From an uncultured Bacteroidales bacterium (lineage in GTDB: Bacteria; Bacteroidota; Bacteroidia; Bacteroidales; UBA932), in assembly GCA_900319375.1 (NCBI GenBank), contig ONOI01000003.1, positions 783 to 64,782 of the forward strand: DNA of 64,000 bases, read 5' to 3'. The translations under genes and the position numbers were made by a program. Below are positions 1 to 64,000 of this stretch, in pieces (the stretch's first letter is position 1; each line of letters begins with the position of its first letter). The notes beneath the pieces were generated by a model. That model was not told the DNA's origin and did not search any database. It worked only from the letters and a program-made list of their open reading frames with translations.

Positions 1-2
1 TG

Positions 3-140
3 ATCGGGGCCGACTCGCTGGGCTACCTCAGCCCGGAATCGACCCGCGACTCGTGCTTTGGCTGCGCGGATCCCTGCCAGGCCTGCTTTACAGGCGAATA
101 TCCTACCTTATTGTACGACGATCAAAACAGCGAAGACTAA
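3..140 (+). CDS. purF: Amidophosphoribosyltransferase, C-terminal fragment (gene starts before the window)
   Basis: Hand translation from nt 3 gives IGADSLGYLSPESTRDSCFGCADPCQACFTGEYPTLLYDDQNSED*. IGADSL.YLS and C.ACF.G.YP are typical of the PurF C-terminus, and it lies directly upstream of purM. Confidence 0.88.
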   Translation: MGADSLGYLSPESTRDSCFGCADPCQACFTGEYPTLLYDDQNSED

Positions 141-146
141 ACAACT

Positions 147-1172
147 ATGGCAAAATCATACGAAGAGTCCGGCGTGAATCTCGAGGCCGGATATGAAGTA
201 GTAAGGCGAATCAAGCAACACGTAGCTTCGACCTCCAGGCTCGGTTCGATGGGCAATATCGGCTCTTTCGGCGGAATGTTCGATCTCTCCGCCCTGAATG
301 TAAAGGAGCCCGTACTCGTTAGCGGTACAGACGGAGTAGGAACGAAGCTGAAGATCGCTTTCGCGATGGACAAACACGACACGATAGGCGTCGACGCTGT
401 AGCGATGTGTGTCAATGATGTTCTCGCCCAGGGCGCCGAGCCGCTTTTCTTCCTCGACTACGTTGCGCTGGGCCACAACATCCCCGCGAAGGTTGAGGCT
501 ATCGTAGCGGGCGTCGCTGAGGGCTGCCGCCAGGCCGGCTGCGCTCTGGTAGGCGGCGAGACCGCCGAGATGCCGGGTATGTATGCCGACGGCGAATATG
601 ATATCGCAGGTTATACTACGGGCGTAGTGGAAAAATCTAAACTGATAGACGGCTCGAAGGTTAAGGTCGGAGATGTCCTGGTAGGCGTTGCTTCTACTGG
701 AGTCCATTCCAACGGCTTCAGCCTCGTACGAAAGATAGTTGCCGATGCCGGACTTAAGTATACGGATGAGATTCCGGAGTTTGGCGGACGTAAACTTGGA
801 GAAGTACTTCTTACGCCGACTAAGATATATGTAAAGCAGATGCTTAAGGTAATCCGCAGCTGTGATGTCCACGGTATCTGCCATATCACCGGAGGTGGCT
901 TCGACGAGAACATACCGCGCGTGCTCCAAAAGGGCCAGGGCCTGGAAATACGCGAGGGAAGTTGGAAAATCCTGCCCGTCTTCAAGATGCTTGAGAAGTG
1001 GGGCGGAGTCCCTCATCGCGAGATGTTCAATATCTTCAATATGGGTATCGGAATGATAGCCGTAATGGATGCCTCCGAGGCTCCCAAGGCTATTGAAATA
1101 CTCGAGGCCTGCGGAGAAAAAGCTTCTGTCATAGGAAAAGTAACCGATAAAGAAGGCGTATGCATAATCTAG
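147..1172 (+). CDS. purM: Phosphoribosylformylglycinamidine cyclo-ligase (AIR synthetase)
   Basis: 341 aa; SGTDGVGTK, DAVAMCVND, GGETAEMPG, GVHSNGFSL, HITGGG motifs. Confidence 0.97.
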   Translation: MAKSYEESGVNLEAGYEVVRRIKQHVASTSRLGSMGNIGSFGGMFDLSALNVKEPVLVSGTDGVGTKLKIAFAMDKHDTIGVDAVAMCVNDVLAQGAEPLFFLDYVALGHNIPAKVEAIVAGVAEGCRQAGCALVGGETAEMPGMYADGEYDIAGYTTGVVEKSKLIDGSKVKVGDVLVGVASTGVHSNGFSLVRKIVADAGLKYTDEIPEFGGRKLGEVLLTPTKIYVKQMLKVIRSCDVHGICHITGGGFDENIPRVLQKGQGLEIREGSWKILPVFKMLEKWGGVPHREMFNIFNMGIGMIAVMDASEAPKAIEILEACGEKASVIGKVTDKEGVCII

Positions 1173-1726
1173 CAGTTTTCGCAAGCGGGACCGGGACCAA
1201 TTTTGTGGCCATAGCCAGCGCCTGCGCGACGGGCGTTCTCGATGCACGGGTGGCGGTGATGGTCTGCGACAAACCCGGAGCTGCGGTAATCGACCGCGCC
1301 CGACAGATGGGTGTGGAGACCTTTGTATTCGATCCCCACTCATATGCCTCCAAGGCTGATTATGAAAAAGAAATAGTCAAGGTCCTTGATGCTAAAGAGG
1401 TAGAACTTATCTGCCTTGCCGGCTATATGAGAATAGTCGGAGACGTACTTCTGAAGGCCTACGAAGGGAAGATAATCAACATCCATCCTTCGCTCCTTCC
1501 GGCCTTCAAGGGAGCCCACGCAGTTGAGCAGGCGGTCGCCTATGGAGTCAAGGTCTACGGAATCTCGATCCACTGGGTCAACGCCGACCTCGACGGAGGA
1601 AAGATCATCGCCCAGCGGGCCTTCCCCTATGAGGGCTCCGACCCGGAGGAAGTCCACCGCATCGGACAGAAAATCGAACATGAACTTTATATTGAAACCA
1701 TAAACAAACTATTATGCGAGCGTTAG
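1160..1726 (+). CDS. purN: Phosphoribosylglycinamide formyltransferase
   Basis: 188 aa; LAVFASGTGTNF, LAGYMRI, INIHPSLLP, DGGKIIAQ. Confidence 0.97.
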   Translation: MHNLAVFASGTGTNFVAIASACATGVLDARVAVMVCDKPGAAVIDRARQMGVETFVFDPHSYASKADYEKEIVKVLDAKEVELICLAGYMRIVGDVLLKAYEGKIINIHPSLLPAFKGAHAVEQAVAYGVKVYGISIHWVNADLDGGKIIAQRAFPYEGSDPEEVHRIGQKIEHELYIETINKLLCER

Positions 1727-3243
1727 TAAGTGTTAGCGACAAGAGCGGCCTCGTGCCGTTTGTGAAGGGTCTGGTAGACCTTGGATGGGAAATCATAGCC
1801 ACCGGCGGAACTCAGAAACTGCTTGAGTCCGAGGGAGTAAAGACTATCGGAATCAGCGAGGTCACCGGTTTCCCGGAGATATGCGACGGCAGGGTAAAGA
1901 CCCTCCATCCGAAGGTCCATGGCGGTATCCTTGCCCGCAGGGACGTCCCTGCCCATATGGAGACCCTTAAGGAGAACGGAATCGAGACTATCGAACTGGT
2001 CTGTGTAAACCTGTATCCTTTCCGTCAGACTATCGCCAAGGAAGGCGTTACGCTTGAAGATGCGATTGAGAATATCGATATCGGCGGCCCTTCGATGGTT
2101 CGCAGCGCAGCCAAGAACTGGAAAGACGTTACTATCGTCTGCGATCCTTCTGACTACGACAAGGTCCTGGAAGAACTTCGCGCTAACGGCAAGACTTCAG
2201 ACGAGACCCGCCTCAAGTTGTCCGCAAAGGCTTACACACATACCGCCGAGTACGACGCCTGCATTGCTACCTATATGCGCGCCCAGGCCGGCCTTAACGA
2301 GAAACTCTTCCTGGAGTACGACCTCAAGCAGGGACTTCGCTACGGCGAGAACCCCCATCAGAGCGCGAAGTTCTACGCCGCTCTCGAGCCCGCCCCCTTC
2401 TCGCTCGCTTTCGCCGAGCAGATCCAGGGCAAGGAGCTCTCCTACAACAATATCCAGGACGCAAATGCGGCTCTGAACGTGCTTCGCGACTTCGAGGAGC
2501 CCTTCTGCGTAGCTCTGAAGCATATGAATCCCTGTGGCGCAGCGGTCGGAAAGACTATCGAAGAGGCGTGGCAGGCCGCCTATGAGGCCGATAAGGTCAG
2601 CATCTACGGCGGAATCGTAGGAGTGAACCGTACCCTTACGGCCGAAGTCGCATCCGGCATGAAGCCGATATTCCTCGAGATCGTAATCGCTCCCGACTAT
2701 ACCCCAGAGGCCCTGGAGATACTCTCTGCGAAGAAGAACCTTCGCGTGATGAAGGTGGATATGACCCGCTCCGGCGCTCCAGTTCCTCAGTATATCAGCG
2801 TAAACGGCGGACTTCTTGCCCAGCAGCTTGACACTCAGGTTGAGAAGGTAACGGCCGAAATGTGTGTCACTAAGGTTAAGCCCACCGAGGCCCAGCTCGC
2901 AGATGCGAACTTCGGCTGGAAGATAGTAAAGCACGTAAAGTCCAACGCTATCGCCGTCGTGCGCGATAACCACACCATCGGCATCGGCGCCGGCCAGACC
3001 AACCGCGTCGGCTCCGCCGAAATCGCCCTTAACGAGGCCAGGAACGCCGGCTTTACCGATGGCCTGGTTCTCGCCTCGGACGGCTTTCTGCCCTTCGACG
3101 ACACCGTCGCCCTCGCTGCTCAGTACGGAGTTACCGTGATAGTCCAGCCAGGCGGCAGCATCCGCGACGAAGACGCTATCAAGAAAGCAGATGAGCTCGG
3201 TATCACGATGCTCTTTACAGGAGTCCGTCATTTCAAGCATTAG
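1714..3243 (+). CDS. purH: Bifunctional AICAR transformylase/IMP cyclohydrolase
   Basis: 509 aa; RALVSVSDK, GRVKTLHP, IDIGGP, LRYGENPHQ, KHVKSNAI, QPGGSIRD, RHFKH end. Confidence 0.98.
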   Translation: MRALVSVSDKSGLVPFVKGLVDLGWEIIATGGTQKLLESEGVKTIGISEVTGFPEICDGRVKTLHPKVHGGILARRDVPAHMETLKENGIETIELVCVNLYPFRQTIAKEGVTLEDAIENIDIGGPSMVRSAAKNWKDVTIVCDPSDYDKVLEELRANGKTSDETRLKLSAKAYTHTAEYDACIATYMRAQAGLNEKLFLEYDLKQGLRYGENPHQSAKFYAALEPAPFSLAFAEQIQGKELSYNNIQDANAALNVLRDFEEPFCVALKHMNPCGAAVGKTIEEAWQAAYEADKVSIYGGIVGVNRTLTAEVASGMKPIFLEIVIAPDYTPEALEILSAKKNLRVMKVDMTRSGAPVPQYISVNGGLLAQQLDTQVEKVTAEMCVTKVKPTEAQLADANFGWKIVKHVKSNAIAVVRDNHTIGIGAGQTNRVGSAEIALNEARNAGFTDGLVLASDGFLPFDDTVALAAQYGVTVIVQPGGSIRDEDAIKKADELGITMLFTGVRHFKH

Positions 3244-3246
3244 AAT

Positions 3247-4539
3247 ATGAAAACCGTATTAGTCATCGGCGGCGGCGGCCGCGAACACGCTATAGTAGAC
3301 GCGCTGAGCCGCAGCCCTCAGGTTGGAAAGATTTATTGCGCCCCGGGTAACGCCGGAATCGGTCTCCAGGCGGAGAATGTCCCGCTCAAAGACACCGACG
3401 TCGAGGGCCTCAAGGCTTTTGCGCTCGATCATGGCGTCGACCTTACCGTAGTCGGCCCCGAGGCTGCGCTCGCGGCCGGGATAGTCGACGCTTTCCGCGC
3501 CGCCGGCCTTAAGATCTTCGGCCACACCCGGGCGGCTACTGCAATCGAGAGCTCGAAGGAATTCGCGAAGCGGCTGATGGCTAAATACAATATCCCTACT
3601 GCGGCCTACCGCAGTTTCTCAGACTACGACGAGGCGCTCTCATACGTCAGCGCCCGCCCGCTGCCGGCAGTTCTCAAATACGACGGACTGGCTGCGGGGA
3701 AGGGAGTGGTCATCGCGTCCGATCTCGAAGAGGCCCGAAAGGCCCTTGCAGACATGCTCCTGGACCATACCTTCGGCCAGGGTAAGGTCGTCGTCGAAGA
3801 CTTCCTCACCGGACCCGAATTCTCCTTCCTTTGCTTCGTGGATGGCGACCGCGTCTACCCGATGCCCCTTTCTCAGGACCACAAACGCGCCTACGACGGC
3901 GACCAGGGCCCCAACACTGGCGGAATGGGCGCATACACCGGCCTGCCTTTCATAACGGCCGAGGACAGGGAGTTCGCCTATATGGAGATAATGTGTAAGG
4001 CGGCCTCTGCGATGGTTTCCGAGGGCTTGCCGCTTTCCGGCGTTTTGTACGGGGGCCTGATGAAGACCCCGCAGGGAATTAAGGTAATCGAGTTCAATGC
4101 CCGTTTCGGGGATCCCGAGACCGAGGTGGTTCTGCCTCTGCTGAAGAGCGATATCTACGTAATCTTCGAAGGAGTTGCTACCGGTAGGGAAGTGTCTGAT
4201 CCGGAGTGGTCGGACGGGGTTACTCTCGGGGTCGTGATGGCTTCGAAGGGCTATCCGGGCTCGTATCAGAAAGGATTTGAGATCGAAGGCCTGGATCTTG
4301 TCGATGCTCAGGTCTATCATATGGGGACCGTCATTCGCGACGGAAAGGTTCTGACAAATGGCGGACGCGTGTTGATGATAGTATGTGGAGGGAAGGATCT
4401 GGCCGCTGCCCGCGCCTGCGTTTATGAGCAGCTTGCAAAGATTCGCTGCGACAATCTTTTCTTTCGAAAAGACATAGCACATCGGGCTTTTTTTAGTACC
4501 TTTGCAGCCCCGAATAAAAATCTGTTAGATAATGTTTAA
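3247..4539 (+). CDS. purD: Phosphoribosylamine--glycine ligase
   Basis: 430 aa; VLVIGGGGREHA, APGNAG, DGLAAGKGV, QDHKR, PNTGGMGAY, EFNARFGDPE, GGRVL. Confidence 0.98.
   Translation: MKTVLVIGGGGREHAIVDALSRSPQVGKIYCAPGNAGIGLQAENVPLKDTDVEGLKAFALDHGVDLTVVGPEAALAAGIVDAFRAAGLKIFGHTRAATAIESSKEFAKRLMAKYNIPTAAYRSFSDYDEALSYVSARPLPAVLKYDGLAAGKGVVIASDLEEARKALADMLLDHTFGQGKVVVEDFLTGPEFSFLCFVDGDRVYPMPLSQDHKRAYDGDQGPNTGGMGAYTGLPFITAEDREFAYMEIMCKAASAMVSEGLPLSGVLYGGLMKTPQGIKVIEFNARFGDPETEVVLPLLKSDIYVIFEGVATGREVSDPEWSDGVTLGVVMASKGYPGSYQKGFEIEGLDLVDAQVYHMGTVIRDGKVLTNGGRVLMIVCGGKDLAAARACVYEQLAKIRCDNLFFRKDIAHRAFFSTFAAPNKNLLDNV
4497..4504 (+). promoter_or_regulatory. Bacteroidota -7 promoter element (TACCTTTG) for the DASS transporter gene, inside the purD 3' end
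   Basis: Exact TAnnTTTG match 27 nt upstream of the ATG at 4532. Confidence 0.55.
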
Positions 4540-6037
4540 AAAATTTGTTGGTTTTAATCTGGTTGAAGAGATGCACAAGTTGCGTCACAACAAAATCTTC
4601 AACCCGCTTAAACTTAAAAAGAAAACTTTCGGCATACTGTTCGTTCTTGCCGTATTCCTTACTTTGTGGTTCCTGCCTACCGAGTCCTTCGGAATGGACG
4701 GACTGACCCTCGTTCAGCAAAGAATCATCGCGATATTCGCATATGCGACCCTTATGTGGGTGTTGGAACTGGTTCCGGCATGGGCGACTTCGGTGTCGAT
4801 TATGGTCTTCCTTCTTCTCTTCACATCCAATTCCGGAGTGAAGTGGCTTTGCAACCCGGATGTCGCCGGACAGCTGCTCAGCTACAAACAGGTGATGGCC
4901 AGCTTTGCAGACCCGGTCGTGATGCTGTTCATAGGCGGATTCGTTCTCGCTATCGCTACGACTAAGACCGGGCTCGATGTACATCTCGCCCGTGTCCTGC
5001 TTTCTCCCTTTGGAAAGAAGAGCGAGAACATCCTTCTCGGATTTATGCTGGTTACGGCTTTGTTCTCGATGTTCATCAGCAACACCGCGACTACCGCTAT
5101 GATGCTTACCTTCCTTACACCGGTCTTCAAGCAGCTCCCGGAAGCTGGAAAGGGCCGCACTGCGATGGCTCTCAGCATCCCTATCGCGGCTAACCTGGGC
5201 GGAATGGGAACCCCTATCGGAACTCCTCCGAACACTATCGCGCTTAAGTATCTCAACGACCCTGAGGGCCTGAATCTCGCTATCGGCTTTGGCCAGTGGA
5301 TGCTGTTCATGGTTCCGCTCGTCATCATCATGATCATCCTTGCCTGGATCCTTCTGAAGAAGGTTTTCCCGTTCACTCAGAAGACCATCGAGCTCAAGAT
5401 CGACGGCGAGATGAAGAAGGGCGCTCAGACTACTATCGTCATCGTCACGATGATCATCACTATCCTCCTCTGGATGACCGACACCCTTACCGGTGTCAAT
5501 ACATACACGGTCGCGCTTATCCCGTTTGCGGTATTCGCGCTTACCGGCATTATTACGAAGTATGACCTCGAAGAGATAAACTGGTCTGTTATCTGGATGG
5601 TCGCCGGCGGTTTCGCCCTCGGCTATGCGATGAACGGATCCGGACTCGCAGCCCTCGTAATCAGGGCCATCCCGTTCGGCCAGTTCTCGCCGGTTCTCAT
5701 CGTCCTGCTCTCCGGCCTTATCTGTTACGTTCTTTCGAACCTCATCTCCCACTCCGCTACCGCGGCTCTTCTGATGCCTATCCTGGTGGTGGTCTGTACG
5801 GCCATGGGCGACAAACTTGCAGCGATCGGAGGCCCGACTACCGTCCTTATCGGTGTCGCTATCGCTTCCAGCAGCGCTATGATCCTCCCGATCTCTACTC
5901 CTCCGAATGCTCTTGCATACGCAACTAACCTGGTCCAGCAGAAGGACATGGCCCGTATGGGAATCACCGTGGGCGTACTGAGTATCGTACTCGGCTATGT
6001 AGTCCTTATCGCTGCCAGGGCTCTCCACATTGTCTAA
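4532..6037 (+). CDS. SLC13/DASS family sodium:dicarboxylate or sulfate symporter
   Basis: 501 aa, highly hydrophobic; SMFISNTATT, ANLGGMGTPIGTPPN and LPISTPPNA motifs. Confidence 0.9.
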   Translation: MFKKFVGFNLVEEMHKLRHNKIFNPLKLKKKTFGILFVLAVFLTLWFLPTESFGMDGLTLVQQRIIAIFAYATLMWVLELVPAWATSVSIMVFLLLFTSNSGVKWLCNPDVAGQLLSYKQVMASFADPVVMLFIGGFVLAIATTKTGLDVHLARVLLSPFGKKSENILLGFMLVTALFSMFISNTATTAMMLTFLTPVFKQLPEAGKGRTAMALSIPIAANLGGMGTPIGTPPNTIALKYLNDPEGLNLAIGFGQWMLFMVPLVIIMIILAWILLKKVFPFTQKTIELKIDGEMKKGAQTTIVIVTMIITILLWMTDTLTGVNTYTVALIPFAVFALTGIITKYDLEEINWSVIWMVAGGFALGYAMNGSGLAALVIRAIPFGQFSPVLIVLLSGLICYVLSNLISHSATAALLMPILVVVCTAMGDKLAAIGGPTTVLIGVAIASSSAMILPISTPPNALAYATNLVQQKDMARMGITVGVLSIVLGYVVLIAARALHIV

Positions 6038-6055
6038 CCTCATAAGAACACTATA

Positions 6056-7651
6056 ATGAAGAAGATACTATTATTTGCAGCCATCGCGCTTTCGCTGGCC
6101 GTCTCCTGCAGGCAGGAACAGAACCCGGTGGAGCGTATGGTAGAGGATTATGCCCTCGTGACTATCCCGGCCCCTGATCTTACCGGTATTACCGACAATG
6201 GTAAGGAAGTCCTCAGGCTTTATCGCCAGGCGGCCGACGAGGTAGATAAGATCTATTGGAAACAGGTCGTTGCCGAAGGCGCAGATTTTACCTCTAATCT
6301 TGAGGATCCCGAGAAGCTTTATGCTGAGATCAACTACGGCCCCTGGGACCGCATTACCGGCAAACCCTTCATAGTCGGCTATGATTACAAGCCCGCCGGA
6401 GCCCGCTTCTATCCGGAAGATCTTTCTGATGATGAGTTCGAAGAGTTCGACGATCCAGACAAGCTCAGCCCTTATACTCTGGTCGTTCGCGACGGCAGTC
6501 AGCTGAAGACTGTCTGGTACCACGATGCATATGCTTCAGAGATTGCTAAGATCGAAGGATATCTGAACCGCGCTGCAGATGTTACCATCAAGCCCAGCGT
6601 GCGCCGTTATCTTCTCGAACTGGTTGAGGCCCTCAAGACAGACAATTATTACGAGAGCGCAAAGGCCTGGCTCGAGATGAACGACAGTAAGATGGATCTC
6701 GTTCTTGGACCTATTGAGGCTCTTGACGATGCCCTTTACGGAACAAAGGCCTCATACGGCGCCTACGTCCTGCTTAAGAACCTCAAGCGTACGGATGAAC
6801 TCAACGCTCTGTCTGCAAGGATGCCTGAGCTCCAGAATATGCTCCCGGGTGATCCTGCCAACCGCAACTTCGTCCCCGGTGCCGAGTCCGATATCTTCTC
6901 CTGCAACGTTCTTTACTGCAGCGGCTACACCAATGCCGGCTACAAGGTAATCGGAATCAATTTCCCTTACGATGCAAAGGTCCAGGAGGAACTCGGAACC
7001 CGTACCATCATTTTCGACAACATCATCCGCGAGAAATTTAACCGTACCGTATTCCCGGTCGGCAAGTTCCTCCTCGAGGATGCCGAGCAGCCCCATGTCG
7101 ACGGCAGCGCCTTCTACTGGCTGATCGTCTTCCGCGAGATCGCCAAAGGACTTGGTGTAAAGGAAACCATCAACGGAAGGGGAACAGTTGCCGAGGCCCT
7201 TGGAAATGAGGCTCTCGCGATCGAGAAAGCTAAGTCAAATGTTCTTGGAACCTGGCTCTGCGCCCTCGAAGCCGAGGCTTATCATATCAGCGCTATCTTC
7301 CAGAAAGAGGATGTTCTGGCGACCTTCGTTGCCAACACTATCCGTTCCGCCAGATTCGGCGCCGCGGATCCTACCGGTGTTGCCAACATCCTGGTCTACA
7401 ACTACCTGCTCCAGAACAAGGCTATCATCTTCAATTCTTCAGCCGGCAGGTACAGCATAGACTACGAGAAGACTTGGAGTGCGCTCGAAACTCTTGGCGC
7501 AGAGATCCTCAGGATCCAGGCTACAGGAGATATCGATGCCGCCAGGGCTTGTATCGAGAAATACGGAATCGACGGCCTTGAGAGCCAGTCCGACCGCCGC
7601 GTCCTCGCCCGCGCGAATATCCCTGTAGATATCCGCTTCTGCTACGAATAA
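6056..7651 (+). CDS. Peptidase M49 (DPP III)-like lipoprotein with degenerate zinc motif
   Basis: Lipobox LAVSC; NYGPWDR, GA.FYP.D, SPYTLV, KMDLVLGPIE, INFPYD, FDNII resemble the Bacteroidota M49/Nudix-like family. The expected HExxH site reads REIAK. Confidence 0.72.
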   Translation: MKKILLFAAIALSLAVSCRQEQNPVERMVEDYALVTIPAPDLTGITDNGKEVLRLYRQAADEVDKIYWKQVVAEGADFTSNLEDPEKLYAEINYGPWDRITGKPFIVGYDYKPAGARFYPEDLSDDEFEEFDDPDKLSPYTLVVRDGSQLKTVWYHDAYASEIAKIEGYLNRAADVTIKPSVRRYLLELVEALKTDNYYESAKAWLEMNDSKMDLVLGPIEALDDALYGTKASYGAYVLLKNLKRTDELNALSARMPELQNMLPGDPANRNFVPGAESDIFSCNVLYCSGYTNAGYKVIGINFPYDAKVQEELGTRTIIFDNIIREKFNRTVFPVGKFLLEDAEQPHVDGSAFYWLIVFREIAKGLGVKETINGRGTVAEALGNEALAIEKAKSNVLGTWLCALEAEAYHISAIFQKEDVLATFVANTIRSARFGAADPTGVANILVYNYLLQNKAIIFNSSAGRYSIDYEKTWSALETLGAEILRIQATGDIDAARACIEKYGIDGLESQSDRRVLARANIPVDIRFCYE

Positions 7652-7709
7652 TTTATTTCGCAGATATCCAGACAAGAGCGTCCTCGTTCAATAGGCAGAG
7701 ATTAGTCGT

Positions 7710-9467
7710 ATGAAGCGAACGTTACTCCTTGCGCTGGCTGCTATTCTCGCCTTTTCCTGCGAGGAGAAACAGCCCATACCGGATCCAGAACCCACTCCTA
7801 CCCCGACCCCTCAGCCCGGACCGGACAAGCCGCTGGCGGGAGAGTATGTTCTGCCGCTCGTCGAAACGACTGATACACACGGATATATAGTCAACAATGA
7901 CAACGGGACAATCCACTACCGTCTGGCGTATATAGCGGACAAGATCAACGATATCCGGGGCCATGGCGCCGAGTGTGATCGCGACCGGCTCTTGCTGCTT
8001 GACGGCGGCGATATCTACCAGGGTGCGAGCGTGTCGAACCTCCAGGGCGGTGTGCCGCTGTTCGTGGCCTACGACAGGATGGGCTATGACGCGGTTGCCG
8101 TCGGGAACCACGAATTCGACTGGGGGATCACGACCGTCATCGACGCGGATGCGACGCTGCCCGATTACGAATGGGAGGGAACAGCCTGCGTCAGCGAAGT
8201 GCCCGTCTTATGCTCGAACCTCTATCAGAACGGCAGCCGCGTCCCTTTTACCAAGGACTATGCGATTATCCGTAAAACGGCGATGAATTCCGAAGGAGAG
8301 AAGGTTGAGGTCAAGATCGGGGTCATCGGTTTCGCCCCCAACTACGCGAGCAGCATTATGACAACGAAGTTCACGGGAGCGGGCTACTCTCTTCGGGAGG
8401 ACTACTCGATTCCGCGCAATATTGCCGCCGAGCTTGAATCCACGGGCCAGTGTGACGCGACAATTCTGCTGACCCACGATTCGGCGAACGATGCCGCGGA
8501 TAATCTGGGCAGCAACAGCGTCATCGACCTCGTACTCGGCGGCCACTCACACCGCACAATGAGCGGCAGTACATCGTGGGGCCTTCCATATCTGCAGGGC
8601 GGCCGCTATGCCGAGCATTTCGGCTATGCGGAGCTGCGCTTCTCCGTTGACACGACCGGGGCGGTTTCATTCCTCTCCGTGGAAAAAATGCGGACGGAAA
8701 CGGTGAACTCTGATCGCGATGTGTGTTCGCGGGCAGGGCAGAATGCCTCCGACCTGGACGAGGATATCCTGGCGGTATCGAAGAGAGCCGTTGAGATAAG
8801 CGCGGCGCAGCTGGAGGATGTTATCGGCTATATCGATGTAGGGGCTACCAGCTATCGTTTGGCAGGTAGTGGTGAACGGTGTTCTGCGATAGGCAACTGG
8901 ATGTGTGATATAATGAGGCGCATAGGCGATGCGGATGTCTCTTTTGTCAATGGGGGAGGGATCCGCACTTCGTTCCCGCTATACGGTTCCAGCAGGGATA
9001 TTACCGTAGCGAATGTCTACGAGATGTTCCCGTTCTCGAATGCCATCTATGTCTATAAGCTTACATACGCGGATCTTCTCAAGGTATTCGAATACTCTTT
9101 GACAAGTGGAGGAAAGAGTCTCTTTACCGGTATGACGGGCCTTGACTGTCACTTTTATTCGGACGGCGAGATCCATTCTCTGCGTCTCTGGGACGGAACG
9201 GTTATCTACAGCGGCGGAAAATGGACTGGAGACTGGGCTTCGCGTAATGTCATTCTTGCGGTAAGCGAGTTTCTGGCTACTTCCGAGCGTACGGACTATT
9301 CTACAGGTACGCCCAACCCTCTTGTAGAATGGAACAGTACTTCAAGGCTGCTCTACAACAATCTGGTTGATAATGAGAATGCCGTTCTCGTTCTGCGCGA
9401 AGAGGCTGTAGCTTCCGGAGGACTCCTCAAGGTGGATGATACCGCTCATTTCATTGTGATGGATTGA
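7710..9467 (+). CDS. 5'-nucleotidase / 2',3'-cyclic phosphodiesterase family lipoprotein
   Basis: Lipobox AFSC and PT/PE linker; DTHG, GDIYQG, GNHEFD, LLTH, GGHSH metallophosphoesterase motifs; C-terminal IGNWMCD, NGGGIR, MFPF.N. Confidence 0.9.
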   Translation: MKRTLLLALAAILAFSCEEKQPIPDPEPTPTPTPQPGPDKPLAGEYVLPLVETTDTHGYIVNNDNGTIHYRLAYIADKINDIRGHGAECDRDRLLLLDGGDIYQGASVSNLQGGVPLFVAYDRMGYDAVAVGNHEFDWGITTVIDADATLPDYEWEGTACVSEVPVLCSNLYQNGSRVPFTKDYAIIRKTAMNSEGEKVEVKIGVIGFAPNYASSIMTTKFTGAGYSLREDYSIPRNIAAELESTGQCDATILLTHDSANDAADNLGSNSVIDLVLGGHSHRTMSGSTSWGLPYLQGGRYAEHFGYAELRFSVDTTGAVSFLSVEKMRTETVNSDRDVCSRAGQNASDLDEDILAVSKRAVEISAAQLEDVIGYIDVGATSYRLAGSGERCSAIGNWMCDIMRRIGDADVSFVNGGGIRTSFPLYGSSRDITVANVYEMFPFSNAIYVYKLTYADLLKVFEYSLTSGGKSLFTGMTGLDCHFYSDGEIHSLRLWDGTVIYSGGKWTGDWASRNVILAVSEFLATSERTDYSTGTPNPLVEWNSTSRLLYNNLVDNENAVLVLREEAVASGGLLKVDDTAHFIVMD

Positions 9468-9486
9468 AATAATCCTCCTTTTTTCC

Positions 9487-9494
9487 TATTTTTG
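9487..9494 (+). promoter_or_regulatory. -7 promoter element (TATTTTTG) for the adenosine deaminase gene
   Basis: TAnnTTTG match in the AT-rich intergenic gap, 19 nt before ATG 9514. Confidence 0.55.
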
Positions 9495-9513
9495 TACGCA
9501 TTACAAATCGATA

Positions 9514-10764
9514 ATGCGTATGTCCCAGGAATTTGAAGCTCTCAAAGCTGCTTTTAAAGAGCAGTTCGGTACCCGTATAGATTTTCTTCGAGATACTGAG
9601 GTTTATTCTTCACCTCTTTTCAAGTTCCTGCGCTCTCTTCCCAAGGGTGCGGATCTCCATGCCCATGCAGATGCTATACTTCCTATAGCAGAGCAGGTAG
9701 AGTTCCTGAAAGACCATCCCGAGCTGGTGATTACTCCGGAGTGGCAGATACACTACAGCGGAGTGGGTGCTCCTTACGGCAGCCGTACTATGGAAGAGTG
9801 TCTCGCTGAAGGCCTTACTGTAGATGATTTCAGAAAGTATTGGACTGTTTTGGGCGCGGGAGAGCAGCGTACCTGGGACTGGTTCGAGGGTATCTTTATC
9901 AAGTGTGGTTCTATCTGTACCTCACCCTCGCTTGTTCAGGATTACTACACTCGCGTTCTGAAACATTATCACTCTATTGGAGTCGAACACCTCGAGCTTC
10001 GCTGTCCTTTCTTCGGTACGCGCGAAGACGCTCTTGCGCGAGGCGAAGCGCTTTTGCGCGCTCTTAAGACCGTAAGGGCAGAGGTGGATCCGGCAATAAC
10101 GCTTCGCATCGTTGCCTGTGGCGGAAAGAACGATGTCTGGGACCCTCTGTTCGATACTTTGATGGAGAATGCCCTGTATGTTCGCGAAAAGGTAAAGGAC
10201 GGTGACGAATACTTTATAGTTGCTATTGATATAGTCAACGACGAGGATCGAAGCTACTCTTTGGCTCGCTACGAAGACCGGGTACGTAAGATAATCGCTG
10301 ATAACCCCGGCCTTCATCTTACTCTCCATGCAGGGGAGAGCCTGAGCGGCGAGAATGGAGAGATCGCAATCGCGCTGCGCTGCGGAATTGAGCGCTTGGG
10401 CCATGGATTCAATCTGTATCGTTATCCTGAGCTGGAGGAGGAAATACGCCGTAAAGGTATCTGTATGGAGATATGTCCGGTTTCCAACGCTGCTTTGGGC
10501 TACTGCGCAGATTTTGCTAAACATCCCGCGGATGACTACCGGAAAGCCGGAATTCCTCTCGTAATCTGCTCCGACGATCCGGCTTATCAGGCCTATGAAC
10601 CCCTGACTGGCGATTTTCTGGCGGTCACCGTAGGTTGGGATTTATCCCTGGAAGATGTAAGGCAGCTCTGCCGCAACAGTATAGAATACTCTTTCCTCGA
10701 GCCAGCCTCTAAATCGAGACTGCTCAGTTATTGGGAGAAGGCTTGGCAGCGAGCTACATCTTAG
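9514..10764 (+). CDS. Adenosine/AMP deaminase family protein (ADA2/ADGF-like)
   Basis: 416 aa; PKGADLHAH, HLELR, LTLHAGE, ERLGHG, EICPVSN, SDDP. Confidence 0.88.
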   Translation: MRMSQEFEALKAAFKEQFGTRIDFLRDTEVYSSPLFKFLRSLPKGADLHAHADAILPIAEQVEFLKDHPELVITPEWQIHYSGVGAPYGSRTMEECLAEGLTVDDFRKYWTVLGAGEQRTWDWFEGIFIKCGSICTSPSLVQDYYTRVLKHYHSIGVEHLELRCPFFGTREDALARGEALLRALKTVRAEVDPAITLRIVACGGKNDVWDPLFDTLMENALYVREKVKDGDEYFIVAIDIVNDEDRSYSLARYEDRVRKIIADNPGLHLTLHAGESLSGENGEIAIALRCGIERLGHGFNLYRYPELEEEIRRKGICMEICPVSNAALGYCADFAKHPADDYRKAGIPLVICSDDPAYQAYEPLTGDFLAVTVGWDLSLEDVRQLCRNSIEYSFLEPASKSRLLSYWEKAWQRATS

Positions 10765-13348
10765 AGCGTAACTGGCGGAATCTCAAGGGGGTTAGCCCGT
10801 CGTGGAGACTCTTGAAACGCGTGCTGAAGTAGCGCGGAGTAGAGTATCCGGCTTTTTCTGATATCTCAAGAACCGAAAGGGAAGTATTTGTCAGTAGTTC
10901 TTCTGCCTTCTTCATCCTCATCTCGTCTATCACTTCTGCGACTCCCTTACCGTAGGATGCATTCATCTTATAGTATAGAGTCGAACGGCTCATAGCCATA
11001 TGGTCTGCTATGTCCGTAACGCTCAGCTGGGTATCTGAAAGGTGATCAGAAATATAAGCCTCCACCTTTCCTGTAAAGATACTGTCCCTTTCGCGCAGCT
11101 GGGCTTCGAGCTCGCGTATCTTCCGCCTGCTCATCCTTCCAATCAGGAAGGCAATCAGACTGACAAGAATTGCGATGTAAACTACAATAGCTGCGATTGA
11201 GTTGTACCAGGGTTGCAGAACTCTTATCGAAGACATCTTTTTAGGCCTGCTCCACGAGCCGTCTGATTTCAAATATGATACATTGAGCGTGTATCGTCCG
11301 GGTTTAAGCGCGGGGAGAAAAAACACGTCCTCATAGGTCTCTACGCGCAGTGAAGACGACCCGGACAATGAATATTGATACATAACTCTTTCGAAAGGAT
11401 CGGCTCCGCTGAGGAAGAAAGAAAGAGAAAGAAGGGAGTAGTCGTGGGGGAGCCTGATTGAGTTCTGCGAGCCGTCGCGAAGCTCTACACTCTTCTCTTT
11501 GTCAAGACTGAAGTAGCAGTCGGCGCCGATCTCAAGAAGACCTGCAGTTCCTCCCAGATAAACGGTTCCGTCTGATGACCTCGCGCTGGAAAGTATCTCG
11601 TTGGCGGGAACGCCGCGGTTCTCTCCGGTCATCTCGATAAAACCGTTCCTGCTGAGAAACAGTGAGTTATCAGCCGCTATCCATAGGTTGTCGGCTCCGT
11701 TTGTTTCCAACCGGCTGACTCTGGAGAACAGGCTGGTCTGTACTTTAGTTATTTGAGAAGTACGCGGATCGAATGAGAATAGCCCATAGTTAGTCCCGAA
11801 CCATATCAGTCCTCCATAGTATACTGCCGTGTTGACATTTCCTCTTTCCATTTCAGAATGATAGATGATCCGTATCGCCGGGGTATTCAGGTCTATCGTA
11901 AACAGGCCTTCCGAAGAGTAAGCGTAGGATGTTCCGTTTCCGGCGGATCCGATTACTATAAGTTCGCTTCCATATCCGTTTGTTTCGTTTGGAATGGCCT
12001 GAAAACGCCATGTCTTGGGATCAAACAGGTATGTGTTTACAGCGAGAAGCAGAATACGTCCGTCCGGAAGTGACTTGATAGTAGGTGAATTGCTGTTAAA
12101 GCATTCTTCAGCATTAGTACGCTTGTCTACCAGAGTAAAGGGGCGAAGGCGCATAGTCCTGCGGTCCATCAGGAAGAAACCTCTGTTGTAGGTAGCCAGG
12201 ATAAGGGTATTGCGGTCGAAATCCACTATTGAAGTTACCTTGAGCCCGGCCTGATCAGGAGCGAATTCCAGACCTTCGGACGGGCGGTAGCGGCAGACTC
12301 CGCTGCCGTCGGTTCCGAGGTAGATATTCCCGTCTGATGATGCAAGAACGCTGATTATGACATTCTCTGCGTTCGGGTCGATTTCCGTCATGGAGAATGT
12401 CTTGATAGGGGAGGGCTTCAGGCCGACCAGTCCGGAGCGGACGCTGCCTATCCAAATATTATCGTGGGGGTCGGGATATAGAGCCGTAACGGAAGGCGGA
12501 ATGTGTCCTGATACCTCCTGAGGACTGTCTCCGAGCCGAGTGATATGGTGGGTCTTGAGGTCCATCAGCTGTACTCCGGATCCATCGAATCCCATCCACA
12601 GCGAGCCGTCTGCGATAGTGAGGGTAAGAAGCGGTTCGTCCGGCATTCCGTGGCGCCCTTTGGGCATATTGAAAAGATCCGATTCCAAGGAAAGATCGTA
12701 CGCCACAAGCCCATATCCAAGTATAGATACATATAAGATATTTCCATCCAAGGCTGAGGCCATTATAAGTCTGCCCTCCAATCCGGGTATGTACAACTTC
12801 TCCCCATCGCTCCTGCGTGCCGGTCCCTCGCGCTTGTCCAGGGTATACAGCTCGCCATTGTAATTGAATAGTGCCTGATAATCAGTATATACGTCTGATT
12901 CACCCCCTGAGAGGCTGCCGTCGTTATACGACAAATATAAAGGACCGAAATGTCCTCCGAACCAGATTCCGTTCTCATCCTCAAGCGCACATGTTGCCTG
13001 ACTGTCGCTTATCTTGATGAAAGAATCCCCGGAGACATCATAACGGAAGATTCCTTTGTCTGTAGATGTCCAGAGCTGTCCGCGGCTGTCTGTAAACAGG
13101 AAGTAAACATAGTTTCCCTCTATTTTTCCAGTACCGTCATCAAGAAAAGTCCGCAGTTTTCCGTTTCGGTATTCGTTCAGTCCGAAGCGCGTACCTATCC
13201 AGAGCCCTCCGCGTCCGTCGTAGACGACTGATGTTACAGCAGACTGGGAAATACCGTTTTCCAGGCCGATGTTCTTCGTATAGTAGCTCTTTGCTCCTAA
13301 AGTCCAAAATTGGAGGATGAGGATGAATAAAATTGGAATCTTTTTCAC
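10754..13348 (-). CDS. Membrane-spanning AraC regulator: beta-propeller (Reg_prop) + Y_Y_Y sensor, TM helix, AraC HTH; no kinase or receiver domain
   Basis: Likely GTG start at 13348 (VKKIPILFILILQFWTLGA signal). Repeated D..G.LWIGT units, Y_Y_Y-like YQYSLSG...LKPGRYTLNV, TM PWYNSIAAIVVYIAILV, then SVTDIADHMAMSRSTLYYK...GYSTPRYFSTRFK. Confidence 0.85.
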   Translation of the reverse strand: MKKIPILFILILQFWTLGAKSYYTKNIGLENGISQSAVTSVVYDGRGGLWIGTRFGLNEYRNGKLRTFLDDGTGKIEGNYVYFLFTDSRGQLWTSTDKGIFRYDVSGDSFIKISDSQATCALEDENGIWFGGHFGPLYLSYNDGSLSGGESDVYTDYQALFNYNGELYTLDKREGPARRSDGEKLYIPGLEGRLIMASALDGNILYVSILGYGLVAYDLSLESDLFNMPKGRHGMPDEPLLTLTIADGSLWMGFDGSGVQLMDLKTHHITRLGDSPQEVSGHIPPSVTALYPDPHDNIWIGSVRSGLVGLKPSPIKTFSMTEIDPNAENVIISVLASSDGNIYLGTDGSGVCRYRPSEGLEFAPDQAGLKVTSIVDFDRNTLILATYNRGFFLMDRRTMRLRPFTLVDKRTNAEECFNSNSPTIKSLPDGRILLLAVNTYLFDPKTWRFQAIPNETNGYGSELIVIGSAGNGTSYAYSSEGLFTIDLNTPAIRIIYHSEMERGNVNTAVYYGGLIWFGTNYGLFSFDPRTSQITKVQTSLFSRVSRLETNGADNLWIAADNSLFLSRNGFIEMTGENRGVPANEILSSARSSDGTVYLGGTAGLLEIGADCYFSLDKEKSVELRDGSQNSIRLPHDYSLLSLSFFLSGADPFERVMYQYSLSGSSSLRVETYEDVFFLPALKPGRYTLNVSYLKSDGSWSRPKKMSSIRVLQPWYNSIAAIVVYIAILVSLIAFLIGRMSRRKIRELEAQLRERDSIFTGKVEAYISDHLSDTQLSVTDIADHMAMSRSTLYYKMNASYGKGVAEVIDEMRMKKAEELLTNTSLSVLEISEKAGYSTPRYFSTRFKSLHDGLTPLRFRQLRSKM

Positions 13349-13358
13349 TGTATATAAA

Positions 13359-13376
13359 TATCTTTGGACAAAAATA
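13359..13376. promoter_or_regulatory. Divergent -7 elements: TATCTTTG (+, 13359-13366, toward susC) and TATTTTTG (-, 13369-13376, toward the regulator)
   Basis: Both are exact TAnnTTTG matches in the AT-rich gap between the divergent genes. Confidence 0.5.
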
Positions 13377-13414
13377 GATTTTTTCTGGAAATAATCAGTA
13401 TTGTTTGGAAATAA
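13365..13414 (+). repeat. Three direct repeats TGGA(C/A)A(A/T)AA at 20-21 nt spacing; candidate AraC operator
   Basis: TGGACAAAA at 13365, TGGAAATAA at 13386 and TGGAAATAA at 13406. Confidence 0.45.
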
Positions 13415-13473
13415 GATTTTCCATATTTGCATTAACCAATTGAACAAATTATAACATCTAACGATAACCCAGT

Positions 13474-16400
13474 ATGAGAAATCTGTTTATCTGTCTCCTC
13501 TCAGCTGCTGCATTGCTTTTTAGCGGTGTCCAGCTTTCGGCGCAGACTAGAACAATTTCTGGAGTCGTTCTCGACGAGACCGGAGAACCGGTAATCGGAG
13601 CGGCCGTCATCGAGACTGGATCGAAAAACGGAACAATCACGGACTTTGAGGGAAATTTTGAACTCGAGGTAACATCCGGCGCTTCCGTTACGGTCTCGGC
13701 GATAGGTTACTCCGATTATGTTTTTACCGCCTCCTCGGGCGCGCCCATGCGTATTGTTCTTAAAGAAGACTCGCTGATGCTCCAGGAAACGGTAGTTACC
13801 GCTTTTGCTACTCAAAAGAAGGTAAACGTTACCGGAGCTATCACTACTGTCAAAGGTGATGACGTCCTGCTGGCCCCCGTAGCAAACGTCTCCTCCGCTC
13901 TTGTCGGTATTACTCCCGGTATCAGCGCTGTGACGGTCTCCGGTGAGCCTGGTCAGGATGCCGCAGATATCGCGATCCGCGGTATCTCGTCCTATTCGGG
14001 TAATACCGCTCCGCTTATCGTCATAGACGGAATCGAGCAGCCTGCTTCCCAGGCCATGAGTATCCTGAACGGGATAAGCGCCAACGATATCCTTGGAATA
14101 AGCGTTCTGAAGGATGCCTCCTCGACCGCAGTCTACGGTATCAGGGCTGCCAACGGCGTTATTATCGTAACTACCAGGCGCGGCCAGCAGGGAGCCCCGA
14201 AAGTATCTTTCTCCGGCAACTTCGGCCTTACCGCAGCAACAAATGTCCAGAGAGGCCTTTCTTCGTATGAGTACGCGCTCTTCCGTAACGAGGCTATCAT
14301 GAACGAAGTCGCCGGCTACGGCAGTACTCCGCTTATGAACTACCTCTTTACTGACGATGATCTCTGGAAGTTCCAACACAACCGCGACTTTACTCCTGCG
14401 GAGGTAGAGGCGATGAACCTTACTCCTGCTCAGAAGCAGCAACTCCTTAACAGCGAGGCGCTTTACTATGGAACATCTGATGCGTATGCTGAGCTCTACA
14501 GCAGGATCGCTCCTCAGTGGTCTGCAAACGTAAACGTCTCCGGAGGAGCAGACAGGGTGAAGTACTTCGTGTCGCTTGGCTACTTCGACCAGCAGTCGAT
14601 CATGCAGAACGCGAACTATTTCGGAGTAAATACCGGCTCTCGCTACCAGCGCTATAACGTGCGCGCGAACATAGATGTAGATATTGCGAAGTATACTACT
14701 CTCTCGGTCAACACCAGCGGTCAGTTCGGAACTACTACCGGCCCCGGAACGGGATCTCTTTACAGCCGCTACAGCGGAATAATGCAGATTATCTACGAGG
14801 GCAACCCCTTCACTAACCGCAGTATGATTATCGACGACAAACTTATCGTCGACTTCGATTACCCTCAGAATTCGGTTCAGGACGGACTCCACAAACGCAC
14901 GGACAATGAAATGACCGGCGGATGGCTTCCTGCCCTGCTCAGCCGCTCAGAGGGAACTACAACAAATACCCGGGTAGATGTAACAATGCGTCTGAGACAC
15001 GACTTCTCCTATCTCCTGAAGGGGCTCGATCTCCAGACCAGCGTACGTTATCAGGAAAACTACAGCAAAGTAGCAATCCGCTCCTTTGCGATTCCTCAGT
15101 ATACCGTAAGGCGCTCTCTTACCAACCCCAACGAGCTCGAGTTCTTCGGCGGTACTGTAGGTACAGACAGCTATGCCTCCGGTTCTTGGGGCGGTATGCG
15201 CGATTTCTATGCTGATATTGTTCTCAACTATCAGGGCAATTTCGGCAAACACAACATCGGAGGCCTCGTACTTGGGCGCGCAACTAAATATACGATGCCC
15301 AACGACAGCTTCAACACCCCCAGCGGTCTTATCGGCAGTTCGGCCCGCCTTACCTACGATTACGACACACGTTATATGTTGGAGTTGAACTTCGCCTACA
15401 ACGGTACCGAGAACTTTGCCAAAGGACACCGCTTCGGTTTCTTCCCGGCAGCTTCGGCAGGTTACGTAATCACAAACGAGCCTTTCTTCCCCGAGAACGA
15501 TATTCTGACCTTCCTTAAGGTACGCGCCAGCTACGGTCTTGTGGGTAACGATCAGATCGGCGGAAAGCGCTATCTCTACCTCCCCGGAACATATTCCATC
15601 AATATGGGTCCCGGCAGCTTTACCAGCACAACAAGTTCCGGTTCCCTGCAGAGCAACTACTATCAGTTCGGTACTTCGACCGGCTCCTATAATACTATTT
15701 ATCTCGGATCGGCCGAAGGCGCCCTCGGAAACGAAGACGTGACCTGGGAGAAATCCTCAAAATTCAGCACCGGTCTCGAACTGAAGATGCTTCGCAACAG
15801 GTTTTACCTTACTGCAGACTATTTCTCAGAGAACAGGCGCGACATCCTTACTACCCTGGGAGTCATCCCCGTCACCTTCGGTGTTCCTTCCTGGGATACC
15901 GCCGCAGTCAACGTAGGTCGGGTGACTAACCACGGTTTCGAACTTGTCGCAGGATGGGAAGACAGCATCGGAGATTTCCGCTACACTGTCGAGGGTAACC
16001 TTACATATGCGAAGAACACTATCAAGTATATGGCCGAGGCCCCGAACCCCTATCCCTGGATGAACCAGACAGGCCACAGCATCGGCCAGTACTACGGCTA
16101 CAAAACCGACGGTTTCTACGATACCCTCGAGGAACTCAATAACCGTCCGTTCTTCTCTCAGTCCGCAAATGCAGTGACTCTCGGAGATATCAAGTACGTA
16201 GATCTCAACGGCGACGGACTTATCGACAGCAAGGACATCGCTCCTATCGGTTATCCGAACCGCCCGCTTATGAACTTCGGTGGAAAGATTGCTCTCAGCT
16301 GGAGAGGCTTCGACCTTAAGATGATTCTTTCCGGTACTGCGATGGGAACCTACTATGTAGCCCGTATTACCAGCCCGTTCTTCAAGAGAGCAGGTAACGC

Positions 16401-16794
16401 CTTCCTCTGGCAGTACGAGGGTCGCTGGACTCCTGAAAAGGTAGCTTCCGGCGCTGAGATTACCTACCCCCGCGCAGTCTACGACGCCAGTCAGGACCAC
16501 TACGACTTCGGTCCCAAGAGCGATCTCTGGGCCCTGTCCTCAGATCACCTCAGGATCAAGAACGTAGAGTTTGGATATACCTTCCCGAAGAATTCTGCCT
16601 TCATGCAGAAACTCAAGATCTCCGGTCTCAGAATCTACGCAAATGCGAACAATCTCCTGACTCTCTTCGACAAGATGAGCCGCTACGGAATCGACCCCGA
16701 GACGAAGGATAACCTGGGAGGCTCCGAAGGAAACATCTCGTACGTTTTCCCTCTCACAAGGACCACCAACATCGGTGTGAATATCAACTTCTAA
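13474..16794 (+). CDS. susC: SusC/RagA TonB-dependent transporter (pair 1)
   Basis: 1106 aa; signal peptide, N-terminal carboxypeptidase-like domain, PLIVIDG, ISVLKDASSTAVYGIRAANGVIIVTTRRG, TWEK, C-terminal GVNINF. Confidence 0.97.
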   Translation: MRNLFICLLSAAALLFSGVQLSAQTRTISGVVLDETGEPVIGAAVIETGSKNGTITDFEGNFELEVTSGASVTVSAIGYSDYVFTASSGAPMRIVLKEDSLMLQETVVTAFATQKKVNVTGAITTVKGDDVLLAPVANVSSALVGITPGISAVTVSGEPGQDAADIAIRGISSYSGNTAPLIVIDGIEQPASQAMSILNGISANDILGISVLKDASSTAVYGIRAANGVIIVTTRRGQQGAPKVSFSGNFGLTAATNVQRGLSSYEYALFRNEAIMNEVAGYGSTPLMNYLFTDDDLWKFQHNRDFTPAEVEAMNLTPAQKQQLLNSEALYYGTSDAYAELYSRIAPQWSANVNVSGGADRVKYFVSLGYFDQQSIMQNANYFGVNTGSRYQRYNVRANIDVDIAKYTTLSVNTSGQFGTTTGPGTGSLYSRYSGIMQIIYEGNPFTNRSMIIDDKLIVDFDYPQNSVQDGLHKRTDNEMTGGWLPALLSRSEGTTTNTRVDVTMRLRHDFSYLLKGLDLQTSVRYQENYSKVAIRSFAIPQYTVRRSLTNPNELEFFGGTVGTDSYASGSWGGMRDFYADIVLNYQGNFGKHNIGGLVLGRATKYTMPNDSFNTPSGLIGSSARLTYDYDTRYMLELNFAYNGTENFAKGHRFGFFPAASAGYVITNEPFFPENDILTFLKVRASYGLVGNDQIGGKRYLYLPGTYSINMGPGSFTSTTSSGSLQSNYYQFGTSTGSYNTIYLGSAEGALGNEDVTWEKSSKFSTGLELKMLRNRFYLTADYFSENRRDILTTLGVIPVTFGVPSWDTAAVNVGRVTNHGFELVAGWEDSIGDFRYTVEGNLTYAKNTIKYMAEAPNPYPWMNQTGHSIGQYYGYKTDGFYDTLEELNNRPFFSQSANAVTLGDIKYVDLNGDGLIDSKDIAPIGYPNRPLMNFGGKIALSWRGFDLKMILSGTAMGTYYVARITSPFFKRAGNAFLWQYEGRWTPEKVASGAEITYPRAVYDASQDHYDFGPKSDLWALSSDHLRIKNVEFGYTFPKNSAFMQKLKISGLRIYANANNLLTLFDKMSRYGIDPETKDNLGGSEGNISYVFPLTRTTNIGVNINF

Positions 16795-16806
16795 ACGAAT
16801 ACGGAT

Positions 16807-18657
16807 ATGAAAAAGATACTTTTTTTTTTTTTTTTATTCGTTACACTTGCAGGAGTGAGTTCCTGCGATCTGTTCCTCGAGATGCCAGAGGTTACCGGAA
16901 GCGTCTATAAGGAAGACGTATTCTCGAACCGCAAAGACACTGAAGGAATGCTATGGAGGGCCTATCACCGCGGCCTTCGCGAAGGTCTTCCGGAAGGCTG
17001 GGCAATCAACCACGGAACGCTGGCTTCGCTTTCGGGCGAAATCACCCGCGGCTACAGCTGGCACGCCGGATACAACCTGGTAGTCAACGGCCCTTCTACA
17101 GTCCTCGACGCCTCCGGCCAGTTCCAGGGTGCTCCCGCCAACTTCAACGAAAACTGGGAAGTAATCAGGGCCTGCTGGCTTATCATCCAGAATATAGACT
17201 CCTGCCCCGAGCTCTCTGCAGAGATGAAGGAGTACATGAAGGGGGAGGCCTACGGACTTATCGCATACCGCTATATGGGCATGTTCCAGCGCTGGGGCGG
17301 AGTCCCTATCGTCCGCCAGGCTAACAACATGTCGGACAACATCCAGTTCCCGCGCGCTACCGCTAAGGAAACGCTCGACTTCACCCTCGAGATGATTAAT
17401 GAGGCCTATACACGCCTGCCGGATACCTGGTTCGACATCGAGCCTGGTTGCGGCGACAAATGGGAAGGCCGCCTTACTAAGGGCGCCGCTCTCGCGATGA
17501 AAGCGAGGGTGCTGACCTTCGCATCCCGTCCGCTCTTCAACGCTACCCAGCCTTATACCCGCGAGTTCGGTATCCCGTTCCAGGGAGATGAAAACCTAAT
17601 CTGGCTGGGCGGCTACGACGAGCAGCGCTACAAAGACGCTATCGCGGCCCACCTCGCCCTTATAGACTGGGGCAAGGCCCACGGCAAACATCTCATCTTC
17701 ACCGCCGGCGAAGGCAACCGCAACACCTTCGAGCAGGCGATCGAAGACTATGGGAACGGCGTTTCCCAGCTCAACGGCCCCGAAATCATCCTCGCCTTCA
17801 AGATCGAGTCCGATCAGCAGGTCTACAACAATATGACCGAAGGCTACAACTGGTCGGCCTACGTAGATGCGGGCGAGCGCTCGCAGCGCGGCGTGCTGAC
17901 TAACTTCGTCCGCCTTTACCGCGATGTAGACGGCGGCGAGATCGACTGGCCCACGACGGAAGAGGATGCCCCCAGGCCCATCTCCGACTTCGCGGCCAAC
18001 ATCGACAAGATCGAGCCCCGTTTCAGGGTGGATATCTGTGTGCCCGGAAAGTTCGGCCGCTCGAACGACGGCGACTCGAACTGGAACGATGCGATATGGT
18101 ACATGGGCAGTCTGACATCAGACGCGGCGATCGCCGCCTCGATGGCCCGGGCGATCGAAGGACGCTCGATCGGAGTGCCGACTAAATTCTACTACAAGGC
18201 GGGCGCCCGCCGTTGGTTCGAATTCCCTCTATTCAGGCTTGCGGAGAACTATCTCAACCTGGCGGAGGCTTACAACGAGACGGGCGATACCGAAAACGCC
18301 CTCAAGTATTTGAACATCATCCGTAACCGCGCCGGTCTGCCTTCGGTCTCCGAGACCGACAAGGCTAAGCTGCGCGAGCTTATCGTGCGCGAAAAGGCCC
18401 TCGAGTGTTTCGAGGAAAACCAGCGCTACTTCGACGTGAAGCATTGGAAGCATCCCGACATCGGAACAAAGATACTCGGCGGTCCGAAAACGGAGATTTC
18501 CTTCCTCTGTATAGACAACAACAATACGATGGCCGGCCTCGTCTCCTACTGGGACGCTTATTCCTACACGGCATACTGGCACCCCAAATGGTTCCTGGAG
18601 CCTTTCAGGCAGGACGAGGTCAACAAGGGCATCATAGTTCAGAACCCCGGATATTAA
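16807..18657 (+). CDS. susD: SusD/RagB lipoprotein (pair 1), with T16 tract in the signal-peptide codons
   Basis: Lipobox GVSSC; GEAYGL, WGGVPIV, GRLTKGAALAMKARVL, FRLAENYLNLAEA, IRNRAGL, RYFDVKHW, QNPGY end. Confidence 0.95.
   Translation: MKKILFFFFLFVTLAGVSSCDLFLEMPEVTGSVYKEDVFSNRKDTEGMLWRAYHRGLREGLPEGWAINHGTLASLSGEITRGYSWHAGYNLVVNGPSTVLDASGQFQGAPANFNENWEVIRACWLIIQNIDSCPELSAEMKEYMKGEAYGLIAYRYMGMFQRWGGVPIVRQANNMSDNIQFPRATAKETLDFTLEMINEAYTRLPDTWFDIEPGCGDKWEGRLTKGAALAMKARVLTFASRPLFNATQPYTREFGIPFQGDENLIWLGGYDEQRYKDAIAAHLALIDWGKAHGKHLIFTAGEGNRNTFEQAIEDYGNGVSQLNGPEIILAFKIESDQQVYNNMTEGYNWSAYVDAGERSQRGVLTNFVRLYRDVDGGEIDWPTTEEDAPRPISDFAANIDKIEPRFRVDICVPGKFGRSNDGDSNWNDAIWYMGSLTSDAAIAASMARAIEGRSIGVPTKFYYKAGARRWFEFPLFRLAENYLNLAEAYNETGDTENALKYLNIIRNRAGLPSVSETDKAKLRELIVREKALECFEENQRYFDVKHWKHPDIGTKILGGPKTEISFLCIDNNNTMAGLVSYWDAYSYTAYWHPKWFLEPFRQDEVNKGIIVQNPGY
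16820..16835 (+). repeat. Poly-T16 homopolymer inside the susD 5' coding region (simple sequence repeat)
   Basis: ATG AAA AAG ATA CTT TTT TTT TTT TTT TTA: 16 consecutive T, the longest homopolymer I found in the window. Confidence 0.95.
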
Positions 18658-18661
18658 ACCG

Positions 18662-21388
18662 ATGAAGACAATGAAAACACAAAGCACATTCAAAGCTATT
18701 GCGGCGGCCCTCGCCCTGGCCGGCTCATCGCTCCCGGTTTATTCCCAGGACAACGCGAACTTTACTGCCTCGCTCGCTGGCAGGCTCCCGGGTCTCACAG
18801 TTATCACCCGTGATGCCATCCCCGGCAGCGGCAGCGCCAGGATGCTCATCCGTGGAATCGGTTCCTATGCCGAGAGCCCGGATGTCAATACTCTGAAGAT
18901 ATATGTAGACGGCTTCGAGGTGAAGAGTGACTATATAGATTATATCTCCGCCGAGGAGATCGAGTCTGTACAGATTCTCAAGGACGCCTCCGAGCTCGCG
19001 CTCTACGGTATGAACGGCGCCAACGGCGTTATCTACATAACAACCAAACGCGGCTCGGTCGGGGCCCCGAAGATCAACTTCCGCAGCAGCGGGGGAGTCT
19101 CTACCCCGATCAATGTCGTAAAGCCTCTCGGCTCGTACGACTATGCCCGCCTCTACAACCAGGCCTGGGCCAACGACAATGGCCGCGAGTGGGATCCGTA
19201 CTACGATCTGGACGCGATGAACGCCTACAAGAACGGTACGGGGGTCGATGTAGACTGGTACGACGAAGTCTTCCGCAGCGCCGCTCCTTACGCCGATGCG
19301 AATCTGTCGATTCGCGGCGGTTCGGAGCTCGCAAAATACAACGTCGTCCTCGACTACGCCAACCAGCAGGGCTTCCTGAACGTCCGCAACACAGACAGGA
19401 CACACAACGCTTCCTTCGCCAAGTACGGCGTCAGGACCAACCTGGACATGAAGCTGAACCAGATTCTGACCGTAAGCATGGACCTCGGCGGCAGGCTCGA
19501 AGACAGGGCCCGCCCGAACTACAGCCTCTACTCTTTGGTTAACGATGTGATGAGCTATCCGTCCAACATCTACCCGATCTTCGACGAACTCTCTACCGAC
19601 CCTATCATCAACCTTTCCGGAACAGCCGTCCATCCCAACAACCCGGTGGGCTCGCTCATCGGCCTTGGCTGGACAACATCCCGTACTAAGGTGATGCAGG
19701 CCAACTTCAAGTTCAAGGAGGATCTCAGCTCTCTGCTCGAGGGCCTGTACCTCCAGGAAGGCTTCTCCTTCTATTCGAAGACCATCGGAAACACGGCCAA
19801 GACCAGCACCTACGCCCGCTATATCGGCGGAGTGCCCCAGACGGCCGATGTCAGTACTTACCTCCGCTCGCAGGGCTACTGGTCCTCGGGCAAGGAGCGC
19901 TGGATGCAGGGCAACGTCATCCTCGGCTGGAACGGCAAAATGGACGAGAACGTCTTCGACGCCCAGCTCTCAGCCCACATCTCCGATTTCAACGGCACCG
20001 GCTCCCAGTTCTATAACTGGAAGTACCGCTATATCAACTACGCCGGCCGCCTGGCATGGATCTACGACGATAGGATCGATGCCGCGCTGGGCTTCTCGCT
20101 CTTCGGCAGCGACGCCTATGCCCCCGGCCACCGCTACGTCTTCTATCCTACCGTCTCCCTGGGCTGGAAGCTCACTGACGACGTGAAGCTTCGCGCATCC
20201 GCCGGCCTTACCGGCGCGACCGAGGCCTACGTAGGGATCGAGGGTCTGGAGACCGACGGCCGCTACCTCTACAAGCAGTATTACACCTGGACCGGCAGCT
20301 TTGTCACCGGCATGGGTCCGAACTTCGGCGGCGGAGTCAGCGGCATCAGGCCCCTCTACAGCGGCAGCGAAGATCTGACGGCCGAAAGGAGCCTGAAGGC
20401 CAATGTCGGTGCAGACGCCCGTTTCTTCGAGGGCAAGCTCAACCTCACGGCCGATTACTTCCTCGACCTGCGCACCGGCATCCTTACCCTCGACCGGACC
20501 TTGATGGATTACTACGGCGCCAAGACGGCCTACACTAACCTCGGCCGCATGCTCAACCATGGTCTCGACGCTTCGCTCGTCTGGACGGACAAGAAAGGGG
20601 AGTTTAGCTACTCGCTCTTCTCCAATATCCTGTTCGCCAGGAATACCGTACTCGAGATGGGCGAGGTCGGGCCGAAATACCCTTACAACGCTGTAACCGG
20701 ACATCCTTACGGCTCCAGGATGGGTCTTGAGTGCGTAGGCTTCTACGAGCTGAAGGATTTCGACCTCGACGGCGAACTTCAGATGACAGAGGCGATTCCG
20801 CTCTTCGGAAGCGTACAGCCAGGCGATCTTAAGTATAAAGATCAGGACGGCGACGGATATATCGACGATACGGATATCGTATGGCTCGGCAATCCTTCCT
20901 ACCCGATGCTGACCGTTGATTTCGGCGGACAGGCTGAGTGGCTTGGATTCGACCTTTCTGTACTCTTTACAAGTTCGTTTGGTTCTACCGTCAACCTGCT
21001 CGATTACTCGGCATGGAAGCCGTTCCTTAACTACGGCACCGCATTCGAGTGGGCAAAGGGTGCTTGGGCTTATTATCCTGAAGCTCAGGTAGATACTCGT
21101 AAGAGCGCAACTTTCCCGAGGCTTACAACCGGTCAGAACGACCACAACTATCGATCGAGTTCCTTCTGGGTGAAGAACAACAATTACCTCCGCCTGAAGA
21201 ACCTTGAGCTGGGTTATACTCTCAAATTCGCCGGATCGGGAGTGGAGAAGCTCCGCGTATACCTTTCCGGACAGAATCTCTTTACGGTAAGTACTTTACT
21301 CTGGAAATACAAGATGGATCCGGAGACTGTAAACTACGGTTATCCCGCCGCAAGAAGCGTTTGCGCCGGAGTGCAGATCAGTTTCTAA
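18662..21388 (+). CDS. susC: SusC/RagA TonB-dependent transporter (pair 2), N-terminally short
   Basis: 908 aa; LAGRLPGL, ILKDASELALYGMNGANGVIYITTKRG, YLRLKNLELGY, C-terminal GVQISF. Confidence 0.95.
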   Translation: MKTMKTQSTFKAIAAALALAGSSLPVYSQDNANFTASLAGRLPGLTVITRDAIPGSGSARMLIRGIGSYAESPDVNTLKIYVDGFEVKSDYIDYISAEEIESVQILKDASELALYGMNGANGVIYITTKRGSVGAPKINFRSSGGVSTPINVVKPLGSYDYARLYNQAWANDNGREWDPYYDLDAMNAYKNGTGVDVDWYDEVFRSAAPYADANLSIRGGSELAKYNVVLDYANQQGFLNVRNTDRTHNASFAKYGVRTNLDMKLNQILTVSMDLGGRLEDRARPNYSLYSLVNDVMSYPSNIYPIFDELSTDPIINLSGTAVHPNNPVGSLIGLGWTTSRTKVMQANFKFKEDLSSLLEGLYLQEGFSFYSKTIGNTAKTSTYARYIGGVPQTADVSTYLRSQGYWSSGKERWMQGNVILGWNGKMDENVFDAQLSAHISDFNGTGSQFYNWKYRYINYAGRLAWIYDDRIDAALGFSLFGSDAYAPGHRYVFYPTVSLGWKLTDDVKLRASAGLTGATEAYVGIEGLETDGRYLYKQYYTWTGSFVTGMGPNFGGGVSGIRPLYSGSEDLTAERSLKANVGADARFFEGKLNLTADYFLDLRTGILTLDRTLMDYYGAKTAYTNLGRMLNHGLDASLVWTDKKGEFSYSLFSNILFARNTVLEMGEVGPKYPYNAVTGHPYGSRMGLECVGFYELKDFDLDGELQMTEAIPLFGSVQPGDLKYKDQDGDGYIDDTDIVWLGNPSYPMLTVDFGGQAEWLGFDLSVLFTSSFGSTVNLLDYSAWKPFLNYGTAFEWAKGAWAYYPEAQVDTRKSATFPRLTTGQNDHNYRSSSFWVKNNNYLRLKNLELGYTLKFAGSGVEKLRVYLSGQNLFTVSTLLWKYKMDPETVNYGYPAARSVCAGVQISF

Positions 21389-21401
21389 AAATGACAGTGT
21401 T

Positions 21402-23186
21402 ATGAAAAGAATAGTTCTTATTTCAGCGCTCACGCTCCTTGCAGTTTCCTGCTCCGATTTCCTCGATACCCGCATCGACGTATTCGATACGGTCGAGCGC
21501 CTCGAGACCCGTCCGAGTACGCTGTCGAGCTTCGCATATGCGTTCTATACGCCTATGCAGTATGGCTTCAATGTTATAGACGGAAACCTCTTCGCTTCCG
21601 CTTCAGACGAAGCCGAGCAGACCGCTCCGACCTCCGATGTGTCCGCCTTCAACCGCGGCCTCATCTCCCCGGATCTCAACCCTATCGCTTACCTCTACAA
21701 CAATTATTACGAAGGCATCCGCGCCGCTCACTTCTTCCTCGATTACGCAAAGGACGGTGAGAAGTTTCTTGCCCTCAACCGCGACACCAGTACCGTTTAC
21801 AATCCCGACGGAACGGTATACAGTACCGAGAAGCCGAAGGCCTATATGAGGGACGTAATCAACCTCAACTGGCTCAGGGCCGAGGCTGCAATAGCCGAGG
21901 CTTACTACTACGGCGAACTAATCAAGATGTACGGCGGAGTGCCTATCATAGGTGAAAATACGGAGGGTACAACCCGTCAGGCCACCTACGATGAGGTTGT
22001 GGAACATATCGTCAGCCTGATTGATGCGAATGCAGACAAGGTCAACCTCGACTGGAGGGTGGCTCTGGATCCTACCCCGGAAAATGCAATCGCAGATGTA
22101 AACAACTGGAACTTCCGCGACGATATCGGCCGCTGGGACAAGACCTCGGCCCTTGCCGTGAAGGCACGCGTACTGCTTTATGCCGCCAGCCCCCGCAATA
22201 ATGAGGAGGCCGACGTGAAGAAGTGGGAGAGGGCTGCAGAAGCCGCCCACGACGTGATCAAGCTCCGCGAGGATATCTTCGCAAAGGGCTTCGGTTTCGG
22301 AGAGGATGCCAGAACTCACCCGAGCTCCCATATGCCCGCTAACCGCGACTATGGCAACTACTTTATCCGCAATAACGCGGCCTCCGACGTGGAATCGATC
22401 TTCCTCATCCGCAGGGCTGCAGGCAGCGCTCCCGAGGTGGCAAACTACCCGATCGGTACCCGTGGCGGCAACAGCGGTGTCTGCCCGACTCAGAACCTGG
22501 TCGATGCGTATGATTACGTAGGCCCTGAGGCCCCGGATCCGTATGTCAACCGCGACCCCCGTCTTGCTGCGACCGTGGTCTACAACGGCTCCGTATGGAA
22601 CGGCAGCATTATCGACGAGTCGGCCGGCGGCCTGTATGACCAGCGCGTAAAGGGCGCCTCGAAGACCGGATACTATCTGAAGAAATTCCTCGCCCCGAAT
22701 CTCAACCTGATCGAAGGAGGAAGTACGGACCATATCTGGCCTCTCTACCGCTATGCGGAGGTCCTTCTGAACTATGCCGAGGCCATGAACGAGGCCTATG
22801 GCCCGGATGCAGACCCGAAGGGCTGGGGAATGACCGCCCGCGACGCCCTTACCGAGGTCCGCAATAGCGCCAGCACCCTCCTTCCGGCTATCACTACCAG
22901 CTCCAAGGCCGAATTCCGCAAGGCGGTAAAGAAGGAAAGGCAGGTTGAGCTCGCATTCGAAGACCACCGCTACTGGGATCTGCTCCGTTGGAGAGATGCC
23001 GAGGCTGTCCTGAACCGCTCGATCAAGGGTGTCGTCGTCCGTAAGAACAACCTTGGAGGAATCCAGTACAGCTATCAGTTCGTCGCGACCAGGACCTTCG
23101 AGGAGAAGAACTACTATCTTCCTTTCTCCCGCAAGGAGATTTCCAATTCCGGCGGAACCCTCACCCAGAACCCTGAATACAATTAG
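21402..23186 (+). CDS. susD: SusD/RagB lipoprotein (pair 2)
   Basis: Lipobox LAVSC; YGGVPII, KARVLLYAASP, RDPRL, RYAEVLLNYAEA, ERQVELAFEDHRYWDLLRW, QNPEYN. Confidence 0.96.
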   Translation: MKRIVLISALTLLAVSCSDFLDTRIDVFDTVERLETRPSTLSSFAYAFYTPMQYGFNVIDGNLFASASDEAEQTAPTSDVSAFNRGLISPDLNPIAYLYNNYYEGIRAAHFFLDYAKDGEKFLALNRDTSTVYNPDGTVYSTEKPKAYMRDVINLNWLRAEAAIAEAYYYGELIKMYGGVPIIGENTEGTTRQATYDEVVEHIVSLIDANADKVNLDWRVALDPTPENAIADVNNWNFRDDIGRWDKTSALAVKARVLLYAASPRNNEEADVKKWERAAEAAHDVIKLREDIFAKGFGFGEDARTHPSSHMPANRDYGNYFIRNNAASDVESIFLIRRAAGSAPEVANYPIGTRGGNSGVCPTQNLVDAYDYVGPEAPDPYVNRDPRLAATVVYNGSVWNGSIIDESAGGLYDQRVKGASKTGYYLKKFLAPNLNLIEGGSTDHIWPLYRYAEVLLNYAEAMNEAYGPDADPKGWGMTARDALTEVRNSASTLLPAITTSSKAEFRKAVKKERQVELAFEDHRYWDLLRWRDAEAVLNRSIKGVVVRKNNLGGIQYSYQFVATRTFEEKNYYLPFSRKEISNSGGTLTQNPEYN

Positions 23187-23188
23187 TT

Positions 23189-23750
23189 ATGAAGACTTTA
23201 TATAAGATATTGCCTGTTTTGGCGCTCGTTCTCGCCTTCGCTTCCTGCGAGGAGAACGACGCTACCCGCGACTACGGTTTCCCTAAGGTATACATTCCTC
23301 AGGCTACCGTGACGGGACTTGACAACTCGTATCCTATTCCCCTGGGACCGCTGGATCAGTATACGGCCTACGCTTGCAAGTATGACGATGCAAGCGGCAT
23401 CCTCGATATCGAGGTCGGAGTGATCCGCAGCGGCTATCTTGCCCAGCAGAAAGGGTATTCGGTAGATCTTGGGGTCAGCTCAACCAGTAGTGACTGTCCC
23501 TTCCAAGATTACCGTTCCTGCCGGCCAGAGCGGGGAAGCGGTCTACGTAAGCGTAGATCTTAAAGCTCTCGCCCTCCAGAAGACTTCGCTCTGGGTTACA
23601 GACAAGTACAAACTGCTCGTTCTCGGCCTTGAGATCTCGAATCCTACCGAGTATGAACTTGCAGATAACAACACCAGTGTCGTTATCGTACTCGACCTTA
23701 ACAGCGAGTATTGGGGCACTGAAGTCCGTACGCTATTTCCAATGAACTAA
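23189..23750 (+). pseudogene. PUL surface lipoprotein (DUF1735-like) split by a frameshift near 23470-23490
   Basis: Frame A (23189-23563) has lipobox AFASC and runs to GYSVDLGVS. Frame B (23469-23750, +1) continues with VPSKITVPAGQ..VYVSVDL..LVLGLEISNP..YEL. The two halves read as one protein. Confidence 0.7.
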
Positions 23751-23777
23751 CAATTAATACCAATCATTCATTTTATT

Positions 23778-25013
23778 ATGAAAAAGTTTTTCTATCTCAT
23801 TGCAGCAGCTGCTATTATGATGGTCAGTTGCGAGGATCCGGCAGGTCCGGAAAAACCGGACACTCCAGCCGGTGCTCCCAAGGCAGACTTTGAGTTTGTC
23901 GTAGACGGTCTTACCGTTACCTTCACCAGCAAGGCTGAGAATGCCGCTTCCTACAAATGGGAATTCGGCGATGGCGAAACAGCCAAGACCGCTTCTCCTA
24001 CCCACGAGTATCTCAGCGGCGGATCTTACAACGTCAAGCTCACTGTAGCCAATGCCGACGGAGAGACCGACAGCACCGAGAAACCAGTTACCGTACAGGG
24101 TGCAGGCGGAGCTGTAAAGGCTTACTTCACCGCTACCCCTAAGACTGACCGTGCCGGCAAGTTCGGCCTTGTGGTCGAATTCGATGCTACTGCTTCTCAA
24201 GGAGCAGAGTCCATCAGTTGGGATTTCGGCGACGGCGGTACCGGTACCGAGTTCAAGATGAACCACGAATACTCAGCCTACGGCAAGTATACCGTCAAGG
24301 CCACAGTCAGCGGCGGCGGTAGTTCCGACACCTACCAGGCAGAGGTAGACGTGATTCCTTATTCTGAGCTTCTTCAGGGAGGCTCCATGGAAGAGGACGA
24401 CGCCAAGTACTGGACGTTCATCCACACAGAGGTTTTCGCCGAGGGAGATTACGAAAATACGCTCCCCGGTGTTTATAGCTGGCAGCCATATTTTGGCTAT
24501 ACCGAGGATAAACCTGCAAACGGAGTGGGCGGCTGCCTTCGTCTTTCTTCTGAAAATCAGATCCACGACCAGGCCAACAATGTCAAGTTCTATCAGGCCA
24601 TTGAGGTTGAAGAAGGAGATTATCTGGAGATTACGGCCCAGATGAAGTGGGGAGCGAATTCAAATGACTGTGGACTTCTTTGGTTCGGAATTGCTGATTC
24701 TGAAGATAAAGTAGGCGCGGACGGAACTTCTATCGTTGAGATGTTCAACTACTGGTCAGCTGCTGGAACAGACCCCGTGCCCGCTTTCGACGGCGGCTTC
24801 GAGGCCAATGACGACTATATTGCAGCCAATACAGCTCTTGAATTGGGTTACAGCAATGCTGGAAAACCAGTCGGTGTTTACTGGGCTCAGAAGACTGGAA
24901 CAGTCTATTTCTATGTTGACTATCGTTCAGTTTGGGGACCTTTCTTTGGCCCTGGAATCGACATTCTTTTCGATGAAATCAGCGTCAAGGTAATGCCTGC
25001 GCCCGCGGAGTAG
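23778..25013 (+). CDS. PKD-domain lipoprotein, probable surface glycan-binding protein
   Basis: Lipobox MVSC; two PKD repeats (WEFGDG..H.Y..G.Y.VKLTV; WDFGDG..H.Y..YG.YTVKATV); aromatic-rich CBM-like C-terminal domain. Confidence 0.85.
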   Translation: MKKFFYLIAAAAIMMVSCEDPAGPEKPDTPAGAPKADFEFVVDGLTVTFTSKAENAASYKWEFGDGETAKTASPTHEYLSGGSYNVKLTVANADGETDSTEKPVTVQGAGGAVKAYFTATPKTDRAGKFGLVVEFDATASQGAESISWDFGDGGTGTEFKMNHEYSAYGKYTVKATVSGGGSSDTYQAEVDVIPYSELLQGGSMEEDDAKYWTFIHTEVFAEGDYENTLPGVYSWQPYFGYTEDKPANGVGGCLRLSSENQIHDQANNVKFYQAIEVEEGDYLEITAQMKWGANSNDCGLLWFGIADSEDKVGADGTSIVEMFNYWSAAGTDPVPAFDGGFEANDDYIAANTALELGYSNAGKPVGVYWAQKTGTVYFYVDYRSVWGPFFGPGIDILFDEISVKVMPAPAE

Positions 25014-25031
25014 TATTTTCTCCTTATTATA

Positions 25032-25061
25032 GATACAGGGCGGCTGACCCTGCCCTGTATC
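25032..25061. other. Intergenic stem-loop inside the PUL
   Basis: GATACAGGGC / GCCCTGTATC perfect 10-bp inverted repeat around a 10-nt spacer; no clear U tract. Confidence 0.6.
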
Positions 25062-25085
25062 CCCAATTATTAGTAATTTTGTGAG

Positions 25086-26030
25086 ATGAAAAAAACGATC
25101 ATCATCAGTGTCCTTGCTTTGTGTGGTCTGGCCTTCTCGGCTTCGGCCCAGGATACGGACAGTCGCTTTATGCGCCCGTTTACCGAGAATTTCAGCTCTT
25201 CGAAGCCGGATCATTTCGGTACTGCCGGCAGCGCTCTCCGCTACTACTGCGGAGTCCCTTCGCTGAGCGAACTCGGCTCGGATGTGATGCTCCTGCGCAT
25301 CAATCCTTCCGATCCCGCAGGAGCAGGCCGCGGTCCCGAAATCTCAACCCCGAAAATGACTCATTTCGGTACCTACAGCGCCAGAATCAGGGTTCCGGAT
25401 GTTAAGGATGTACAGCCGAATATCGGTGTCGTGGTCGGTTATTTCACCTATCGCTTTACCCGGGGATACGGCCTCAGCGAAATTGACTTCGAGTGGCTTA
25501 TCGCAGATCCGACCCTCATCTATATCGGTACCTGGACCAGCGACCCGAACAATGTAGGGAATCTGCAGAGGGTGGGCCGTACAATCAATCTCGCTACCGG
25601 TCAGATTCTGTATACCAACTACAGGTCTTATCACGACGGCAACCGTAACCACGATTTCGCCAGCAACGACGATGCGGCACTTACTCCCCGTACTATCCCC
25701 GCGATTACCGGCTACGACGCCTCGAAACAGTTCTATGTCTACGGTTTCGACTGGTATCCGAACCGCCTGACATGGTGGATCGAACATCCGGATACCGGCG
25801 AGAAGATCATCCTCTGGGACTACCAGGGAACAACCCCCAACTTCTCAGGCATCCCTCAGCCCCCGACTACCTATCTGCTCAATTTCTGGCATACCAACGA
25901 CTGGTCGGTCGATACAAACCCCCGCTCGAAGGAGGCTCCTAAGTATCCTTATTTCCTCGAGATCGATTGGATGAAATATGAGCCTTACGACGATGTAAAT
26001 ATCGCCTGGAGAAAGGAGAATAACTTTTGA
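25086..26030 (+). CDS. GH16 family glycoside hydrolase (copy 1, SPI signal)
   Basis: FGTYSARI, GVVVGYFTY, catalytic EIDFE, FYVYGFDW, LNFW, EIDWMKY. Confidence 0.85.
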   Translation: MKKTIIISVLALCGLAFSASAQDTDSRFMRPFTENFSSSKPDHFGTAGSALRYYCGVPSLSELGSDVMLLRINPSDPAGAGRGPEISTPKMTHFGTYSARIRVPDVKDVQPNIGVVVGYFTYRFTRGYGLSEIDFEWLIADPTLIYIGTWTSDPNNVGNLQRVGRTINLATGQILYTNYRSYHDGNRNHDFASNDDAALTPRTIPAITGYDASKQFYVYGFDWYPNRLTWWIEHPDTGEKIILWDYQGTTPNFSGIPQPPTTYLLNFWHTNDWSVDTNPRSKEAPKYPYFLEIDWMKYEPYDDVNIAWRKENNF

Positions 26031-26032
26031 TT

Positions 26033-26842
26033 ATGAAACTTTTTAAGAGTATCATAGGGTTATCGCTGGCGGCATCTCTTCTGTATGTCGCCTGCTCTGA
26101 TCCGTATACTTATACCGGTCCGGTCCACGTTAAGCCCGTTGATCAGACAGATACTACCGAGACCCCGGATACAACAAATCCCGGCCCGGTAATTCCGCCG
26201 TCTCCTCCGATCGAAGTTACGCTGATGGAGTCCTTTACCGAGAACTTCTCCGCGAAGACATCCGAACTCTTTGCCTTCCAGAAAAGTACTGTACGCCCTG
26301 ACTTCCGCTATTACCCGGCTTTCCCTTCGCTGAGCGAGTCCGGAACTACTATCCTGATGCTGAGACTTGACCCTAAGGACCAGGTAGGCGAAGGCGCTCT
26401 CGTAGGCGCAACAGGATATATAGACAAAGGATCTCTGAGCCTTCGTATGCGTACGCCGGATGTAGCTTCAGCCCAGTCTAATGTAGGCTCCAGCGCAGAA
26501 CTGCATCTTCTGGATCCGGACGGGAAAGAGTCCTTCGTCCTTAGCCTCAAGCTTTCTGACCCCGGCAAGATCTATGTAGACGGATCCGCAATTACTCCGG
26601 AGATCTCGGGATTCAAGGCATGTTCCAAATTCTATATCTACGGCCTTGATTGGGCAGAGGACAAACTCAGCGTCTGGATCAAGACCGGAGCAAAGGCAGA
26701 CAAGCAGGTTTTGACCGAGATTACCGAGAATCTCCCTTCGCCCCCTTTGCGTCCCGTGCTCCGTTTCTACACTCCTTCGGGCAAGCTCCCGCTCTATCCC
26801 TACGAACTTGAAGTAAACTGGATTTCTTATACCGCACAATAA
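26033..26842 (+). CDS. GH16-fold lipoprotein lacking the catalytic motif
   Basis: Lipobox YVAC; shares PSLSE, RTPDV..Q.NVG, FYIYGLDW, LYPYELEVNW with its neighbours, but EIDxE is replaced by ELHLL. Confidence 0.75.
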   Translation: MKLFKSIIGLSLAASLLYVACSDPYTYTGPVHVKPVDQTDTTETPDTTNPGPVIPPSPPIEVTLMESFTENFSAKTSELFAFQKSTVRPDFRYYPAFPSLSESGTTILMLRLDPKDQVGEGALVGATGYIDKGSLSLRMRTPDVASAQSNVGSSAELHLLDPDGKESFVLSLKLSDPGKIYVDGSAITPEISGFKACSKFYIYGLDWAEDKLSVWIKTGAKADKQVLTEITENLPSPPLRPVLRFYTPSGKLPLYPYELEVNWISYTAQ

Positions 26843-27786
26843 TGAAACACGGCATACTCGCAGGGGCTCTGCTCCTGGTTTGCGCAGGCGCTTTTGCTCA
26901 GAACGCCGATAAAGAGACTCCCAAGTTCCACGAAGCTTTCGTGGAGGACTTCTCCGGCCCTTCTTCAGAGTACTTTTACTACAACTACCGTCCTTCAGGA
27001 GAGGATTTCCGTTATTGTTCGGGTTTCAACTCTCTTTCAGAAGAAGGGACTAAGGTGATGCTTTACCGCATCGATCCCAACGATCCGGCAGGCGCAGGCC
27101 GTGGTCCCGAGATAATCTCGAAGGACTACACGTTCTACGGCAGTTATTCCGCCCGTATCAAGGTACCCGATGTAAGGGAGGTCCAGCCCAACGTAGGAGC
27201 TGTGGTTGGTTATTTTACCTACAATATCGACCGTGAGTTCGGCCAGAGCGAGATCGACATCGAGTGGCTGATCGCTGACCCGCGCATCATCTACGTAGGG
27301 ACATGGACCGGAAAGAGGGGAGCCCACAACCGTGTAGGCCGCATCATCAACCTCGCGACCGGAGAGATCCTCGAGACCATCTGGCGCAGCGAAGTCCGTC
27401 ATCGCGACGGGACCGTCACCCGCATCCCCAACACGCCCTTCAAAGGCCGCCAGAACCGGCCGTCACACATAAAGCCGATCGAGGGCTATGATGCTTCCGC
27501 CCAGTTCTACGTATACGGCTGGGACTGGTACCCCGACCGCCTCGTGTGGTGGATGGAACATCCTGAGACGGGCAAGAAGATCATCCTATGGGATTACAAA
27601 GGCAAGGAGATATTCCCCGACCAGCCATCAAAAACAGGCGTTCCCTGCCTGAAGAGCAAGTACCGCCTGAATTTCTGGCATACCAACAACTGGCCCGTAG
27701 AGACTAACCCCAACTCAGTCGAAAAACCGCTCTATCCCTATGAGCTCGAAATTGACTGGATGAAATACACTCCTTTCAAATACTAG
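26842..27786 (+). CDS. GH16 family glycoside hydrolase (copy 2, SPI signal)
   Basis: YGSYSARI, GAVVGYFTY, catalytic EIDIE, FYVYGWDW, LNFWHTN, EIDWMKY; TAATG-coupled to the previous gene. Confidence 0.85.
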   Translation: MKHGILAGALLLVCAGAFAQNADKETPKFHEAFVEDFSGPSSEYFYYNYRPSGEDFRYCSGFNSLSEEGTKVMLYRIDPNDPAGAGRGPEIISKDYTFYGSYSARIKVPDVREVQPNVGAVVGYFTYNIDREFGQSEIDIEWLIADPRIIYVGTWTGKRGAHNRVGRIINLATGEILETIWRSEVRHRDGTVTRIPNTPFKGRQNRPSHIKPIEGYDASAQFYVYGWDWYPDRLVWWMEHPETGKKIILWDYKGKEIFPDQPSKTGVPCLKSKYRLNFWHTNNWPVETNPNSVEKPLYPYELEIDWMKYTPFKY

Positions 27787-27788
27787 CT

Positions 27789-27820
27789 TTTGACGATTTG
27801 ACCGGAAAGCGGTATCTTTG
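27789..27820 (+). promoter_or_regulatory. Bacteroidota -33/-7 promoter for the acid phosphatase gene
   Basis: TTTG (27789-27792), 20-nt spacer, TATCTTTG (27813-27820). Confidence 0.7.
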
Positions 27821-27851
27821 AAATAACAGAATCCGTGATCGTTTTTAGGCT

Positions 27852-28574
27852 ATGAAACATATTCTCTTACTGTTTACGACACTGCTGACCCTCGCCGTTT
27901 CCTGCGCTCAGCAGACAGATTATTCTATGTATCTTACCGCCGAGGAGGTCCCCAATGCCGTATACTGGCTGCCGGCTCCTCCAGCCCCGGGTTCGACTCA
28001 GTTCGAGTATGACCTCTCGCAGTATGAGTGGGGAAAACAGCAGAGACTCGATTCCGCCAGGGCCAGAAAGGCTATAAATGAGGCGGTCTATGAGGTGGAC
28101 GATATGATCGCGCAGTTCTGCGGTGCATTCGGAATGGAAATCAGCGCGGAGAAGACTCCGGCTATACATAAGGTAGTCAAGCGGGCCGTTGAGACTATTC
28201 GCCTCAGCGCCACTAAACCTAAGGCAACATATATGCGCACTCGCCCATACGCATACTTTGACGAGCCAACCCTCGTCCCCGAGGAGGAGGAAGAACTCCG
28301 TACAAACGGCTCATACCCCTCCGGGCACACGGTGCGGGGATGGGGTATGGCAATGTTGTTATGTGAGATAAACCCTGCCGCTCAGGACGAGCTTTATAAA
28401 CTCGGTTATGAGTGGGGACAGAGCCGTGTAATAGCCGGTTATCACTGGCAGAGCGATGTAGACGCTTCGCGTATGCTCGCTGCGGCAACCTACGCACGCC
28501 TCCACACCGACCCGGATTTCCTGCGCGATATGCGTCAGGCTCGGCGTGAGTTCAGGCGGCTCGCCAACCGTTAG
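27852..28574 (+). CDS. Class A non-specific acid phosphatase (PAP2 family), exported
   Basis: K....R.RP, YPSGH and SRVIAGYHW.SD motifs; N-terminal signal LAVSC. Confidence 0.92.
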   Translation: MKHILLLFTTLLTLAVSCAQQTDYSMYLTAEEVPNAVYWLPAPPAPGSTQFEYDLSQYEWGKQQRLDSARARKAINEAVYEVDDMIAQFCGAFGMEISAEKTPAIHKVVKRAVETIRLSATKPKATYMRTRPYAYFDEPTLVPEEEEELRTNGSYPSGHTVRGWGMAMLLCEINPAAQDELYKLGYEWGQSRVIAGYHWQSDVDASRMLAAATYARLHTDPDFLRDMRQARREFRRLANR

Positions 28575-29671
28575 CTTTTAGCGCGCTTCTCTCCGAAGAT
28601 ACACCAGCGGATGAACGGTATGCGGTGGAGAACCTCGTAGAGCAGGGGAGAGAGAGCGAATACCGCTACCCCCAGAATCAGGTACATCGCTACCGGAGGC
28701 AGCTGGGTATACATCTTCATCATATATCCGAACGACGCGATAACAAGGTAGTGGACTATATAAAGTCCATAGCTGCTGCGTGTCATATATCCGGCAAACT
28801 TGCTGGTAGTATCGAACTTAGTCTTGAACCATCCCATCATGGCAAGGCAGGCAAGCCAGCCGTAAAGGCAATTTAGCGGGCTTCCGAGGTACTCGGGGCT
28901 GGTATTGTCCTGGCCGAAAGTAGTCACTATCAGCGCGATGCCGGCGGCGGCAGCGCAGATTACGAGCGGGAGCCAGACCTTGCCGACCTTCTCCTGAACT
29001 TCGTCGTGGGAGAAGACGAAATATCCCAGCAGGAAAGGAACCAGGTAGAACAGCGGCTTATACAGATTGATAAGGCCGTCTGGTGATTCGGGACGCGGGT
29101 TCTTGATCAGAGTCTGCTCTCCTGCCCAGAACAACACGCCAAGCAGGATGATGGTGACTGTTCCTGCCTTTCCACACCAATTCCAGAAGCGATCCTTGCG
29201 GTCAATCGCTCGGACTATAAGAAGGACTATACAGAGCAGCCAGAGAACCTGAATGAACCATAGCGGGCCAGTGCCGCTGATCGCACACATTATATACCTT
29301 CCAACAGCCGGCATTTCGCCGAAGACGCCCTCGCGGGCAGCAACTACGGTATTGAAGTAACCAACCATCCAGTGGAAGACGAAAAGACCGATAGTTCCGG
29401 GAACCAGCAGTTTTCTGGTGCGGGCGCGAAACCACTCCTTCGCCGTCTGCTTTTCGAGGGCATAGCGGGAGCTGATACCGGCAAGGATGAAGAGCAAAGG
29501 CATAAACCATGGGTAGAGGATATACATTACAACGTCCTGATACTGAGGGCCGTCTCCGAACCCACCTATACCGCCGAAAACGCCTTTATTGTTATAGAAA
29601 TAAATGACGTGGTAAAGAAGCACCAGGAGGACCGTAACCCAGCGCAGATTGTCAATCCAATGCTTTCTCAT
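28571..29671 (-). CDS. Acyltransferase-3 family membrane O-acyltransferase
   Basis: IDNLR, FMPLLFILAG, LWF, SYGLYIVH; multiple TM segments. Confidence 0.88.
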   Translation of the reverse strand: MRKHWIDNLRWVTVLLVLLYHVIYFYNNKGVFGGIGGFGDGPQYQDVVMYILYPWFMPLLFILAGISSRYALEKQTAKEWFRARTRKLLVPGTIGLFVFHWMVGYFNTVVAAREGVFGEMPAVGRYIMCAISGTGPLWFIQVLWLLCIVLLIVRAIDRKDRFWNWCGKAGTVTIILLGVLFWAGEQTLIKNPRPESPDGLINLYKPLFYLVPFLLGYFVFSHDEVQEKVGKVWLPLVICAAAAGIALIVTTFGQDNTSPEYLGSPLNCLYGWLACLAMMGWFKTKFDTTSKFAGYMTRSSYGLYIVHYLVIASFGYMMKMYTQLPPVAMYLILGVAVFALSPLLYEVLHRIPFIRWCIFGEKRAKS

Positions 29672-29877
29672 TTTGTAAGACCCTCCATAGTCTTATCAAT
29701 TGCAGCCTGGAAGATTTCTGTCTTCACTATAGCCATCCCTTTTTGATCCCCGAGAAGAAGCAGGGCATCGCCTGGTTTGATATCGTAGATTTTGCGGGCG
29801 TCTCGCGGAATCACGATCTGGCCCTTGTCTCCCACCTTCACTACGCCGAAGATGTATTTGCCGTCATTTTCCTGCAT
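29668..29877 (-). CDS. AbrB/MazE/SpoVT family DNA-binding protein
   Basis: Likely ATG at 29877 (69 aa); VKVGDKGQIVIP..AR....IKPGD. Confidence 0.88.
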   Translation of the reverse strand: MQENDGKYIFGVVKVGDKGQIVIPRDARKIYDIKPGDALLLLGDQKGMAIVKTEIFQAAIDKTMEGLTK

Positions 29878-29922
29878 TGTAAGAAAAGTTAGAAATTTCC
29901 CACAAATATAACAATATTTTAC

Positions 29923-29955
29923 AAAAAAATACCCGGCCCTTTCGAGCCAGGTATT
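29923..29955 (-). terminator. Intrinsic terminator after the DUF975 gene
   Basis: Minus strand reads AATACCTGGCTCGAAAGGGCCGGGTATTTTTTT: GC hairpin followed by a U-rich tail. Confidence 0.7.
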
Positions 29956-29977
29956 AATATCTGTGGAGAAGTAAATA

Positions 29978-30598
29978 CTAGTTGACCGTTCCTTCGAGGG
30001 GTTGACTAACCTGATCGGCCTTGAGGTCCTCGTAGAACTCACACTCAGCAAGCTGAATATAGGGGATGAGCCAGAGGTAACCGATTCCGAAGGTAAAGCA
30101 GCAGAGGAACGCCCAGCCGATGAAGCTGAGGTTAAGGATGAAGAAATCCCATTTGTGTCCCATCATTATCTTCTCACTGTACTTGATAGCATCGTAGGCA
30201 GGCATATCCGGATTCTCCTCGAGGATGAAGGGGGTCATTGCATATGCATAGGCCTTGATAATACCGGGAATGATGAGAAGCAGGCTCCAAAGAGCGACAA
30301 ACAGCGTCACAAGGAACATTCCAAGTACTTTGTGGAGATAATTTTTGTCGAAAGCCCTTTTGAACATACCTTCGATAAGGCCGGTGTTTGTCTGATCGCG
30401 GTCATATGCGAGGAAGCAATTGATAAGAGCCACCTCGATAGGCGCAAGAAGGAATATCTGCACCAGACCTGCGGCGAAAGTAGTTGCGGCAGTAGCTGCG
30501 GTGACAGCGAAATATACAAGTACAGAAAGAACCAGCGGAGTCCAGTTGACTCTGCATTTGGCAAGCGCGGTGGCTTTTAACTCAGATCTTGTTCTCAT
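29978..30598 (-). CDS. DUF975 family membrane protein
   Basis: SELKA.A, LWSLLLIIPGIIKAYAY.M..FIL.ENP, S..IM.GHKW.FF.L.LSFIGW, YLWL.PY. Confidence 0.88.
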   Translation of the reverse strand: MRTRSELKATALAKCRVNWTPLVLSVLVYFAVTAATAATTFAAGLVQIFLLAPIEVALINCFLAYDRDQTNTGLIEGMFKRAFDKNYLHKVLGMFLVTLFVALWSLLLIIPGIIKAYAYAMTPFILEENPDMPAYDAIKYSEKIMMGHKWDFFILNLSFIGWAFLCCFTFGIGYLWLIPYIQLAECEFYEDLKADQVSQPLEGTVN

Positions 30599-30623
30599 AA
30601 AAGTGTCGTTTTATTAGTCAAAT

Positions 30624-31808
30624 TTACTCATAAATCAGATATTTCGCCCTTTTTGGGAGGAAATTCTTAACATCTTCCTCCCAGCGGGCTTCGATTTCCT
30701 CAGCAGTAGCCCCTTCCTCTATCATAGAGCGCACATAGTCCACTCCAATCAGTTTTTCAAAGAAACTGCCGTTCCAGAATTTTTCTCCGCTTGGAGCCAT
30801 CCTTTTATACGCATCAACTATGTAGCTGAGATCTACGCCGTTAGCTCTTATTACCTCCTGCGGGATTTCCCTGAGATCCACCCCCTTGCACTCGCGGTCC
30901 CTCAGGGGCGGATTCTTCGCTCCCGGGACGCTGATGGGCGTGAAGGCGAAGCCGGTCTCGTCCATGGACGGGTGGCCGTAGACTTCAAATGGGAAATCGG
31001 TCCCACGGCCGAGCGAGAGGGTAGTTCCTTCGAACAGGCAGGTCGAAGGGTAGAGGTAGACGGCCTGCATATCCTTCAGGTTCGGAGACGGGGCGACCGG
31101 GAGTTCGTATAGGGTTTCATGGGTATAGTTGAGGCAGGGGATGACGATCAGGCTACACTTTAGCCCGCCGTCCAGCCAGCCTTCGCCCACTATCATCCGG
31201 GCGAGTTCGCCGAGCGTCATGCCGTGCATCACCGGGATAGGCAGGGCGCCGACCCCGGACTTGTGTTTCATATCGAGGATTGGGCCGTCGACCATGAAGC
31301 CGTTGGGATTCGGGCGGTCGAGGATGATAACCTGCTTGCCCGCGGCGGCGCAGACGTTCATCATCCGCATCATCGTGATATAGTAGGTGTAGAAGCGCGT
31401 CCCGACGTCCTGGATATCGACCATGAGCACGTCGAAGGCCTCCGGATCCGGCTTCGCCCCCGCGCCGTAGAGCGAGATGACCGGCACCCCGGTCTTCGGG
31501 TCGGTCGTGCTGCCTACCTTTTCGCCCGCGTCCGCCGTCCCGCGGAATCCATGCTCGGGCGACAGGACCATCTCGACGTCTACTTTGTGGGCCAGCAGGA
31601 CGTCCAGGATATGCGGGCTGTCCGCCTTGGTCCCGGCCAGACCCGTATGGTTGGTGAGCAGCGCCACCCTCTGTCCCTCGATCAGCGGCAGGTACAGTTC
31701 CGTCTGTTCATCGCCCATCACGACCCGCTCTTTTGTCCCCGCCACGCCGCAGGAGTAGAGGCAAAAGAGGATGAGCGAGATAATCGTAATCGCTGTAATA
31801 CGCTTCAT
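30624..31808 (-). CDS. namZ: Exo-beta-N-acetylmuramidase NamZ (DUF1343) family lipoprotein
   Basis: Lipobox LYSC; LLTNHTG, SPEHGFRG, DIQDVGTRFYTY, LDRPNP, HGMTLGELA, PSPNL, EGT.LS.GRGT. Confidence 0.9.
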   Translation of the reverse strand: MKRITAITIISLILFCLYSCGVAGTKERVVMGDEQTELYLPLIEGQRVALLTNHTGLAGTKADSPHILDVLLAHKVDVEMVLSPEHGFRGTADAGEKVGSTTDPKTGVPVISLYGAGAKPDPEAFDVLMVDIQDVGTRFYTYYITMMRMMNVCAAAGKQVIILDRPNPNGFMVDGPILDMKHKSGVGALPIPVMHGMTLGELARMIVGEGWLDGGLKCSLIVIPCLNYTHETLYELPVAPSPNLKDMQAVYLYPSTCLFEGTTLSLGRGTDFPFEVYGHPSMDETGFAFTPISVPGAKNPPLRDRECKGVDLREIPQEVIRANGVDLSYIVDAYKRMAPSGEKFWNGSFFEKLIGVDYVRSMIEEGATAEEIEARWEEDVKNFLPKRAKYLIYE

Positions 31809-31813
31809 ATATT

Positions 31814-31821
31814 CAAAGATA
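31814..31821 (-). promoter_or_regulatory. -7 element (TATCTTTG) for namZ
   Basis: Exact match on the minus strand, 5 nt before the ATG. Confidence 0.55.
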
Positions 31822-31862
31822 GTGAATTCAATATTATTGGAGGGAAGAAAACCGCAAAAAAT

Positions 31863-31893
31863 TTTGCAGATGAAAAAAATAGGTGTATATTTG
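31863..31893 (+). promoter_or_regulatory. -33/-7 promoter for tRNA-Asp
   Basis: TTTG (31863-31866), 19-nt spacer, TATATTTG (31886-31893). Confidence 0.75.
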
Positions 31894-31922
31894 CATCCGC
31901 TTCAGACGAAGCTACTATCGTT

Positions 31923-31996
31923 GGTGCGGTAGTTCAGCTGGTTAGAATGCCGGCCTGTCACGCCGGAGGTCGAGGGTTCGAGTCCCTTCCGCACCG
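31923..31996 (+). tRNA. tRNA-Asp (GTC)
   Basis: GGTGCGG/CCGCACC acceptor stem, D-arm AGTTCAGCTGGTTAGAAT, anticodon loop CTGTCAC, T-loop GTTCGAG; 3' CCA not encoded. Confidence 0.97.
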
Positions 31997-31997
31997 C

Positions 31998-32038
31998 AAA
32001 CAAGGAGACCATTCCATCAGGGATGGTCTCCTTGTTTT
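31998..32038. terminator. Bidirectional intrinsic terminator between tRNA-Asp and atpG
   Basis: AAACAAGGAGACCAT...ATGGTCTCCTTGTTT inverted repeat with A/T tails. Confidence 0.8.
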
Positions 32039-32081
32039 AGTTACCGGTGCTTCGAACCCTCGACCTCCCGTCCCCCGATAA

Positions 32082-32948
32082 TTATTCCTGCTGGCCGCCG
32101 GCGAGGTCGAGGATTTCGGCGGTGATCTTGGCCTGGCGGCCCTTGTTGTACTCGAGGGTGAGTTCTTCGAGAAGTTCGTTGCCGTTGTCTGTTGCGGTTT
32201 GCATAGCTACGGTACGGGCGGCATGTTCGGCTGCGGCGCTGTCTAGCAGCAGAGAATAGATGCGCAGCCTCAGAGTCTTGGGAAGTAATTCGGAGTAAAG
32301 TTCGCGAAGGCCAGGCTCAATCAGGTAATCGGCAAGGAGATCATCAACTGAACGCGACTGCTCAGAAGACTGGACTTCGAAAGGTAAATATGTTTCTACT
32401 AAAGGCTTCTGAGAAGCGGTAGAAACAAGATGATTCCAGACAAGGATGACTTTCGAGAAGCGTCCCGACTTATAACCGTCTACCAACTCGTCAGCCAGAG
32501 CTGCCGCTTCAGAATAAGACGGGTGGGCAGAGAGTTCGGTGTAGTCGCGAACGGACTTCAAGCCAGTCTTGGCAAAAGAGTCGGCGATCTTTCGTCCGAT
32601 AGCGAAAAGGACGACGCCGTCGGCTCCGATTTCGTCGACAACGGAGCGCGCCTTCTTTATGACATTATTATTGAAGCCTCCGCAGAGAGAAGAGTTCGAG
32701 CTCAGGGCGACAACTGCGAGGCGAGGCTTGGGTGAATCTTCAGTCAGAACCGGCTGGGGGAGGGAACCTCCGCTGACCGAAATTGCCTCAAGTATTGCGG
32801 CAAGCTCACGCTCGTAGGCCGCGCAGTTCTCCGCGGCCTGCTGCGCCTTGCGCAGCTTCGCCGAGGCGACGAGCTTCATCGCCGAAGTAATCTTGAGAGT
32901 ACTTCGGACGGAAGCGATGCGGGCCTTGGTTTCCTTGAGCGTTGCCAT
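32082..32948 (-). CDS. atpG: ATP synthase F1 gamma subunit
   Basis: KITSAMKLVASAKL, SLCGGFN, EHAARTVAMQTATDN, YNKGRQAKIT.EI. Confidence 0.97.
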   Translation of the reverse strand: MATLKETKARIASVRSTLKITSAMKLVASAKLRKAQQAAENCAAYERELAAILEAISVSGGSLPQPVLTEDSPKPRLAVVALSSNSSLCGGFNNNVIKKARSVVDEIGADGVVLFAIGRKIADSFAKTGLKSVRDYTELSAHPSYSEAAALADELVDGYKSGRFSKVILVWNHLVSTASQKPLVETYLPFEVQSSEQSRSVDDLLADYLIEPGLRELYSELLPKTLRLRIYSLLLDSAAAEHAARTVAMQTATDNGNELLEELTLEYNKGRQAKITAEILDLAGGQQE

Positions 32949-32956
32949 TAGATAAA

Positions 32957-34543
32957 CTATTCAGTCAGGCTCTTGCAGACGAGAGCTGCGGTTTTTTCGA
33001 TAGCCTTAATATCTTCAGGTGTGATGTTTCCGGCTGCGAGCGATTCCAAAACGTCGGCATGATCCGCCCTCATCTTGGTAAGGAACAGATCCTTGAATTC
33101 ATGGACCTGGTCAAGGCTTATAGGAGCCATCAGAGCGTGGGTTCCGCAGTAGAGGATAGCTACCTGTTCGCCGACCGGCATCGGAGCGTGTTTGGGCTGG
33201 ATCAGCAGGCGGGTATTCTTGCGTCCCTTGTCGAGAGCCATCTCGGTAATCTTGTCGACATCCGAAGAGAACTTCGAAAAGGCTTCGAGTTCGTTGTACT
33301 GAGCCTGCTCGATCTTCAAGGTACCGGCGACCTTCTTCATGGACTTAACCTGGGCTGCGCCGCCGACACGGGAAACGGAGATACCTACATTAATAGCCGG
33401 ACGCTGGCCCTGGTTGAAGAGACCCGGCTCGAGGTAGATCTGGCCGTCGGTAATGGAGATGACGTTAGTAGGGATGTAGGCCGAGACATCGCCGGCCTGG
33501 GTCTCGATCATAGGGAGAGCGGTCAGAGAACCGCCGGCCTTGACTCGGCCTCTCAGCGACTCCGGCAGGTCGTTCATCTGCTCTGCAACCTCCTGCTGCT
33601 CAATGATTTTCGCAGCGCGCTCCAGAAGACGGGAGTGGAGGTAGAAGACATCGCCCGGGTAAGCCTCGCGGCCGGAGGGGCGGCGAAGAATAAGCGAAAC
33701 CTCACGGTAGGCCACAGCCTGTTTCGAGAGGTCGTCGTAGACTACAAGGGCGTGGCGGCCGGTGTCGCGGAAGTACTCGCCGATTGCGGCGCCCGCGAAC
33801 GGGGCGAAGTACTGGACGGCGGCAGCATCCGCGGCAGTCGCCGCCACGACTATCGTATAGTCCATGGCCCCCTTCGAACGGAGGGTCTCGACAAGATTGG
33901 CGATAGTCGAGCCTTTCTGGCCCACGGCAACGTAGATGCAATAAACCGGGTCGCCCTTAAGGTAGTTCTCCCGCTGGTTGATAATCGTGTCGATAGGGAT
34001 GGCGGTCTTACCGGTCTGGCGGTCGCCGATGATAAGCTCGCGCTGGCCACGGCCGATCGGAATCATGGCGTCGATGGCCATGATGCCGGTCTGAAGCGGC
34101 TGGGTGACGGGCTGGCGGTAGATAACGCCCGGGGCCTTGCGCTCGAGGGGCATCTCGAAGAGCTCGCCGCCTATCTCGCCCAGGCCGTCGAGCGGGTTTC
34201 CGAGCGGGTCTACAACCCTGCCCAGCATCTTTTCGCCCACTCGAATCGAGGCGATGCGCCCCGTTCTGGAGACCTTCATTCCTTCAGCGATCTTATCCGT
34301 CTGGCCGAGCAGGATCGCGCCGACATTGTCCTCTTCGAGGTTCATCGCCACCGCCATCTCTCCGCTCTCAAACTCGAGCAGTTCGCCGGCCTCGCACGAC
34401 GCAAGACCATGGATACGGACTACACCGTCGCTGACCTGCAGGACGAAACCGACCTCCTCCCACTGCAGGGAAGTGTCTATGTTTTGTAGCTGCCGGAGCA
34501 GAACATCGGATATTTCGCTGGGTTTAATGTTGTTTTGTGACAT
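32957..34543 (-). CDS. atpA: ATP synthase F1 alpha subunit
   Basis: GRGQRELIIGDRQTGKT, PSGREAYPGDVFYLHSRLLERA, GISVSRVGG. Confidence 0.98.
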   Translation of the reverse strand: MSQNNIKPSEISDVLLRQLQNIDTSLQWEEVGFVLQVSDGVVRIHGLASCEAGELLEFESGEMAVAMNLEEDNVGAILLGQTDKIAEGMKVSRTGRIASIRVGEKMLGRVVDPLGNPLDGLGEIGGELFEMPLERKAPGVIYRQPVTQPLQTGIMAIDAMIPIGRGQRELIIGDRQTGKTAIPIDTIINQRENYLKGDPVYCIYVAVGQKGSTIANLVETLRSKGAMDYTIVVAATAADAAAVQYFAPFAGAAIGEYFRDTGRHALVVYDDLSKQAVAYREVSLILRRPSGREAYPGDVFYLHSRLLERAAKIIEQQEVAEQMNDLPESLRGRVKAGGSLTALPMIETQAGDVSAYIPTNVISITDGQIYLEPGLFNQGQRPAINVGISVSRVGGAAQVKSMKKVAGTLKIEQAQYNELEAFSKFSSDVDKITEMALDKGRKNTRLLIQPKHAPMPVGEQVAILYCGTHALMAPISLDQVHEFKDLFLTKMRADHADVLESLAAGNITPEDIKAIEKTAALVCKSLTE

Positions 34544-34546
34544 TGA

Positions 34547-35023
34547 CTACACGATTCGTTTGTTAAGTTCATCAAGCTTGCGGCGGATTTTGTCCAGTTG
34601 GCTCTTTGCGCTGGCATTGAGCTGCCTGTCGTCTACCTCAAGCACAAATCCCCCTATGAGGTCGGGGTCTACCTTTGATGTGAAGAGTATCGTTCCGCCT
34701 ATGGTTGAGGCGAGAGTCTGCCGGAGTTTTTCTTCAAGGCCGGGGGAAGGGGAAGCCATCGTTAGGCGGACTTCCACTATCCCGTTTTCTTTTCGGTACA
34801 GGTCGACAAAACTGCGGAGGATGAACTTCACGTACGGTAAACGTCCGTTGCGAAGAAGGAGTTGGACAAGTTTTTCGATGTCTTCCTCCAGCTTCGCCGG
34901 CTTACGGTCCGGATGCTCGAGCAGCGCAAGGGCCTGGGCGTAGTCACGCTCGCCCCTGCCGGACTCCCGCGAGAGTTCCAGCAGCGCTTTTGCGTAACGC
35001 TTCGAGATAGCTCCGGTGTTCAT
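34547..35023 (-). CDS. atpH: ATP synthase F1 delta subunit
   Basis: ISKRYAKAL, VDPDLIGGF, position in the operon. Confidence 0.9.
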   Translation of the reverse strand: MNTGAISKRYAKALLELSRESGRGERDYAQALALLEHPDRKPAKLEEDIEKLVQLLLRNGRLPYVKFILRSFVDLYRKENGIVEVRLTMASPSPGLEEKLRQTLASTIGGTILFTSKVDPDLIGGFVLEVDDRQLNASAKSQLDKIRRKLDELNKRIV

Positions 35024-35029
35024 CAGCCG

Positions 35030-35536
35030 TTAACTTTTGTCTTGTGTTCTCTGTACTTCTTCGATAAGCCTGTCGAGGTAAGCATCCTGCTTCTTGTCTT
35101 CGCCCAGATCGGTCCTGAGAACCTTCTCGGCTACTTCTACCGACATATTCGCTACTACGCGGCGAATATCCCTGAGCGCAGATTCTTTCTCCGCTGCGAT
35201 GTCTGTCCGAGCTTGCTGCAGGATCTTTGCGGCTTCCTCCTTAGCCTCGTCCCGGGCTTTCGCCACTATCGAGTCCGAGGTCGCGGAAGCCTCGCGAAGG
35301 ATCCTGGCCTGCTCGGCCTGGGCATCGGAGATGATCTTCTGCCCGCGGGCGGTGAGTTCTGCAATTGCTTTGTCGGCCTCTTCGGCTTTTCTCAGGCTCT
35401 CGTCAATACGGTCCGATCTCTTCTCTACCATTCCTGTGATGACAGGGAAACCGAACTTAGCGAGGATGAAGAACACCACCGCAAAGATCAGGGTCATCCA
35501 GAACAGCAGACCGAAATCTGGAGTAATGAGAGACAT
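35030..35536 (-). CDS. atpF: ATP synthase F0 b subunit
   Basis: LITPDFGLLFWM N-terminal TM followed by a coiled coil. Confidence 0.95.
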   Translation of the reverse strand: MSLITPDFGLLFWMTLIFAVVFFILAKFGFPVITGMVEKRSDRIDESLRKAEEADKAIAELTARGQKIISDAQAEQARILREASATSDSIVAKARDEAKEEAAKILQQARTDIAAEKESALRDIRRVVANMSVEVAEKVLRTDLGEDKKQDAYLDRLIEEVQRTQDKS

Positions 35537-35537
35537 A

Positions 35538-35792
35538 TTACCTTAAGATACCGAGCAGACAGACGAGGATTGCGAACAGACAGGCACCTTCTACGAGGGC
35601 GCCGATGATGATGGCGAGCAGCTGGAACTTGCTCGTGTACTCGGGCTGACGGGCGCCGGCCTCAAGGGCGGACTTACCGATCTTTCCGATACCGATAGCT
35701 GCGGCGAATGCGGCTACACCTGCGCCGAGGGCCGCTGCGGCTTTTCCTAATGCAGCACCTGCGGCTGCCTGGAGGATAACTGTAAGTAACAT
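35538..35792 (-). CDS. atpE: ATP synthase F0 c subunit
   Basis: Helical hairpin with G.G.G.G, ARQPE loop, ALVEG carboxylate. Confidence 0.95.
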   Translation of the reverse strand: MLLTVILQAAAGAALGKAAAALGAGVAAFAAAIGIGKIGKSALEAGARQPEYTSKFQLLAIIIGALVEGACLFAILVCLLGILR

Positions 35793-35795
35793 AAG

Positions 35796-36815
35796 CTATG
35801 AATTTGAATGTTGTCTAGATAATCCGATAAATACGCTGGAAAGCATCGTGAACACATAGGCCTGGATAAAGGCCACCAGCAGTTCGAGGATGTCCATGAA
35901 GATTCCGAACAGGACGGAGATAACGCTGAGGCCGGCGTTGAGCCCGACTCCCATCTTCGCCGTAAGGAAGATAACAGCGATAACACCCAGCAGCATAAAG
36001 TGGCCCGCGAGGATATTCGCAAAGAGCCTTACCATCAAGCTGAAGGGCTTGGTAAACATACCTATTATTTCAATAAGAGGCATCAGCGGGAGAGGGACCT
36101 TAAGCCAGGTAGGAACGTCCGGCCAGAGGATGTCCTTCCAGTAGTGTTTGTTTCCGAACAGGTTTACTGCGATGAAGGTACAGACGGCAAGAGTCATCGT
36201 GATGGCTATATTGCCTGTAATATTGGCTCCTCCGGGGAAGAACGGGACTATACCCATCAGGTTGTTTATGAAGATAAAGAAGAAAGCCGTCAGCAGGTAA
36301 GGGGAGTACCGGCGGTAGTCCGGCCCTATACACTCTTTGATGACGTCGTTCTCTATCATCATTACGAGCATCTCCATAAGACCCGTAAAGCCGCGCGGGG
36401 CCTGCTTCAGGGCGTCGTGGCGCCTGTACCAGCGTGCCGTCAGAAGAACGATCAGGACGAGAATAAGGGAGTTGACCATCAGCCCGAGGACATTCTTGGT
36501 GATCGAAATATCCAGCGGCCTTACCGGATCTCCGGAAGGCTGGAGTTCGACCAGTTTCCCGTTTTCGCCCAGGACGAAGCCCTCGTACTCTTCTCCTTCC
36601 TCGATATGTTTCGAGCTGAAGACGTGCCATCCGGTAGTCTTGCTGCGCACGATAATCGGGAGGTGGATCGAGACCGGCTCGCCCTTGATGGTTGTTATGT
36701 GCCAGCCGTACGAATCGCCTACATGGCCGAAGAGGTATTCGTCCATGTCGAGGTCCTGCCCCCACGCAAACAGCGGAAGCAGAAGCGCGATCAGTATGCC
36801 GGCTATCTTTTTCAT
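35796..36815 (-). CDS. atpB: ATP synthase F0 a subunit
   Basis: Likely ATG at 36815 (ATGA overlap with atpC); KPFSLMVRLFAN, LVAFIQAYVF. Confidence 0.96.
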   Translation of the reverse strand: MKKIAGILIALLLPLFAWGQDLDMDEYLFGHVGDSYGWHITTIKGEPVSIHLPIIVRSKTTGWHVFSSKHIEEGEEYEGFVLGENGKLVELQPSGDPVRPLDISITKNVLGLMVNSLILVLIVLLTARWYRRHDALKQAPRGFTGLMEMLVMMIENDVIKECIGPDYRRYSPYLLTAFFFIFINNLMGIVPFFPGGANITGNIAITMTLAVCTFIAVNLFGNKHYWKDILWPDVPTWLKVPLPLMPLIEIIGMFTKPFSLMVRLFANILAGHFMLLGVIAVIFLTAKMGVGLNAGLSVISVLFGIFMDILELLVAFIQAYVFTMLSSVFIGLSRQHSNS

Positions 36816-37053
36816 GATTCTACACAAACGGTCATCTCTCCGCGGCCGGTCCGGACAAAGCCGGACGAAATGCCGAAGACTTTCATCTCTCCGCCCTCAA
36901 GGCGCAGCTTGACCTCGCCCTTATCCAGCGATGAGATGATAGGGGCATGGTCCTGAAGCACCTCGAACTCGCCTAGCGTGCCGGGCAGGAACACCGCCTG
37001 GGCTTCGCCGTTGAAGAGTTCGGCTTCGGGAGAGATTATTCTTACTTTTATCA

Positions 37054-37054
<1 letters not shown>
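36812..37054 (-). CDS. atpC: ATP synthase F1 epsilon subunit (short, N-terminal domain only)
   Basis: 80 aa; LPG..GEFEVL.DHAPIIS.L. Confidence 0.93.
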
Positions 37055-38592
<1,538 letters not shown>

Positions 38593-38620
38593 TCACATAA
38601 AGATAATGAAAATAATTGAG

Positions 38621-38628
38621 TAACTTTG
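38621..38628 (+). promoter_or_regulatory. -7 element (TAACTTTG) for the acyltransferase-to-GT2 operon
   Basis: Exact match 6 nt before ATG 38635. Confidence 0.55.
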
Positions 38629-38634
38629 GAGTCT

Positions 38635-39495
38635 ATGCGTGAAATGCTACCGATAAGTGAGATGGCGGCCGCCGTACCTCTGTTCAGAGGTCGGATCGGC
38701 GGCGCTCTTGCCCGCGCCTTCAAGAAGTTTACCCGCATGTCGAAAGTAGAGAAACTGGTCGACGATCACTCCGACGTTGAGGGTTGGAAATTCAGTCAGG
38801 ATGTGCTTGAAGAACTGGGAGTTGATTATGAGTTGGGAGGCCTTCCTCTCTCCGATCTTCCCAAGGGCGCATTCATTACAATCCACAACCATCCTTACGG
38901 AGGGGTAGACGGCTGCGCCCTGGTCAATATCTTCGGGAGAGTAGATCCCTCGTATAAGATAATGATCAACAAACTCCTCTCGCGCATCTGGCCCCTTGAA
39001 AGCAATTTCATTACTGTAGTCCCTACCGGAGAGAAGCGCGAGGCGGCTAAGGCGGAGAGCGTAAACGGAGTGAAGGAGAGTATACTTCAGATAAGAAGCG
39101 GACACCCTCTTGGAATCTTCCCTTCTGGCGCGGTATCTGACCTCGATCCAAAGGAAAAGTGTGTCCGGGACAGGGAGTGGCAGGAAGCTGCCCTTAAGCT
39201 GATAAAAAAACTTGGAGTCCCGATAGTCCCCGTACGTTTCTTTGACGGAAATTCCCGCTTCTATTATCGACTCGGGCTTATAGACTGGAAGGTACGTCTT
39301 CTGCGCCTCCCCTCGGAGATATTCAACAAAAATGGCAAGAGAATGAGGATAGGGATAGGTCAGGTAATCACCCCCGAAAAGCAGGCCGAATTATCGGACC
39401 TCAAGGAATTCGGAGCATATCTGAGGAGTAGCGTTTACGATATGCCTGAACCTGAGAATTACATACGTAGAAAAGAACTGCCCGAAAGAATATGA
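38635..39495 (+). CDS. Lysophospholipid acyltransferase family protein
   Basis: NHPYGGVDG (HX4D), IFPSG.VS, VPVRF.G.NS..YY. Confidence 0.85.
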   Translation: MREMLPISEMAAAVPLFRGRIGGALARAFKKFTRMSKVEKLVDDHSDVEGWKFSQDVLEELGVDYELGGLPLSDLPKGAFITIHNHPYGGVDGCALVNIFGRVDPSYKIMINKLLSRIWPLESNFITVVPTGEKREAAKAESVNGVKESILQIRSGHPLGIFPSGAVSDLDPKEKCVRDREWQEAALKLIKKLGVPIVPVRFFDGNSRFYYRLGLIDWKVRLLRLPSEIFNKNGKRMRIGIGQVITPEKQAELSDLKEFGAYLRSSVYDMPEPENYIRRKELPERI

Positions 39496-40133
39496 AAATA
39501 GGAGTACTTACAGCAATGGACAAGGAGTTCCGCCTCGTGTCGGAGCTTGCCGGATCAGAAGGTAATATAGTAGTAAGAGCTTCCGGAATCGGAAAGGTTA
39601 ACGCTGCAGTCGCAGCATACAAACTCATAGCCGAAGACGGGGTCGATGCCATCATCAACACCGGCTGCGCCGGGGGAGTGGATCCTACCGTAGGGATAGG
39701 AGATGTAGTGATCGGAAGCGCCTGCGCCTATCACGACGTATGGTGTGGAGTCGAGAACGAGGCTGGGCAGATTCAGGGCCTTCCAGTCCTTTTCGAAGCC
39801 GAACCTACCCTTCTTCGCAAGATAGCTGCTGAGTTCGGAGCCGATCCTAAAGTCCATATCGGTACTATCTGTACTGGCGACCAGTTCCTTACCAGCGCAG
39901 AGGACGACGCAAAGGTAAAGGCGGTCCGCCCGGATGCCCTTGCCTGCGATATGGAGGCTGCAGCTATCGCTCAGGTCTGCTATAAGCTGGGTGTTCCTTT
40001 CATAGCCTACAAGGTTATCAGCGACGTCCACTACGATGCAGACAAATCCTGCCAGATGTACGACGATTTCTGGAGCAATCTTGCCGACGAATCGTTCGGA
40101 ATCCTTAAAAGACTCTTTAAAGCCGTCAGATAA
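39492..40133 (+). CDS. mtnN: 5'-methylthioadenosine/S-adenosylhomocysteine nucleosidase
   Basis: KIGVLTAM..E, SGIGKVNAA, INTGCAGG, TGDQF, DMEAAAIAQ, ISD. Confidence 0.93.
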   Translation: MKIGVLTAMDKEFRLVSELAGSEGNIVVRASGIGKVNAAVAAYKLIAEDGVDAIINTGCAGGVDPTVGIGDVVIGSACAYHDVWCGVENEAGQIQGLPVLFEAEPTLLRKIAAEFGADPKVHIGTICTGDQFLTSAEDDAKVKAVRPDALACDMEAAAIAQVCYKLGVPFIAYKVISDVHYDADKSCQMYDDFWSNLADESFGILKRLFKAVR

Positions 40134-41572
40134 TGCACGAATTTCCGCTGGTCTGGTTTCTGGTTGCGTTCGTATCCTATACGGCGCTGCTGTTCCTTGT
40201 CTCGTACCTTACTTCGCGTGGGGCGGGCAGCGGATCGTTTTTCAGCGGCGACCGTAAGGCCCCATGGCCCGTCGTGGCCTATGGGATGGTAGGAGCGTCG
40301 ATTTCCGGAGTCAGCTTCATTTCGGTTCCCGGCAATGTCTGGGTCCAGAACTTCTTCTATATGCCGATGGTACTCGGCTTTGTAGTAGGCTATATAGTGA
40401 TTGCGAAGGCCCTGCTGCCGCTGTACTATCGTAAGAACCTGACTTCGATCTACACCTATCTGGGCGAACGCTTCGGCGACAAATCCGAGAAAACGGGAAC
40501 GGTCGTGTTCATGATCTCAAGACTACTCGGGGCTGCCGTCAGAATCTTCGTAGTAATCCTCGTTTTCCAGTCTTTCCTTCCCGGAAAGTGGGGAAGCGGG
40601 ACCCTTGAGTTTGCAGTGATAGCCGCCATCTTCTTGACTCTGCTATACCTATATACCTACAGGGGCGGAGTGAAGACTATAATCTGGACCGATGTCCTTC
40701 AGACTACTTTCATGCTTCTCGCAGTAGGCCTTACGATCCACTTTATCTCGAAGGAGATGGCTCTTAGCGGAAGCGCTCTTGTTGAGAGGGCTCGTACGTA
40801 TACAGCCTGGTTCGACTGGGACTGGTCCCACGGGACAAATGCCGTCAAGCAGTTCGTCTCCGGCATCTTCGTAACTATAGCGATGACCGGTCTCGACCAG
40901 TCGATGATGCAGAAGAACCTGGCTTGTAAAGACATAAAAGCAGCGCAGAAGAATATGTATACTACCGCCGGAATTATCGTGGCGGTGAATCTGTTCTTTC
41001 TTATGATGGGCGCCCTTCTCTGTGTCTACACAAATGGCCTGGGCGGGCTCGAGGCTCTCGGAATTTCGAAGACCGACCAGATTTACCCGACTATTGCCAG
41101 CCGCTATTTCAGCGTCGGCGCGGGCGTTATCTTTCTCATAGGCCTGATTTCAGCGGCCTACCCTTCGGCAGGAGCGGCCCTGACTTCGATCACTACCTCC
41201 GTCTGCGTAGATTTTCTCAAAACGGAAGACGTCCGCTCAAGAAAGCGGGTACATGCCCTTACGGCAGCCGTTTTCCTCGTCATAATAGTGATTCTGTACA
41301 TGGTCAGCAACGATGCCGTCATCAACCTGGTATACAAGCTGGCCTCGTATACCTACGGCCCGCTGCTCGGACTGTTCTTCTTCGGCATCCTTACAGAGCG
41401 CAGGCTTCGCGACGGTGCGGCGCCCTACATAGCTGTAGCGGCCCCTCTTCTCTGCTTCCTCCTCAATACGGCGGGTAAGCGCTGGCTCGGTTTCGACCTG
41501 GGCTTCAGCCTGCTTATAGTCAACGGCCTGCTTACCTACATCGGCCTCCTGATATTCAGTAAAAAGAAATGA
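40133..41572 (+). CDS. Sodium:solute symporter (SSS) family, candidate MurNAc-type amino-sugar importer
   Basis: MVGASISGVSFISVPG, YTY.GGVK.IIWTD..Q, TGLDQ.MMQK.L; coupled to murQ. Confidence 0.88.
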   Translation: MHEFPLVWFLVAFVSYTALLFLVSYLTSRGAGSGSFFSGDRKAPWPVVAYGMVGASISGVSFISVPGNVWVQNFFYMPMVLGFVVGYIVIAKALLPLYYRKNLTSIYTYLGERFGDKSEKTGTVVFMISRLLGAAVRIFVVILVFQSFLPGKWGSGTLEFAVIAAIFLTLLYLYTYRGGVKTIIWTDVLQTTFMLLAVGLTIHFISKEMALSGSALVERARTYTAWFDWDWSHGTNAVKQFVSGIFVTIAMTGLDQSMMQKNLACKDIKAAQKNMYTTAGIIVAVNLFFLMMGALLCVYTNGLGGLEALGISKTDQIYPTIASRYFSVGAGVIFLIGLISAAYPSAGAALTSITTSVCVDFLKTEDVRSRKRVHALTAAVFLVIIVILYMVSNDAVINLVYKLASYTYGPLLGLFFFGILTERRLRDGAAPYIAVAAPLLCFLLNTAGKRWLGFDLGFSLLIVNGLLTYIGLLIFSKKK

Positions 41573-42372
41573 AAGTAACCGAACAAGCCTCCCGCCACGA
41601 CGCTCTCGAGCGTATGTCTACCCGCGAACTCCTGGAAGGAATCAACGGGGAAGACAGGACTGTAGCCCAGGCTGTAGGAGGCGCGATCCCGCAGATCGAG
41701 AAGCTGGTCGACGGGATAGTCGCCCGAATGGAAAAGGGTGGCAGGGTCTTCTACGCAGGGTCCGGGACCAGCGGCAGGCTGGGCGTTCTGGACGCATCCG
41801 AGATACCGCCCACCTTCGGCGCTGATAAGGGGCTTTTTATCGGCGTCATCTCAGGAGGCGATACGGCCCTTCGCAATTCGGTTGAAGGAGCGGAAGACGA
41901 TCCCGACGGAGCATGGCGCGACCTTGCCCCGTACTCGCCCAGGCCTGTAGATACCCTGGTAGGCATAGCCGCATCCGGCAGCACCCCGTATGCCGTCGGG
42001 GCTATCAAGGCGGCGCGTGCGGCGGGGCTCCTAACCGCATGTATCACCTGCAACCCCGATTCGGCGGTGGCGGCAGCGGCGGAGGTGCCGATAGTGGCCG
42101 TCGTGGGCCCGGAATTTGTAACGGGAAGTACCCGCATGAAGGCCGGGACGGCTCAGAAAATGATCCTCAATATGATCTCGACCTCGGTCATGATCCGCCT
42201 GGGCCATGTCCGCGGAAACAAGATGATAGACATGCAGCTCGCGAACTCGAAACTGGTAGACCGCGGGACCCGTATGGTGATGGAGGAAACTGGGATAAAA
42301 GACTACGATAAAGCCCGGGCGTTGCTGCTCGAGTGCGGTTCCGTCCGCGCCGCGGTAGACAAGATAAAATAG
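41569..42372 (+). CDS. murQ: N-acetylmuramic acid 6-phosphate etherase
   Basis: [44 protein letters not shown]. Confidence 0.97.
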
Positions 42373-45156
42373 ATGGAAGAGAAGATAATAATCCGGAACG
42401 CGACCGTCAACAACCTTAAACACGTGTCGGTAGAGATCCCGCGAGACAAGATCGTGGTGATTACCGGCGTGTCCGGATCCGGAAAGTCTTCTCTTGCTTT
42501 TGATACTCTTTTCGCAGAAGGACAAAGGCGCTTTGCCCAGAGCCTCTCGTCGTATGCCCGCCAGTTCCTCGGCAGGATGAACAAGCCCGATGTCGAATCG
42601 ATCGACGGCGTTCCTCCAGCAATCGCAATTGAGCAGAAGGTGACTGTCAAAAACCCTCGCTCAACAGTTGCAACTACAACCGAGATTTACGATTTCCTTC
42701 GCCTCGTTTTCGCAAGAATAGGAAAGACCTACAGCCCCATTTCCGGCGGCCTGGTCCATTCAGATTCCGTAGCGGATGTTCTCAAATACCTTGACGGCGC
42801 CCAGGGAACGGTAATGATACTTGCCCCGATAAAGTGGGGCGAAGACTGGGTCTCGACCCTGCTCGGACTTAAAGAAGAGGGTTTCAGCCGCCTCTACGTA
42901 GGCGGAAAGCCCGTGAAAATAGACGAAACGCTCCAGGGCGGGCAGCAGCCGGAAGGCGCAAAGTTGCTCGTAGACCGTTTCAGCGACCGCTCCGACCGCG
43001 CGAGGCTCATCTCCTCGCTGGGAGACGCATTCAAGGCCGGCGACGGCGCCATGTCCGTCATTACTGAGGAGGGCGAGCGCGAGTTCTCCGACCGTTTCGA
43101 ACTGGACGGCATCAAGTTCCGCCAGCCGGATGAGTTCCTCTTCAGTTTCAACAGCCCCCTCGGGGCATGCCCGGTCTGCGGCGGTCTTGGAAAGATAATC
43201 GGAATCAGCGAGGACCTGGTAATCCCGGATAAGACAAAAAGCATCTACGACGGAGCAATAGCCTGCTGGCGCGGCGAGAAGATGGCCTGGTTCAAGGACC
43301 ACATGGTCGAGGTCTCGGCTAAGTACGGTCTGGATATCTTTACCCCGTATATCAAGCTGGACGAGCGCTCGAAGCGTCTTATATGGGAAGGCGATCCGCC
43401 CGCACCAGGAGACTCTTACGACTCCAATCCAGAGCGCCTGATCGGCCTTAATGAATTCTTCGACTGGGTTGAGACCCAGCGCTACAAGATACAGTACAAG
43501 TATATGCTCAGCCGCTTCAGCGGCAAGACTATCTGCCACGCATGCCACGGCAGCCGCCTTCGCCCGGAAGCCCTCTATGTCAAGGTGGCCGGCAAAACAA
43601 TCCACGACCTCCTGTCGATGACAGTTGAGGAGAGCATAGCCTTCTTCCAGACGATAGACCTTAGCCCCGAAGACCGCGAGGTAGTAAACGAGCCCCTGTT
43701 CGAAGTCCTCAGCCGCCTGCAGTGTCTGGAGGATGTAGGACTGGGCTACCTTACCCTCAGCCGCGCGATGAACACCCTTTCGGGTGGAGAGAGCCAGAGG
43801 GTGAACCTCGTTACCGCCCTCGGCAGTTCGCTCGTCGGCTCCATGTACATCCTCGACGAGCCCTCGATCGGCCTACATCCGCGCGACACCGAACGCCTTA
43901 TCGGCGTACTTAAGCGCCTCCGCGACCTCGGCAACACGGTCATAGTCGTCGAACACGACGAGGAGATAATCCGCGCCGCGGACGTCCTTATCGACATGGG
44001 ACCGTTTGCCGGCTCGCGCGGAGGCGAGATAGTCTTCGAAGGCCGGTACTCCGACTCCCTGCCTGAGGAAAAGTTCTCACGGTCGCTTACCCTGCAATAC
44101 CTGAGCGGCCGTAAGACCCGCTATGTCAGGGAGAAACGTCCATGGACCTACAGCATCACGGTCCAGGGCGCGATGGAGCATAACCTGAAGACGATAGATG
44201 TCCGGATCCCGCTGGGCGTCCTTACCGTAGTCAGCGGCGTGTCCGGTTCGGGAAAGTCGACCCTCGTTGGCGATATCTTCTATCCAGCCCTCTACCGCCA
44301 CATAAACGAAGCAGGCGATCCGCCCGGGGCGTTCAAGGGCCTTACGGGCAACCTCGACCGCATTACGCGCGTAGAATACGTAGACCAGAACCCGATAGGG
44401 AAGAGCTCCCGCTCGAATCCCGTAACATACCTGAAGGTCTACGACCTTATCCGCAAGCTCCTTTCCGACCAGCAGTACGCCAAAGTAAGCGGCTTCGGCC
44501 CTTCGTTCTTCTCGTTCAACCAGGAAGGAGGCCGCTGCCCGGAGTGTCAGGGAGAGGGCGTAGTGACTATCGAGATGCAGTTTATGTCGGATGTAAAGAT
44601 GGTCTGCGAGTCCTGCGGAGGAAAGCGTTTCAAACCCGAGATACTAGAGGTGCGCTACCGCGGAAAGAATGTAGACGATATCCTGAATATGAGCGTGTCC
44701 GAGGCAATTGAGTTCTTCTCAGAAGGGCCTGAACCGGAGGCTAAGGAGATAGCTCAGAAACTTCAGCCGCTGGTAGACGTAGGTCTCGAATATCTTAAAC
44801 TGGCCCAGAGTTCGTCTACCCTTTCCGGAGGCGAGAGCCAGCGTATCAAACTGGCCTACTTCCTTGCGATGAGCCGCGAAAAGAGCGGACGCGAAAAGAT
44901 AATGTTCATCTTCGACGAGCCTACTACCGGACTTCATTTCAGCGATGTGGAACGCCTTCTGAAGGCTTTCGACGCCCTTTTGGAGCGCGGCCACAGCGTG
45001 CTTGTCGTAGAACACAATACGGATGTCATCAAGGCGGCGGACTGGGTAATAGACCTCGGTCCTGATGCCGGAGACCGCGGAGGCGAAGTAGTCTTCGCAG
45101 GAACTCCAGAAGACCTTGCAAAAACAGACACCTATACAGCAAAGTATATAAAATGA
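42373..45156 (+). CDS. uvrA: Excinuclease ABC subunit A
   Basis: Two ABC modules ([25 protein letters not shown]), zinc fingers, [15 protein letters not shown]. Confidence 0.97.
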
Positions 45157-45956
45157 TAGATGCAGTTATCACTTACGTAAACGGGTCGGACCCGGAGTGG
45201 AAGAAGCAGTATGCTGCGGTAGCGGGAAAAGAGCCTTCAAGGCGTTACCGCGACTGGGGAATGCTGGAGTGGCAGGTTGGCAATATCCGCCGTTTCCTTC
45301 CCTTTATAGACAAGATATTCCTTGTCGTAGCCCTTCCTTCCCAGGTTCCCGCAGGACTTGAAGACAAGGTCGAGGTAGTCCTCCACAAAGACTTCATCCC
45401 GGAGCAGTATCTGCCTACCTTCAACTGCAATACTATCGAGATGTACCTTTACAGGATAAAGGGTATGAGCGATAAGTATCTGTATATCAACGACGACTGT
45501 ATCCCGGTCGCCCCGGGAAGCGAAGACGAGTTCTTTGTCGGGGACAAGATCTGCAGGGGCTTTGCCAAGCACCTTTTCTATCCCAATATGTTCAAGAAGA
45601 TAGTCCGAAAGACGGATAGGGTAGCCCGTAAGGCGGCAGGTCTTTCGCCATGTCCTATCTTTATCCGTCCCCAGCATTCTCCTTCGCCTCAGGTAAAGTC
45701 TGTAGGAGAGGAAATAATGAGTAAGGTAGAAGGGGATTTACTCTCATCGCTGAGTACATTCAGAAGGGAGTACAATGTCTGCAACTACGTCCTTCCGGAT
45801 TATATGTATCATACAGGAAAGGTGATACTTCAGGCCCAATTGGACGCTTTTCTCCAGAATCCTGACCGTAAGTGGATTTGTATCAATGATGTGGATATGA
45901 CTCCGGCCCGCGAGGAAGAATTCCGCAAGGTTATCGCCAAATACGCCTCCAAATGA
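45153..45956 (+). CDS. Stealth family hexose-1-phosphate transferase
   Basis: CR1 [15 protein letters not shown]; CR2 RYRDWG, H.DFIP..YLPTFN..TIE, YLYINDD. Confidence 0.9.
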   Translation: MIDAVITYVNGSDPEWKKQYAAVAGKEPSRRYRDWGMLEWQVGNIRRFLPFIDKIFLVVALPSQVPAGLEDKVEVVLHKDFIPEQYLPTFNCNTIEMYLYRIKGMSDKYLYINDDCIPVAPGSEDEFFVGDKICRGFAKHLFYPNMFKKIVRKTDRVARKAAGLSPCPIFIRPQHSPSPQVKSVGEEIMSKVEGDLLSSLSTFRREYNVCNYVLPDYMYHTGKVILQAQLDAFLQNPDRKWICINDVDMTPAREEEFRKVIAKYASK

Positions 45957-46789
45957 CAACCGTAAGTCTGATAGTTCCTATCTATAAGGTTGAGAAATAT
46001 ATAGAGCAGTGCGCCCGCAGTGTTCTGGGCCAGAGCTGGCCTTCGATTCAGTTCATATTTGTAGACGACTGCAGCCCGGACAGCAGCATCGATATCCTCG
46101 AGTCTCTGATCGAGCGCGAGTTCGCCTCTCTCAAGGACCGTATCCAGATCATACGTAAGCCCGTGAACGAAGGTCTGCCCCAGGCCCGCAAGAGCGGCAT
46201 CGCGGCAGCGACCGGGGATTACATTCTCCATGTCGACGCGGACGACTGGATCGAGCCTGACGCCGTCGAAAAGCTGGCCCTCAAGGCCGGGGAGACGGGG
46301 GCGGACGTGGTCTATTTCTTCGCCTGGAAGGAGTTCGGAGACGGCCGTTCGAGGGTGATTACAGACAAGGAGTTCGCGACCCCGCAGGATTTTGCGGATG
46401 CCGTCCTGGTCCACGACGCACACCCGAGCGTGGTCCTGAAATTCTGGCGGCGTACGCTCTTCAGCCCGGAGATTTTCTTCCCGCGCTATGGCCAGGCCGA
46501 GGACATGGTCCAGAGCCTGCAGCTGCTCGACCGTGCGAAGAAGGCAGTCCGGCTGCCCGAGCCGCTGTATCACTATCGCCGTTCGGATTCGGACGCGATG
46601 AGCCGCGGGAAACGCGCCCGCAAGAAGTCCCACCAGCTGCGCAACTACCTCGATCTCTACCGCTTCTACCGCGACTCGATCGAGACTTCGCCCATACGCC
46701 GCACGTGGCGTAAGATACTGCGCAAGGCCCGCCTGTGGGCCCTGCTCTACGATCGCAGCGCGATCAAGGATTATCCGGAATTGTTTTAG
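45953..46789 (+). CDS. Glycosyltransferase family 2
   Basis: SLIVPIYKVE.YIEQC, VDDCSPD, N.GL..AR..G, HVDADD, ED. Confidence 0.95.
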   Translation: MTTVSLIVPIYKVEKYIEQCARSVLGQSWPSIQFIFVDDCSPDSSIDILESLIEREFASLKDRIQIIRKPVNEGLPQARKSGIAAATGDYILHVDADDWIEPDAVEKLALKAGETGADVVYFFAWKEFGDGRSRVITDKEFATPQDFADAVLVHDAHPSVVLKFWRRTLFSPEIFFPRYGQAEDMVQSLQLLDRAKKAVRLPEPLYHYRRSDSDAMSRGKRARKKSHQLRNYLDLYRFYRDSIETSPIRRTWRKILRKARLWALLYDRSAIKDYPELF

Positions 46790-47559
46790 AGGGCCCAGAC
46801 CTCGCCCCCATGTCCGCCGCGTTCGCTGACTGGCGGGGGAGTCATGTAGTCCGGCCCATACATCTGCGTCAGATACGAGTCCGTGTCCTCGGGGGCTGGG
46901 AACAGACGGCCGCGCAGGCTCAGCGGCTTGAGGTGGTCGAAAAAGTCTTTGGGGTGGACATTGCGCGCCGATTTGCTGCCCATGAGGATAGCGATGCGCG
47001 AGCAGTCTTCGGCCTTATAGCTGCGGGCGAGGCGGTCGCAACGCCCGAGCCACCAGTCGAGGCTGTGGAAATGGGAATCGAGAAGGAGAAGCGGGGATCC
47101 GGTCTTGCGGCTGCGGTAGAGCAGACGTCTGTGGGCATGGATGCTCTTCCTTACGAGGGAGTTGAATGCTGCCTCGTCGTCGGGAACGGGGTCGAGAGGG
47201 AAGATGTCGACGCTTACGCCGTAGTGTGAGATATACTTGCTGCGGCTGGCTACAAACTTGTCCGTTGCCGGGTCGTGGACCTTGGCTACTCCGGCGACGT
47301 AGAAAACGTCCTTTCTGCGGGTGTTGAGTATACACTCGTATTTTCCTTTGTATGTAGCTACGAAACGGTCGAAATCTTCGCGCGGCATTACTATGTCTGC
47401 ATCATCGTCCCAGGGGATGAAGTCTCCGTAGCGGACTGCGCCGAGGACTGTCCCGTAGCCCATCGACCAGCGAAGGCCTTCCTTACGGCAGAAATCGTCT
47501 ATGTCGCAGAGTATAGAAAAGAGTATATCGTGGACCTCGTCTATTCCTATCTGTCTCAT
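46786..47559 (-). CDS. LicD family phosphotransferase (copy A)
   Basis: YGTVLGAVRYGDFIPWDDDADIVMPREDF, VDIFPLD, YLTQMYG.DYMTPPP. Confidence 0.93.
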   Translation of the reverse strand: MRQIGIDEVHDILFSILCDIDDFCRKEGLRWSMGYGTVLGAVRYGDFIPWDDDADIVMPREDFDRFVATYKGKYECILNTRRKDVFYVAGVAKVHDPATDKFVASRSKYISHYGVSVDIFPLDPVPDDEAAFNSLVRKSIHAHRRLLYRSRKTGSPLLLLDSHFHSLDWWLGRCDRLARSYKAEDCSRIAILMGSKSARNVHPKDFFDHLKPLSLRGRLFPAPEDTDSYLTQMYGPDYMTPPPVSERGGHGGEVWAL

Positions 47560-48230
47560 TGTACGGTCTTTACAGCAAGTTTTTCCGGCCTTTCAACATT
47601 GCCCGACACTCCGGGGCGGGGGTAGACGAAGGTAGGGTCCGGGGTGCGCCAGTCAAGTCCATAGCGGGCTACTACGAAACCCTCGGCGCTCTTCGTAACA
47701 GGAATCTCAATCCCGTCGAAGGGCATCATCTCGGTTTCTTTCGAGAACGGGACCTCGAACTCTACTACCCTCAGTCCTCCGTAGAGTTTGTTGGACTCGC
47801 GGTAGTTGGCAGTTCCCTTGAAGGGATAGAACATATAGCCTTTGCAGCGTTCGCCTTCTATAGTATCGAAGAAGAAGATGTCTACGTGGAGCCCATGCCA
47901 TTTCCATGTCTCCTCGCGCGCGAACTGTCCGCCGTCGACCAGAAGGGAGTGGGCATAGGTAAAGCCGGCCTCTTCGAGGCAGCGGTGGAGGTTTTCGAGC
48001 CCGCCCGGGATGGCGTCGTTCCATACGCCGGTATCGATGTCGTCGTCGTGGGGGATGAAGCCCTTTTCGCGGATGGCCCCGAGCAGGGTCCCATATACGG
48101 GCGACCATGGAATTCCGGCCTTTTTCATAGCATCCCTGAAGGCTATCATCGCCGGGAGGCCGTAGCGCTTACGGCGCCTGATGCGGCGGGGATTGGAGTA
48201 GATTTTCTTCCAGAATTGGGAAAGTGTCAT
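47556..48230 (-). CDS. LicD family phosphotransferase (copy B)
   Basis: Likely ATG at 48230 (ATGA overlap); GTLLGAIREKGFIPHDDDID, VDIFFF, RYG.DW.TP. Confidence 0.88.
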   Translation of the reverse strand: MTLSQFWKKIYSNPRRIRRRKRYGLPAMIAFRDAMKKAGIPWSPVYGTLLGAIREKGFIPHDDDIDTGVWNDAIPGGLENLHRCLEEAGFTYAHSLLVDGGQFAREETWKWHGLHVDIFFFDTIEGERCKGYMFYPFKGTANYRESNKLYGGLRVVEFEVPFSKETEMMPFDGIEIPVTKSAEGFVVARYGLDWRTPDPTFVYPRPGVSGNVERPEKLAVKTVQ

Positions 48231-49780
48231 TTCGAGTAGTATTTTGCCATTTCGAGCCAATTTCCGAGGCTTTCGCCTACGGTAGCTCCGCAAGATTCGC
48301 GGTACAGGGCCCAAACGAACCAGTACCAGGCGATGAGTGCCGTGTAGATAAGATAATGTTCTTCGAGAACCGGTGTCCAGCTTTCTTTCAGGTACTCGCG
48401 TATGAAGGCCTTGGCCTTGGTGCGATCGTACATGGCGTCGACTATGTAGTATCCTACGTCGATTCCCGGATCGGAGCAGCCCGAATACTCCCAGTCTATA
48501 AGGATAACGCTGCCGTCAGGACGGAACATCCAGTTGTGGCGGTAGGTGTCGCCATGGCAGAAACATGGACCGACTCCGTCGCCAAGCGTCTTTTCGTAGA
48601 GACGGCCGATGCGCTCTTTAAGTTCCAGATAGGGAGCGAAGCAGCCGGGAGCTTTCTCTTCCAGCATCTTCTCTATCTCCAGCGAGTCTTCCCAGGGCTT
48701 GAGACCCCAGTCGAGTTTTACAGGTGAGGAGTGAAGTTCCCTAAGAACAGCCAGAACCTTCGATGAATCCTCGTCTGAAGCATAATCCGGCTCGCGGAAT
48801 TCAGGTACATACCAGCTGATCTTCCAGCCCTCGCGCTCGTCGAGGTAGATATAGGTAGGGTCTATGCCCAGTTCTTTCGCCTTTTCGAGCGAACGTTTTT
48901 CATGAGTTCGGTCAATGATTTTCTCCGTTCCGTCGCCGGGGTGGCGGTAGATGTAGTCCTTGCCATCTACCCTGAAGATAAATGATGTGTTGGTAAGTCC
49001 TTCGCTTATCTTTCGGAAATCGGTAATATCGGCATCTGAGCAGCTGAAAACGCTCTTGATATTATCTATAATCCGGCTGCGGGAGTCGGCTATGTAGTCG
49101 CTGTCGAAGGCACGCAGTTCTTCGAAGAAGTCGAATTCGAAAATCTTGCCCTGAGGGTACTGCTTGAAGTAGAAGGGGGGAAGTACCTGGAGATAATCCC
49201 TGACCAGCCACTCCCAGTAAGACTGACTGTATTTTCCTTCCTTGTCTGATTTCGCTGCAAGGATGAACTTGCGGGCGAATTCGGCTGTCCAGAAGGAATG
49301 TCCGAGAAGGATCTTGCCTCTCTTGCGGCCTTTTTCCATCCGGGTTATACGTCCGGAGTGGTCTACGCTTACGAACATCTCTTTCGATGCGAAATCCACT
49401 TCTTCTCCTGCGTAGAAACTGTGTTCTTCTTCAGTGTTGAAGGGGTTCTCGGTAAAGTAATCGTCGCAGGAACAGATGTAGGCGTCTTCAAGATAGTCGG
49501 CCGCGCAGAGCAGGCTATCTATATTGTTGGTTATGTTGTAACGCGGATTGTCCACCAGTCTTACCCCGTATTTTTCGCTCAGGTATGAGAACATCTCCTT
49601 TTTGTAGCCGAGAACAACTGTAATATCGTCTATCCCGGCTTCCTTGAGCTGTTCTATCTGCCTGTCTATAAGTCGCTGTCCGCCAACCGAAAACAGACCT
49701 TTCGGCTGCTCGAGCGAGAGGGGAACGAAGCGGGTGGCCGCTCCGGCTGCGAGGATGACTGCGTGGCGTACTTTTGTCAT
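48227..49780 (-). CDS. Fused NTP-transferase (LicC-like) / choline-ethanolamine kinase-like (LicA-like) protein
   Basis: N-term AVILAAG.ATRFVPLS...PKGL; C-term GLTN.SF, CHGD....N, LIDWEYSG. Confidence 0.9.
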   Translation of the reverse strand: MTKVRHAVILAAGAATRFVPLSLEQPKGLFSVGGQRLIDRQIEQLKEAGIDDITVVLGYKKEMFSYLSEKYGVRLVDNPRYNITNNIDSLLCAADYLEDAYICSCDDYFTENPFNTEEEHSFYAGEEVDFASKEMFVSVDHSGRITRMEKGRKRGKILLGHSFWTAEFARKFILAAKSDKEGKYSQSYWEWLVRDYLQVLPPFYFKQYPQGKIFEFDFFEELRAFDSDYIADSRSRIIDNIKSVFSCSDADITDFRKISEGLTNTSFIFRVDGKDYIYRHPGDGTEKIIDRTHEKRSLEKAKELGIDPTYIYLDEREGWKISWYVPEFREPDYASDEDSSKVLAVLRELHSSPVKLDWGLKPWEDSLEIEKMLEEKAPGCFAPYLELKERIGRLYEKTLGDGVGPCFCHGDTYRHNWMFRPDGSVILIDWEYSGCSDPGIDVGYYIVDAMYDRTKAKAFIREYLKESWTPVLEEHYLIYTALIAWYWFVWALYRESCGATVGESLGNWLEMAKYYSK

Positions 49781-49783
49781 CTG

Positions 49784-51349
49784 TTAGAACCTGTTTTTCG
49801 ATCCAAGACCGCGGAAGACGGCTTTGAGTACTCCTTCCCGGGCGCTTTCGTAAGGCTTCCCTTCGAGGATGAGCTGCTCTACCTTAAGATCTTTTATCTC
49901 ACTGGCAGGAATCTCGTATGGGTTGGCGCTGAGGATTACCATATCCGCAATCTTGCCCTTTTCGAGCGAGCCGCGCTCCTTTTCGTCGAAGCTGATGAAG
50001 TAGCCGTTGTAGGTAGCCATCCTGATGGCCTGCTGGATACTGACGCGCTCCTTTTCGTTGGGGTTGTTGACACATTTGTCTATCCACACGATGGGGTCGG
50101 GAGAGGTGCATGGAGCATCCGAACCGAGGCCTACTACGATTCCGTTGCCCACAAAGGTCTTGATAGGGTTGAGGCGCGAGCAGCGCTCTTTTCCCATCAG
50201 ACTTTCGAGATACTCGTCGGGTTCCTGCTTCCACTCTATGAATGCGCTCTGGACGGGCATTGCGATATTGTATTCGCTGCAGATCTTGATTCCTTCTTCG
50301 GTAGGGAGGCAGTCGTGGATAATTCCGTGGCGGTGGTCCTTGCGGGGGAAGTCGTCGAGGGCGGCCTTGAGGCACCGGGTCGCCTGATCGAAAGCCTTGT
50401 CGCCGATGGCGTGCATTTCGATCTGGAGCCCGGCGCGGTTCGCCGCCTTGCAGAATTCGGTAACCGTCTCGTCCGAGTAATAGAGGACTCCGTCGGTTCC
50501 GTCGGTATAAGGCTCGTTCATGGCGGCATCGCCGGAGCCGAAGCAGCCGTCCAGCGCACACTTGAAGCAACCGCCGATACGGGGCAGCTTGCGCGATTTA
50601 GCGACCTTGATCTCCATCGACTGCGGGAATACGCGGACCTGGAAGCCGTTCTTGAGGCTCTTGGCAAAGATCTTTTCGGTAGTAATATCGAGATCTCCGA
50701 TGAAACCTACTCCGCTGACGGTATGGACCATTCCGATACCGCGCTCGGCCTGGAAGTCTGCCGCCTGCTGCATCTTGGAGAAAAGGTCCACGATGCTGAG
50801 GCTGCCGGTGATGTAGTCGGATACCTTGAAGAAGGCTTCCTGGTTCATCTCGCCGGTATCCGGGTGATAACCGCGCAGGGTATTTACCTGTTTGTCTATT
50901 TTCTGAAGCAGTTTGCTGTTGACGATGCAGGCATGGCCGTCGTACTTGACTACCATTATCTCCTTGTCCGGACAGACCTTGTCCAGTTCCTCGCGGCTGA
51001 TGAGCCTGCGCTCCTTTACCGAATAAGGAGAGGCGCCGAATGCGATAAGGGTCTTGGCGTTGCCGCTCTTCTTGTAGAATTCGGCGACCATCTTCGAGAT
51101 TTCCTCGTTGGACTCCGCATCCATCACATTGAGTCCTGCATTGAAGATGGAGAACGACGCAAAATGTTGATGGGTATCCACAAAAGAGGGGATGAGGGCC
51201 TTGCTGCCCAGATCTACGGCCTCAGCGCCGGCGTACTCCTTGGGGAGAGTCTTGCCTACATAGATTATGCGTCCGCCGTCTTCGACCAGATACTTTGCTA
51301 CAGTGTCCTTGGAGTCCACTGTAAGGATAGCGCCTTTATAAACTTTCAT
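49784..51349 (-). CDS. Amidohydrolase-3 (YtcJ-like) metallohydrolase
   Basis: P.FVDTHQH, K..LDG.FGS..AAM..PY, HAIGD.A, RH.IIH, GSDAP, GSLE.GK.AD.VIL. Confidence 0.9.
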   Translation of the reverse strand: MKVYKGAILTVDSKDTVAKYLVEDGGRIIYVGKTLPKEYAGAEAVDLGSKALIPSFVDTHQHFASFSIFNAGLNVMDAESNEEISKMVAEFYKKSGNAKTLIAFGASPYSVKERRLISREELDKVCPDKEIMVVKYDGHACIVNSKLLQKIDKQVNTLRGYHPDTGEMNQEAFFKVSDYITGSLSIVDLFSKMQQAADFQAERGIGMVHTVSGVGFIGDLDITTEKIFAKSLKNGFQVRVFPQSMEIKVAKSRKLPRIGGCFKCALDGCFGSGDAAMNEPYTDGTDGVLYYSDETVTEFCKAANRAGLQIEMHAIGDKAFDQATRCLKAALDDFPRKDHRHGIIHDCLPTEEGIKICSEYNIAMPVQSAFIEWKQEPDEYLESLMGKERCSRLNPIKTFVGNGIVVGLGSDAPCTSPDPIVWIDKCVNNPNEKERVSIQQAIRMATYNGYFISFDEKERGSLEKGKIADMVILSANPYEIPASEIKDLKVEQLILEGKPYESAREGVLKAVFRGLGSKNRF

Positions 51350-52059
51350 TGCTTGTAGTTTTTGTATGAAGGGTCAATCGCGCAGAGTTCCTGGAAGGAA
51401 TCAATCTCCACTATATCGCCCTTCTGGCATTCGTGTATCTTAACTTTATAATTGTCTTTTCTGAGAACCAGAGGTACGAACTCATAGAAAACGTCTCTGC
51501 CGCCTTCTTCGTTCCATACACTCTCGATATCCCTGCGCAGTTTGTCGCAGTCTTCCGGGGTCCAATAGGAGATACCGTAGCAGTTGTAGCACTCCTCTCC
51601 TCCCTTGCGGTAGTTGGTCGCATAGCCGTCCTTCTCGCTCAGACACCAGTCATCGGTCTGCCTGGCGAAAGAGCCGAGGTAATCCGAGCCGGAGTGCCAT
51701 TTCCTGATGACGTCGGGATTTGCGATAAGCAGGTCTGCCTCGCAGATGTAGATGCCGCCTTCAATGAGGTCCAGGGCTGCATGGGCGGAAGAGATGCTGT
51801 TGGTCTTATCGAAAAGATCGTTGTCTATGAACTTGATGTCCGGGTATTTTTCGAGGAGTTCGTCGAAACACTCCTTTTTGTAACCGCGGACTATCGTAAT
51901 GTCTTCGATTCCGGCATCCTGCAGGGCGTCGATAATAGTATCGATGATTCTTACTCCGTTTACCCTTACGAGAGGCTTGGGCCTTTCGAGCGTTACGGGA
52001 ACCATCCTGGAACCGAATCCTGCCGCGAGTATTATAGCTTTTTCTGCGCTGTAAGTCAT
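51346..52059 (-). CDS. Stand-alone LicC-like cytidylyltransferase (NTP-transferase)
   Basis: Likely ATG at 52059 (ATGA overlap); AIILAAGFGSRMVP....PKPL, RGYKKE, EIDS. Confidence 0.88.
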   Translation of the reverse strand: MTYSAEKAIILAAGFGSRMVPVTLERPKPLVRVNGVRIIDTIIDALQDAGIEDITIVRGYKKECFDELLEKYPDIKFIDNDLFDKTNSISSAHAALDLIEGGIYICEADLLIANPDVIRKWHSGSDYLGSFARQTDDWCLSEKDGYATNYRKGGEECYNCYGISYWTPEDCDKLRRDIESVWNEEGGRDVFYEFVPLVLRKDNYKVKIHECQKGDIVEIDSFQELCAIDPSYKNYKQ

Positions 52060-53054
52060 ATAAGTTTCATGCCCCAGCCGTAGACCTTGTCTATGACCGG
52101 AGTCTCTAAATTGTTCTTTTCCGCCAGTTCCTTGATCCACCTGAGCCCGAAGGGGAAGTCTTCGGTAAAATAGCGGCTGGCGCGATCCAGCTTCCAGCCT
52201 CCCTCGCAGGGTATCATCGGGCTGGTGATATTCTGGAAAGCGGCTATCGAGGATATTTTGCGTGTAAGCGAGGGGGCATCATTGCTCTCGTAATACTCCA
52301 GGAGGGTAGGGATGCCTTTAACCTCGAGTTTATCCAGGAGAGTGAAGAACTCCTTATCCATCTCAATAAGAGTCTGGGAAGCCTCGTCAGTCCACTCCTT
52401 GTAAAAGAGGATGTTGTGGTCGAAGACCTCGTCTTCCCGGCCGCAAAACATTGAGTAAAGCCTGCCGGTATGAAGAATGGGATTGGAGTTGGTCAGGGAG
52501 ACCTGGAGATAATTATCTGCAAGGACTACCGGAGTTCCGAAGAGTTCTCCCAGAGTCTTGGTGAACTCTGCAGGAAGGTTTTCGAGCGCTGCAATCAGGT
52601 TGTTCTTATAGCCAAGAAGAAGGGCTTTCGAACCATATTCCGCGACCCTTGCTATGTACGGAACTCTTTGGAAACCAAATAGTTTCGCGCCGTGGCTGAG
52701 TATTTCGTGGGCAAAGAAGAAAAAGCCGGTGCTTGAGACTACCGAGCCTACCGCGGCTTCTCCTATGAATGGCTTGATCGTTTTGAGGGTCTTTTCAATC
52801 AGATAACCGGGAACGCAAAGAAGTACTATATCGCTGCCTTTGACGGTTTTGGAAGGATCTGATGAGACTGAGTCAAGTTTTCCCGAGTAAACCTTTCCGT
52901 CCGGGTCTGTAACCTCGAGACTGTCACTCCATTTCTCGGGATGTCCGGAAAGGATTCTGACGCTTACTCCGGGAAGAGAAGAAAGGACGCCTGCGCATAC
53001 GTGGCCCAGTGAGCCCCCGCCGCAGATGGTGATGTGAGTGTTAAGTCCTCGCAT
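52056..53054 (-). CDS. NAD(P)-dependent opine (octopine/nopaline) dehydrogenase family protein
   Basis: Rossmann motif ICGGGSLGH; RVPYIAR, L..SNPILH..R, FY..W, SRYFTEDFPFGL. Confidence 0.82.
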   Translation of the reverse strand: MRGLNTHITICGGGSLGHVCAGVLSSLPGVSVRILSGHPEKWSDSLEVTDPDGKVYSGKLDSVSSDPSKTVKGSDIVLLCVPGYLIEKTLKTIKPFIGEAAVGSVVSSTGFFFFAHEILSHGAKLFGFQRVPYIARVAEYGSKALLLGYKNNLIAALENLPAEFTKTLGELFGTPVVLADNYLQVSLTNSNPILHTGRLYSMFCGREDEVFDHNILFYKEWTDEASQTLIEMDKEFFTLLDKLEVKGIPTLLEYYESNDAPSLTRKISSIAAFQNITSPMIPCEGGWKLDRASRYFTEDFPFGLRWIKELAEKNNLETPVIDKVYGWGMKLI

Positions 53055-53077
53055 TATTTTTCTCAAGGTGTAACTTA

Positions 53078-53085
53078 CAAATGTA
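53078..53085 (-). promoter_or_regulatory. -7 element (TACATTTG) for the opine/lic operon
   Basis: Exact TAnnTTTG match on the minus strand, 23 nt before the likely ATG at 53054. Confidence 0.6.
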
Positions 53086-53109
53086 ATAAAAATGCGGGAC
53101 TTAAGGACA

Positions 53110-53937
53110 CTATCGAATCATAACTTCAACGGGAATAACGGTGCCTCTCTGGATAGGGTGCAGAATATATCTTAAAGTACGGGTCTGACCTTCTACCTCG
53201 TATTGGAATATCAGTTCCGTTGCCGGGTTACCGGTAGTAGGGTTGGGAAGATCGTTGGGGTAGCAGTAGAGTATCGTCCCAGGGTATTGGGAATAAAGGC
53301 CGATATCGTAGGGAAGTCGAACCTTTTTCGAGGCGACCGGGTCGCGGACCGAAAACCCGCGCTCTCGGAACATCTCCGCCTGGCCGTTGACATTCTCGAG
53401 CCAGACTCGCGGGTTTTCTGCCAGCCGGTCGCCGTCCATCCAGTTCGAGACTTCGGTAAGCTGGACAGTACAGAGCAGGGGAGTCAGCGCGATTGTCGTG
53501 TCCCGGCCCGGGACAAAGGAGCCGATGCCGGTCATGAGCGGGGCCTTAGGATTGTCGTCGGTAAAGCGGAATACCAGCTCTTCCAGAGAATCGAAGTGAT
53601 TCAAGGCATCAAGATTAAAAGTCCCGCGGACATTGGCTACTACGGCAAGTGTTTTCGGGAGGCTGTCGCTCAGGCTCAGGAGGGCTTTGTCGGCGCAGAC
53701 GCGCCTGTGTAATTGGAGATCCCGCAGGCCATCTGCCCTATACACGAAAAGGTCAAGACTCTCTATAGGGTAAGGCGCCGCGAAATTGATCTGGCTATCC
53801 AGAACCGTTGAGTCCTGTTTTACCTCCTGTATAGGTTCGGGCGGGGAAGGGTAAAGCGTTTCTTTGCCCCCATTTATACGACAAGCTCCCGCCAGAAGCG
53901 GGAGCATAGTCATTACAAGTATTTTGAGCTTTTCCAT
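53110..53937 (-). CDS. Lipoprotein of unknown function, FimB/Mfa2-like character
   Basis: Likely ATG at 53937 (TAATG overlap with nqrF); lipobox LAGAC; IESLDLFVY, VVANV, LMTG and LTPL resemble Bacteroidales fimbrial-fold proteins. Family call is weak. Confidence 0.5.
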   Translation of the reverse strand: MEKLKILVMTMLPLLAGACRINGGKETLYPSPPEPIQEVKQDSTVLDSQINFAAPYPIESLDLFVYRADGLRDLQLHRRVCADKALLSLSDSLPKTLAVVANVRGTFNLDALNHFDSLEELVFRFTDDNPKAPLMTGIGSFVPGRDTTIALTPLLCTVQLTEVSNWMDGDRLAENPRVWLENVNGQAEMFRERGFSVRDPVASKKVRLPYDIGLYSQYPGTILYCYPNDLPNPTTGNPATELIFQYEVEGQTRTLRYILHPIQRGTVIPVEVMIR

Positions 53938-55211
53938 TAACCTCCGAAGTTGTCGAAGAGGATGCTCTCGGGTGCGACGCCGAGCGAGTCGAGCAGGTCG
54001 CACACACACTTTGTCATCATAGGAGGACCACACATGAAGTACTTGATATCCTCCGGAGCTTCGTGGTCCTTCAGATAGGTCTCGTTCATCACGTTGTGGA
54101 CAAAGCCTGCGGTATACTTCACTCCTGCTGCATCTGCCGCCGGATCCGGGCGGTCGAGTGCGAGGTGGAAGTGGAAGTTCGGGAATTCCTTCTCGATCTC
54201 CGCGAAATCCTCAAGGTAGAAGGCCTCGACAAGAGCACGGGCACCGTAGAAGAAGTGGACTTCACGCTTTGTCTTAAGCGTCTTGAAGAGATGCATGATG
54301 TGTGAGCGGAGAGGTGCCATACCGGCGCCGCCGCCTACGAACACGTACTCCATATCGTCCGGATCGTCCTTCGGAAGGAGGAACTCGCCGTAAGGGCCGC
54401 TGATCATCACCTTGTCGCCCGGCTTGCGGGAGAAGACGTAAGTTGATGCGATTCCCGGAGGAACTCCCGGAACGAATTTGAACACGCCCTTGGGCTGAGT
54501 CCTGTCGAACGGAGGAGTTGCGATACGGACGTTGAGTTTGATGACGTCCTTCTCGGCGGGATATGAGGCCATTGAGTATGCCCTGATAGTAGGAACGGTG
54601 TTCTTGAACTTCAGGCTGGTAATGCCGTATTTCTCCCAGTCGCCCTTGTAGATGTCTGCAACTCCCATATCGGAGAAGTCAGCCTCGTACTCGGGGATAT
54701 CGATCTGGATGTACTCGCCGCTCTTGAAGTCGATGTGTTCGCCTTCAGGAAGACGTACGGTGAATTCCTTGATGAAGGTAGCTACGTTCTCGTTGGAGAT
54801 GACCTCACACTCGAGCTTCTTGACGCTCAGAGCGCTTTCGTCCATCCTGACCTTGAGATTGTCTTTTACCTTGACCTGGCAACCAAGTCTCCAGCCTTCC
54901 TTGATCTGCTTGCGGTTGAAGAAGCCGACTTCGGTGGGGAGGATTTCTCCGCCGCCTTCCTCGACTATAATCTTACACTGGCCGCAGTTTGCCTTTCCGC
55001 CGCATGCGGAGGGGAGGAAGATGCCACCCTCGGCGAGGGTACCCATGAGGTTTCCGCCGGGAGTCGCTTCGAGAACTTTCTTACCGTCGTTTATGTCGAT
55101 CTTGACCTTACCCTTGGGGGTAATGGCCGCCTTGATTATGAGGAGAATTGCCACCAGGATGAGGATGACAATCACCATCAGCACCATTGCAGAAATAAGT
55201 GTATTGTTCAT
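53937..55211 (-). CDS. nqrF: Na+-NQR subunit F
   Basis: CGGKANCGQC 2Fe-2S, RAYSMA, GGGAGMAP.RS, MCGPPMM, FD.FGG. Confidence 0.97.
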   Translation of the reverse strand: MNNTLISAMVLMVIVILILVAILLIIKAAITPKGKVKIDINDGKKVLEATPGGNLMGTLAEGGIFLPSACGGKANCGQCKIIVEEGGGEILPTEVGFFNRKQIKEGWRLGCQVKVKDNLKVRMDESALSVKKLECEVISNENVATFIKEFTVRLPEGEHIDFKSGEYIQIDIPEYEADFSDMGVADIYKGDWEKYGITSLKFKNTVPTIRAYSMASYPAEKDVIKLNVRIATPPFDRTQPKGVFKFVPGVPPGIASTYVFSRKPGDKVMISGPYGEFLLPKDDPDDMEYVFVGGGAGMAPLRSHIMHLFKTLKTKREVHFFYGARALVEAFYLEDFAEIEKEFPNFHFHLALDRPDPAADAAGVKYTAGFVHNVMNETYLKDHEAPEDIKYFMCGPPMMTKCVCDLLDSLGVAPESILFDNFGG

Positions 55212-55223
55212 ATTCTCTATCCT

Positions 55224-55838
55224 TTAAAGTGAAATTCCCATAAAGGCCATGAAGGCGATACCCATCAGGCCGACGGTGATGAATGCTATGCCCGTTCCCT
55301 TCAGGGCTGCGGGAACATTGCTGTAGGCCATCTTTTCGCGTATTGCAGCGAGTGTGACGATGGCGAGATACCAGCCGATACCGGAGCCGAGAGCGTAGAC
55401 GGTAGCCTCTCCGAAGCCCGCGAAATCACGCTGCTGCATAAAGAGCGAACCTCCGAGGATGGCGCAGTTTACTGCGATCAGCGGGAGGAAGATGCCCAGA
55501 GACGAGTAGAGGGAGGGGAGGAACTTTTCCACAACCATCTCGACTACCTGTACGATGGCGGCGATTACGGCGATGAAGAGGATGAAGCTCAGGAAGCTGA
55601 GGTCTACGCTAGCGAAACTCTCTCCGAGCCAGCTCAGAGCGCCGGGCTGAAGCACGAACTTGTTGAGCAGGTAGTTGACGGGGAGGGTGATGAGAAGCAC
55701 GAAGATTACCGCGATGCCGAGGCCGTTGGCGGTCTTTACATTCTTTGATACTGCCAGGTACGAACACATACCGAGGAAGTATGCAAAGATCATATTGTCA
55801 ACGAAGATTGACTTTACGAATAAGCTTAAATATTCCAT
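55224..55838 (-). CDS. nqrE: Na+-NQR subunit E
   Basis: [24 protein letters not shown]. Confidence 0.96.
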
Positions 55839-55853
55839 AATTCCTTAGTAGTG

Positions 55854-56462
55854 TTATTTTTCCTGGAGAGACTTGTCAATGCTCCTTTGGACCCAGATGA
55901 TGCATCCGATAAGGATGAGGGCCATAGGAGGAAGAATCATAAGGCCGTTGTTGACGTATCCGAGAGATGACAGAACCGGGAATCCGAAGAGAGTTCCGCT
56001 TCCGAGCAGCTCGCGGAAGAACGCGACGATGACCAGGATGAGACCGTAACCTACGCCGTTGGCCACTCCGTCAAGTAAGGAAGGCCAGGGCTTGTTGCCG
56101 AGGGCGAATGCTTCGATACGTCCCATCACGATACAGTTCGTAATGATGAGGCCGATGTAGACCGAGAGCTGCTTGTCGATTGAATAGGCAAAGGCCTTGA
56201 GCACCTGGTCCACGAGGATAACCATCATTGCTACCACCACGAGCTGTATGATGATACGTGCGCGGTTAGGGATGGTCTTGCGGAGCAGCGAGCAGATGAA
56301 GCTCGACACTCCGGTAACGATAATCACTGAGAGGGCCATAACGCAGGCGCCCTTGAGCTCGACCGTAACTGCGAGAGAAGAGCAGACGCCGAGGATCAGG
56401 ACGGTAATCGGATTACCCTTGAGTATCGGGTTGAGGATAGTTTCTTTGAGTTTCTGTGCCAT
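55854..56462 (-). CDS. nqrD: Na+-NQR subunit D
   Basis: LGVCSSLAVT, GLIITNCIVMGR.EAF. Confidence 0.96.
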   Translation of the reverse strand: MAQKLKETILNPILKGNPITVLILGVCSSLAVTVELKGACVMALSVIIVTGVSSFICSLLRKTIPNRARIIIQLVVVAMMVILVDQVLKAFAYSIDKQLSVYIGLIITNCIVMGRIEAFALGNKPWPSLLDGVANGVGYGLILVIVAFFRELLGSGTLFGFPVLSSLGYVNNGLMILPPMALILIGCIIWVQRSIDKSLQEK

Positions 56463-56465
56463 GGC

Positions 56466-57203
56466 TTATTCCTCCTCTGTGGTATTATTGGCTGCAGCGG
56501 CATAGTTTGCGTATGCCTTGAGCCAGATGTTGATGGCTTCGTCGAGGCCCTTGCTGGTCATCGTAGCGCCGGAGATGGCGTCGATGGCATTGGTCTGGCC
56601 TGCGGGAGCGCCGCCCTTCACGATGTGGAAGGGAACTTCGTCTGCGGTGTTGACGGTCTTGCCGGCGAACTGCGCACGGAACTCAGGGTCATCCTTGATC
56701 TTGCCGCCAAGACCGGGGGTCTCGGATTCGTGATCGAAGTAGGCGCCTGCGATCTGAGTACAGCTGCTGTCGAGCGCGATGTATCCCCAGACCGGTCCCC
56801 AGAGACCTGCACCGTAGACGGGCAGGACGGTGGTTCCGTTCTTGAAGATGTAAACAGGAAGATTGTAGTCAGCCTCTCCCTTGATGTTGTAGTTCTGGGC
56901 CTTGAGGTCGGACACTCCGTAGATCTGAGCTGTCTTGGTGTCAAGGGTGCCGGTTTTCTGTCCGTCAGCATCCACGAGGAAGGCCTCCGCGATATTGGAC
57001 TTATAGAAGCCGAGGATGGCTTCGTTTGACGAAGCGTCGAACTCGAACTGGGCTGCGGTCAGGATCTGCCTGATGGTCTCAGCCTTCTCGTTGGCATCCT
57101 GCCTGGGCTTGAGACTCTGCGATGCAAATGCGAGGACGGCTGCCACAATCACGCAGATGAGGGTCGTGTAGATGACCGTATAGACGTTGCTGTTTGTATT
57201 CAT
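56466..57203 (-). CDS. nqrC: Na+-NQR subunit C
   Basis: G.GLWGP.WG, H..ETPGLG, DAISGATMTS FMN site. Confidence 0.96.
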   Translation of the reverse strand: MNTNSNVYTVIYTTLICVIVAAVLAFASQSLKPRQDANEKAETIRQILTAAQFEFDASSNEAILGFYKSNIAEAFLVDADGQKTGTLDTKTAQIYGVSDLKAQNYNIKGEADYNLPVYIFKNGTTVLPVYGAGLWGPVWGYIALDSSCTQIAGAYFDHESETPGLGGKIKDDPEFRAQFAGKTVNTADEVPFHIVKGGAPAGQTNAIDAISGATMTSKGLDEAINIWLKAYANYAAAANNTTEEE

Positions 57204-57214
57204 AACCTTCCTCC

Positions 57215-58348
57215 TTATGCTTTAGCGATTTTGTTCCTTCTGCCGGTGTGGATCGAGGTGACGCAGTGGTCAATGAGCGGGGCAAAGGTGTTGCCCAGCA
57301 GGATGGCCAGCATCATACCCTCCGCATAGCCGGGGTTGAAGAGCCTGATAACGGCGCAGATCGCACCAATCAGGAAGCCGTAGATCCACTTTCCGGTCTC
57401 GGTCTGGGCCGAGGTGACGGGGTCCGTGGCCATGAAGACGGCGCCGAATGCGAAGCCGCCCATCACGAGGTGGTAGAAGCAGGGGATGTCGGACAGGCCG
57501 GCTACGTTTGCAAGGCCCGCTACGCAGAGCAGACCCACAACCTCGCTGACCATAATCTTCCAGCTTGCCACGCCGGTCCAGAGGAGGATCGCAGCGCCGA
57601 GCAGGATGGCGATTACCGAAGTCTCACCCACGGATCCGGGGATGCCGCCCCAGAACATGGTCCAGAAATCGGTTCCATACTGGGCGGTTGTGTTGATGAG
57701 GCCGCCCATTCCGCCGTCTGCCGCAAGGGCGAGCGGGGTAGCGCCGGTAAAGCCGTCTACCGTCTCCGCACCCTTGAGGCTGATCCATGTCTCAGAGCCG
57801 GACATCTTGCTCGGATAGGAGAAGAAGAGGAAAGCACGGGTAAGGAGAGCGGGGTTCCAGATGTTCATTCCGGTTCCGCCAAAGACTTCCTTGCCGAAGA
57901 TGACCGCGAAAGCGACTGCTACCGCGAGCATCCACAGCGGAACGTCTACAGGGACGATCAGAGGGATGAAGAAACCCGATACGAGGTAACCCTCGTTGAC
58001 TTCTTCGCCCCTGATCTGGGAAGATGCGAACTCGATAGCGAGACCTACTACGTAGGAGACAACGAACAGAGGAAGCACCTTCCAGAAGCCGAACCAGAAC
58101 TCCTGCCAGATGTTCATATCAAGGCCGGTGGCCAGCGAGTGCTGGAAACCGACATTCCACATGCCGAAGATAGCTGCAGGAACTGCAGAAATCACGGCGA
58201 TGATCATAATGCGTTTGAGATCGACCGCGTCGCGGACATGGGCGCCTTTCTTCGCCACTGTACCGGGGACGGCGAGGAATGTCTCAAAAGCATCGATAGT
58301 TGAGTGCAGCCAATAGAGTTTGCCGCCTTTTTCAAAAATCTTGTTCAT
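57215..58348 (-). CDS. nqrB: Na+-NQR subunit B
   Basis: HVRD.VDLKR.M, KEVFGGTG.N..NPAL, TGATPL, FMATDPVT. Confidence 0.96.
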   Translation of the reverse strand: MNKIFEKGGKLYWLHSTIDAFETFLAVPGTVAKKGAHVRDAVDLKRIMIIAVISAVPAAIFGMWNVGFQHSLATGLDMNIWQEFWFGFWKVLPLFVVSYVVGLAIEFASSQIRGEEVNEGYLVSGFFIPLIVPVDVPLWMLAVAVAFAVIFGKEVFGGTGMNIWNPALLTRAFLFFSYPSKMSGSETWISLKGAETVDGFTGATPLALAADGGMGGLINTTAQYGTDFWTMFWGGIPGSVGETSVIAILLGAAILLWTGVASWKIMVSEVVGLLCVAGLANVAGLSDIPCFYHLVMGGFAFGAVFMATDPVTSAQTETGKWIYGFLIGAICAVIRLFNPGYAEGMMLAILLGNTFAPLIDHCVTSIHTGRRNKIAKA

Positions 58349-58352
58349 ACTT

Positions 58353-59705
58353 TTAAGCCATTTCTTTAAGCATCAGGTCGATACCCTTTGCAATTATATC
58401 CTGAATGTAGTTCTTGGAAGGATCCACGAACTCGCAGACTGCGAGATCCTCGGGGAGCACTTCGTAGATACCGAACTTCTCCATCTTCTCGATGTCGCCG
58501 GCAAGACATGCCTTGATGAGATAGAGAGGATAGATGTCCATAGGAAGTACCTTGGCGTAGTAGGCGTCGTTCATTACGAATGCGCGGGGGCCGCCGTGGA
58601 GGTTGGTATCCATATCGTACTTTCTCCAGGGGGTAAGCCAGCTGAAGTAGGTATGATCGGTACTGTACTGTTTCAGACGGAGCGGCATGGCCCATCCGAA
58701 CGGTTCCTTCTCGGTTCCTTCCTTGATGAGGGTGACAGTGTTGTCGAAGTATCCCAGATAGCCCTCGACTCCTACGGTCTTTCCGCTGAGGACATCTCCG
58801 CTGACTACGCGGACGATATCTGCGTTGGTACTGTAGAAGGCCTTGAGCGCGGTCATGGGAGTTCCGGGCAGAGCGCTGACATATGCTGGCTGGATAGCCA
58901 TCGGGCCGCTCACCGCTACGAGCCTGCGTACATCGTACTTACCCTTCGTAAAGAGCTTTCCTACTGCTGCAAGACCCTGAAGGGAGATGGTCCATACGGT
59001 TTCTTCCTTCTTGATGGGGCTGATGTGGCTGATCTGTACGCCTACGTTTCCCGCAGGGCATTTGCCCTCGAAGAAATGTTTGGTAGCGTTCAGCCTGGCA
59101 AGAGGCGAGTTCGCGTAAGTCTTCGCATTGAAGCTGACGTGGACTTCGGCAATCTTAGACAGGGCGTCGATACCGGCCTGGATAGCTGCAATCTCGCCTT
59201 CGAATGCGAAGTCTGTGTCTGCGGCGCCAGGGGTAGTGTTGAATGCAGAGACGAAAATTGCTTTCGGGGTAACGGCGGGATTCGCGAGAATACCGTAGGG
59301 GCGCTGGATAAGCCAGGGCCACAGTCCGCTGCCGAGAAGAGCCTTCTTTACGTCCTCGGCTTCGAGCTGAGCGACGCTCTTTACTTCGAAGTCTGCAAAC
59401 TTCTGCTCTGGATCGGTTTGGATCAGTACTGCGAGAAGCTTTCTCTTCTCGCCCCTGACAACCGCCTTCACCGTACCGCTGGCGGGGGAGGTGATGAGGA
59501 TGTCAGGGTTGTTCTTGTCTGAGAAGACGGGGGATCCGGCCAGAACCGTATCTCCTTCCTTGACGAGCAGACGAGGCAGCAGGCCCTTGAAATCAGTGGG
59601 CTGAATTGCTACTACATCGCTCAGCAATGTCTTGCTCAGGCGTTTCTCGGCGCATCCCGTAATAGGGAGGTCGAGACCCTTTTTCAAAACGATTGTTTTG
59701 GACAT
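58353..59705 (-). CDS. nqrA: Na+-NQR subunit A
   Basis: KKGLDLPI.G, SPASG.V, GEKRKL, PAGNVG, SG.VLSG, PEDLA.CEFVDPSK. Confidence 0.96.
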   Translation of the reverse strand: MSKTIVLKKGLDLPITGCAEKRLSKTLLSDVVAIQPTDFKGLLPRLLVKEGDTVLAGSPVFSDKNNPDILITSPASGTVKAVVRGEKRKLLAVLIQTDPEQKFADFEVKSVAQLEAEDVKKALLGSGLWPWLIQRPYGILANPAVTPKAIFVSAFNTTPGAADTDFAFEGEIAAIQAGIDALSKIAEVHVSFNAKTYANSPLARLNATKHFFEGKCPAGNVGVQISHISPIKKEETVWTISLQGLAAVGKLFTKGKYDVRRLVAVSGPMAIQPAYVSALPGTPMTALKAFYSTNADIVRVVSGDVLSGKTVGVEGYLGYFDNTVTLIKEGTEKEPFGWAMPLRLKQYSTDHTYFSWLTPWRKYDMDTNLHGGPRAFVMNDAYYAKVLPMDIYPLYLIKACLAGDIEKMEKFGIYEVLPEDLAVCEFVDPSKNYIQDIIAKGIDLMLKEMA

Positions 59706-59757
59706 TGTAGATATAGTTTGAATTGAATTTCAAATTGAACCACGAAGATACGGAAAA

Positions 59758-59771
59758 AATCCGTATTTTCG
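59758..59771. promoter_or_regulatory. Variant -7 element TATTTTCG (59764-59771) for uvrD; a matching variant TATCTTCG lies on the minus strand at 59743-59750 toward nqrA
   Basis: One mismatch each to TAnnTTTG; both sit in the arms of a short ATACGG/CCGTAT inverted repeat. Confidence 0.35.
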
Positions 59772-59779
59772 TGGGTAAT

Positions 59780-62257
59780 ATGGAAAACAATGTGAGCGTG
59801 ATTTTGGAGGGACTCAACCCCGCGCAGAAAGACGCGGTCCAGGCCGTCGAGGGTCCTGTCCTCATAGTAGCCGGCGCAGGCTCCGGAAAGACAAGAGTGT
59901 TGACGAGCAGGGTAGCTTACCTGCTCGCCACCGGCGTTGACCCTTCCCGGATCCTGGCCCTGACTTTCACCAAAAAAGCCGCCGGCGAGATGAAGGAGCG
60001 TATCGCCTTGATGGTAGGGGAGAAGCGCGCCCGCCGTGTCGTGATGGGAACCTTCCACTCCGTTTTCGTTCGTTTTCTTAGGAAATACGCCGCATCCCTT
60101 GGCTATCCGGATCAGTTTACAATCTACGATACCTCCGATTCTACTTCCGCTATCAAGGTCTGCCTTAAGGAGCTGAAGCTGGATCAGGATAAGAATTATA
60201 AGCCCAAGGACGTCCTCGCCAGGATTTCCAATGCGAAAAACAATCTCGTGACCTGGGATCGCTATTCCGCCCGCGAAGACCTGGTTGCAGCAGACCGCCG
60301 TGCCCAGCGAGGCAGGATGGCCGAGCTGTACCGGCTCTATCAGCAGAAGCTGAAAGCCTCGGGCGTGATGGACTTCGACGATATCCTGGTCAATATGAAT
60401 ATCCTTCTGAGAGACAATCAGGAGGCTCTTCAGGATCTCGCTTCCAGCTTCCATTATATAATGGTAGACGAGTATCAGGATACAAATTTCTCGCAGTATG
60501 TCATCCTGAAAAAGCTCTCTATGATCTATCGCAATATCTGCGTAGTAGGAGACGATTCGCAGTCTATATACGCCTTCCGCGGAGCGAAGATCGAGAACAT
60601 CCTCAATTTCAAGAAAGATTACCCGGAATGTAAGATAGTCCGCCTCGAACAGAACTACCGCTCTACTAAAACGATAGTCGAGGCCGCCAACAGCGTCATA
60701 GCCCACAACGAAGGCCGTATCCCTAAAGAGTGTTTCTCTGAAGGCGCGACCGGCGAGAAGATTCGCGTTCTCGACTGCATGACGGATGCCGAAGAGTCGG
60801 CTATGGTCGTTCAGGAAATAGTTTCCCGTATGCGGGAAGAACATGCCCAGTACCGCGATTTCGCAATACTCTACAGGACCAACGCCCAGTCGCGTTCGCT
60901 GGAAGAGACTCTCAGGCGCCGCAATATACCTTATATGATATATTCCGGTAATTCCTTCTTCGATCGCGCGGAGGTAAAAGACCTGATGGCCTATTTCAAA
61001 CTGGCCGTCAACCCTTCAGATGATGAAGCCTTCAAACGTGCGGTGAACAAGCCCGCCAGGGGAATAGGAGATACGACGATTACCGCTCTGGAAACTTTTG
61101 CACGTCAAAAAGGAATAAGCCTCTTTAAGGCTGTCTATTCAGAAGAGTTGCTGAGCATTCTTCGCGAGGCAGTCGTCGCTAAACTTCGCGCCTTCTGCGG
61201 GATGATAGACAAGTTTGCCATCGCCGCGGCTAAGGAAGATGCCGCCGATCTGGCGAAGCGTATCGCGGATGAATCCGGCATCTATCCTTTTTATAAAGCA
61301 GACACAAGCGTTGAGGGTATGTCCCGCACGGCGAATGTCGAGGAACTCGTCAATTCGGTAGCGGTATACGTCAATGAACTGGTTGAGGAGGCGGAAAGCA
61401 ATGGCGATGAAGCACCGGTCGTGACTCTCGGCGATTATCTGGAAAATGTTTCCCTGCTCTCAAACGTAGATACTCCTACCGAAGAAGATGATACGAATAG
61501 GGTAGCCCTGATGACGGTCCATTCCGCGAAGGGCCTTGAGTTCCCGTATGTAATGATAGTGGGGCTCGAGGAGAATCTATTCCCTTCGTCGAATATGGTC
61601 TTCAGCGCTCAGGATCTGGAAGAGGAGAGGCGTCTGTTCTACGTTGCGCTTACCCGCGCGAAGAAAGACGTCATTCTTGCCTATGCCCATGACCGCTTCC
61701 GTAACGGCCGCCACGAACAGAACTCGATCTCCCGCTTCGTTCGCGAGATCGATCCGAAGTATCTCGAAAAACCCATTGATGAGGAAGAGGCCTTCGTTTT
61801 CGCGCCCAGAAGCGGCTTTGGCGGCTTTGGCTCACGCTTCGGTTCACGTGGGACTATGTCTGGATCAGACCGGCCCTCTTCCGGCTCGCGCTTCGGCAGC
61901 CCGTACGGCGCCTCGTCTCGCCCCGTAACAGTCCCCAGAACCGGTCCCGCCGGTACTTCCCGCCAGGGATTCTCAGGCGTCTCGCGCCCCGGTTCGTCCA
62001 GTCCTGCTCCGCAGGCTGGCTCTTCCCCAGTCCGTACCCCTCTGCCCTCGAAGCCCGAAGTTCAGTACGCCGACTTCGAGCCTGTCCATATGACCGAACT
62101 CTATGAGGGCGAACGCATCGAACACAACCGCTTCGGCCCCGGAAAGATCCTTTCCATCACCGGCGTCGTTCCCGAGCTCAAAGCCGAGGTCGAGTTCGAC
62201 CACTTCGGCCGCAAGACCCTCCTCCTCAAATACGCCAAAATGCGCCCGGAGCAGTAA
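59780..62257 (+). CDS. uvrD: UvrD/PcrA ATP-dependent DNA helicase
   Basis: Likely ATG at 59780; AGAGSGKT, DEYQDTN, GDDSQSIY.FRGA, LEQNYRS, MT.H.AKGLEF, EERRLFYVA.TRA, C-terminal H..FG.G Tudor-like domain. Confidence 0.95.
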   Translation: MENNVSVILEGLNPAQKDAVQAVEGPVLIVAGAGSGKTRVLTSRVAYLLATGVDPSRILALTFTKKAAGEMKERIALMVGEKRARRVVMGTFHSVFVRFLRKYAASLGYPDQFTIYDTSDSTSAIKVCLKELKLDQDKNYKPKDVLARISNAKNNLVTWDRYSAREDLVAADRRAQRGRMAELYRLYQQKLKASGVMDFDDILVNMNILLRDNQEALQDLASSFHYIMVDEYQDTNFSQYVILKKLSMIYRNICVVGDDSQSIYAFRGAKIENILNFKKDYPECKIVRLEQNYRSTKTIVEAANSVIAHNEGRIPKECFSEGATGEKIRVLDCMTDAEESAMVVQEIVSRMREEHAQYRDFAILYRTNAQSRSLEETLRRRNIPYMIYSGNSFFDRAEVKDLMAYFKLAVNPSDDEAFKRAVNKPARGIGDTTITALETFARQKGISLFKAVYSEELLSILREAVVAKLRAFCGMIDKFAIAAAKEDAADLAKRIADESGIYPFYKADTSVEGMSRTANVEELVNSVAVYVNELVEEAESNGDEAPVVTLGDYLENVSLLSNVDTPTEEDDTNRVALMTVHSAKGLEFPYVMIVGLEENLFPSSNMVFSAQDLEEERRLFYVALTRAKKDVILAYAHDRFRNGRHEQNSISRFVREIDPKYLEKPIDEEEAFVFAPRSGFGGFGSRFGSRGTMSGSDRPSSGSRFGSPYGASSRPVTVPRTGPAGTSRQGFSGVSRPGSSSPAPQAGSSPVRTPLPSKPEVQYADFEPVHMTELYEGERIEHNRFGPGKILSITGVVPELKAEVEFDHFGRKTLLLKYAKMRPEQ

Positions 62258-62265
62258 AAAACTTA

Positions 62266-62299
62266 GTACTACTCTGCGGGAAAATCCGCAGAGTAGTAC
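62266..62299. terminator. 14-bp perfect hairpin between convergent uvrD and GH26
   Basis: GTACTACTCTGCGG-GAAAAT-CCGCAGAGTAGTAC; no canonical U tract. Confidence 0.55.
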
Positions 62300-62325
62300 C
62301 AACATTCAGTAAATTACGCTAAAGA

Positions 62326-63540
62326 TTATTCTACCGTGATTCCTTCGGCCATCGTGTACATGTCCGGGAGGTCGGAGCAGAAGAATGTATTGTCCATCTT
62401 ATACATCTTCACGAAGTCCGCTTCCGATGGGTGTCCGGGATAAACGGAGAAGAAGTGCTTGTCGGATTCGTTCGCGCCGACAAATTTGTTGCGCCAGGTG
62501 ACGAGAAGGCTGACCTTACGCCCAGTCATAGGAGCGTGGATATTCTCTGTCCAGTATGTTGTCCTGGTGAAACCTTCGACACCGGTCTCGGTAACTCCGC
62601 AAGGCTTATGCTTGGACTGGGAAATGTTGGACAGAGTCTTGAGGTTGGACGTGAAAACAAGGTTGTTGATACCCTGATAGCAATCCATTCCCAGGAAATC
62701 TACGTAGTCGTCGCCGGGCCAGCGAAGGAGGTATTCGCTTTCGCTCTGCTGGCTGTCAATCTGAGGAGAGATGGCATAGATGGCATTGTGGACGCCCTTC
62801 GTGTCGCGAAGATACTTGACGGTCCACTGCCACAAATCCTTGAACTCCTGTTCTGTGGTACACTTCGAGCCCCACCAACTCCAGGTGTGGTTGTGTTCGT
62901 GGAAGGGACGGAGGATGATAGGGATGGTCTTGCCGTCGGAGCCTTTCAAACCCTTGATGATGTCGGCCAGACGGTCCATCCACGCCTTGAAAGTGTTCTG
63001 GACATCGCTGCCGTCGGTAAGGATCTTGCTTACGACCGTGTTGTCTGAGTTATCCCATGCGCCTCCGATATTGTAGTGTTCCGCGCCGGGAACGTTGAAG
63101 CGCAGGGGATTGTCCATATGCAGGCAGACGATGGTAACCATACCCATATCGTAGGCTTGCTTGACGCTCCGGAGTTTCCATTCGTTGGTCTGAGGGTCGT
63201 CGGCATAGCGGTCGTCGATGAGTTCGGCGAAATCGATGCCAAGGACAGCAGGGTAGTCGCCGCAGACCTCTTTGGTATCGGATCTGCCTTCGGTTCCTAT
63301 CCAATATCGGCCACACCAGAGGTCGTCGTGGTGTCCGAACATGAAGCCTTTTTCTTTTATGGCCCACAGATTCGAATAGAGTGCGCGGGTCTCAGGGGTG
63401 GCTTGACTATCAATGAGAGTCAGCTCCTTCAGTTCGCCTTCAGTATAATCCTTTTCATCTTTGCCCGGTAATTCTACATAGGAGCATCCTGCAAAAAGGG
63501 ACGCGCCGAGCATAAGAATAAGTAATCTGCTTTTCATCAT
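62326..63540 (-). CDS. GH26 beta-mannanase-like lipoprotein
   Basis: Lipobox FAGC; MFGHHDD, GDYPAV.G.D, ILRPFHEH (acid/base), W.WG, YPG/WPGDDYVD..G.D.Y, VTETG (nucleophile). Confidence 0.92.
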   Translation of the reverse strand: MMKSRLLILMLGASLFAGCSYVELPGKDEKDYTEGELKELTLIDSQATPETRALYSNLWAIKEKGFMFGHHDDLWCGRYWIGTEGRSDTKEVCGDYPAVLGIDFAELIDDRYADDPQTNEWKLRSVKQAYDMGMVTIVCLHMDNPLRFNVPGAEHYNIGGAWDNSDNTVVSKILTDGSDVQNTFKAWMDRLADIIKGLKGSDGKTIPIILRPFHEHNHTWSWWGSKCTTEQEFKDLWQWTVKYLRDTKGVHNAIYAISPQIDSQQSESEYLLRWPGDDYVDFLGMDCYQGINNLVFTSNLKTLSNISQSKHKPCGVTETGVEGFTRTTYWTENIHAPMTGRKVSLLVTWRNKFVGANESDKHFFSVYPGHPSEADFVKMYKMDNTFFCSDLPDMYTMAEGITVE

Positions 63541-64000
63541 TTTTTCTGGAAAATCATTACGTAATAATTGGGATGGAAGACGATCATGTTGAGATCCGAG
63601 CTACTAAACCTGTCCTCGTAGGTGTAGTCGGTACCGTCATAAGGCTTCAACTGGAAAGCAATTGCGATACAATTGGAGGGGACTGTCAGGGAGACGGAAG
63701 TCGCCGAGTCGGTATGAGTTCCGGGACCGTAAACCATTCCGTTGACGGTACTGCCGGAGCCTTTGATAGTCGCGACCATCGTCTCGGTATTGATGGTGAA
63801 GGTGCTCTCGCCGTGGGGTAACTGCCCGAAGTTGAATGACATGTCAACAGTTATGTCGCCATAAGTGTTGTTCGTGCCGTTCATGTTGTTCTTGTAGGTG
63901 TAGTCCCAATACTCTCCGTCGGCTCCCGGTCCGTAGTTGAGGGTTCCGGAAGTTCCGTCTATGGTTATCGTAAGGGTATTGTCGTATTCCTTAGTCGCGT
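63537..64000 (-). CDS. C-terminal part of a probable PUL surface protein (gene starts beyond the window)
   Basis: The frame stays open from the window end (ATKEYDNTLTITIDGTSGTLNYGPGADGEYWDY...) to a TGA overlapping the GH26 ATG. It is beta-rich and aromatic-rich. Confidence 0.6.
   Translation of the reverse strand, partial: ATKEYDNTLTITIDGTSGTLNYGPGADGEYWDYTYKNNMNGTNNTYGDITVDMSFNFGQLPHGESTFTINTETMVATIKGSGSTVNGMVYGPGTHTDSATSVSLTVPSNCIAIAFQLKPYDGTDYTYEDRFSSSDLNMIVFHPNYYVMIFQKK

Follow-up and report, generated by a model that had tools for sequence, protein, structure and literature searches.

A probable acidic head-group operon led by an opine-dehydrogenase-family gene in a rumen Bacteroidales bacterium: putative chemistry for decorating a surface glycan

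Why should a gene of the opine dehydrogenase family stand first in an operon whose other members recall those for phosphocholine decoration, in which LicA is the kinase, LicC the CTP:phosphocholine cytidylyltransferase and LicD the transferase? The case comes from 64,000 nucleotides of rumen Bacteroidales DNA, the whole of that stretch here being called the window. The operon's likely output is a new, acidic head group with which a surface glycan would be decorated; the chemistry is putative. The reading that an opine-forming step has been added to a self-contained, expressed head-group pathway of Lic type is tentative, falling slightly short of an even chance; for it we infer all substrates and products, the amine and oxo acid among them, and likewise the sequence in which the steps run.

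Six genes, delimited by open reading frames and Pfam domains and all on the minus strand, span 46786-53054. They are given here in 5′ to 3′ order behind a promoter-like element and are followed by two flanking genes.

53078-53085, minus strand: TAcaTTTG, resembling a Bacteroidota -7-type promoter element, in the 43-nt gap 5′ of the first gene
52056-53054, minus strand: opine-dehydrogenase-family enzyme, 332 aa (Octopine_DH, PF02317, 2.7e-32)
51346-52059, minus strand: LicC1, a stand-alone LicC-like cytidylyltransferase, 237 aa (PF12804, NTP_transf_3; PF00483, NTP_transferase)
49784-51349, minus strand: Amidohydro_3 (YtcJ-like) metal hydrolase, 521 aa (PF07969, 1.7e-55)
48227-49780, minus strand: LicC-LicA fusion (LicCA), 517 aa, cytidylyltransferase plus choline/ethanolamine-type kinase (PF12804; NTP_transferase; PF01636/PF01633)
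47556-48230, minus strand: LicD_a, a divergent LicD-family phosphotransferase, 224 aa (PF04991, 1.4e-10, N-terminal half only)
46786-47559, minus strand: LicD_b, a full-length LicD-family phosphotransferase, 257 aa (PF04991, 3.5e-35)
45953-46789, plus strand: GT2 glycosyltransferase (PF00535, 2.5e-33)
45153-45956, plus strand: Stealth-family (hexose-1-phosphate transferase-like) protein (Stealth_CR2, 3e-23; CR1, 3.2e-07)

Read directly from the sequence, four junctions are ATGA overlaps (dehydrogenase/LicC1, LicC1/amidohydrolase, LicCA/LicD_a and LicD_a/LicD_b) and the fifth, between amidohydrolase and LicCA, is a 3-nt gap, TAA CAG ATG. The initial annotation had described six genes in this order, coupled in this way behind a TAnnTTTG element, and in that it was right; the span it gave, 45153-53085, does contain the operon but starts too early, at the Stealth and GT2 genes of the opposite strand which it did not mention, the operon itself beginning at 46786. 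Four RNA runs of rumen metatranscriptomes gave contigs, at 95-100% identity, that span all six genes and all five junctions, and the 5′-most of them terminate at 53051-53055. The TAcaTTTG element is separated by 23 nt from the ATG of the dehydrogenase gene. Since the window holds 23 such motifs where 18.8 are expected, which is no enrichment, only the position of this one is meaningful.

Likeness to the Lic phosphocholine pathway of Streptococcus pneumoniae and Haemophilus lies in the presence of kinase, cytidylyltransferase and LicD in one operon, and in CDP-alcohol logic. However, a profile search of the six products and of the proteins encoded by the flanking genes revealed no transporter domain, and the earlier remark that LicB is missing from the operon is thus borne out. 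Given this absence, and the addition of a second LicC paralogue, an Amidohydro_3 protein and an opine-dehydrogenase-family first gene, choline is probably not the head group, or at least not the sole one.

The dehydrogenase belongs to its family by a PF02317 score of 112.3 bits, against a cut-off of 30, and by full-length alignment to Pecten octopine dehydrogenase (3c7a, 7e-25), with the N-terminal Rossmann GxGxxG present as an invariant GGGSLG at residues 12-17. Its AlphaFold model (pLDDT 82.5, pTM 0.81) has the two-domain opine dehydrogenase fold (Foldseek 3iqd/3c7a at 8e-29, TM 0.79); ranks 1-13 of the structural matches are all genuine opine dehydrogenases, of the octopine, yersinopine, staphylopine and pseudopaline types or CENDH, and those ranking after them are 2-oxo-acid reductases. 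In the Pecten enzyme His212 and Asp329 form a His-Asp proton relay and Arg324 is the NADH sensor (PMC2924402); the residues aligned with them in the window, H195, D299 and R294, respectively, are 100% conserved in 98 locus proteins. Conserved catalytic residues are hallmarks of the family and alone no proof of amine use. As modelled, the enzyme is a structurally typical family member with its catalytic residues intact.

With characterized relatives (Pecten octopine dehydrogenase 3c7a, Arthrobacter CENDH 1bg6 and the staphylopine, pseudopaline and yersinopine enzymes) it shares fold, domain order, His-Asp pair and arginine sensor, but it is only 12-25% identical to them, and its proposed role is glycan head-group synthesis rather than anaerobic redox balance, metallophore synthesis or opine catabolism. 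A further difference is at the site where Glu142 and Trp278 of octopine dehydrogenase hold the cationic guanidinium of arginine or agmatine (PMC2924402): in the alignment Glu142 becomes Q129, followed by R130, and Trp278 becomes T250. R130 and R198 are identical in 98/98 locus proteins, the figure for 126 cluster representatives being 96-98%, and Q129-R130 together with R198 are invariant. Such an acidic-to-basic switch at the amine head-group site fits an anionic end on the amine substrate, and, with the invariant R130 and R198, would be consistent with a substrate that bears phosphate. Tauropine dehydrogenase condenses 2-aminoethanesulfonate with pyruvate, a near-isostere of the phosphoethanolamine reaction proposed here. 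From family and context only, we infer reductive condensation of an amine and a 2-oxo acid, and the proposed activity of the dehydrogenase is N-(1-carboxyalkyl)ation of an amino-alcohol phosphate at the expense of NAD(P)H.

What the dehydrogenase keeps company with elsewhere is pertinent. An orthologue, 45-67% identical to the window enzyme, is part of a widespread and undescribed cassette of NTase-PLP fusion, opine dehydrogenase and LicD. Of 94 related loci, 75 have a PLP domain ending a few bases 5′ of the dehydrogenase; in 70 loci that domain forms a fusion with a LicC-like NTase, and 55 of the 94 have LicD within 5 kb. A LicD, TagF-like or CDP-alcohol transferase is as a rule close by. Dehydrogenase-LicD fusions in both orders, and a cytidylyltransferase-dehydrogenase fusion, exist. 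Carriers include the cultured Xylanibacter ruminicola KHT3 (locus L051) and Bacteroides sp. 224 (L072). All five Firmicutes homologues sampled have the same NTase-PLP fusion adjacent, with LicD, a TagF-like or a CDP-OH transferase; the TagF-like and CDP-alcohol transferases there would also suit a polyol phosphate. The prospect, raised in the initial annotation, that the opine gene might not be conserved beside lic genes elsewhere is thereby disposed of, cytidylyltransferase and LicD neighbours being found in many genomes.

For the PLP domain the best likenesses are CobD (TIGR01140, with a score under the CobD cut-off) and the ‘threonine phosphate decarboxylase-like enzyme’ of PDB 6oux; it could instead be a transaminase. 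FrbH, of FR-900098 biosynthesis, is an NTase-PLP fusion enzyme that acts on a CMP-linked amino-phosphonate. The sister cassette resembles it, and Treponema Tde1415 PntC-AEPT (PDB 6pd1), in its LicC-like NTase and CobD-like PLP domain, and FrbH-like activity in that cassette would yield a CDP/CMP-linked primary amine. We know of no described NTase-PLP system that adds an opine dehydrogenase. The window type differs in that kinase and amidohydrolase stand in place of the PLP domain, and neither the operon nor the rest of the 1.9-Mb assembly, which is 94% complete, has an NTase-PLP fusion. In the tree, window-type dehydrogenases form a clade of eight (support 100/97) nested among the PLP-type ones; loci L010 and L106 are separate cases, and L016 has both PLP fusion and LicC1. 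With this nesting, the same enzyme would have two alternative sources of substrate, one resembling phospho-amino-acid (Ser-P/Thr-P) decarboxylation and one using a kinase, and the simplest product common to both, an amino-alcohol phosphate, fits N-carboxyalkylation.

A different type of reading makes the operon a relative of polyol-phosphate pathways. A pneumococcal CDP-2-glycerol pathway, of Gtp1, Gtp2 and Gtp3 with WchX, was reportedly described by Wang et al. in J Bacteriol in 2010. By analogy the dehydrogenase would be a carbonyl reductase making a hydroxy head group, such as glycerol from dihydroxyacetone (as Gtp1/Gtp3/Gtp2 plus WchX en route to CDP-2-glycerol) or a hydroxy-acid phosphate, that is then phosphorylated, CDP-activated and transferred. 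In a 23F genome gtp1 is annotated as a ‘putative glycerol-2-phosphate dehydrogenase’, gtp2 a ‘nucleotidyl transferase’, gtp3 a ‘phosphotransferase’ and wchX a ‘glycerol phosphotransferase’ (PMC3493582), and, going by annotation names only, a dehydrogenase, a nucleotidyltransferase, a phosphotransferase and a transferase of phospho head groups are likewise encoded in the window. The aim, a phospho-alcohol side group on a polysaccharide, is also the same, but the pneumococcal product is glycerol-2-phosphate and the window adds an amidohydrolase, a second NTase and a second LicD. Secondary matches of the dehydrogenases to the glycerol-3-phosphate dehydrogenase N-terminal domain, the 2-oxo-acid reductases as next structural neighbours, and the TagF-like and CDP-OH transferases that accompany the Firmicutes cassette all point the same way. 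Yet a reductase would leave the PLP decarboxylase-like domain, fused or adjacent in 75/94 loci, without a role; the nearest 13 solved structures are all amine-condensing enzymes, and R198, with the Gln-Arg pair kept without exception at the amine head-group site, suggests a charged second substrate. A search of the open literature found no paper tying the octopine/nopaline dehydrogenase family to LicD or to a cytidylyltransferase, and ‘nopaline dehydrogenase’ is absent from the top-ranked streptococcal capsule literature. The reductase is unlikely, though its chance is far from negligible.

Under the preferred reading, N-carboxyalkylation of an amino-alcohol phosphate, the pathway would start with a free amino alcohol, most simply ethanolamine, the amine perhaps being freed from an N-acylated precursor by the YtcJ-like amidohydrolase. 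The LicA-like kinase domain would phosphorylate it, and the opine-dehydrogenase-family enzyme would then use NAD(P)H to join the primary amine to a 2-oxo acid, pyruvate being the simplest guess, giving an N-(1-carboxyalkyl)-aminoalcohol phosphate; its substrate may be the free phosphate ester or a CDP-linked form. A LicC-type cytidylyltransferase would produce the CDP-activated form, and LicD_a and/or LicD_b would move the phospho head group onto a surface glycan or glycolipid, an acceptor that the Stealth and GT2 enzymes encoded next door may build. Nature does contain a product of the predicted class: in line with what the initial annotation said of Proteus, N-[(R)-1-carboxyethyl]ethanolamine phosphate is a real component of Proteus mirabilis O-polysaccharide (PMC9630907). 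The annotation's proposal to look for co-occurrence in Proteus O-antigen clusters too brought no support: the one Proteus homologue examined lies in a siderophore cluster, and neither an O-antigen cluster with the dehydrogenase nor another genetic link was found in Proteus.

Where the proposal of a head-group pathway with its own opine step is strained is at the fusion; gene content, coupling, intact opine dehydrogenase and conserved lic neighbourhood all agree with it, but the fusion looks choline-type. LicC1 aligns over its full length with pneumococcal LicC (1jyk, 2.2e-20) and shares 36% identity with the LicC half of the fusion. That N-terminal half also matches 1jyk at full length, at 1.5e-36, and residues 240-503 match S. 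pneumoniae LicA choline kinase 4r77 at 1.5e-33 (APH, PF01636, 1.2e-15; Choline_kinase, PF01633, 1e-08), so that the fusion is far closer than LicC1 to the choline-specific pneumococcal enzymes and, on these alignments, looks like a canonical choline enzyme. It contains the sole such kinase of the genome, in which LicC/LicA-type genes are confined to the operon. Treponema also has a LicC-LicA fusion. Since choline has no primary amine and so could not serve an opine dehydrogenase, there may be two head groups made by the operon; its pairs of NTases and of LicDs point to parallel pathways, in which the kinase may not feed the dehydrogenase, and together with the canonical-looking fusion they mean that plain phosphocholine or phosphoethanolamine may be installed as well. 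LicD_a, 35-51% identical to the LicD directly 3′ of the dehydrogenase in L011, L021, L057 and L079, is by sequence the type usually found after the dehydrogenase in other loci.

An extreme in this regard is that the fusion and LicD install ordinary phosphocholine or phosphoethanolamine, for which they are sufficient in the known pathway, and that supply or salvage, or else an unrelated second decoration, is the task of dehydrogenase, LicC1 and amidohydrolase. For example, the dehydrogenase would oxidatively cleave a dietary opine-like compound, opine dehydrogenases being reversible, and the hydrolase would deacylate an amide, to yield an amino alcohol. Pertinent here are locus L112, in which LicC1 is split and the rest of the operon is intact, and a 75% identical amidohydrolase orthologue that adjoins a glycerophosphodiesterase (GDPD) gene, without lic genes, in an arrangement resembling head-group scavenging. 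Amidohydrolase orthologues do occur away from lic genes; the closest solved structures are uncharacterised proteins (3icj), and release of an amine from an N-acylated precursor is a guess. The LicC1-amidohydrolase-LicCA block is nevertheless kept in L002-L008, L010, L106, L111 and L112, and dehydrogenase, LicC1, amidohydrolase and LicCA stay together in every window-type locus seen, which argues against salvage. So do the ties of the dehydrogenase to CDP-head-group enzymes in about 90 loci without a kinase or obvious salvage need, and its physical fusion to LicD or cytidylyltransferase in several lineages. No LicCA homologue was found in 400 other Bacteroidales genomes, so a free-standing canonical Lic system is uncommon in the order. 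An ordinary head group served by salvage enzymes is improbable.

The acceptor is a separate matter, compatible with any reading of the head group. Both LicDs have as best NCBIfam match GGPL_Ptran_Mf1, the diacylglycerol cholinephosphotransferase Mf1, each under its cut-off; the small island between nqrF and uvrA lacks flippase, polymerase and initiating transferase, and one Firmicutes cassette includes an enzyme of the CDP-alcohol phosphatidyltransferase family. The recipient might then be not a polysaccharide but a membrane lipid or glycolipid, giving an unusual phospholipid or glycoglycerolipid head group comparable to those of Mycoplasma fermentans Mf1 and Treponema LicCA. This is distinctly unlikely, as most related cassettes sit in polysaccharide loci with Wzx, Wzy and glycosyltransferases, the third LicD of the same genome is within a flippase / GT2 / TagF-like locus, and the operon is flanked by the Stealth and GT2 genes. 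The Stealth gene is ATGA-coupled to both uvrA and GT2, and the latter, a possible builder of the acceptor glycan, converges on the operon with overlapping stop codons and keeps its synteny in L003-L008, L111 and L112.

When carried by bacterial glycans, head groups of the phosphocholine type are potent ligands for immune receptors and lectins, and how they are made is generally regarded as well understood. The six-gene operon at 46786-53054 (minus strand) represents a novel form of the Lic-type decoration pathway, its first gene encoding a member of the opine dehydrogenase family. Its content, as given by ORF listing with Pfam and NCBIfam scans, is as follows, together with the sequence element that precedes it.

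53078-53085, minus strand: TAcaTTTG element, 23 nt ahead of the first ATG
52056-53054, minus strand: Octopine_DH-family protein, 332 aa
51346-52059, minus strand: LicC1, a stand-alone LicC-like nucleotidyltransferase (NTase)
49784-51349, minus strand: Amidohydro_3 protein
48227-49780, minus strand: LicCA, a LicC-like NTase fused to an APH/choline-kinase domain
47556-48230, minus strand: first LicD-family protein
46786-47559, minus strand: second LicD-family protein

Read directly on the sequence, four of the junctions are ATGA overlaps of start and stop codon, and the fifth is a gap of 3 nt. ORFs, domains, junctions and the position of the element all agree with the initial annotation, which had described six coupled minus-strand genes behind a TAnnTTTG element and, correctly, the absence from the operon of a LicB-like transporter. 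The motif is no commoner in the window than expected by chance (23 sites versus 18.8), so that only the position of TAcaTTTG is meaningful. The extent first proposed, 45153-53085, holds for the operon itself, but its start at 45153 takes in a plus-strand Stealth-family gene and a GT2 gene that converge on the operon. These two and uvrA, which together occupy 42373-46789 (plus strand), are linked through ATGA overlaps, so that translation of two glycan genes appears to be coupled to that of a DNA-repair gene; this trio also flanks the operon in the relatives L003-L007 and L112. Upstream of the operon are a hypothetical gene, whose translation, read by eye, has a lipobox-like N-terminus, and then a gene listed as nqrF. 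The source genome is a 1.9-Mb MAG, 94% complete, and several studies of gut metagenomes from cattle and sheep contain near-identical DNA.

The operon is expressed, all six genes being covered, at low depth, by contigs from four metatranscriptome runs (95-100% identical), with the reservations that such libraries may contain DNA and that contig depth tracks expression poorly. Single RNA contigs span each of the five junctions (51763-52275, 50898-51409, 49645-49861, 47877-48320 and 47318-47635), and the 5′-most end at 53051-53055, which fits one transcript starting at the proposed promoter.

The dehydrogenase aligns with Pecten octopine dehydrogenase over residues 11-334 (7e-25), and the 13 best PDB structural matches to its AlphaFold model (pLDDT 82.5) are all opine dehydrogenases (octopine dehydrogenase, CENDH, and the yersinopine, staphylopine and pseudopaline enzymes), with ketopantoate and D-mandelate reductases following after rank 13. 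Octopine dehydrogenase has a His-Asp relay, and its Glu142 and Trp278 bind the guanidinium of arginine or agmatine (PMC2924402); Arg324, considered as a binder of the pyruvate carboxylate, was dropped from that role since it is described as the NADH sensor (PMC2924402). A HMMER alignment places H195, D299 and R294 of the enzyme in the window, all invariant, at the positions of His212, Asp329 and Arg324; Glu142 falls on Q129, which is followed by R130, and Trp278 on T250. A further arginine, R198, is one helical turn past the catalytic His. None of the 98 homologues from the loci departs from R130 or R198, and among 126 distant representatives of clusters the two are kept in 96-98%. Such an acid-to-base switch at the site for the amine head group suggests a pocket for an anionic group, e.g. 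phosphate.

This large family counts 4425 proteins at E<=1e-5 and, at E<=1e-30, 269 half-identity clusters, with the clade of the dehydrogenase extending over Clostridia and over Bacteroidales of rumen and gut. When species genomes were scanned, 173 relatives came up; the 80 loci kept are nearly all from rumen or gut Bacteroidales, among them the cultured strains Xylanibacter ruminicola KHT3 and Bacteroides sp. 224. In 75 of 94 loci typed by tblastn, using the window's proteins and a neighbour protein from L051, another dehydrogenase locus, the dehydrogenase gene directly follows, often overlapping, that for a fusion of about 605 aa between a LicC-like NTase and a PLP domain of class I/II; LicD is within 5 kb in 55. 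The company of opine and lic-type genes thus recurs well beyond the window; the fusion itself is absent from the source assembly. In a Firmicutes clade (35-38% identical) the same NTase-PLP neighbour is present in all five sampled loci, the transferase being LicD in three, a CDP-alcohol phosphatidyltransferase in one and TagF-like in one. The dehydrogenase also occurs within fusion proteins, joined with LicD in either order, with a TagD-like cytidylyltransferase or, in one case, with an Asp/Glu racemase. A name look-up of 20 low-GC cluster representatives yielded Marinifilaceae, Carboxylicivirga, Treponema and Bacteroidales, with no Streptococcus among them, and homologues from Paraburkholderia and rhizobial plasmids (27-34% identity) are in unrelated gene contexts. 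One locus labelled Lactococcus garvieae (L054, CAVGQS010000001.1) has a Bacteroidales-type cassette, and the genomes of its family, 1.7-4.4 Mb in size, have loci identical to those of Prevotella/Bacteroidaceae; either mislabelling or mis-binning of the genome is probable.

The PLP domain is nearest to CobD threonine-phosphate decarboxylase (TIGR01140), for which it scores under the cut-off, and to the structure 6oux of the PDB (‘threonine phosphate decarboxylase-like enzyme’), which we take to be the serine-phosphate decarboxylase SMUL_1544, producing ethanolamine phosphate. The domain may instead be a transaminase. Depending on the locus, a phospho-amino-acid-decarboxylase-like enzyme or a LicA-type kinase serves the one dehydrogenase clade, and the simplest product common to both routes would be an amino-alcohol phosphate with a free primary amine, suiting an opine dehydrogenase. 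Given this shared product, and in the dehydrogenase the fold, catalytic residues that are all present and a basic pocket for the head group, the best-supported reading, held tentatively at just under an even chance, is N-carboxyalkylation of phosphoethanolamine or its CDP form. That the whole clade consists of phosphoethanolamine (or CDP-ethanolamine):2-oxo-acid reductive N-carboxyalkylases is possible, if somewhat more doubtful. The main rival, kinship with the pneumococcal CDP-2-glycerol pathway (Gtp1-3 plus WchX), which has the same kinds of activities by annotation names only (PMC3493582), would make the dehydrogenase a ketone reductase, and the TagF-like partners in Firmicutes would likewise suit a polyol phosphate; however, the PLP domain of the common cassette is then left without a role, for which reason this derivation is ranked below N-carboxyalkylation and seems unlikely. 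The N-(1-carboxyethyl)-aminoalcohol phosphate head group envisaged in the initial annotation has gained comparative and residue-level support, from the NTase-PLP/LicD association and the basic pocket, and is plausible while still unproven.

The window's own arrangement, with kinase and amidohydrolase, is present in only 8 of the 94 loci. In a maximum-likelihood tree the window and seven relatives form one clade (support 100/97) nested among PLP-type loci, with L010 and L106 as separate kinase-type cases. At L016:8188-11094 an NTase-PLP fusion is followed by the dehydrogenase and then, at the contig end, by the start of a LicC1 orthologue (84% identity); this composite locus may stand midway between the PLP type and the window type. 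A search with the amidohydrolase, with reading of context, added three loci having the LicC1-amidohydrolase-LicCA block beside the dehydrogenase: L106, where the latter is fused to LicD, and L111 and L112, in the same nqrF-to-uvrA island as in the window. In L112, a metagenomic relative, LicC1 (6291-7004) is split into ORFs of 61 and 145 aa, through either a frameshift or an assembly error, with dehydrogenase, amidohydrolase, LicCA and both LicDs intact. Amidohydrolase orthologues of 75% identity are also found elsewhere, alone or beside a glycerophosphodiesterase gene; at L104:7001-10269 and L105 they are accompanied by a 268-aa protein of unknown type and a glycerophosphodiester phosphodiesterase, without lic genes, a neighbour that hints at a role in head-group or lipid scavenging.

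The halves of LicCA match pneumococcal LicC (1jyk, 1.5e-36, N-terminal) and the LicA choline kinase (4r77, 1.5e-33, C-terminal). The alignment of LicC1 with LicC is also full-length but weaker (2.2e-20), and LicC1 is 36% identical to the N-half of the fusion. A weak point of the N-carboxyalkylation reading is that LicCA resembles a canonical choline enzyme, choline being no possible substrate for the condensation. The presence of two NTases and two LicDs may also mean that two head groups are made by the operon.

N-[(R)-1-carboxyethyl]ethanolamine phosphate, named in the initial annotation as a Proteus O-antigen substituent, is indeed listed among Proteus mirabilis O-polysaccharide components (PMC9630907). 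A genetic link to Proteus did not emerge: homologues there are only 25% identical and are in a siderophore cluster (IucA/IucC, TonB-receptor, PALP, MFS), this being the chromosome's only family member, and a paper on Proteus O-antigen clusters does not mention the substituent's genes, so that the Proteus homologue was rejected as evidence for or against the model and carries no weight either way. In P. mirabilis H63 (L097, NZ_OL790811.1) the siderophore-type cluster also has a decarboxylase; the record, a PLSDB plasmid entry of 4.08 Mb, is evidently the chromosome. The literature search returned no paper joining ‘LicD’ with ‘octopine’, or ‘opine dehydrogenase’ with ‘cytidylyltransferase’ and ‘polysaccharide’, and no gene for N-carboxyethyl-ethanolamine phosphate is described in the literature found. 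If N-carboxyalkylation is correct, an opine-forming step in a Lic-type pathway would be new opine dehydrogenase enzymology, with a phosphorylated amine as substrate, and the clade would provide the missing biosynthetic step for a compound chemically long known from Proteus O antigens. Many gut anaerobes would bear an acidic phosphocholine-like epitope on their surface glycans, an uncharted one predicted in abundant rumen and gut bacteria, and the window would show the step fed by scavenging (amidohydrolase plus LicA-type kinase) besides the de novo decarboxylase route. Soluble enzymes and the existence of cultured bacteria with the sister cassette make the hypothesis directly testable.

No LicCA homologue was found in 400 other Bacteroidales genomes, making the island a rare accessory trait; three of these (G309, G572 and G674) are of the same genus and lack any LicC-LicA homologue, so that the nqrF-uvrA island varies within the genus. 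The only LicC/LicA-type genes of the assembly are those of the operon. A third LicD (259 aa) is encoded on another contig of the same genome (C39:4241-8561), between a flippase-like ORF and TagF-like and GT2 ORFs, the latter two labels judged by eye; as the genome's LicC-type cytidylyltransferases are only in the window operon, that operon may be the source of CDP donors on which this locus relies.
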